A stretch of DNA of 32,000 nucleotides from Thermosulfurimonas dismutans (GCF_001652585.1 NZ_LWLG01000008.1:1-32000), one strand, 5' to 3'. Positions 1 to 32,000 are shown, numbered from the stretch's first letter. Notes: generated from the sequence alone by a model not told the origin. A program made the numbers and translations.

Positions 1-60
1 AAGATCAAATTTATTTTTACCCCCCGGCCGGTGGTACTTAAATTTTTGTGTCCGGGTATT

Positions 61-100
61 AAGAAAAAAAAGGGAGCCTCTTCTACTGGAGGGGCTCCCC
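61..100 (-). terminator. Possible intrinsic terminator inside the IS left end (minus-strand sense)
   Basis: Stem gggagcc (72-78) pairs with ggctccc (93-99). On the minus strand a run of 8 or more T follows (plus-strand a-run at 62-70). Its function is uncertain. Confidence 0.35.
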
Positions 101-137
101 GAGCAAAAGAAAAAAATCTAAAACAGGAGGTACACCT

Positions 138-1334
138 ATGAAGCAAGATAACCTCTTTACCGAAAAATTTCTAGAGGAACTCCAGAAGTGGGAAGACTTT
201 GTTCCTCAGGAATTCTTCTCCTGGCTCTTCAAAAACCTGGGCCTGGCTCACCGCGCCATCCACCTTAAAAATCATCCCCACGACAAAGGAAACGGTTTCT
301 ACCAGAGAAATCTCCAGATAGGAGGACTATCCTTTCCGGTAGAAATTGCCCGCACCCGCTACGAAAAATTTCGCCCTTTCTTTCTTCCTCCAGGCCATAC
401 TCGCTACCTCCCTGAAGACTACCTCAATCTAGCTTTCTCCTTCCTTCTTGGGGCTCGTTCTATACAGAGCGCCTCCCGAGCCCTCCAAAATATAGATCTG
501 CCCTTCAACCAAGACTACCTGGATGAAGTGATTGAAGAATTCGTAACTTATCTTGAAACCCTCAACTCCTCGCCTCTGCCCTCGGATCTGGCCGCCATCT
601 TCCTGGACGGCAAATCCATCCGCCAGAAAGTTAAAGAGGGAAAGGAAGTCCGGGAATACACCACCTACGTGGCCCTGGGTCTTACCCTGGAAGGCCAAAA
701 GCTGATCCTGGGCCTTTACACCTTTGAAGGCCAGGAAAGCCAGGAAAACTGGAAAAAAGTTCTTGAGAAGCTTATCCAGAGGGGCTTAAGAAGAATCCTT
801 ATTGTGGTTCACGATGATTTTCCCGGCCTCTCTTCCCTTACCGAAGCCTTCTTTCCCAGGGCAGATATTCAGCTCTGCACCGTACACCTTCTGCGCAACG
901 CCAGAAAACACCTCAGCCGAGAGCACTATCGAACTTTCAGAGACTATTTCCAGAGTATCAAGAATAGCCTCAACTATGAGGAAGGCTTGAGGCTTTTTGA
1001 AGCCCTGTTGGAAAAGCTACCGCAGGGGTTGCGGTTTGTGAAAAGGGTTGCCAACCGCAAGGAGCGTTATCTGGCTTTCTTGAAATACCCAAAAGAGCTG
1101 AGACCGTTATTTTCTTCGACGAATCTGGCCGAAGGCCTTAATCGGAAAATAGAGGAGGCGGAGAGGGCTTGTGGAGGGTATTTTCATTCGGAAAGGGATC
1201 GTAATTTTCGGTACGGGGTATTGGCCAAAGAACTTTTAGAGGGTCGCTGGAGGCGTCCCAACTGGAAGTATCGGGAAATAGCTCATCTCCTGAGATGCCT
1301 TTTTGAGGAGAGGTTTTCTAAAGATGACCACTAA
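138..1334 (+). CDS. IS256-family (Mutator-type) DDE transposase
   Basis: 398 aa. The layout is typical of IS256: IFLDGKS..., LGLTLEGQKLILGLY..ESQENWKKVLEKLIQRGL, IVVHDDFPGL..AFFPRADIQLCTVHLLRN (the D..D..C..H..RN signature). An AGGAGG Shine-Dalgarno lies 7 nt upstream of the ATG. Confidence 0.9.
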   Translation: MKQDNLFTEKFLEELQKWEDFVPQEFFSWLFKNLGLAHRAIHLKNHPHDKGNGFYQRNLQIGGLSFPVEIARTRYEKFRPFFLPPGHTRYLPEDYLNLAFSFLLGARSIQSASRALQNIDLPFNQDYLDEVIEEFVTYLETLNSSPLPSDLAAIFLDGKSIRQKVKEGKEVREYTTYVALGLTLEGQKLILGLYTFEGQESQENWKKVLEKLIQRGLRRILIVVHDDFPGLSSLTEAFFPRADIQLCTVHLLRNARKHLSREHYRTFRDYFQSIKNSLNYEEGLRLFEALLEKLPQGLRFVKRVANRKERYLAFLKYPKELRPLFSSTNLAEGLNRKIEEAERACGGYFHSERDRNFRYGVLAKELLEGRWRRPNWKYREIAHLLRCLFEERFSKDDH

Positions 1335-1410
1335 GTCCAGACACAGAAAACTTGACAAGCGCCCTCGCTTCCTCCCCCATCATGCCCTCCTTCATTCTAT
1401 CGAGTATCTA

Positions 1411-2394
1411 CTAACTAACATCCGTCTCACGATTGAGTAATTCACCTATTAAACAGGAGGGAGTTTTTCCTTCTTTATCCTGAACATTTACATCCGTCCC
1501 ATAATTGAGAAGAATTTTTACGACCTTTAAACGACTCACCAATCTCGATCCTGGATGAATAACTGGAGCTAAATGCAGAGGAGTTTTACCGTCCTCATCT
1601 TTTGCGTTTACATCAGCCCCATGCTTAAGCAGAATTTCTGCCACCTCGGAGTTTCCATCCCATGCCGCTAAATGAAGTGGGGTTCTGCCTTTTCTATTTC
1701 TTGCATTTATATCTGCTCCGTGTTGGATTAAAATTTCTGCTATTTTTCCTTCGGTGTTTCGCGCAGCAAAATGAAGAGGTATTTCATCGCCCATAAACAT
1801 ATTTCCAAAAGGAGATATATCACAAGAATTATCAATCCTTGCATTTACATCCGCTCCATATTGGAGCAATATTTTTACTACTTTAGAAGTTCCATTTCCT
1901 GCTGCTAAGTGAAGCGGCATTAAACCGTCATTATCTCTTGCATTCACATCCGCTCCGTGTTTAAGTAAGCATTCTACTACTTCTGGATTTCCATAATATG
2001 ACGCTATATGAAGTGGCGTCCAACCATCTTCATCTCTTGCGTTTATATCAGCTCGGTATTTTAATAAAAGATCAACCATTTTTGAATATTCACTTTGAGC
2101 GGCTAAATGAAGAGGGGTTCGCTTATTTATGTCTTTTGCGTTTACATCTGCTCCAAGCTTAAGCAACGATTCTGCCACTACTAAATTCCCATAACATGCT
2201 GCGTCAAAATCATCTTTGTTTCTTGCATTCATAAAAGCTATTTTAAAATAAACACCATCTGCTGCTAAATGAAGAGGGGTGCGACCATTTTCATCTCTTG
2301 CATTTACATCTGCTCCGTGTTCAAGTAAATAACTTACTTTTTCAATATCTCCAACTTCTGCCGCCTCAAATAGCAATTTATTTTTATTTTTCAT
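1411..2394 (-). CDS. Ankyrin-repeat protein (at least 8 ANK repeats)
   Basis: 327 aa. The motif G.TPLHLAA..G....V..LL.HGADVNA(R/K)D recurs about 8 times. The gene is AT-rich. A GGAAGG Shine-Dalgarno lies upstream. Confidence 0.9.
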   Translation of the reverse strand: MKNKNKLLFEAAEVGDIEKVSYLLEHGADVNARDENGRTPLHLAADGVYFKIAFMNARNKDDFDAACYGNLVVAESLLKLGADVNAKDINKRTPLHLAAQSEYSKMVDLLLKYRADINARDEDGWTPLHIASYYGNPEVVECLLKHGADVNARDNDGLMPLHLAAGNGTSKVVKILLQYGADVNARIDNSCDISPFGNMFMGDEIPLHFAARNTEGKIAEILIQHGADINARNRKGRTPLHLAAWDGNSEVAEILLKHGADVNAKDEDGKTPLHLAPVIHPGSRLVSRLKVVKILLNYGTDVNVQDKEGKTPSCLIGELLNRETDVS

Positions 2395-2462
2395 TCATTT
2401 ACTACCTTCCAGGAAAATTTTTAATAAATTTGAAAAAGAACTACCAATCTTTTTTCTTTATT

Positions 2463-2549
2463 TTATTTTTTAAAAGCTTTTAAAAGTTTTCCCAACTCTT
2501 TTTTGTGATATTTTGCATCTATTTTATCTCCTTTATATCCCCTTCCCAT
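2463..2549 (-). CDS. Hypothetical 28-aa Lys-rich small ORF (MGRGYKGDKIDAKYHKKELGKLLKAFKK)
   Basis: Not in the ORF track. An ATG is preceded by a GGGGG Shine-Dalgarno at about 8 nt. It lies between the IS left end and the ankyrin gene. No homology was recognised. Confidence 0.2.
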   Translation of the reverse strand: MGRGYKGDKIDAKYHKKELGKLLKAFKK

Positions 2550-2645
2550 AACTTCTACCCCCTTTTTTTGTAAGTGTATTTTTATTTTCTATTTTTTCTA
2601 TACAAGCAAAATCTATGCCATCATCCCAAATTTTGGACCCTATCA

Positions 2646-2659
2646 CAAAGTGGCGTGAT
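2646..2659. repeat. Left inverted repeat of the IS (caaagtggcgtgat)
   Basis: Exact reverse complement of 4025-4038. Confidence 0.8.
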
Positions 2660-2713
2660 GAAGGAGGTAAAATGGGGCCACCGGGGAATAAACTCTCATA
2701 AGGAGGTGAAACA

Positions 2714-4039
2714 GTGGCCCCAAGGCAATTACTCATAAATATTTTCATAACCTTCGAAATCCCTTTGGGCAAGGTCTCACTGGCCGTTATAGAAGAGACC
2801 GGCCGCCAGAGTCTAAAGGAATCAGGTCGCCTAATGATAAAAACTCTTCTGGAAGCTCTCCAGGAACGCCTTTCGTTCATGTTACAAGCCTTGCATCCTG
2901 AAAGATTCGTCAAAAACGGACGGCACGGAAGATTGCGCACCTTCAAAACCTCTTTCGGGAAAGTCCAGGTGGTCAATCACCAGATCCTGGATAAACAGAG
3001 TCGCAAGAGTCTTAGGCTTCTTCCTCTGGCGGTCGATTTTCGTTCAGGGAGACGTTTTTCGCCGGGAGCCTTGCGGTTGGCCACAAGGCTTTCGGTGCTT
3101 ACTTCTTTTCGGCAGGCGGCCAGAGAAGCAAGCTACGAGATGGGGCTTGAAGTACCCTCCCATGCTACTGTCCATCGGAACTTCCGTGAAATTTTTGCCT
3201 TCAGCGAGGTATTCACCAAGGGCCGGAAGTTTCGTCACTTGATGGTTGACACCATGAAGGTGAGGCTTCAGAGTGGTCGCGGGAGGGATGCAGGGTGGGG
3301 AGATGTGCGGGTGGTGCTGGCAGCCGAGAGAGGGGAAGGGCCGTGGATACCGGTGGGATTTTTTGTGAATAGGAGCTGGGAGGAGGTACGCAGGGAGCTT
3401 GAGAGAGTTATAGATTATGAGGAAGTTGAGGTTTTGATCAGCGATGGGGAGCCGGGGATAGAGGCACTTTTACGGGAAGGGATGAGGCACCAGAGGTGTG
3501 TCTGGCATGGCTGGAGGGATCTTAGCTTCGTGCTTTATCAGGACGGCTTTCGGGGGCTTGAGAACCGGGACTTGGTGGATCTTTTGAGCGAGATCCCGCT
3601 TTTCAGGCTAAAAACCAAGGATCGGCCTGGGATCAGAGAGAAAGTGGAGGGGATTCTTGAGGAGAGCCGTCGGCTGTGGGAGGAGTTGCTTGAGGTTTTT
3701 GATCGGGAGGTATATCCGCGGGCGCATAGCTATTTGAAGCGGCTGGGCGAGAATTTGTTCATATTTTTGGAGTATTTTTTGGAGAAAGGAGAATGGATTC
3801 CGAATGTTTCAAATATGGCGGAGAACGTTATAGGTCGGATTAAGCTACGGGTAAGACGGATAGGCAAGAGATGGAGCGAGAGAGGGCTTATAGCCTTATT
3901 TCGGGCGATGGCAAGGAGGATTTTTGGGGTGGAGAGCTGGGAGGCCTTTGAGGAGAGGCTGCTGGGGGCGGGGATTCGTCCGAAACTCGTGGCTTTAGAG
4001 GTGAAATACCACTGGAGGTGGCCTATCACGCCACTTTGA
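2714..4039 (+). CDS. DDE transposase, Mutator/IS256-like signature, family unassigned
   Basis: 441 aa with a GTG start 7 nt after AGGAGG. Motifs: DTMKVRL..., VLISDGEPGIEALL....HQRCVWHGWRDL (a second Asp followed by the C..H motif seen in MULE/IS256 transposases). Flanked by inverted repeats. Confidence 0.75.
   Translation: MAPRQLLINIFITFEIPLGKVSLAVIEETGRQSLKESGRLMIKTLLEALQERLSFMLQALHPERFVKNGRHGRLRTFKTSFGKVQVVNHQILDKQSRKSLRLLPLAVDFRSGRRFSPGALRLATRLSVLTSFRQAAREASYEMGLEVPSHATVHRNFREIFAFSEVFTKGRKFRHLMVDTMKVRLQSGRGRDAGWGDVRVVLAAERGEGPWIPVGFFVNRSWEEVRRELERVIDYEEVEVLISDGEPGIEALLREGMRHQRCVWHGWRDLSFVLYQDGFRGLENRDLVDLLSEIPLFRLKTKDRPGIREKVEGILEESRRLWEELLEVFDREVYPRAHSYLKRLGENLFIFLEYFLEKGEWIPNVSNMAENVIGRIKLRVRRIGKRWSERGLIALFRAMARRIFGVESWEAFEERLLGAGIRPKLVALEVKYHWRWPITPL
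4025..4038. repeat. Right inverted repeat of the IS (atcacgccactttg)
   Basis: Exact reverse complement of 2646-2659. Confidence 0.8.
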
Positions 4040-4069
4040 TACAAGGCCAAAAATAGATGGTCATATATA

Positions 4070-5320
4070 TCAACGATTTTTACAAATAACTTTGGATTTA
4101 TAAAAATCCACTACTTGCCACTTAACCCTCAATACCGTCCCTTTACAGTATTCTTTTGTCCTTTGATTAAATATTCTCTTAATATGACACCCTCCCATAC
4201 ATAGATAAACAACAGGACAATCTTTACATAATGGATCATTGAAAGGGTCATAGTCTAAAAAAATAGTTTCTGCCATTTTATTAACTTTCCCATTTTCCTG
4301 ATCATGTATTCCAAAAATTCTCCATTTGGATGAAGGTATATTTACATTACACCTGTAAGTAAATAAATCTGGGCCTATTGTAATAGAATTTGGATCATCT
4401 GCAACACATGCAGAAAACAATCTCGTTGGAAGGGAAGGTTCCCATCCTATTCTTAATGATCTGAAAAAATCCGCTAAAGACCAGTAGCGATCTATAAATT
4501 CCGAATAACTCATGGGAGACCATGTACCCAAATCTCCATGAGGTTCCAAATATCCCAAAATAAAAAAAAGATTTCCATTTGAAATAGAAGAAAAATACTG
4601 AGCTATTTGCTTGATTCTATCCCAATTTTGTTCTTGCACATTGTACTTGATAGTTATAGCACATCCCTCTTCCAGAAGTTTTTTCACTGAAAGTTTTATT
4701 TTCTGCAAAGAGGATTCGCTTGTTTCCTTATCTATAGAAATCTGAATATCTCTAATATATGTATTTTTCATTATAAAAATAGCCATATCTTCTGATAAAA
4801 GAACTCCATTAGTTAATAATGTTTCCTCATATCCTAAATCGTTCAAAAAAGCTATCCTGTGTAACTCATTAGACAGCCTACTAATAAAATTTACAACAAG
4901 TAAAGGTTCTCCTCCATGCCAAATTACAGAAACTTTTTGTGGCTTTTTCTCTTTTATAAAATTTTTGATATAATGAAGTAATGTAGGAATATCCGCAATT
5001 TTCATTTCCAAATTAATTGTTCCTCCATGATAACAATAAGAACAACTTTTATTGCACCTTAAAGTTGGAACTATAACTATTCTAGATGTATTGAAGGGCT
5101 CAGATTCAAGTTGAGGTTCATCAAATATTCCTACTTTTTCTAAATCTTTAAAAAGTCTTTCAAATTGATCTTCAGAAGAGCATCCTCTCTCAAATAGACA
5201 CTTAGCTTCTTCTTTATCCAACTCTACAAGAACTTGGTTAACCGTATTAAACAAAAGAACTTTTGAACCTAAATCAAAATCGCTTAAATCTATTCTCAAA
5301 ACATAATTCGGAAGTTGCAT
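4070..5320 (-). CDS. Radical SAM/SPASM-domain peptide maturase-like enzyme with an N-terminal PqqD-like (RRE-like) segment
   Basis: 416 aa. The CX3CX2C motif is present (PTLRCNKSCSYCYHGG). The C-terminus is Cys-rich and SPASM-like (CKDCPVVYLCMGGCHIKR). The N-terminal VLLFNTVNQVLVELDKEEAKCL resembles a PqqD/RRE peptide-binding motif. Confidence 0.85.
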   Translation of the reverse strand: MQLPNYVLRIDLSDFDLGSKVLLFNTVNQVLVELDKEEAKCLFERGCSSEDQFERLFKDLEKVGIFDEPQLESEPFNTSRIVIVPTLRCNKSCSYCYHGGTINLEMKIADIPTLLHYIKNFIKEKKPQKVSVIWHGGEPLLVVNFISRLSNELHRIAFLNDLGYEETLLTNGVLLSEDMAIFIMKNTYIRDIQISIDKETSESSLQKIKLSVKKLLEEGCAITIKYNVQEQNWDRIKQIAQYFSSISNGNLFFILGYLEPHGDLGTWSPMSYSEFIDRYWSLADFFRSLRIGWEPSLPTRLFSACVADDPNSITIGPDLFTYRCNVNIPSSKWRIFGIHDQENGKVNKMAETIFLDYDPFNDPLCKDCPVVYLCMGGCHIKRIFNQRTKEYCKGTVLRVKWQVVDFYKSKVICKNR

Positions 5321-5594
5321 ATTACTTTATTACATAATTCTACCTTCCAAAATCCATTTGTCCAATAATTTTTCTCATTAATCATCAATCTTAACAATAT
5401 TTTATCTCCCCACATCAATACTATTCTATACCTTTACCCTTTAAAAACCTATCTCTTCTAGCTCCTTTCTTCATAACTCCTTTACCTTATCCTGAAATTA
5501 TACAATAAAGCAATTACCTAAATATCACTTGTACATATATCTAATGTATTTAAAGTGCTTATATGAACAAAATTCCAAAATTTTTCAAAGGTCT

Positions 5595-5699
5595 CTACTG
5601 GTGATTCATACAACACTTAGAATGAGGCTTACCACTAACTTCCACCACACCCTTCTTTTTTTTCTTTTTCTTACAATCCTTTGCATTTATTACCTTCAT
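5595..5699 (-). CDS. Candidate RiPP precursor peptide, 34 aa (MKVINAKDCKKKKKKKGVVEVSGKPHSKCCMNHQ)
   Basis: Not in the ORF track. An ATG follows a GGGAGG Shine-Dalgarno at 5 nt. Same strand as the rSAM/SPASM gene and 275 nt upstream of it. Three Cys residues, including a C-terminal CC. The poly-Lys run comes from an A-rich tract, so a chance ORF cannot be excluded. Confidence 0.35.
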   Translation of the reverse strand: MKVINAKDCKKKKKKKGVVEVSGKPHSKCCMNHQ

Positions 5700-5848
5700 A
5701 ACACCCTCCCACAAATAAATGTTCTTAGTGAAATCTATACTAAACTTATCCAAAAATCAAAGAAATTACGCCACTTATCATACTCCTGAACATCTTTAGT
5801 TGTTAAAGTGTCAAGTATATACAAGTTGTTCAACAGAGATATATCTTC

Positions 5849-5974
5849 TCATTTTCTACTTACATTCCAACTCCCACACTTTGGACATTTAGGTGCTTTT
5901 GTTCCGTGATGTTTTATACCTTTCCATCTATGACCGCAATCATTACACCAATAAGTTACTTTTCTCCCAGACAT
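5849..5974 (-). CDS. FmdB-like zinc-ribbon protein, 41 aa (MSGRKVTYWCNDCGHRWKGIKHHGTKAPKCPKCGSWNVSRK)
   Basis: Not in the ORF track. An AGGAGG Shine-Dalgarno lies 5 nt upstream of the ATG. The pattern Y.C..CGH...(16)...CP.CGS..V.R matches the CxxC_CxxC zinc-ribbon family. Confidence 0.55.
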   Translation of the reverse strand: MSGRKVTYWCNDCGHRWKGIKHHGTKAPKCPKCGSWNVSRK

Positions 5975-5977
5975 ATT

Positions 5978-6281
5978 TTACCTCCTATTCTTTTTTATCA
6001 ACAAATTCCTTTTTGCCTTCCAATAAGGTTTACGAAATACAATATAATCCACTATAAGTTCATCAATCCATGCACCAGCTCTAATAACCAGTTCATCCGG
6101 CTTCAACTTATCGTGCAATTTTACCCTAATAGGCTTGCTTGGTAATTCCTCTACACACTCCTCCAGATCTACTCTCCCGGTTTTAATAGCGCGAAGACGA
6201 TCAAGATGTTTAGGCCGCCCAAGAAGGACACTCCCTTTCCACCCATAAACCCAAACACTCTTTCAATAGCTTTAATTTCCA
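5978..6281 (-). pseudogene. Start-less or frameshifted ORF of unknown function (about 100 aa if repaired)
   Basis: A 94-codon open frame (5978-6262, ...RPKHLDRLRAIKTGRVDLEECVEELPSKPIRVKLHDKLKPDELVIRAGAWIDELIVDYIVFRKPYWKAKR...) has no ATG/GTG/TTG near its 5' end. An ATG at 6281 opens a different frame (MEIKAIERVFGFMGGKG...) that stops after 37 codons. A -1 shift near GGA AAG GGA would join the two frames. Its stop overlaps the Shine-Dalgarno of the zinc-ribbon ORF. Confidence 0.35.
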
Positions 6282-6304
6282 TTCTTTATCAAATCGAAGC
6301 ATTT

Positions 6305-7063
6305 TCAATACCCCTTAAAAACATAATTTACCACAACTCTTTTGCCTGGAGTAAAAATTTCTTTCAAAATTATCTCTAAGCCCTGAATATCTTCTTCATA
6401 TCTTATTTTAACGGACAATACATCCCACCAGGAATATCCAAAGCTTTCCAGAGCTTTTTTGATTTCCCTCAAAAACCTTTCTTCCACTTCCTGAGGCAAC
6501 AGCAAAAGAATCTCATAATCGCCCGGACCAAAAAGCTCCCGTACCTGCTGAAAAACTTGTTCCCGATTCGGAAAATCGGAAGTTAAGCGCCTGGCTCGAG
6601 GACTATAGCCTTTTAAAGAAGGATTGGGCAGAAGTGTGCCATCCAGCAGGATAGAGCATACAAACCGGCCTTTTTCAACATCGTAAACAACAACCTGTGC
6701 CCCGAGACGCCGCATATATTCAAGATATTTCTCAAAAGGCAGGCCGTATTCGGCAACAATAACAGGTTCGTTCGAGCGGTTTCCGAGGACTCTTTTACCG
6801 GAAGATTCCCTTGCCCGGGAGCGAAGCTTTACCTGGACGGAGGATTTTTTGGCAGCTCTACGAATATCTCGGGCTTCAAGCGGTTTAGGCCTTGGCAGTT
6901 CAACCATCTGAAGAGGGACTACAGACTCTTGCCTTTGAAAGGTTACCCGCCCCACCTCCATAGGAGCCTCACGGCTCTTTTCCTTCAAATTGAGCTTGTA
7001 GCACAGGAAAATGGCTAATGTCAACCCCAAAATAAAGGGCAGCCAGCGGATGGCTCTTTTCAT
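6305..7063 (-). CDS. Membrane-anchored hypothetical protein (last gene of the ExbBD cluster, in the position TonB usually occupies)
   Basis: 252 aa. N-terminal TM helix (WLPFILGLTLAIFLCY), then a short Pro/Lys/Arg-rich linker (ELPRPKPLEARDIRRAAKK). The C-terminal domain has no TonB_C motif that I recognise. Confidence 0.65.
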   Translation of the reverse strand: MKRAIRWLPFILGLTLAIFLCYKLNLKEKSREAPMEVGRVTFQRQESVVPLQMVELPRPKPLEARDIRRAAKKSSVQVKLRSRARESSGKRVLGNRSNEPVIVAEYGLPFEKYLEYMRRLGAQVVVYDVEKGRFVCSILLDGTLLPNPSLKGYSPRARRLTSDFPNREQVFQQVRELFGPGDYEILLLLPQEVEERFLREIKKALESFGYSWWDVLSVKIRYEEDIQGLEIILKEIFTPGKRVVVNYVFKGY

Positions 7064-7065
7064 GG

Positions 7066-7503
7066 CTATTTCCTTTTTATGTAGGCCAGGCCCAGCCGGA
7101 TTCCCAAATCCTTGGCTGCGATCATGATCTCCTGGGGATACCTGAAGGGCGTGTTTTGATCCACCCGCAAAACCAGGGCCTGGGGCCTTAAACGCTCAAG
7201 CTCCGCCACTACCCCTTTGACCGAAGAAAATTCCAATTTCCCAAGCTTTTGTGACTCCAGGACAAAGCGATAGCCTTTTTGACCATCGGGCACGATGGAA
7301 AGCTTCGGCGTTTCCGGACCAAAGGCCTGACTATTAGTTTGGGCTTTCTTTTTCAGGAGATTTACTTGAGTCTGAATCTCCTCTCTGATGGCGGTAGCCA
7401 GAGCCACGGTCATGAACATGTAAACCAGAAGAATAATGGTCACAAGATCTATCCAGCTGGCATCAAACTTAAGACTCTCAAGCCTTCTGCCGCCCATGCC
7501 CAT
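7066..7503 (-). CDS. ExbD/TolR-family biopolymer transport protein
   Basis: 145 aa. A single N-terminal TM helix carries the conserved Asp (DASWIDLVTIILLVYMF). The C-terminus is ExbD-like (LVLRVDQNTPFRYPQEIMIAAKDLGIRLGL). Confidence 0.8.
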   Translation of the reverse strand: MGMGGRRLESLKFDASWIDLVTIILLVYMFMTVALATAIREEIQTQVNLLKKKAQTNSQAFGPETPKLSIVPDGQKGYRFVLESQKLGKLEFSSVKGVVAELERLRPQALVLRVDQNTPFRYPQEIMIAAKDLGIRLGLAYIKRK

Positions 7504-7504
7504 C

Positions 7505-8083
7505 TTAAACCCCCTTTCTCTCCATAAATTCGTGAAAATCTCGCTTTAGTACTTCGAAATGTTTCCTCAATTCGATCCAGGCCTTCGAAATCGCTTCCTC
7601 ATCCCTTGACCTCCTCTCCCCTCTTATAAGCTCCCTTCCTTTTATAAGTTCAATTGTCCGAATCCCTATGGGATTGCACACAATCGCTTCCTGAAAATAT
7701 CTTTCTAGGTTATGTACATATTCCAGAAGTTCCTCGTTCTGATCTCTTCTCTCAAGCATTCTTCTGAGAATCAAAATCCGCGATAAGGATTCACCGAAAT
7801 AATACAACTTAAGGCCCTCGTACTCTAAAATCACCAAGGCCCAATATCTACTTTCCGTCTCATCTTTGGCAGTCTGCAACTGCTTCATATCTTCTCTTTC
7901 TTTTGCAGCTAACAACTCAATTATGTGCTGATATAGGATAATATCCTTCAAACAACTTATGACAGCCTCTCTTCTCACGGAGGAAGATTCCTCATTTTCG
8001 AAAAGATTGTTATTTTTGCTTAAACAGAAATCGCAAAATATTCCCAATATTATAACTAAAATTATCAATATTTTTTTATTCAT
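7505..8083 (-). CDS. Exported hypothetical protein
   Basis: 192 aa with an N-terminal signal-like segment. It sits between the ExbB-like and ExbD-like genes with overlapping or abutting ends. Confidence 0.6.
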   Translation of the reverse strand: MNKKILIILVIILGIFCDFCLSKNNNLFENEESSSVRREAVISCLKDIILYQHIIELLAAKEREDMKQLQTAKDETESRYWALVILEYEGLKLYYFGESLSRILILRRMLERRDQNEELLEYVHNLERYFQEAIVCNPIGIRTIELIKGRELIRGERRSRDEEAISKAWIELRKHFEVLKRDFHEFMERKGV

Positions 8084-8588
8084 GGGACACCTCCTCTAAA
8101 GCGTGAGAAATTTTCGCCAATAAATGAGAAATATTGGTGGAATCCTCTCTCACTCCGTAACGAAGGATAAGGCCAGAAAGAGCAAAAATGACAATTCCGA
8201 ATAAAGTCGAGCTTATCCCCTGTCCTGTGCGCACCGCCATCTGAGCCACGGCTTTGGTGTCAAAACCGTGTTTGAAACCCAGGGTCCCCGAACTAAACCC
8301 AAGAAGTGTTCCAATAAACCCCAGAAGTGGTGCCAGGAAACAGATGACCCGCAGTAGCTCCGTGGTTACATCCTTGCTTCTCAAGCGTCCAAACGGTAAA
8401 ATGAAGACCACTGCGAGAACGAAAACCGCCATAGGCACAAGAAGAACAGTTGTTGGCCCTATATAACCCCAAAGGAATCTTAAAATTGTAACTAAATTGT
8501 AAGGTAAATTGAAAAGGGTCAACATTAACACCACAACGGAAATCAAGATGAAAGAGAAGTCTGCAAGCTTATTGAAGTTCGCTTTCAT
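8076..8588 (-). CDS. MotA/TolQ/ExbB-family proton-channel protein
   Basis: 170 aa with three predicted TM segments. The signature block is LAPLLGFIGTLLGF....GQGISSTLFGIVIFALSGL. A GGGGGTGA Shine-Dalgarno lies upstream. Confidence 0.8.
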   Translation of the reverse strand: MKANFNKLADFSFILISVVVLMLTLFNLPYNLVTILRFLWGYIGPTTVLLVPMAVFVLAVVFILPFGRLRSKDVTTELLRVICFLAPLLGFIGTLLGFSSGTLGFKHGFDTKAVAQMAVRTGQGISSTLFGIVIFALSGLILRYGVREDSTNISHLLAKISHALEEVSHE

Positions 8589-8604
8589 TTTCTCACCCCC
8601 TGTG

Positions 8605-8645
8605 AAAAAAATTAAATAAGGAGAGGCCGCCTCTTGGGCCTCTCC
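8605..8645 (-). terminator. Intrinsic terminator or attenuator inside the envelope gene cluster
   Basis: A perfect 9-bp GC-rich stem, ggagaggcc (8620-8628) with ggcctctcc (8637-8645), and an 8-nt loop. On the minus strand ttatttaattttttt follows. Confidence 0.65.
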
Positions 8646-8655
8646 CGCAAGGAGT

Positions 8656-9519
8656 TTAATACTGGCCTACACTGTTCAAGTCGGCGAAGGGATAATCAGC
8701 CTCCGGTGTGTCCCCCCTTACGCTACTCAAAACTTCGGCATCATACTTGTGATACCGTGAATAATTTTTCACAATATTGTAATATGTTGGTTTTAAACGA
8801 AAGACCTGATTCGTAATATTTGTCTGCACAAACTGATAAATGTTCCGAAAAATTTCACCCCTCTCTTCCTCAAGCAGAGACAAAGAGGCACGGATAGAAG
8901 CGGCCAGATCCGTCAAATAATCGATTTGTTCCTGGAAGCTAATATTATCGTTGGAACGGAAAAACCGCCTGAACCGCTCGTCCAAACTTTTTATATTGTG
9001 AGAAATAAGCGCAAGTCTGGGATTGTTGGGCGAAGATTCTAAGATGCTGTAAAAGAGATTCCGGAGCCCCACCATGATATTACTTACAATCCTCTTGTCA
9101 TCCTCCGAAAGAGGAGAAAGCTCTTCATTATCTTCCATGAGACGATAAAGCTTTTCCATCTTGGATATGGTGTTCACCAAAATATCGTGAATCTCAGCGT
9201 ATGTCTTGGCCGTAGTAGCTAGAATTTCTGCGCGCAACCGGAAATACCGCTTCGCTAAGTAGTTCCTCCTCTCCGGATCCTTAGTAGCACCGATCTCCTG
9301 GATCACTTCCTGGATCTCCCGATCAAGCTCTACAACCTTTCCCTCGTACTCCTTCTGCATATGATCGAGCCTCTTAAACGAATTTCTGATGTCTTCCTGG
9401 AGCTTGACAATCATTGTAGTCTCAACAGCAAGCGCGTATCCCACAATGTTGATCCAGGCTACCGTCACTACTAAGATCTTAAACATCACTCCTTTAATTC
9501 CTTTTATAATTCCCCTCAT
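8656..9519 (-). CDS. Membrane-anchored coiled-coil hypothetical protein
   Basis: 287 aa. N-terminal TM helix (FKILVVTVAWINIVGYALA), then long heptad-like charged helices. Confidence 0.65.
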   Translation of the reverse strand: MRGIIKGIKGVMFKILVVTVAWINIVGYALAVETTMIVKLQEDIRNSFKRLDHMQKEYEGKVVELDREIQEVIQEIGATKDPERRNYLAKRYFRLRAEILATTAKTYAEIHDILVNTISKMEKLYRLMEDNEELSPLSEDDKRIVSNIMVGLRNLFYSILESSPNNPRLALISHNIKSLDERFRRFFRSNDNISFQEQIDYLTDLAASIRASLSLLEEERGEIFRNIYQFVQTNITNQVFRLKPTYYNIVKNYSRYHKYDAEVLSSVRGDTPEADYPFADLNSVGQY

Positions 9520-9533
9520 GGCACACCTCCTCC

Positions 9534-9932
9534 TTAAGAATTATTGTTATTTCCCGTCTCTATGGAGACGGGAAATGTCGCCGTGGGTCTCCAACCCGTC
9601 TGCTTTTCAAATCGCTGTAAAATCAGCTCGTATACGAAACGGCTTACATTCAACCCCTCTTCCTTTGAGGCTATGCCGCACACAAGACGAGGATCCTTGG
9701 GAGAAACTCCGTAAGCCAGAAGCCCTACCTCCGCAGAAACAATCTCCTCCAGGTAACGCTTGCAAGCAGCCATAGGCCTTCCGCTTCTCCAGCACTCTAT
9801 CAAACCCGAAATTCCACGCTCATGCCTCTGCCAAAGCCTCTGAATCATACGCCCTCTGGAACCAGCAAAAGCTACTGAAATAACACCGAAAATCAGAGTT
9901 AAAGAGACTATGGTCACTAAATACCTCCTCAT
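9534..9932 (-). CDS. Exported hypothetical protein
   Basis: 132 aa. Signal peptide (MRRYLVTIVSLTLIFGVISVAFAG). Confidence 0.6.
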   Translation of the reverse strand: MRRYLVTIVSLTLIFGVISVAFAGSRGRMIQRLWQRHERGISGLIECWRSGRPMAACKRYLEEIVSAEVGLLAYGVSPKDPRLVCGIASKEEGLNVSRFVYELILQRFEKQTGWRPTATFPVSIETGNNNNS

Positions 9933-9944
9933 GGCTCCCCTCCT

Positions 9945-10424
9945 TTATTTAAATATTCGTTCCAGCGAAATAAGGGTCGATTCGGCTTCCTCCAGAGGAT
10001 CTCTCTCCCCCGGAGGATAAGCCTTCCCCTTATCGTTTCCTTCCCCCTTCCTCCCGGAGTATTCCCCTCCCTTACCACCATCGAAGTATTCAGAATCCCC
10101 CTTAAGCGATTTAGAATTTCGATCCCCGCCCAAATGTGACACTAAAGCTCTTGGGGCCTTCTCTCCGGCTCTCTCCGGGGTATACCCAGCTTTCCCAAAA
10201 CGACTAACCTTCCCGAATACAGTTTTAGACTCACTCTTCTCAGAGAATGCTTTACTAAGAACCTCCTTCTCATTCTCCCGATAAGCTACGGCCTCCATAG
10301 ACCTCTTGGAAACATCTCTTGTCCCCGCGATTTCCGGCGCTATCCTCGGCATAAACCAAACCGTAGCCAGCAAAAAACAACAGGAGGCCAAAATTAAGCT
10401 CGAAATGAATCTCAAAGTTTTCAT
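9945..10424 (-). CDS. Exported Gly/Lys/Glu-rich hypothetical protein
   Basis: 159 aa with an N-terminal hydrophobic segment. It overlaps the upstream gene by 4 nt. Confidence 0.55.
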   Translation of the reverse strand: MKTLRFISSLILASCCFLLATVWFMPRIAPEIAGTRDVSKRSMEAVAYRENEKEVLSKAFSEKSESKTVFGKVSRFGKAGYTPERAGEKAPRALVSHLGGDRNSKSLKGDSEYFDGGKGGEYSGRKGEGNDKGKAYPPGERDPLEEAESTLISLERIFK

Positions 10425-10891
10425 CGCTCACCTCCTTGGAAAATGGTGGCCAAAGCATCGCGGATCTCAGGAGAAACACGGAAATCCTCGGACGATTTAC
10501 CCTCCGAGATATAGCTCCCCAATTCCAACACAAACTGTGTCTCCTTGCGTAAATAGGGAAGTCCTTGCGAGACATCTTCAAGTTCGGAGGCACACTTCGA
10601 AAACATCTGGACATTGCCTTCGGATTCCAGGTAACAGAAACAGAGTTTGGTCAACAGCAAAGTCTTAATCCGGTTGCTTGAAAAAGCTGCCGTGCTGAAA
10701 AGTTGTGCTTTGTAATTTTCGGCCTCATAACAGTCGTGCCCGGCTATGCTCTCCTCAAACCGATCCAAAAGAACCCGAGACCTTAACTTCTCCTCTTCCC
10801 AGCTGATAGTGGAGGCTCTGTAACTAAAACATCCGGTTAAAACAAACGCTAATAATGGTAAAACTAGTAAAAGCATCAAGTAATTCCTCAT
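10421..10891 (-). CDS. Putative lipoprotein
   Basis: 156 aa. Lipobox LLAFVLTGC. It overlaps the SLT gene by 4 nt. Confidence 0.7.
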   Translation of the reverse strand: MRNYLMLLLVLPLLAFVLTGCFSYRASTISWEEEKLRSRVLLDRFEESIAGHDCYEAENYKAQLFSTAAFSSNRIKTLLLTKLCFCYLESEGNVQMFSKCASELEDVSQGLPYLRKETQFVLELGSYISEGKSSEDFRVSPEIRDALATIFQGGER

Positions 10892-11439
10892 AGCACACCT
10901 CCTTTTCTGTATTTTTTCCAGGTCATTAAGACCTGTGTGGCGTATTTATGACTTTCCCGGGGAATGCGTCCCTTCCTTACGGCTTCAGGACCGGCATGAT
11001 AGGCCAGCAAAGCCTTATAGTGATCACCATTAAACCGATCAAGAAGCATGCGATAGTAACGAGCCCCTGCGAAAATGTTTTCGCGAGGATCCCAGGGATC
11101 ACGCACCTTCAAAAACTCTATCGTTTCCGGCATCAACTGCATTAACCCTATAGCCCCTTTGTAACTTACAGCGTAAGGATTGAAGTTACTTTCGTGCTTA
11201 ATGATGGCCTTCAACAATAGAGGATCTAAATCGTATACATAAGCTGCCTCTTCAATGTAAGTTTCTATTGAGTAATTGTAGTTTACAAATTTATGATTAC
11301 TGACAATTTTAGTGTTGATTAACATCCTCGTGAAAGATACTAGCTCCTGAAACTTTTTAAGCTCTGTAGAGTCATAAGCCCAAACTGATTGAATTTTTAT
11401 GCTGAGTACCAATATAGCTATAACCATTCTCCAGTACAT
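10888..11439 (-). CDS. Soluble lytic transglycosylase (SLT domain) protein
   Basis: 183 aa. Signal peptide plus the canonical SLT motif HESNFNPYAVSYKGAIGLMQLMPET. Confidence 0.9.
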   Translation of the reverse strand: MYWRMVIAILVLSIKIQSVWAYDSTELKKFQELVSFTRMLINTKIVSNHKFVNYNYSIETYIEEAAYVYDLDPLLLKAIIKHESNFNPYAVSYKGAIGLMQLMPETIEFLKVRDPWDPRENIFAGARYYRMLLDRFNGDHYKALLAYHAGPEAVRKGRIPRESHKYATQVLMTWKKYRKGGVL

Positions 11440-11476
11440 CTTTACTTCTCCTATCGACCTATTCTACCCAATAATA

Positions 11477-11492
11477 TGCAATTAATGTGCCA
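11477..11492 (-). promoter_or_regulatory. Sigma-54 (-24/-12) promoter of the envelope operon
   Basis: The minus strand reads TGGCACattaaTTGCA, an exact match to TGGCAC-N5-TTGCW. The -12 GC lies 39 nt upstream of the SLT start codon, and an AGGAG Shine-Dalgarno lies between them. Confidence 0.75.
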
Positions 11493-11516
11493 AAATTTCG
11501 GAAAATAATTTGAAAA

Positions 11517-11612
11517 TTATTTGTAAGTTACTTTAGGTTACTTTGAAATTTGTTTACTAGTGGAAAGGACTTATCTTTTAGTGAGGATCAAGCTTTGAAA
11601 TTCTGTTACTTT
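11517..11612 (-). promoter_or_regulatory. Repeat-dense upstream region (candidate enhancer/UAS)
   Basis: The 15-mer ttatttgtaagttac (11517-11531) is identical to 21467-21481. gttacttt occurs three times (11527, 11537, 11605). ctttgaaatt occurs twice (11541, 11593). Confidence 0.45.
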
Positions 11613-11656
11613 CTGATAAGTGGCCTTCTCCGGGAAAAGAAAAGTCGGATCTCGAA

Positions 11657-13198
11657 TTATGCTTTTGTCGAAGGTGAAAAACCGGCATAGAAAGTACGCA
11701 CTTTCTTTAAAACCTCTTTATAAGGGTAGTCGAGCCAGAGAACATCAAGCCCGTGCTGTTTAAAACTTTTCAAACTCTCAGGATCCTTTTCGGTAGAAAT
11801 TACCAGAAGTTTGAAATGTGGGGATACCTTAAAGATCTTTTCTAAGAGGGTTAGTTTCTTCTTGACATTGGTCTCAAAATAGTTTCGGCTCCATCCTTTG
11901 AGTTTGACTTCCGCCAGAAAAATCAGTTCTTCGCCTATGACGCCGATAACATCCACCTGATAGGATTTTCTTTCGGAGGGGCTTGGCACGGTGATCTGGC
12001 CTACTTTCATGCCGGGAGGGGCCTGGGCGGCCAGCGCCTTTCTCCAGAGAAATTCGTAAAGAGGACCCAGGTGTTCGTCCGAAAGTCGCTTTTCAATGCC
12101 CTGCCAGACCACCTCCGGCTCTCGCCAGGAAGATTCCTCAAGCTCGCTTCCGAATCTTCCCAGGAAACAGAGGAAGGGATCGGAGATACGCCAGAAGAAC
12201 TTTTTCTTCTTCAGATCCCTTTTAGAAAATTCCGGATCCGGTTCAACCACACCGAGGCGCTGAAGGAGGGAAAGATAAGGAGATAGGCTAGGAATACCGG
12301 TGGCCTCCCGCAGGGCCTCCTCCCGCAAAGGTTTCCTGGAGAGGGCCACCACAATAGCCTTGAGAATGCGCCCGGCTAAAGGTTCCTCCCTGAAGACCCG
12401 GTCGAATTCCTCCCGCAGGATCGGTTCTCTGGTAAAGATCCGCATAAGGGCTTTAGAGAAATCTCCCTCTTCGAATTCCAGAGCCGCGGACAGAACCTCC
12501 CAGTTGAAGGGCACCCCTCCGAGAAGGGCATAGAGATAGAATGTTTGCCAGCGGTGGTCTTTTACCCTTAGGTCCAGATCCAGGTATTCCGCAAGATAGT
12601 CCATAGCAAGGGGACGCAGAGCCAAAGAGGCGGTGCGTCTTCCAAAAAGCGGAGCAGCCGCATCCGAAAAAGCCTCCTGCATCATGGAGACCGAGGAACC
12701 CAGAAGGATGAACATTACCGGAGATTCCGAAAGACCTTCGTCCCATAGACGCTGAATAAAGGAATCGAAGGAAGGGTATTTTTGCTCCTCAAGGCGGGTT
12801 CTCTTAAGCAGCCTGGGGAACTCATCGAGGATGAAAACGAACTTTTGGCCGGTCTCCCGGGCCCTGGCTGTAGCGGCACGGATGAAACTTTCCAGAAGAT
12901 CCATCTCAGAAAAAGCGCTTTGGGAAAGGGTTAAATAGGGCTTAAGATTCGTTTCGGAGGCCAAGCGGTTGAAACTACGGAGAAGGGCGGCGAGATTCTG
13001 GGTGAGGGTGACCTCCTGAGCCTGGAAATAAAGAACTAAAGGTTTTCCCTGACCAAACTGGCGCACAAGTCGGGTTTTGCCTACACGCCTGCGTCCGTAG
13101 ATGGTTACCAGGCTTCCACCCGGACGCCGATACTCAAACTCCAACCGCTCAAGCTCTTCCTGCCGACCTACGAATTTTTTACGCACGGATGTTATCAT
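11657..13198 (-). CDS. AAA ATPase of the Arch_ATPase/DUF234 type
   Basis: 513 aa. FVGRQEELERL...VTIYGRRRVGKTRLV (Walker A) and FVFILDEFPRL (Walker B-like). The long C-terminal region is as in DUF234 proteins. Confidence 0.75.
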   Translation of the reverse strand: MITSVRKKFVGRQEELERLEFEYRRPGGSLVTIYGRRRVGKTRLVRQFGQGKPLVLYFQAQEVTLTQNLAALLRSFNRLASETNLKPYLTLSQSAFSEMDLLESFIRAATARARETGQKFVFILDEFPRLLKRTRLEEQKYPSFDSFIQRLWDEGLSESPVMFILLGSSVSMMQEAFSDAAAPLFGRRTASLALRPLAMDYLAEYLDLDLRVKDHRWQTFYLYALLGGVPFNWEVLSAALEFEEGDFSKALMRIFTREPILREEFDRVFREEPLAGRILKAIVVALSRKPLREEALREATGIPSLSPYLSLLQRLGVVEPDPEFSKRDLKKKKFFWRISDPFLCFLGRFGSELEESSWREPEVVWQGIEKRLSDEHLGPLYEFLWRKALAAQAPPGMKVGQITVPSPSERKSYQVDVIGVIGEELIFLAEVKLKGWSRNYFETNVKKKLTLLEKIFKVSPHFKLLVISTEKDPESLKSFKQHGLDVLWLDYPYKEVLKKVRTFYAGFSPSTKA

Positions 13199-13251
13199 AA
13201 AAATTTTATAGAAAATTTCAAGAACAAAAACTCACAGCAATTATGATCCTC

Positions 13252-13281
13252 GAAATAAAAAACCGGCCTTGCGCCCGCCGG
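13252..13281 (-). terminator. Possible intrinsic terminator after the sigma-54 activator gene
   Basis: On the minus strand the stem ccggc/gccgg (13263-13267 with 13277-13281) has a 9-nt loop and is followed by ttttttatttcg. The stem is short. Confidence 0.45.
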
Positions 13282-13293
13282 AAAGGTAAAAGT

Positions 13294-15057
13294 TTAGCTA
13301 GCCATTTTCTTTTTACAAAACTCTTTCAAATCCGTCAAAGTTTTTGATCTTTTATCTAGAATTTTGAGATTATTTAAACATGGCCATCTATCAGAGTATT
13401 TTTCTAAAAGTTCAAGAATTTCTTTGGCATATTTTTTAAAAATATTATCTATATACTGCGTAGTAACTCCCTGCTTTCCTCCTCTTTCCCTACGACAGTA
13501 CTTAGCCCATTCTTTGCGAGTAAGACAATAATTCTCTGTGCCTTCAGATAATTTTTGCTCTAAAGCTTTTTTGCAAGCTTCTTCTAGCCTATTTAAAATA
13601 TCTTGAACCCGAATATATTCATCGTTTTCATCAGTTTCTATCTCTTGAGACAAGCATTTTTCTATTTCATTTTCAGTACTTGATATACGGAGATTTAAAA
13701 TTGCCCAAACATGTTTTTTAGTAACTTCAGAAACATTGGAACAGTGAATAAATATATTTTCTATTATATCTTCAAGTTCTCTAATATTTCCGGGGAAATT
13801 ATAGTTCATTAAAAACTCTATCGCATCTTCAGAAATTTCTATATTTCTATTATATTGTTTTTGAAATTTATTCCTAAAAAAATCAATTAAAGAGAGAATA
13901 TCTTCTTTATGTTCTCTAAGTGGACTAATATTTATACGAGCTGGAAAACGGGCAAATAAGTCGTTTCTAAATTTACCACTTTTAATTAATTCTTCTATAT
14001 TTTTATTAGTAGCTGCTATTATCCTTACATCGACATTAATATATTCAGTACCGCCGACACGTCTAATTCTTTTTTCTTCTATAGCTTTTAATAACTTTGC
14101 TTGTACTTCTGGAGGCATTTCTGTTATTTCATCTAAAAATATTGTGCCCCCATTTGCTAATTCAAATATTCCTCTCTTCATCCTATCAGCTCCTGTAAAA
14201 GCCCCTTTTTCATGACCAAAAAGTTCACTTTCAAGAAGCTCTTTTGGAAGATTAGCACAATTTATATCCTTATAAGGTCCCTTTCTTCTAGAACTTAACT
14301 TATGAATAACTTCTGCGATTTTAGTCTTACCTGTACCAGTTTCTCCAGTAATCAAAATATTTACATCAGATTCTGCATATAATTGTATAATTTTAAAAAG
14401 ACTTTTCATATAATCTGAATTACCAATTAATCCATAGTCTTGGGGATTGTATCTTAATTTTATTCTATCGAACTCTAAAATTTTAGTTATTTCTATAAAT
14501 TTTTTAGCAGATTTTTTTGCTTGTAAAGCTTCTAAATAGTAAATTTTACTTTTAATAGCCCAAAAAAGTAAATTAAATAAAGAATTAGCATCTTTATGGT
14601 ATGGAGGCAAAATCCTTTCTGAATCTATCCCTTTATTTTCTAAGTTCGCATAAAAACGTTTAAGCCTACTAGAATCATAAAAATGCTTCGTAAACAAAGT
14701 TATCCAGGGCAAGCCCGGATAGGAGCCTTTAATTTTTTTAAATACTTCAGGCAATATTTTATCTTGTCCAGCATATTCTTCATCCGGCCCCCAATGATCA
14801 TCAATTAATACTAAATCAAACTTTTGATTTAATTTATTGTTTCTAATGACATCAATAATCCTATCTACTTGATCTTCATGTTCATCATTTAAAACAAAAG
14901 AAATAGAAACTCTTTTTCTTAAAACTTCAGAAATAGAGTGATTAACGTTAATTTCTAAAGAAAAATTCACATTCAAATATTCTCTACAAAAAGTTTCTAA
15001 AATACCATAAATACTACCAGGATTGTCATCCAAAATTAAAATTTTAAAATCAATCAT
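13294..15057 (-). CDS. Sigma-54-dependent transcriptional activator (NtrC-family bEBP) with a REC-like N-terminal domain
   Basis: 587 aa. AAA+ sigma-54 interaction domain: ILITGETGTGKTKIAEVIH, ESELFGHEKGAFTGA (GAFTGA loop), GGTIFLDEI, RIIAATN, FPGNIRELE. The N-terminus has ILILDDN...DLVLIDD (receiver-like, with an insertion). I recognise no canonical Fis-type HTH in the C-terminal ~140 aa. Confidence 0.9.
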   Translation of the reverse strand: MIDFKILILDDNPGSIYGILETFCREYLNVNFSLEINVNHSISEVLRKRVSISFVLNDEHEDQVDRIIDVIRNNKLNQKFDLVLIDDHWGPDEEYAGQDKILPEVFKKIKGSYPGLPWITLFTKHFYDSSRLKRFYANLENKGIDSERILPPYHKDANSLFNLLFWAIKSKIYYLEALQAKKSAKKFIEITKILEFDRIKLRYNPQDYGLIGNSDYMKSLFKIIQLYAESDVNILITGETGTGKTKIAEVIHKLSSRRKGPYKDINCANLPKELLESELFGHEKGAFTGADRMKRGIFELANGGTIFLDEITEMPPEVQAKLLKAIEEKRIRRVGGTEYINVDVRIIAATNKNIEELIKSGKFRNDLFARFPARINISPLREHKEDILSLIDFFRNKFQKQYNRNIEISEDAIEFLMNYNFPGNIRELEDIIENIFIHCSNVSEVTKKHVWAILNLRISSTENEIEKCLSQEIETDENDEYIRVQDILNRLEEACKKALEQKLSEGTENYCLTRKEWAKYCRRERGGKQGVTTQYIDNIFKKYAKEILELLEKYSDRWPCLNNLKILDKRSKTLTDLKEFCKKKMAS

Positions 15058-17246
15058 TTTATCTCCTCCATTTTTGCAATTTGAATTTCAGTAATAATTT
15101 TAGTATATTTACCATTATTAATTTTTTCACATCTCCATTTGGGTTGATCATAGTTACAAGCTCTAGCACATAATTTTAAAAATTCCGTTCCCAAATAATC
15201 ATCAGTCCCCTCCAATATAGCTTTTATTATTCTTTTTGTCTTTTCATAATCAAATCTCGAGTAATTCGAAACAATTAAAAACACTTTGTCATTATTTTTA
15301 AGAGATAAAGATATTTCAATATTGCCTTTTTCTATAGAATACTTTACAGCATTTAAGATAACTTCATATATTACACTAAAAAGATACTCTTCAGTATATA
15401 TTACATTTCCACATTTCTCTATATTCCAAAAAAAAGTAATTTTGGGTTTAACTTCAATATAATCTGCCACTCTTTCAATAGTTTTCTCTATTATGGTTTC
15501 TTGTAAAAAAAATTTAAATTCCTCCAATTTTTTAGAAGAAAAATTCAGTCGATTTCTCCTTCTACTATCAATAGCTGCCATAGCTAAGTTGCAAAAATTA
15601 GAAAGAAAATCCAATTTTTCTAAAACTTTTTCATACCTTTTATTTATAACATCTCCTTTTATTTTATTTATATACGTTGGCATTGCATGAGAAAAAATGG
15701 CAGAATGTCGAGAAACACTTAAATTATGAATCTCTAAAACATGGCTAACTTCTTTGTTAATATAATCAACTACTTTCTCTAACAAAACCTCCTCTTTAAA
15801 GGCACCATAATTAACTTGAGGTTTGCCAAAAAATGGATTTTCTTTAGCAATAATAGGCAAATTTCTATAATAAAGAACATCAATTTTTTTAGCTTTTTTA
15901 TTTTCTTCTATTCGAATTAATGGAAATGGATAAATTCTTGCTAACCATTTTAATTTTTTATTTGTTTCTTCTATAAATTCTGATACTAATTTAGAAGGTT
16001 CATTCAACTTTTCAATAAAAATATTACCTATTTGTAAAATATATTGATCTAAAGCTTTTAATCGTAATTTGGTAGCCACTACTGAGATGATATCACGATA
16101 AAAAGTGTAATTATATAGCCATCTATCTTGGCCAGAACTGAATGTAAATAATGCTAACCATGGGTGTCCTCCAACATGAATGGGTACATAATATATATAT
16201 CCAGAAGGATAGATACATCTTTCAACTTGTTGCCTACTTTTATCCATTTCAAAATTCTCTTTATAAGTGTCCCAAACTTTATCACTAGGTTCACGGCCAA
16301 ACTCAACAATTCCTGAACAAAAAACCAAATCCGCAATAGCTCTGGCGTTCTTACTTAAAGGTGCCTCTAAAACATCAACAATATTAGCACCATTTTTTAC
16401 TTTGCAGTTTTTTCTACATTTATTACATTTATGTTCCATCCAATCTTGAAGTATGTTTGCCTGGTTTTTTGATAATAAAATCTTGGCAGTATATGGAAAT
16501 ATGGTATATCTTAAGTTTTTATAACAAGCCATTCTAATTACACAAAAAATATTTCCTAACTCCGGCTTATCTTCTGAGTTAATTGATAAAAAATCTTGAA
16601 TATCTTGCCAACATTCATCAAGAATTACTCTTAGACCATCCGTACATTTATTAACGAACTTTATATCAAGATCTTCATCAATTTGTTTCTCATAATCATC
16701 AACTAATTTTGACATATATGGATCTTTTATCTCAGATTGAATTGCACTTAATAAAGAATTTAAAGTGCCTCTTTCAATGAAAAATAACTTAAATTGTGAG
16801 TCTTCAAAAAGTATTTCTAAACTTTCTGTTTTCTCCTTATCTACTGGCAAAAGCTCATTTTGCAATTCTGCTAAGTTGTCTCTGTTAGACTTTGCATTTT
16901 TTTTCTTTTCAAATTGTTTCAATTTTTGGCTATTTACTTTATGTATAGACAAATAAAAGCCAGAATCGGAAAGAAGCATTCTATGAGGGGGAGGAGTAAA
17001 ATTTTCTTTTATTAATCCGTATTTTTTGGTATAATAAAGATCGTTAAAAGAAGAAAATATACATCTATCTCCTTCCCAAAACATGAAAACCAGAGGATCA
17101 TCTTTTTTACTAGGTTGAAAATAAAGGTAAAGATAATCTAAAAAAGGATAAATTAAAACCTCTCTAGGTTTAGAAAATTTCAAAATACTACCAATAATCC
17201 CAGATCTAACAAGGGAATTTTTATCATAACTCCCTATCTTAATCAT
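15054..17246 (-). CDS. Cytoplasmic 730-aa protein with a degenerate GHKL/histidine-kinase-like C-terminus
   Basis: No TM segments are seen. N-box-like VIYEVILNAVKYSIEKGNIEISL and a possible H-box (SRHSAIFSHAMPTYINKI). No clear G1/G2 boxes. A 4-nt overlap with the bEBP gene suggests translational coupling. Confidence 0.45.
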   Translation of the reverse strand: MIKIGSYDKNSLVRSGIIGSILKFSKPREVLIYPFLDYLYLYFQPSKKDDPLVFMFWEGDRCIFSSFNDLYYTKKYGLIKENFTPPPHRMLLSDSGFYLSIHKVNSQKLKQFEKKKNAKSNRDNLAELQNELLPVDKEKTESLEILFEDSQFKLFFIERGTLNSLLSAIQSEIKDPYMSKLVDDYEKQIDEDLDIKFVNKCTDGLRVILDECWQDIQDFLSINSEDKPELGNIFCVIRMACYKNLRYTIFPYTAKILLSKNQANILQDWMEHKCNKCRKNCKVKNGANIVDVLEAPLSKNARAIADLVFCSGIVEFGREPSDKVWDTYKENFEMDKSRQQVERCIYPSGYIYYVPIHVGGHPWLALFTFSSGQDRWLYNYTFYRDIISVVATKLRLKALDQYILQIGNIFIEKLNEPSKLVSEFIEETNKKLKWLARIYPFPLIRIEENKKAKKIDVLYYRNLPIIAKENPFFGKPQVNYGAFKEEVLLEKVVDYINKEVSHVLEIHNLSVSRHSAIFSHAMPTYINKIKGDVINKRYEKVLEKLDFLSNFCNLAMAAIDSRRRNRLNFSSKKLEEFKFFLQETIIEKTIERVADYIEVKPKITFFWNIEKCGNVIYTEEYLFSVIYEVILNAVKYSIEKGNIEISLSLKNNDKVFLIVSNYSRFDYEKTKRIIKAILEGTDDYLGTEFLKLCARACNYDQPKWRCEKINNGKYTKIITEIQIAKMEEIK

Positions 17247-17253
17247 TTAAAAA

Positions 17254-17985
17254 TTACCTCCTATTCAACAAATTTGATAGATCTCCTATATCAAATTCTT
17301 CCTTTTTAAAATCTGAAATTATTTTTCCATGTGCCATAACAATAATTCTGTCTGCATATTTTTTAGCTAGATCCAAATCGTGTGTTACTTGCACGATAGT
17401 CTTTCCTTTATTATATAAACTTTTTATAAGCTCCATACATTTTTCTGCATTTTTTGGATCTAATGCTGCTAAAGGTTCATCAAGAAGAAAAATTTTTGCT
17501 GGACGAAGGTGGGCAATAGTAAGAGCTAACAATTGCCGTTCTCCGCCTGACAATGTTTTAGCCATTTGTTTGAGTTTATTGCCAAGGCCTAAAGGCTCTA
17601 ATAAAGCTAAATATTTTTCCTGTAATTGTTTTCTAGACAAACCTTTAGAGTTCCAATCTGCAACATAAAGGTTTTCGAATATAGTTAAAGATGCAGCTGT
17701 TCCCAATAAAGGATCCTGATGCACATAAAAAATACTATCAGAAATTTCTTTAACGGTCATTTGTTCTATTGGTTTATTATTAATAAAAATTCTACCACTA
17801 TACAAAAAAATTCTACCACTAATAGCTTTTAATAGTGTAGACTTACCAGAACCATTATGCCCAATAAGCATGATCCATTGAGCTGACGGAATAGACAAGT
17901 TGACACCATCAAGAGCCTTAATAGTTTGTCCCCATCGGTTATAAGAAACTTCCAAATTTTCGATATAAAGAATTGGATTGTCCAT
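17254..17985 (-). CDS. ABC transporter ATP-binding protein (COG1101-like)
   Basis: 243 aa. Walker A GHNGSGKST, signature LSGGERQ, Walker B IFLLDEP, H-loop VTHD. Confidence 0.9.
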   Translation of the reverse strand: MDNPILYIENLEVSYNRWGQTIKALDGVNLSIPSAQWIMLIGHNGSGKSTLLKAISGRIFLYSGRIFINNKPIEQMTVKEISDSIFYVHQDPLLGTAASLTIFENLYVADWNSKGLSRKQLQEKYLALLEPLGLGNKLKQMAKTLSGGERQLLALTIAHLRPAKIFLLDEPLAALDPKNAEKCMELIKSLYNKGKTIVQVTHDLDLAKKYADRIIVMAHGKIISDFKKEEFDIGDLSNLLNRR

Positions 17986-17987
17986 AA

Positions 17988-18881
17988 TTACATATCAGCA
18001 AACAATTCTGAATCTCGAGAGACACGCAGAATTACCACCATTAAAACAAGTAAAGCTGTCACTAGTTTTAAATCTGTAGGGGCCAGCCCAAATCTAACAG
18101 CATATGCAACCAAAAGTTGATATAAAATACTTCCAACAACAGCAGAAAGACAAACAAAATTATGGAAAGAAAAACACGATTCTGGTAAAACACGTTCTCC
18201 TATAGTCATCGCTGCTAGAGCCAAAATCAGGGTCCCTTGTCCCATACCTACATCAACGAATCCTTGATACATGGCAAGCAAGATACCAGAAAAGGCGGCT
18301 AGACAGTTCGTAAAAAACAATCCTATGATTAAACTAATAGAAACATTGATACCTAATGACCTAGCATATTCTGGATTAGATCCAGAAACTCGCAAACGAA
18401 GCCCAAATTTGGTAGACAAAAGATGAGATATAAAAATCAATCCAAAAACGACAAATAAAAAAAGGAAACCAATAATTCCAACATGGAAACCACAATATAA
18501 GTATCGATTCAGGTAATCAAGAAGAGTTTTTGTCTTCAAAAGGCTAATATTAGATGCTCCCATAAGTCTTAAGCTTAAAGAATAAATGATAGCTATCACA
18601 ATAATAGCGGCTAAAAATTTATTCAATTTAAATCGTGAGTGCAAAAGAGCAGTCAAAAATCCAGATAATCCGCCAGCTATGCTAGCCACAAAAATAGATA
18701 GACAGATATTAAAATTGGCTTTATACAAAGTTGCATAAACAGCGGCACCCAAGAGGAAAGAGCCTTCTATAGTTAAATCGGGAAAATTAAAAAGTCTAAA
18801 AGCTATTGCAAGAGATAGAACCACCCAGGAAAAAATCAAACCCATGATTAAACCAATATCTAAAGGAATCAACCAATTCAT
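17988..18881 (-). CDS. ABC transporter permease (COG4120-like)
   Basis: 297 aa, polytopic membrane protein. It sits between the binding-protein and ATPase genes with overlapping or abutting ends. Confidence 0.85.
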   Translation of the reverse strand: MNWLIPLDIGLIMGLIFSWVVLSLAIAFRLFNFPDLTIEGSFLLGAAVYATLYKANFNICLSIFVASIAGGLSGFLTALLHSRFKLNKFLAAIIVIAIIYSLSLRLMGASNISLLKTKTLLDYLNRYLYCGFHVGIIGFLFLFVVFGLIFISHLLSTKFGLRLRVSGSNPEYARSLGINVSISLIIGLFFTNCLAAFSGILLAMYQGFVDVGMGQGTLILALAAMTIGERVLPESCFSFHNFVCLSAVVGSILYQLLVAYAVRFGLAPTDLKLVTALLVLMVVILRVSRDSELFADM

Positions 18882-19864
18882 TTTTGAATTTCGTAGTAAA
18901 TTTTTTTAGCTTTCTTGATAATCTCTTTCGGAATCGAAACACCCATTAGTTCAGCAGCTTTTAAATTAAGGTAAATTTCAGAACCGCGAGCCACTACAAC
19001 AGGAATACATCGTTCCCCTCTTAAAACTCGAGCCACTAATTTACCTGTTTCTCTACCCAACTCAGGATATCCCACAGAAACGGCAGCTAATCCTCCCTTA
19101 GCTACCGTTCCACTGTCTCCAACATATAGAGGAATCTTGTGTTCTATAGCAACCTTTAAAGCAGCACCAACACCACTAATAACCGTATTATCGCTAGACA
19201 AAAATAAGGCATCAACTCTAGAAGCTAAATTTTGAGCTACTGGATACACTTCTGCAGTAGAACTAACCGCCCCTTCGAGCAGTTTAAACCCTAACTTAGG
19301 AGCATAATATCTTATTTTTTTGATACCATACTGCGAAGCAGCTTCACCGGGATTATAAAGAACACCTAGCACTTTAACCTTGGGAGTGATTTCTTTTATT
19401 AGTTTGAGTTGATCATAGTAAGGCCAAGCGTCACTAGTACCAGTAATCATCTTTTCACATTTATCTAATGATTTCACTAAACCTGCTCCCACAGGATCTG
19501 TAACCGCTGCAAAAACTACCGGACATCGTGCAACCTTGACTATAGCTTGAGACATAGGAGTTGTTACAGCTACTATTACATCCGGATTGAGGGCAGACAA
19601 TTCATTAGCAATATTGGCTGCCAATTGTATTTGTCCGTTCGCGTTTCTTATAATGTATTTTACATTTTTATTTTCTACAAAGCCTTCCATCTCGAGTTCT
19701 TTTTTAAGATTCTGGATAACTGCATCTAAAGCAGGATGCGACATTAATGTAGCAATTGCTATGAGTTTGTAATGTTTTTTTTGTTCTTTAATACTAAATT
19801 TGATAGTTAAAAGTGTAACTATTATTAGAAATATAATTATCAGAAAAACTATCTTTTTCCACAT
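18878..19864 (-). CDS. ABC transporter substrate-binding protein (COG2984/ABC_sub_bind-like), membrane-anchored
   Basis: 328 aa. N-terminal TM anchor, then periplasmic-binding-fold blocks (IAIATLMSHPALD, VIVAVTTPMSQA, VFAAVTDPVGAGLV, LGVLYNPGEAAS). Confidence 0.75.
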   Translation of the reverse strand: MWKKIVFLIIIFLIIVTLLTIKFSIKEQKKHYKLIAIATLMSHPALDAVIQNLKKELEMEGFVENKNVKYIIRNANGQIQLAANIANELSALNPDVIVAVTTPMSQAIVKVARCPVVFAAVTDPVGAGLVKSLDKCEKMITGTSDAWPYYDQLKLIKEITPKVKVLGVLYNPGEAASQYGIKKIRYYAPKLGFKLLEGAVSSTAEVYPVAQNLASRVDALFLSSDNTVISGVGAALKVAIEHKIPLYVGDSGTVAKGGLAAVSVGYPELGRETGKLVARVLRGERCIPVVVARGSEIYLNLKAAELMGVSIPKEIIKKAKKIYYEIQK

Positions 19865-19866
19865 TT

Positions 19867-21333
19867 TTACCCTCCTTTTCCCATTAATTCAGAAACAATA
19901 TAATCTCCATAATTAAAAACTTTAATCCCGGGCAGTCTAGAAATTTTTTTTAATGTATAAGAAATTGCCAAAATTTTGTCAGTTTGTAAATCAAATACTC
20001 TATCTTTTAGTCGTTTCTTATCCAATATCCCTATAGGAAGCCCTCCCGCTCCATGAGCAAAATGCTCTCCTAGCCAAGCAATTACTGGTTGATGGTCCAT
20101 TTCCCACTTAGTAAAGTATTCGAAAATATCCTCTGGAAACAAACCGTTTTTTAACTCTTGATAGAAAAGTGGAGTTCCAGGATAAATAACATGCAGTTGA
20201 GGGAAAATTGTTATAAATTTTCCTTTGTTAAGAGCCATATGTCCAATAGATTCTAATATACTAATAGTATTTTCAACATGATAGGTCGTTTCATTTGGCA
20301 ATCCAAACTGAAGATTTAAATAACATTCAATTTTACTATCCATCAAGTTGGGAATTACTTTTTCAAGCAAAACTTTTATATAATATTCAGGATTTTTGGT
20401 CTTATTCAAATAAATTAAATGATCAAAATTAAATGACTCAACCCCTATGTATACTGCTTCGCATCCAGCAGCTTCCAGCAGATCAACGATGTCTTCATGA
20501 ATTAAAGATTCTACTCGAGTCTGACAATCCCAAGTGAAATTCCTCTTCTTTTTAAGCTCTATAAGAGCTTTACATATATCCTTGGCTCTTTGCAAAGAAT
20601 GCACAAAGAAATTATCTTCAATAGCTATCCTTTTAAATCCCAATTTTAACAAACTTTCTATATCTCTTATAAATGCTTTTATGCTTTTAGAACGAATCTT
20701 GTTATTTCCAACAGCGCAAAAAGAACATTTATAAAAACAGCCTCTGGAAGATACATATGTAATATGATTGAATTTCCCCGGAGTTCCAATAGATTTATTT
20801 TTAAAAACAACAGGTATAGAATCTAATTCTTCTTGTGTCAATAAAGGTGGGGGAAAATTTTTATGGATTCTATTATTTCTTACATAAGCGATTCCGGGAA
20901 TTAGCTCTAATTTTGGATAATTTTGCAATAGATAATTTAACGATTTTTCTCCTTCTCCTATGATAATAACATCTACAATATCTCTGTGATATTTCAAAAT
21001 AGTTCCATAATCCGCAGTAGCATGAGGCCCCCCAAATATTATAACTGATTTTGGCAGGAATTTCTTAAAAGTTTTTGCCACAAATAATGCAGCTTGATAA
21101 GTAGCAGTAGTAGTAGTTATTCCTATAAAGGATAAGTTTGAACCATCTACATCATTTGAAATTTCAGAAATACGGTTTTCTACCTCACTAAAGGACATGC
21201 GACTAAAATCTAATAGATCTACTTCGACGTTTTTATTATTCAAAACAATATAATTAGCCAAACTAATCAAACCAAAAGAAAATCCATCAAGCAATCCTAA
21301 AAGAGGAGGTTGTACCAATATTAACTTTTTCAT
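19867..21333 (-). CDS. B12-binding-domain radical SAM protein (class B-like)
   Basis: 488 aa. N-terminal cobalamin-binding-domain-like region (FIGITTTTATY...IIFGGPHATA) and radical SAM CX3CX2C (SSRGCFYKCSFCAV). Confidence 0.85.
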   Translation of the reverse strand: MKKLILVQPPLLGLLDGFSFGLISLANYIVLNNKNVEVDLLDFSRMSFSEVENRISEISNDVDGSNLSFIGITTTTATYQAALFVAKTFKKFLPKSVIIFGGPHATADYGTILKYHRDIVDVIIIGEGEKSLNYLLQNYPKLELIPGIAYVRNNRIHKNFPPPLLTQEELDSIPVVFKNKSIGTPGKFNHITYVSSRGCFYKCSFCAVGNNKIRSKSIKAFIRDIESLLKLGFKRIAIEDNFFVHSLQRAKDICKALIELKKKRNFTWDCQTRVESLIHEDIVDLLEAAGCEAVYIGVESFNFDHLIYLNKTKNPEYYIKVLLEKVIPNLMDSKIECYLNLQFGLPNETTYHVENTISILESIGHMALNKGKFITIFPQLHVIYPGTPLFYQELKNGLFPEDIFEYFTKWEMDHQPVIAWLGEHFAHGAGGLPIGILDKKRLKDRVFDLQTDKILAISYTLKKISRLPGIKVFNYGDYIVSELMGKGG

Positions 21334-21366
21334 TTTTGATTTGGGGACTCTTTTTTTGAAAACTAT

Positions 21367-21382
21367 AGCAAATGCAATGCCA
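21367..21382 (-). promoter_or_regulatory. Sigma-54 (-24/-12) promoter of the AT-rich operon
   Basis: The minus strand reads TGGCATtgcatTTGCT, one mismatch to TGGCAC-N5-TTGCW. The -12 GC lies 35 nt upstream of the rSAM start codon. Confidence 0.7.
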
Positions 21383-21459
21383 AAACTTTCATTGAAAATA
21401 GCACAAAATTCAGTGTATTAAACAGTAAATTCGATTTAAGAGGTGAAAGTTATTAAAGA

Positions 21460-21481
21460 TTGTAAGTTATTTGTAAGTTAC
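21460..21481 (-). promoter_or_regulatory. Tandem ttgtaagtta repeats (candidate bEBP enhancer/UAS)
   Basis: ttgtaagtta occurs at 21460-21469 and 21471-21480 (11-nt period). The 15-mer ttatttgtaagttac (21467-21481) is identical to 11517-11531. It lies about 80-110 nt upstream of the sigma-54 promoter. Confidence 0.45.
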
Positions 21482-21520
21482 AAAAGCTGAAATTATTTAT
21501 GTCTGAGCAAGATAACTTGT

Positions 21521-22177
21521 TTACAGAATTTGAGCTTCATCAGAAAAAGAACCGGAAAAAGAGGATGTAAAATCAAACAGCGCTTCATTTAACGCTACTA
21601 AATCCTCTTTGCTGAAAAATTCTTCCAATAATTCTGGGTTTGTATCCTTGAATTTCAAATAGGCTTTGAGCCAGGAGGGAGGATACAGGTAACAACTAGG
21701 AAAACCTACGAGAGACGGGAGATAATGGCTGGCCACAAATTTCTTCTTTTGGAGCAGGCGCCTCAGATGGAAGATAGTCGCAAAACCGTAGATTTCTCCG
21801 CTCCAGGTTTCAGAGGACTCCTCGTAGGGATCCATGACCACTCCTATATAAACTAGCGCGCCTTCCTTTTCGCCCGAAAGAATCGCCTGCTCGCACCACA
21901 GGATAGGTAGATAATCAGCGCATTTGACCGTGGTTTTGGTATTAAAACGGGCATTGAGATAGTCGTATCCTCCATCGCCTTCAAGATAAAAACGGCCGTT
22001 AAGCTTGAGTTCTGGAAAAGCCTTAGCCACGAGGACCTGGCCAGCGGCTCCCAAAACATGGCTATGCTTGACCACCGCTCCCCGGGCCAGAACATCGGCC
22101 AGAAAACGCACCCTCATTAAATCCAAACGATTCAAAGTTACCCGGATAAACTTGGAATAAGAAAGTTTTTTAAACAT
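21521..22177 (-). CDS. Hypothetical protein downstream of serine recombinase A
   Basis: 218 aa, starting 2 nt after the recombinase stop. No family was recognised. Confidence 0.6.
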   Translation of the reverse strand: MFKKLSYSKFIRVTLNRLDLMRVRFLADVLARGAVVKHSHVLGAAGQVLVAKAFPELKLNGRFYLEGDGGYDYLNARFNTKTTVKCADYLPILWCEQAILSGEKEGALVYIGVVMDPYEESSETWSGEIYGFATIFHLRRLLQKKKFVASHYLPSLVGFPSCYLYPPSWLKAYLKFKDTNPELLEEFFSKEDLVALNEALFDFTSSFSGSFSDEAQIL

Positions 22178-22179
22178 GG

Positions 22180-23820
22180 TTAAGCCGCCTCCTTAAGCTC
22201 AATTTTATTGGTAAATTCGAGTTTATATTGACCGTTATTGAAAAGATACAAAGTAATATTTCCCACACAGATTTTTATAATTTCTCTCCCTATGGTAGAA
22301 TATTTTTCCAAAAGTTCCGGAAGATTGTTTAGGTAGTTATCTAAAGTTTGCATAGTCAAAATTGGTATTTTTGGCTTATATTTTATAGTTTTATTTAGTT
22401 CTTCTATAAGCATCTTCTTTCTATTTTCTGTTTGAACAAGCACTTCTTTTGTTGTTTCTGTAATAATCCCAGCTTTTATGGCCTCAATAATGTTTTTTAA
22501 TTCTTTCTCTGTCTTTGCCAGTTCTTTCTTTATCCATTCTATCTGAGTACTTTGATTTCTTTTTTTATATTCTTCTCGAATCATGTTGTTTACTTTATCT
22601 AAAATATAAGCTTTATCTTTAGAAGTTAAATCAATCTGAAGATTTCGATAAATCTCTTTCCATAGTATTTCTTTTGATATTTTCAGACTATTGTTGCAGG
22701 CAATTTCACCTTTATTCCAATAAGTTGAGCAACCGTATTTTTTCTTTTTGCCTCCCTGGACTACCACTATATTTCCGCCACAAACACCACATTGGATTAG
22801 ACCTGTAAACAAATTGGAAGAATAACGGCTTTTGGCTTTGGCAAAATTTTTTCGCGCTATACTGGCGACTTCTTTTTGTCTGGCCTTAACTTTGAACCAG
22901 AGATCATCGGGAACTATCCTGAGATGAGGCAATATTGTTTCCACCCATTCTTCCTTAGGATTTTTTATCCTCTTGACTTTTCCCGTCACCGGATTTCGTT
23001 TGGTAGAGGTGCGGTTCCAGCGATAAATACCGCGGTATAATTCGTTGTTAAGAATGCCCGTGCCTTGGGAAGGACTTCCCAAAATGGTAGTTACCGACCA
23101 GTATTTACCCCTGGGTGGCTTAGGATACCCTTTTTCTTTGAGCTCTTTATTTAAAATGTTTACAATCTGTCTGGCACTCAGTCCCTCCTCGCCATACATC
23201 TTAAAGATACGCAAAACGGTTTGAGCTTCACTGGGTTCGATCACAAGTTTATATCCTTCGGCAATGGGTAGACCATAAATATCCACCTTTCCGTTGTATA
23301 CCGGCACAGAACGGTAACCGTAGCGACGCCCGCCGGCGCTAAATTGCTTTAAGACCTGGCCTTCCATACCTCTCTTGGTCTTGGCGGCCAGTTCCTTGAG
23401 AAAAAGGGCATCCATGAGACCGTGCATGGTGATAATTTCTTCGGCGATCTCGGTCTTAGTATCTATCCCCTGGGAGACAAAATAGACTCCGATATCGTTA
23501 AAAGAGAGAACATGGAATATCTCAAGAGCCTCCCTTGTGTTTCTTGCCACTCGGGAGGTGTCGTCAACCAGAATGTACTGAAACGGCGGGTCGGGAGATA
23601 AGGCTATTCTCAAAAGTCTTTTAAAGGCCTCCCGTATATCCAAGGAACTTCCGGATATAGCCTGGTCAACATAGATATGCTCTTCAAGGACTTCCCACCC
23701 ACGAGAAGAAGCAAATTGCTTGCATCTCCTGATCTGATCCTCGATGGAGGCCTCACGCTGGTTGGAAGAGCTATATCGGGCATATATAGCGCATCTAACG
23801 CTGTGGCCCATCTTCGTCAC
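22180..23820 (-). CDS. Large serine recombinase A
   Basis: 546 aa. Resolvase catalytic N-terminus (CAIYARYSSSNQREASIEDQ, with the Ser nucleophile), a recombinase domain, a zinc ribbon (CGVCGG...YGCS) and a coiled-coil C-terminus. Confidence 0.9.
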   Translation of the reverse strand: MTKMGHSVRCAIYARYSSSNQREASIEDQIRRCKQFASSRGWEVLEEHIYVDQAISGSSLDIREAFKRLLRIALSPDPPFQYILVDDTSRVARNTREALEIFHVLSFNDIGVYFVSQGIDTKTEIAEEIITMHGLMDALFLKELAAKTKRGMEGQVLKQFSAGGRRYGYRSVPVYNGKVDIYGLPIAEGYKLVIEPSEAQTVLRIFKMYGEEGLSARQIVNILNKELKEKGYPKPPRGKYWSVTTILGSPSQGTGILNNELYRGIYRWNRTSTKRNPVTGKVKRIKNPKEEWVETILPHLRIVPDDLWFKVKARQKEVASIARKNFAKAKSRYSSNLFTGLIQCGVCGGNIVVVQGGKKKKYGCSTYWNKGEIACNNSLKISKEILWKEIYRNLQIDLTSKDKAYILDKVNNMIREEYKKRNQSTQIEWIKKELAKTEKELKNIIEAIKAGIITETTKEVLVQTENRKKMLIEELNKTIKYKPKIPILTMQTLDNYLNNLPELLEKYSTIGREIIKICVGNITLYLFNNGQYKLEFTNKIELKEAA

Positions 23821-24021
23821 CTCCTCCTTCTGAACCCTCTTTTTCTTCGAAATTCAAAATTTCCAAGAGAATTATTCGAGCAATCAAATCAAGAACGACC
23901 CTTTTAAGGTCCTCGTTCATGTCGTCCAACCTTTCTTTATGTTATTCTAAAATCCATTCAGTAATATACATTAACATCCCTTTTGGTTCTGTCAATACCA
24001 TTTTGTTATTTAGAGATACAA

Positions 24022-24050
24022 AAATTCCCTGTCTTTACAGAAAGGGATTT
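24022..24050. promoter_or_regulatory. Imperfect inverted repeat upstream of the XRE gene (possible operator)
   Basis: aaattccct (24022-24030) and agggattt (24043-24050) are separated by 12 nt. The repeat ends 20 nt before the XRE start. Confidence 0.25.
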
Positions 24051-24069
24051 CTGGTTGTAAAATGGGGAC

Positions 24070-24309
24070 ATGATCAAATGCCATCTCTCGCGGCTTATGG
24101 GGGAGAGAAAGCTCAAGATCATAGATGTAGCCCGTGGAAGTGGAGTGCCCAGACATATGGTGGCCAAGCTGTACTACGAGACGGCCAAAAGGATTGATTT
24201 GGAAACCATAGACCGGCTGTGCCGCTTCTTTAACTGTCAGGTGGGGGATCTCTTCGAATACATTCCGGAAAAACATACCGATAAGCAGGATGAAACAAAT
24301 CAAAGATAA
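24070..24309 (+). CDS. XRE/Cro-C1-type helix-turn-helix regulator
   Basis: 79 aa. LSRLMGERKLKIIDVARGSGVPRHMVAKLYYETAKRIDLETIDRLCRFFNCQVGDLFEY is typical of the short HTH family. It overlaps the start of recombinase B. Confidence 0.85.
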   Translation: MIKCHLSRLMGERKLKIIDVARGSGVPRHMVAKLYYETAKRIDLETIDRLCRFFNCQVGDLFEYIPEKHTDKQDETNQR

Positions 24310-25897
24310 TGAAAGGCGATGCGGTCTTTATGTAAGGGTTTCCACGGTGGGCCAGGCTGAGGAGGGAGAATCCTTAGACGAGCAGGAGCAGAAGTTAAAG
24401 GCCTTTTGTGAGTTCAAAGGCTGGAAGAATTACAAGGTTTATCGGGAAGAGGGGCGCTCGGCTAAAGATACCAACCGGCCCGCTCTTCAAAGACTCCTTT
24501 CGGATATCGAAAAGGGCTTAATCAATACGGTCATTGTCAAGAAAATAGATCGTCTCTCCCGTTCCATCTTGGATTTTGAACAAATGTTCAAATTTTTTGA
24601 AGAAAAGGGCGTAGACCTGATTTCGCTAAACGAAAACTTTGATACCTCCACCGCTATAGGACGGAGTGTGATCAGGATAATTCTGGTGTTTGCTCAGCTT
24701 GAGCGAGAACAAACGGCGGAAAGAACGATAGATATTATGAAATATCGGGCCCAAAAAGGGTTATGGAACGGTGGTTATCCGCCTCTGGGCTACGATGTGA
24801 AAGACGGCGTTCTCGTACCAAATAGTGAGGAAGCAGAGGTGGTGAGGGAAATCTTTGAGACTTACCTAAACACCGGTTCTTTGAGTGAAACGGCCAAAAT
24901 TCTCAACAGCAAGGGGTATCGCACCAAAAAATGGGTTACCCGTCAAGGAAAAGTAATGGGTGGAGCCAGGTTCAATAAAAACAACCTCAGCCGACTCCTC
25001 AGAGATCCCGTGTATATCGGGAAGATAAAATATGGCGGCGAAATTTATGAGGGGAGGCATCCGGGAATTGTTGACGAAGAGGTCTTTTATTACGTGCAGG
25101 AAATGCTTGACCAGAATCGTGCATCGAACACCGGTTTCAGGGCCGGTACCGAAAAATTCCTCTTAAAGGGGCTGGTTTACTGTGGACATTGTGGGTGTGC
25201 CATGGCCCCCTCTTTTGCTTACTCAAAGGGCCGAAAATATTACTACTATCGGTGCCTGGTGAATAACGACCCCAGCAAAGGTAAATGCCCTATAGGGGCC
25301 GTAAATGCCAAAGCACTTGAAGATCTGATCGTAAAAGAACTTCAATTCCTTGCTGAAAGCCCGGAGTTTGTGGACGAGGTGGTGGAGGAGGCTATTCGGG
25401 AGGAAAGGGAGGAGGGGGAGCGTTTAAAAAAGAAAAAACAGGCTTTGGCAAAAAGACTACAGGAAGTAGAAGGTAGCGCTCGCAAAATGATGAACCTTCT
25501 TGAGGGGTTGGAAGAAACGGACCCCCGTTTCGCTTTTATACTCCAGAAACTAAAGGAACTTGGAGAAGAACGAGACGGATTGAAAAAGGAAATCGAGCTT
25601 CTGGAATTCAAAATTAACGAGGTAGAGAACAACTATTTAAATGCCGAAAGTCTCAAAGCCAATTTCAGATACTTCAAAGAGGTTTTTGAACACCTCACGC
25701 CCGAGGAGAAATACGATCTCCTACACCTTCTAATAAAGCGCATCATCTATTACGGAAAAGAAGTCCGGGACGGCCAAGAAGCGACCAAAATCAAACTCGA
25801 ATTGTGGGATATCGGACCTATTTCCTCGGGGGAGAGTTTTGCTGAGCGTATCATTTGGCTCCCCGGGCAGGACTCGAACCTGCAACCTACGGGTTAA
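24290..25897 (+). CDS. Large serine recombinase B
   Basis: 535 aa. CGLYVRVSTVGQAEEGESLDEQ catalytic N-terminus, recombinase domain, Cys cluster (CGHCGC...YYYYRC...GKCP), coiled coil. The last ~14 codons (WLPGQDSNLQPTG) are antisense to a tRNA fragment. Confidence 0.9.
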   Translation: MKQIKDNERRCGLYVRVSTVGQAEEGESLDEQEQKLKAFCEFKGWKNYKVYREEGRSAKDTNRPALQRLLSDIEKGLINTVIVKKIDRLSRSILDFEQMFKFFEEKGVDLISLNENFDTSTAIGRSVIRIILVFAQLEREQTAERTIDIMKYRAQKGLWNGGYPPLGYDVKDGVLVPNSEEAEVVREIFETYLNTGSLSETAKILNSKGYRTKKWVTRQGKVMGGARFNKNNLSRLLRDPVYIGKIKYGGEIYEGRHPGIVDEEVFYYVQEMLDQNRASNTGFRAGTEKFLLKGLVYCGHCGCAMAPSFAYSKGRKYYYYRCLVNNDPSKGKCPIGAVNAKALEDLIVKELQFLAESPEFVDEVVEEAIREEREEGERLKKKKQALAKRLQEVEGSARKMMNLLEGLEETDPRFAFILQKLKELGEERDGLKKEIELLEFKINEVENNYLNAESLKANFRYFKEVFEHLTPEEKYDLLHLLIKRIIYYGKEVRDGQEATKIKLELWDIGPISSGESFAERIIWLPGQDSNLQPTG

Positions 25898-25900
25898 CAG
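25856..25900 (-). tRNA. Orphan 3' half of tRNA-Asn(GUU), a fragment and not a functional gene
   Basis: The minus strand reads CTGTTAA (anticodon loop, GTT), cccgt, aggtt, GCAGGTTCGAGTCCTGC (T arm), CCGGGGA, G, CCA. The expected 5' acceptor strand (tccccgg), the D arm and a matching 5' anticodon stem are absent upstream. Confidence 0.75.
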
Positions 25901-26092
25901 CCACTTTTCACCCCTCTATTTAGCATAATTTGCGTGAGAAAAACGAAGAAATCATGAGTCCGTGAGGTGCCCCGAAGGTGCCCCGCGGTGTCCCAAATAG
26001 ATGTAATGGGTATTCCAAATAAATTGACTTTTGGGGTACTGCGACGCGTATATTTCTTGGGTTAAATCTCGGCGGTAAAGGCAAGGGCCATC

Positions 26093-26318
26093 CTATAGTT
26101 CCTGGCTCAATAGCTCCAGGAATTCTCTGGGGCTCAAAATCCGTACGCCCTGAAATTCCGAATTTTTTCCTGAGGACCCCGGCCACCTCGGCAAGAATTA
26201 CCTCGCAAACGAATACTTCAATTTTTCCTTTCCTAGCAAGATCTCTCAGCTCGGCGCATACGCCACCAAAAAGGATGGCTGAAAGATACACATTGGTATC
26301 GAATACCGCTCTAATCAA
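26093..26318 (-). pseudogene. PIN-domain toxin with an internal deletion or frameshift
   Basis: The N-terminal ~55 aa are PIN-like (AVFDTNVYLSAILFGG...IEVFVCEVILAEVAGVLRKKFG). A different frame then reads ...ILSPREFLELLSQEL-stop, a typical PIN_3 C-terminus. The acidic middle of the domain is missing. The tracked 132-aa ORF (25920-26318) is read-through into junk. Confidence 0.6.
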
Positions 26319-26563
26319 AGCTCTTTACGATATTCGTGAACAAGCCTCTCTATATCCCCTTCACTCCTTAAACCCAGAGCCTCCGCCGTTTCAGCTCTCC
26401 AGGCACGAAGCTTTTCCCACCTTTCCTCTGAAGCCACATAAGCCTCAAGAGCCTCTTTCAAAATTTGACTTTTAGGAACTTTCCTGCGACGAGCCAGGTT
26501 TTCCGTTTTCTTATAGAGATCCAGTGGCAAAGAAAAATTTACAACTTTTGTGGTGCGGCCCAT
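26315..26563 (-). CDS. Ribbon-helix-helix (CopG-like) antitoxin
   Basis: I place the start at the internal Met (MGRTTKVVNFSLPLDLYKKTENLARRRKVPKSQILKEALEAYV...), which has a GGAG Shine-Dalgarno 7 nt upstream. That gives 82 aa. There is a 4-nt overlap with the PIN start (TTG). Confidence 0.75.
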   Translation of the reverse strand: MGRTTKVVNFSLPLDLYKKTENLARRRKVPKSQILKEALEAYVASEERWEKLRAWRAETAEALGLRSEGDIERLVHEYRKEL

Positions 26564-26573
26564 AGAAAAACTC

Positions 26574-26595
26574 CAGTAAAGAATTTTCTTTACTG
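26574..26595. promoter_or_regulatory. Perfect 10+2+10 palindrome abutting the antitoxin Shine-Dalgarno (candidate TA operator)
   Basis: cagtaaagaa tt ttctttactg. The arms are exact reverse complements, and the palindrome sits immediately upstream of the GGAG of the RHH gene. Confidence 0.5.
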
Positions 26596-26630
26596 AGATA
26601 ATGCCCCCTCCAGAAAGAGCAACAAAACGG

Positions 26631-26975
26631 CTATCCTTTCTTCCCAAATTTCTTTCCAGCTCCATTGGACCTTACAAAGATTATTAAAGAAAAATCAAAA
26701 TCCTCTGGCAAACCGTCTCTGTCATCTGTAAAACCAGCTCTATATAAAAGAGCTTTTTCTATAGCTTTTCTTTCTTCTAACTTCTTTATCTCCGAATAAG
26801 GTAAGATTAAAGCGAGTTCTAAGAAATTTACTTTGTTTTTGGGATAATCGAGAGAAAGCATTATTTCACGATAAAGGGCCTCATCCGGCGGAGCGATTTT
26901 GAGAAGGTTTTTCATTCTTTGTTTTTTAAGTTCGAACCATTTTTCACCGAGGTGGTTTAAGTTTATGTATGACAT
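26631..26975 (-). CDS. Hypothetical 114-aa protein (possibly a DUF2851-like fragment)
   Basis: It starts 5 nt after the TIR gene stop. EALYREIMLSLDYPKNKVNFLELALILPYSEI resembles a block I associate with DUF2851 proteins, which are much longer. This is a low-confidence assignment. Confidence 0.5.
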   Translation of the reverse strand: MSYINLNHLGEKWFELKKQRMKNLLKIAPPDEALYREIMLSLDYPKNKVNFLELALILPYSEIKKLEERKAIEKALLYRAGFTDDRDGLPEDFDFSLIIFVRSNGAGKKFGKKG

Positions 26976-26980
26976 TTTGT

Positions 26981-29900
26981 TTAATTACACTTTTCACAAA
27001 CTTCTTTTACGAAAAAGGTTTCAGATTTAATATATTTTTCACATATATCTTTAGCTATCTTTTTAACTCCATCATCTTCAGTTTCACAAAGATATTTGAT
27101 AAATGCTTTTATTTTATCTTTTGGATATTCAAAAACTGGAGCTTTTAGCAAAATTTCACCTATGTTTTTAGCTGCTTGAATTCTGTCTCCAATTTCTATA
27201 AGTTTCTCAAGATAATCTAAAAAGAAAGAGAAAATTACAGGATCCTTTATAAATGGGACAGAAAATTTTAACCAGTTTTTATAAGGCTCAGTTAATTCTG
27301 GTAAAAATACTATTAGCTCTACAATATTAGATAAAATTTCTTTTTCTTTTTCTGAAAGATATTCCTCTCCTTTATCCTTTAGTTTATTATAAACAAACTG
27401 CCAAAAATCTAAAATTTTCTTTTTAATTTGCCTGTTTCTTTCATTGTCTTCTTTCAAGTAATCTCTTTGCCTCCAGAAAAACCATATAATTTTATTAATA
27501 TCTTCTGAATCAAACTTTTCTATAAGTTTATAAAATAAACTTGATGGCTCTAAACTTTCTAAATCAATAAGATATGCTAAAGATAGATGCTCAATAAGCT
27601 TTTCTTTAGAAAAATTATTCTTAAAATTATAATTCAAACTTATTTCATAATGTTTTTTCATAAGATCATAAACTTCATTATTAATACGTCCAATAGCAAA
27701 ATATCCTTCCATAAAAGCTTCCCAAATTTCTTCTCCTTCTTTTAGAGACTTAACAATTTCTATAGTAAAATCTTTATCTATATGGAAATAAAAATTCAAA
27801 AGATACATTCCAAATAATGTGTATGCTTCAACAACTGATTTTTTCAAAAGCTCTTCATATTTTTTTATAAAATTCTTTATTATAGATTCTTTCTTATCAG
27901 ATGAAGACCGAATCACTGTAAGAATAAATTTTATATAAGTTTCAATTACCCGACCTAATGGAGTATTCAAAGAATAAAAAATGTGGTCAGATATTTCTTG
28001 AGCTGGTTTTTCAATTTGTAATTTTTCCAATATTAAATGAATAAGTTGTTCCACCTTTTCAAAAAGTTCTTCTGGAATAGGATAAGTTTTATTTTGAAAT
28101 CCTTCAGTTATAAAAGAACAAAAAGCACTAATAACCCATGTATGTTTGGCAGAGAGTGATGATTCAACTATATATTTATCCTGCCAAAATTCATTCCTGT
28201 TGATATATTTTTTAATAAAATCTAAAATTCTTTTGTAATCTATAAATTTGCTTTCTTTTAAGGCCTCTGTTAGTCCTTCAAGAAGTCTTGTGATATACAA
28301 ATATCCTACATTAAGAAATGGTTCTAAATTTTGAGTAAATTTTTGAGGTTCAGTTTTTACAGCTGTTCTTAAATTGTCAGCAAGTGCTTCTACTGTAGGT
28401 CCCTCCCAAAAATCAGTAGTTTTAAACTCTATAAGATACTCAGCAAGGGTTATATTATCCCTTTCCAAAATTTCTTCTACACCAAGGGGAGACTTCCCCC
28501 AGCCGGTTTTAACTTCTACTTTTCCTATTGCAGGATGTAATTCTGCGTCTATTCCTGTTATTTTCTTCATTTCATCATATAAAACTTTAAATTTTTCATC
28601 ATAAGACAAAGCTTTATAAATCATCTGTTTAAAAATAGCTTTCCATTTTTCTCTTTCCTTTTCATCTTTGTCTTCTAACATTTCAATATATTTATCAGCT
28701 GCTATTTCAATTTTTTCTTTTAAAAGTTCTCTTTTATTATTATCTAACGGACCAAGATTTCCCAGAACCTTTTTAAGTTCATCTCCCCAAAAAAGAAAAG
28801 CTCCTTCAAAAATTTTATCTCCTTTATCGCTTTCAATGATTCTCCAGAAAACATCTTTAAACTTGTCTATATTTTGACCAACTACAAACAAAGCTATTTT
28901 AGTAAAAATTGGATAAGATTCTTTAAAGAATGATTCTAAAATTTGTTTTACATTTTGAGGATCTTTTTTAGTTTTAATAAGCAAAATTTTGCTCAAAATA
29001 TAGATAAATAACTCTACAGGTCTTTCCAATAAATAATTTGCTCCTTCATAATCATATAAAGAATTAAGTGTTCCTTCATATTCAGTTGAAACTAATTCTT
29101 TTATTCTTTTAACGAAGATACTTACAACTTTTATGGAGCATTTTTCGGCTATAATATTTAAATGCTTTTCAAAAAATTCTTTAAATAAGTAAATATCAAC
29201 TTTAAGAAACTTTTTTCCATATTCTTCTTTTATTTCAGTAAGGTGCCAAATAATTTGCTCTGCTTTTTGAATATCATATAGATTATCTTTAAGGAATTTT
29301 GGAAAAAGTTTCTCCATAATTTCTATTGCTTGAAGTTCAGTGCTAAATCTGGAATCAAGCCATACAGGTATTAGATTAATAATTTCTTTTGTGATCTTTT
29401 CATTAGGCAAGTTTGATATTATTCTGACAAAAGAACTCCAGATATGGTAATTATCCAATTTTTGTGTCTGTTTATGATATTCTGTTACTTCTTTGACAAT
29501 TCCTAAAAGTGCATCAATATACATTTCATTACCGGGTTCTTTTGCTTCTTGAGAAACTCGCTCTAAGTAATCCAATACATTCCAGTATGGAATTCTGTAA
29601 AATCCTTCTTTGTCAGCAGGTTCAGGACCAGGAGCTTTTTCAGGAGAGAAGAAGCCTTCTAATTTAAGAACATCAAACCATTCAATATCAAAACATTCAA
29701 TAGAAGTTAGTTTAGAAAAAAAGTATCTTTCATAAACAGAAGATTCTTTTAGCAAACTTAAAGCAATTTGAACTTCTTGTCTTGTAGGTTGTTCTTTTTT
29801 TTCTTCTTTTTGTAAAATAATATCTAAATGTTTAATGTTATCTAGCACCCTTTCCTGAAATTTTAATAAACTTTTTGCTTTTTCATGATTCAAAATACGT

Positions 29901-30301
29901 TCTATTAATTTCTGATACTCCTCTTCATCAATAATGACTCTAGTTTTAAAAAGAGCTGCTTTTAATGGAACTAGTATAGGAGGAACTTCCTCTTCTGAAA
30001 TTTCTAACCAGACAGGTAAAATTTTGCTTTTGTTTTGCGTAAGTCTGGTAAAAGCAATATCTATTTCCCTTTGAACCCATTCTTGCTTGATTGAATATTT
30101 AGATAATACAATTATAAAAAAATCAGCTTTTTGAGAGGCTTCATCTATTTTTCTAACAATTGAATCTCCAACTTTAATTTCCCAATCATCAACAAAAATT
30201 TCTGCTATACTCTTTAAATCTTCTTTCATTTTTTTTGTAAGCTCCCAAACAAAATCATGATCTTTAGAAGTATGAGATACAAATATATAAATTTTAGACA
30301 T
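26981..30301 (-). CDS. TIR-domain protein with a ~970-aa C-terminal helical-repeat region
   Basis: 1106 aa. N-terminal TIR: IYIFVSHTSKDHDFV..., FFIIVLSKYSIKQEWVQREI (Glu79 at the catalytic-Glu position), ILPVWL. The rest is K/E/I/L-rich helical sequence without a Walker A motif. A GGAGGA Shine-Dalgarno lies 8 nt upstream. Confidence 0.85.
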   Translation of the reverse strand: MSKIYIFVSHTSKDHDFVWELTKKMKEDLKSIAEIFVDDWEIKVGDSIVRKIDEASQKADFFIIVLSKYSIKQEWVQREIDIAFTRLTQNKSKILPVWLEISEEEVPPILVPLKAALFKTRVIIDEEEYQKLIERILNHEKAKSLLKFQERVLDNIKHLDIILQKEEKKEQPTRQEVQIALSLLKESSVYERYFFSKLTSIECFDIEWFDVLKLEGFFSPEKAPGPEPADKEGFYRIPYWNVLDYLERVSQEAKEPGNEMYIDALLGIVKEVTEYHKQTQKLDNYHIWSSFVRIISNLPNEKITKEIINLIPVWLDSRFSTELQAIEIMEKLFPKFLKDNLYDIQKAEQIIWHLTEIKEEYGKKFLKVDIYLFKEFFEKHLNIIAEKCSIKVVSIFVKRIKELVSTEYEGTLNSLYDYEGANYLLERPVELFIYILSKILLIKTKKDPQNVKQILESFFKESYPIFTKIALFVVGQNIDKFKDVFWRIIESDKGDKIFEGAFLFWGDELKKVLGNLGPLDNNKRELLKEKIEIAADKYIEMLEDKDEKEREKWKAIFKQMIYKALSYDEKFKVLYDEMKKITGIDAELHPAIGKVEVKTGWGKSPLGVEEILERDNITLAEYLIEFKTTDFWEGPTVEALADNLRTAVKTEPQKFTQNLEPFLNVGYLYITRLLEGLTEALKESKFIDYKRILDFIKKYINRNEFWQDKYIVESSLSAKHTWVISAFCSFITEGFQNKTYPIPEELFEKVEQLIHLILEKLQIEKPAQEISDHIFYSLNTPLGRVIETYIKFILTVIRSSSDKKESIIKNFIKKYEELLKKSVVEAYTLFGMYLLNFYFHIDKDFTIEIVKSLKEGEEIWEAFMEGYFAIGRINNEVYDLMKKHYEISLNYNFKNNFSKEKLIEHLSLAYLIDLESLEPSSLFYKLIEKFDSEDINKIIWFFWRQRDYLKEDNERNRQIKKKILDFWQFVYNKLKDKGEEYLSEKEKEILSNIVELIVFLPELTEPYKNWLKFSVPFIKDPVIFSFFLDYLEKLIEIGDRIQAAKNIGEILLKAPVFEYPKDKIKAFIKYLCETEDDGVKKIAKDICEKYIKSETFFVKEVCEKCN

Positions 30302-30333
30302 TTCTTTTATCCTCCATGAGTCTTATTTTACAG

Positions 30334-31200
30334 CTAATTAAAAGCTTTATCATAAATTTCAGAAAGCAATTTAATTAAGCTTGTTTTATCTTCTACTATA
30401 TATGGAATAGTTTTAAAATCTAATTCCAAAACATATCTAAAATACCTTATATTATTTTTAATATTTTCCTTGTTTTTTTCAGAAATCCCTGGTATCCAAA
30501 AAACTTTTTTTCTTTTTGCATCTTCATTAAAAAATTGTGAATATATCTCCATTTCGGTTAAACTATACCCTATATATACAAAAATCATATAATTGTTGAA
30601 AATTTTTTCCCAACATTCTCGAACTTTCCTAGGTGGATTATGATAAAATTTCGCGTAATCTTCTTCCGCAAATACCCATGATTCCGGTTTATCTATTCTT
30701 CCATGAAGATAAATAATTTTGGAGTTAATAGAACAATTTTCAATGGGAATTATACTTATATGATCATCTGATAAATTGAGAGTATTTTGCAAACCTTTAT
30801 CAATGTTAGTCGTGATTATTAAAATCTCTTGGTTTAAAAATTTTCCTATAATTTTAAATACTTCTTTATCTAACATATATTCAACTTCTTCAAAAACTTT
30901 CTTCATTGTATCTATGTATAAGTATTTATGACATCCTTTAAAGCACTGCATTTTTTGAGGAAATTTAAGATAGGGATCATCTAATAATCTCAAGATATGT
31001 GGCTCCACAACTCCTCTCCATATAAAAATTTCTTTTAATTTCATTATAAGCTCTTCCCACAAAGGATAACCTGCAATTTTTGAAACGCCCGCTCCTAACC
31101 AAAAGCAACATAGTTCTTTATTGCTTTTCAAATTTTCAATTAAAGTCTCTAAATGTATTTCTTCTTCTATAGAATATATAAACATCTTTTTTACACACAC
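30334..31200 (-). CDS. SIR2_2-family (SIR2-like) protein, single-domain
   Basis: 288 aa from a GTG start. Blocks: FWLGAGVSKIAGYPLWEEL, LIITTNIDKGL, IIYLHGRIDKPESWVFAEEDY, VYIGYSLTEMEI. Confidence 0.8.
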   Translation of the reverse strand: MCVKKMFIYSIEEEIHLETLIENLKSNKELCCFWLGAGVSKIAGYPLWEELIMKLKEIFIWRGVVEPHILRLLDDPYLKFPQKMQCFKGCHKYLYIDTMKKVFEEVEYMLDKEVFKIIGKFLNQEILIITTNIDKGLQNTLNLSDDHISIIPIENCSINSKIIYLHGRIDKPESWVFAEEDYAKFYHNPPRKVRECWEKIFNNYMIFVYIGYSLTEMEIYSQFFNEDAKRKKVFWIPGISEKNKENIKNNIRYFRYVLELDFKTIPYIVEDKTSLIKLLSEIYDKAFN

Positions 31201-31295
31201 TTATTGCCTTTTTTAATCTATTTTTTACTAGTTCAGCTACAGCCCAATAGACTTCTTTCTTCTTCGGTTAAACCGAGGGCGTCAAAAATAATGTG

Positions 31296-32000
31296 TCAAA
31301 TAACTTTATTACACATCCCTTTCACAATTTCAAACCAATTTTTTATTTCTTCCCATGCATTGAGTTCTTCTAAATGACTTTTAGTAATTTTCTGTGCTAC
31401 TTTTCCACAAAGAAGTTTCTTGGCATCTTTTTCTTTTATCCCCTTCTTGTTTGCAACTAACTTTGGAATATCAGCATTATCCCAATCTGAAATATTTCCA
31501 AGAATAATATTAAGCTCAGTTTCAATAAGCTTCTGGGGAATATAATTCTCTATCTCTCTTTTTTTTGTCAAAAGCCCATTTGAACCATCTTTTCGCTGTT
31601 TTACTTTTTCTATTTCATTTTTGTATTTTTCATCTTCATCTCTATCATAAAGATGAAATTCAATTGCATTAGTATTTCTAAAAATGTGACGGTCAATATG
31701 ATTTTTTAGTTGACTACCTCCCATTATATTGAAAGCTAATACCCCCGAATTAATGTAAACACTCAAATCGATTATTTCTTTTAGTTCTGGAATATTTTGA
31801 TTAATATTTATCAAAAATTTTTCGTCAGTTTCTCCCTCAACACACCAAATAACTTTTCCAATAGTTGGCATAATTCCTAAATTTTGTATAATTTTACTAA
31901 GAATATTTTCATCAAAAATTGCAACACTTACAGAGTTATTTTCCTTTTCTATATATTTAATGCTATCAGTTGGAAGTAACCTTATAAAAGAAGGGCTGTG
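31296..32000 (-). CDS. OLD-family/TOPRIM nuclease, 5'-truncated by the window edge
   Basis: TOPRIM Glu (VIWCVEGETDEKFL), DxD (LYDRDEDE) and KREIENYIP. The reading frame stays open from the tracked Met (31871) up to position 32000, so the 191-aa ORF is probably the C-terminal domain of a longer ATPase-TOPRIM protein. Confidence 0.6.
   Translation of the reverse strand, partial: HSPSFIRLLPTDSIKYIEKENNSVSVAIFDENILSKIIQNLGIMPTIGKVIWCVEGETDEKFLININQNIPELKEIIDLSVYINSGVLAFNIMGGSQLKNHIDRHIFRNTNAIEFHLYDRDEDEKYKNEIEKVKQRKDGSNGLLTKKREIENYIPQKLIETELNIILGNISDWDNADIPKLVANKKGIKEKDAKKLLCGKVAQKITKSHLEELNAWEEIKNWFEIVKGMCNKVI

Follow-up and report, generated by a model that had tools for sequence, protein, structure and literature searches.

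Does a SIR2 gene that lies beside a very large TIR gene in Thermosulfurimonas dismutans form an undescribed defence system with it, or are the two a form of a known one? The genes occupy 26981-31200 of the 32,000-nucleotide stretch of DNA that was analysed (the window), and the NCBI annotation calls their products only 'TIR domain-containing protein' and 'SIR2 family protein'. The first-pass annotation had regarded the pair as the top candidate for an undescribed system. Our results showed that it is a rare two-gene variant of the known DSR1 system, real and conserved, and not a wholly new system. DSR1 (defence-associated sirtuin 1) was reportedly described by Gao in 2020 and by Garb in 2022.

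The gene pair and its genomic island

Both ORFs are on the minus strand. The SIR2 gene (30334..31200, GTG start) encodes 288 aa (WP_068670425.1), and the TIR gene (26981-30301) encodes 1106 aa (WP_068670423.1). The intergenic spacer (30302..30333, minus strand) was read directly. It is 32 nt long and carries a GGAGGA Shine-Dalgarno sequence at 30310-30315, 8 nt 5' of the TIR-sensor ATG. This is the arrangement given in the first-pass annotation, which had also called the genes AT-rich; the GC content was indeed 25-29% over 27-32 kb, whereas the adjoining 23-27 kb have 41-47%. Scans for promoters and terminators gave no more than shuffled sequence would.

The neighbours agreed with the earlier description only in part. 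On one flank, the two large serine recombinases and the truncated PIN and RHH pair were confirmed, but the tRNA fragment was not detected by ARAGORN or Rfam. The neighbour claimed on the other side, an OLD/TOPRIM nuclease, has E...DxD-like motifs; its ORF runs off the window end and gave only a sub-threshold match, to DUF4276 (E=8e-4).

A 114-aa ORF (26631..26975, minus strand) starts 5 nt past the sensor stop and has homologues 3' of several sensors. It was considered as a conserved third gene and rejected, because it is a truncated DUF2851-like gene that is found beside the closest relatives only and is absent at distant loci. The fragment lies outside the system and was carried along with the island. 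In L028 its homologue, which lies 3' of the sensor, is intact (~247 aa; Pfam DUF2851 E=2e-10). The truncation point marks the island boundary at ~26.65 kb, where the GC content jumps.

The TIR domain and the linker

The N-terminal TIR domain (aa 1-125; 29927..30301, minus strand) matched Pfam TIR_2 (E=1.5e-19, 71 bits), whereas ThsB_TIR reached only 23.1 bits. With phmmer it matched PdTIR 3h16 (E=2e-16), and TcpB/BtpA and AbTIR were matched too. The EWVQRE motif with Glu79 (codon 30065-30067) was found where it had been reported, and its WVQRE aligned with WPQKE/WPARE. Glu79 falls on the Glu of the W-x-x-x-E motif conserved in PdTIR and TcpB/BtpA, which we take to be the catalytic residue. It is invariant in 24 TIR-fused homologues with identity down to 26%. 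By its sequence the domain is a TIR of the TcpB/AbTIR type with intact catalytic residues, and enzymatic activity is predicted.

The linker (aa 126-175; 29777..29926, minus strand) has one long helix at 126-164 in the AF2 secondary structure, followed by a 'HLDxIL...PTxxEV' junction. This junction is conserved and precedes the sensor in effector-fused forms; it was seen in PIN-fused and TIR-fused relatives. Bare sensors begin at query residue ~170-180.

The C-terminal region is a Dsr1-type sensor

The rest of the protein (aa 176-1106 and the stop codon; 26981..29776, minus strand) is a Dsr1/Avs7-type alpha-solenoid sensor. The PADLOC Dsr1 model PDLC04166 matched with E=1e-110, query residues 125-1106 aligning to positions 265-1225 of its 1227. 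AF2 models residues ~176-1106 as entirely helical (pLDDT ~90), the Walker A motif (G-x4-GK[ST]) is absent from both proteins, and neither Pfam nor PADLOC gave an NTPase match, so the helical C-terminal part without Walker A was described correctly. Foldseek with the sensor model returned only generic HEAT/ARM solenoids, which do not independently confirm the sensor family.

The sensor has 1591 homologous representatives at E<1e-3; WP_068670423.1 itself is not among them, since a 52-aa fragment stands for its 90% cluster. Several forms occur within the clade: SIR2-fused sensors (canonical DSR1), bare sensors with a separate upstream SIR2 (split DSR1), and sensors fused to TIR, to PIN_12 or to an unassigned HEPN-like domain. 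The fused relatives P0103, P0092 and P0212 span positions 5-1225 of the Dsr1 model and are full-length DSR1. The bare sensor P0007 spans 308-1222 and its upstream SIR2 spans 2-301 (E=2e-78), which makes this pair a split DSR1. The earlier statement that DSR1 fuses its sensor to SIR2 is accordingly true of the SIR2-fused members, but not of the split and the TIR-, PIN_12- or HEPN-like-fused forms.

NAD+ depletion and phage defence are known from the literature for DSR1 of Bacillus and E. coli. The Dsr1 sensor is common to Avs7, EcDsr1 is triggered by the phage major capsid protein, and the Dsr1/Avs7 sensor occurs with NADase, nuclease and kinase effectors, with split forms noted (PMC13581612/PMC12803255). 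The modularity of the sensor and the capsid-protein trigger were published in Nature in 2026 (PMC13581612). The known sensor, the DSR1 and split DSR1 relatives and this published modularity place the pair inside the DSR1 family as a variant. The claim of an undescribed system was therefore abandoned, since the C-terminal region turned out to be a known sensor.

The SIR2 protein is probably a divergent member of the DSR1 lineage

Pfam SIR2_2 (E=1.4e-12) was the sole Pfam match of the 288-aa protein. The motifs read in it earlier were all found: GAGVS (36), which forms the NAD-binding loop (aa 36-40), TTNID with the catalytic Asn132 (codon 30805-30807), YLHGR with His166 (codon 30703-30705), and GYSLTE (211). 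The Asn, the His and the GxGxS residues (G36/G38/S40) are the same in every one of 20 homologues and in every locus partner.

The AF2 model (pLDDT 91, pTM 0.89) could be superposed along its full length on the SIR2 domains of DSR2, ThsA and KomC (TMq 0.60-0.67), DSR2 being the best structural match. The SIR2 fold accounts for all 288 residues, so no additional domain is left, and neither Pfam nor structural superposition of the model revealed SLOG, Macro or another ligand module. The absence of a visible signal-binding domain was thus noted correctly, and so was the non-Thoeris architecture, in which the TIR protein is also not a small ThsB.

The window SIR2 did not match the PADLOC Dsr1 model at E<0.1, and its match to ThsA models was weak (E=3.6e-7). 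SIR2 partners of bare sensors scored 262-288 bits on the Dsr1 model, versus 0-88 bits for those linked to a TIR. The nine closest of the TIR-linked SIR2s group in a single clade. An unrelated SIR2 lineage was considered for them and rejected, because Dsr1 remains the best PADLOC match of several clade members (55-88 bits for P0061, P0073, P0060 and the L047 SIR2). As judged from these profile matches, the window SIR2 is probably a divergent, fast-evolving offshoot of the DSR1 SIR2 lineage. Identity is lower for SIR2 (34-40%) than for TIR (62-89%), and this much faster divergence could also reflect relaxed constraint. A Rosetta-stone search found no single-chain SIR2-TIR fusion among the best 120 SIR2-profile matches.

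The two genes are linked and exchanged together

Of 15 TIR-sensor loci, 12 (one of them reached from the SIR2 side) have a SIR2 gene immediately 5' of the TIR-sensor; they belong to differing phyla and have differing flanking contexts. The locus search was built on a closer set of TIR-sensors than the 24-sequence alignment. The homologous pairs either share 4-11 nt of overlap or stand 1-6 nt apart, which indicates co-translation. All 12 SIR2 partners are intact ORFs, over sensor identities from 94% down to ~25%, whereas no SIR2 was found at loci with HEPN-like sensors (0/5). The degraded SIR2 of L036 has lost its catalytic and NAD-binding residues. Three TIR-sensor loci have no SIR2; the TIR can presumably act alone, as an effector domain should. 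Chance is far from explaining the pairing, and the earlier view of a SIR2 gene paired with a large TIR gene in a defence island holds: the pair is genuine, conserved and predicted to be co-transcribed.

The SIR2+TIR block was exchanged as a single cassette between near-identical loci. L001 (SIR2 and TIR-sensor) and L004 (DSR1-type SIR2 and bare sensor) share 95.5% identity in the flanks and 98.3% in the sensor, with no alignable DNA in the effector block. A mere insertion of TIR into a split DSR1 was also considered and rejected, because the two loci differ by the whole block of SIR2, TIR and linker. At L023/L024 the SIR2 gene alone was replaced (flanks 96% identical).

Proposed mechanism and alternative explanations

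We give a probability of roughly 60% to the reading that the pair is a DSR1-family anti-phage module of two genes, in which one sensor drives two NADases. The TIR (aa 1-125) takes the N-terminal effector position that SIR2 holds in canonical DSR1, joined to the sensor by the long helix. Binding of a phage structural protein to the sensor, perhaps the major capsid protein by analogy with EcDsr1 and SeAvs7, may cause a conformational or oligomeric change that gathers the TIR domains and turns on NAD+ cleavage. The same event would activate the SIR2 subunit, bound non-covalently to the N-terminal portion of the sensor protein, and the collapse of NAD+ would halt phage replication. The analysis established the domain identities, the conserved catalytic residues, the strict linkage of the genes and their behaviour as a cassette. 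Complex formation, the trigger, NAD+ depletion and the firing of both enzymes are what we infer; for the contact between SIR2 and sensor, gene linkage and the fused relatives are the two indications. TIR domains require self-association for activation. Against our reading stand the fact that Dsr1 is without the STAND NTPase that oligomerises Avs7, the missing Dsr1-model match of the window SIR2, and its much faster evolution than that of the TIR.

Possibly SIR2 and TIR go further and form an obligate heteromer that processes NAD on a sensor of capsid protein, with complementary rather than redundant chemistries and with SIR2 as the hypervariable, recombination-swapped target of phage NADase inhibitors; we think this rather unlikely. 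If it were true, the TIR might, for example, make cyclic ADPR isomers that phage NARP1-type pathways are unable to recycle while SIR2 makes ADPR, or a product of the TIR might be passed to the SIR2 active site or gate it. It is unlikely that an effector replacement was caught midway, with SIR2 redundant, regulatory or a decoy beside a working TIR, or, in reverse, with the TIR as no more than an assembly scaffold. The divergence of SIR2, far exceeding that of TIR or sensor, would fit a demoted enzyme, as would the solo TIR-sensors that have lost SIR2; the L023/L024 swap of SIR2 only is the pattern expected of a phage-antagonist target. However, a decaying gene would drop its catalytic and NAD-binding residues, as the SIR2 of L036 did, while these residues are invariant in both enzymes and the 12 partners are intact over the whole range of sensor identities.

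The first-pass annotation had left a choice between a contact-activated two-NADase complex, which agrees with our preferred reading, and a Thoeris-like variant. In the latter, a sensor-activated TIR would make a cyclic ADPR-type signal that switches on the SIR2 NADase within one operon. Some TIRs of the TcpB/AbTIR type, to which this one belongs, cyclise ADPR; both Thoeris enzyme classes are present and inherited as one cassette, and the SIR2 matches ThsA models weakly. We nevertheless consider such signalling quite unlikely because the SIR2 is all catalytic domain, without SLOG, Macro or other ligand module; its relatives also serve the TIR-less sensors of split and fused DSR1, and TIR-sensors without any SIR2 exist. 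A system unrelated to named ones is highly improbable. In its favour are the uninformative NCBI names and the fact that the literature searched contained no description of a SIR2 and TIR-sensor pair, but the Dsr1 matches of the sensor (E=1e-110) and of several TIR-linked SIR2s, together with fused and split DSR1 in the same clade (identity up to 73%), refute it for practical purposes. Least probable of all is the mere adjacency of two independent defence genes. Unrelated systems do cluster in defence islands, and TIR-sensors as well as SIR2 proteins also occur singly; however, the same order and orientation with overlapping stop and start codons recurs at 12 loci with unrelated flanks in different phyla, and SIR2+TIR moves en bloc.

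With the two-gene DSR1 module as the preferred reading, an unannotated gene pair of a thermophile is now placed in the DSR1 family, and the DSR1 sensor may be able to work with an effector subunit encoded by a gene of its own and with two NADase folds at once. This raises the questions of how a split SIR2 docks on a Dsr1 sensor and is activated by it, how a sensor without STAND NTPase activates TIR, and whether paired NAD+-destroying chemistries beat phage NAD+ reconstitution or SIR2 inhibitors. The natural swaps offer ready chimeras: SIR2+TIR versus SIR2 alone on 98%-identical sensors, and the SIR2-only swap in 96%-identical flanks. Annotation pipelines would label the TIR-sensor 'DSR1' with the absence of SIR2 unnoticed, or overlook the partner SIR2.

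Comparison with known systems

The short-Argonaute systems SPARTA and SPARSA are a precedent in that TIR and SIR2 can replace each other as NADase effectors on one shared sensing scaffold, but they have TIR or SIR2, never both, and their sensor is a guide-loaded Argonaute. DSR2 resembles the pair in having a SIR2 NADase of the N-terminal type and a large helical sensor to which a phage structural protein binds; its trigger is the tail tube protein. Its sensor sequence is unrelated, and it is a single polypeptide with no TIR. Type I Thoeris (ThsA SIR2-SLOG and ThsB TIR) also has a TIR protein and a SIR2 NADase per operon, and the SIR2 fold here is near that of ThsA. Here, in contrast, the SIR2 has no SLOG or Macro, its family also pairs with TIR-less sensors, and the TIR is not a small ThsB but part of one chain with a ~930-aa sensor.

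Avs7 shares the TPR-like bilobed sensor, recognises the phage major capsid protein and has many alternative N-terminal effectors (PMC13581612); its STAND NTPase drives tetramerisation, whereas neither a Walker A motif nor an NTPase is present in the 1106-aa protein. Split DSR1 (SIR2 and bare sensor; L004, L008, L010, L020 and others), 'split proteins' being mentioned in the methods of PMC13581612, has the same gene order, gene overlap and sensor (identity up to 73%, P0005), and the SIR2 partner is always there. It has no TIR, and with the Dsr1 model its SIR2 reaches 262-288 bits versus 0-88 for TIR-linked ones. DSR1 itself has the homologous C-terminal sensor, likewise free of a STAND NTPase, a SIR2 NADase whose Asn and His are intact, a defence-island setting and presumably the same output, NAD+ depletion upon sensing of a phage protein. 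The pair described here differs from it in that SIR2 is a separate upstream gene, diverged beyond a Dsr1-model match, that TIR stands in the N-terminal effector position, and that two NADase domains of different folds are present.

The gene pair lies in an AT-rich island

The pair consists of a SIR2 gene (30334–31200, minus strand; 288 aa, GTG start; WP_068670425.1) and a TIR-sensor gene (26981–30301, minus strand; 1106 aa; WP_068670423.1), which existing annotations name 'SIR2 family protein' and 'TIR domain-containing protein', with nothing further. The two co-oriented ORFs are separated by a 32-nt spacer, in which GGAGGA is present 8 nt before the ATG. Pfam searches identified SIR2_2 in the small protein (E=1.4e-12) and TIR_2 in residues 6–131 of the large protein (E=1.5e-19). 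The motifs named by the first-pass annotation, including Asn132, His166 and Glu79, were all found at the positions it gave, and a Walker A motif is absent from both proteins.

The AT-richness was also confirmed: GC content is 25–29% in 27–32 kb versus 41–47% in the adjoining DNA. Only 5 nt past the sensor stop codon begins a 114-aa ORF (26631–26975, minus strand), which corresponds to the N-terminal part of a DUF2851-like gene; the related locus L028 has this gene intact (~247 aa). The truncation falls at the jump in GC content, and the ORF thus marks the edge of a horizontally acquired island. Two large serine recombinases lie in the flanks together with a truncated PIN/RHH pair, as the first-pass annotation had described for recombinases and a toxin–antitoxin remnant, but the tRNA fragment that it placed near the pair was not detected. 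Its OLD/TOPRIM neighbour stood in part. The upstream gene (31296–32000, minus strand, open at the window end) has the TOPRIM-like motifs VEGETD ... YDRDEDE, but its sole domain match, to DUF4276, is sub-threshold (E=8e-4). This stretch probably encodes the C-terminal end of an OLD/PARIS-like nuclease, the rest of which lies past the window end.

A second low-GC stretch of the window (13–21 kb, GC 25–36%) coincides with other PADLOC candidate matches on the minus strand (11657–21333). These are a PDC-S27-like protein (11657–13198, E=1e-34), a sigma54-activator/RtcR-like protein (13294–15057, E=1e-91) and a B12-binding radical-SAM protein that matches PDC-M51A (19867–21333, E=1e-15), adjacent to an ABC transporter operon.

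The large protein is a DSR1-type sensor fused to TIR

The first-pass annotation took the ~970 aa of helical-repeat-like sequence behind the TIR domain as a putative sensor. Residues 125–1106 matched the PADLOC Dsr1 profile PDLC04166 with E=1e-110 over model positions 265–1225 of 1227, so the repeat is a DSR1 sensor, with TIR in place of the SIR2 of DSR1. When only the sensor was used as query, an exhaustive HMMER search yielded 1,591 representative homologues (E<1e-3, 50% clustering). WP_068670423.1 itself was missing from the homologue search at 100% identity because a 52-aa fragment represents its cluster in the protein database, a quirk able to hide large proteins. The AF2 model of the large protein (pLDDT 87) comprises the TIR α/β domain, a single long helix (126–164) and an all-helical solenoid. 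Foldseek against the PDB returned generic solenoids only; the family assignment therefore depends on sequence profiles.

DSR1 is a SIR2-sensor protein, and it depletes NAD+ on infection (Garb et al. preprint). A 2026 Nature paper (PMC13581612; preprint PMC12803255) shows homology between the Dsr1 sensor and the TPR sensor of Avs7, and also that the phage major capsid protein triggers EcDsr1 and SeAvs7. The text of PMC13581612 makes no mention of TIR in the context of the Dsr1/Avs7 sensor.

The N-terminal forms were counted in the 192 close relatives that include the anchor region. Bare sensors were most frequent (117/192), followed by TIR-fused sensors (43/192), SIR2-fused sensors (12/192), PIN_12-fused sensors (12/192; PIN_12 E=4.5e-20) and sensors with a ~160-aa N-terminal domain (8/192) that we call HEPN-like from its Rx4H motif alone. 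The SIR2-fused relatives are full-length DSR1 (PADLOC model positions 5–1225). The bare sensor P0007 covers positions 308–1222 of the Dsr1 model and its upstream SIR2 covers 2–301 (E=2e-78); together the two form a true split DSR1. Archaeal MAGs also carry split and fused DSR1 of this clade (L013, Acidilobaceae archaeon; L015, Methanothrix harundinacea).

The N-terminal classes were strongly intermixed in a neighbour-joining tree of sensors. The window sensor is 73% identical to the bare sensor P0005 and 66% to the HEPN-like P0006. The HEPN-like domain (aa 1–160 of P0006, P0011, P0022, P0050 and P0079; loci L005, L016, L019, L039 and L045) takes the place of TIR on otherwise closely similar sensors. 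It has conserved 'AREIExGIRD' and 'HRFAHRHG' (Rx4H) motifs and no Pfam match, and it may be the HEPN-like RNase named in PMC13581612.

SIR2 is a conserved partner of the TIR-fused sensor

Linkage was scored with HMMs for SIR2, TIR, sensor and alternative domains in 50 related loci and the window, and the P0001/P0057 pair on one 7-kb contig was added. Co-localisation of homologues elsewhere, which the first-pass annotation had set as a check, was borne out: SIR2 lies directly upstream on the same strand in 12 of 15 loci with TIR-fused sensors, with a 4–11 nt overlap or a 6–32 nt gap. The L050 locus was reached in reverse, from its SIR2 (P0073, 32% identical to the window SIR2). The pairs of L050 and L047 come from mesophiles. 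For bare or SIR2-fused sensors with upstream DNA available (~24 loci), SIR2 was present in every one, encoded either by its own gene or within the sensor ORF, and for HEPN-like-fused sensors it was directly upstream in 0/5 loci.

The flanking genes vary between loci (BrxL; a Metallophos and AAA_23 pair; PLD-SNF2 helicase/MmeI-like methylases; an ion channel; a RES and AAA pair), and so do the hosts (Thermodesulfobacteriota, Thermosipho and a MAG labelled Deltaproteobacteria). SIR2 is kept beside the TIR-sensor despite this variation; the pairing is therefore conserved rather than accidental. No SIR2 was present within ±4 kb of the distant TIR-sensors P0035, P0042 and P0028, so TIR can serve as the sole effector.

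Two further loci drew our attention. Directly downstream of the SIR2 and TIR-sensor pair in L047 (7529–10212) are a 376-aa protein with a faint RES-domain match and an AAA_15/AAA_21 ATPase, which may be a third NAD+-targeting module of the same island. Upstream of a bare sensor in L036 (3992–4642), SIR2 is seemingly degraded to two short HMM fragments, with LHA replacing LHG, whereas the TIR-linked SIR2s are intact in 12/12.

Effectors are exchanged as cassettes

Identity to the window is 62–89% for TIR domains and 43–76% for sensors, but only 34–40% for SIR2s (one exception, 77%). TIR-linked SIR2s scored 0–88 bits against the Dsr1 model, compared with 262–288 bits for the SIR2s of bare sensors. 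In the SIR2 tree, a single clade unites the nine closest TIR-linked SIR2s, and the more distant L047 SIR2 falls outside, beside a bare-sensor partner. The possibility that TIR-linked SIR2s are an unrelated lineage was rejected; they derive from the DSR1 SIR2 and have diverged from it.

Two pairs of loci served as natural experiments. L001 carries SIR2 and a TIR-sensor, and L004 carries a DSR1-type SIR2 and a bare sensor. Their DNA is 95.5% identical up to the SIR2 start codon and 98.3% identical downstream of approximately sensor codon 206, but the effector blocks at the same site (L001:5022–6616 and L004:4985–6124) have no alignable DNA. SIR2, TIR and linker were thus swapped as a single effector cassette. 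A third cassette, with the HEPN-like domain, is found in L019 on a sensor 86% identical in DNA.

The metagenomic loci L023 and L024 are ~96% identical in DNA over 2.9 kb upstream and 3.4 kb downstream, and their TIR and sensor are 96% and 94% identical. Between these flanks, the SIR2 gene bodies (L023:4085–4970 and L024:4100–4990) are only 43–79% identical in DNA and 44% in protein, indicating that the SIR2 gene, and no other, was precisely replaced by another allele. This replacement suggests diversifying selection on the SIR2 subunit. Within the TIR-linked clade, the conserved SIR2 blocks are the NAD-binding and catalytic ones only, and the protein looks like a maintained enzyme with a diversifying surface. 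Both the dual-NADase cassette and the replacement of SIR2 alleles are real and were unexpected, and they open the way to specific experiments.

A proposed model of one sensor with two NADase effectors

The TIR domain is of the TcpB/PdTIR/AbTIR type, in which Glu79 aligns with the glutamate of the conserved W-x-x-x-E. Glu79 is unchanged in 24/24 TIR-fused homologues with identity as low as 26%, and the GxGxS loop, the TTNxD Asn and the LHG His of SIR2 are the same in every partner. Judged from these alignments, the catalytic residues of both enzymes are kept intact. Rapid SIR2 evolution and the existence of solo TIR-sensors could mean that one effector is being replaced or that one of the two enzymes has been demoted, but this explanation is contradicted by the invariance of the catalytic residues and by ORFs that stay intact over deep divergence.

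In the AF2 model of SIR2 (pLDDT 91, pTM 0.89), the full chain can be superposed on the SIR2 domains of DSR2, ThsA and KomC. The SIR2 fold thus covers the entire modelled chain and leaves no space for a SLOG or Macro signal-binding domain. Thoeris-like signalling from TIR to SIR2 is unlikely, because this SIR2 carries no module for a ligand, its relatives function with no TIR present, and TIR-sensors function where SIR2 is absent.

The reading with the best support is that a single DSR1-type sensor drives two NADase effectors. The data show the domain identities, the conserved catalytic residues, the linkage and the cassette exchange directly, and from these the assembly of a complex, its trigger and what the enzymes put out are inferred. 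A phage structural protein, for which the major capsid protein is a candidate by analogy, would bind the solenoid; the TIR domains would be drawn together and cleave NAD+; and the same event would activate the SIR2 subunit. In relatives, SIR2 is joined covalently to the same sensor end. Phage NARP1, which regenerates NAD+ from ADPR and nicotinamide, overcomes DSR1. It is an attractive idea that, of two NADases, the second might have different products or different inhibitors.

Comparison with known systems

The headline of the first-pass annotation, an undescribed defence system of Thoeris-like parts, does not hold, since the sensor belongs to the family of DSR1/Avs7 sensors. Pairing of SIR2 with a TIR-sensor was not described in any paper of the searched library; the figure and tables of PMC13581612 may contain it. 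Thoeris has a SLOG/Macro domain and Avs an NTPase, both of which the pair lacks. DSR1 carries SIR2 fused in cis, whereas here SIR2 is a separate gene. By analogy, the window system would work like DSR1, but with SIR2 split off and divergent and with TIR added.
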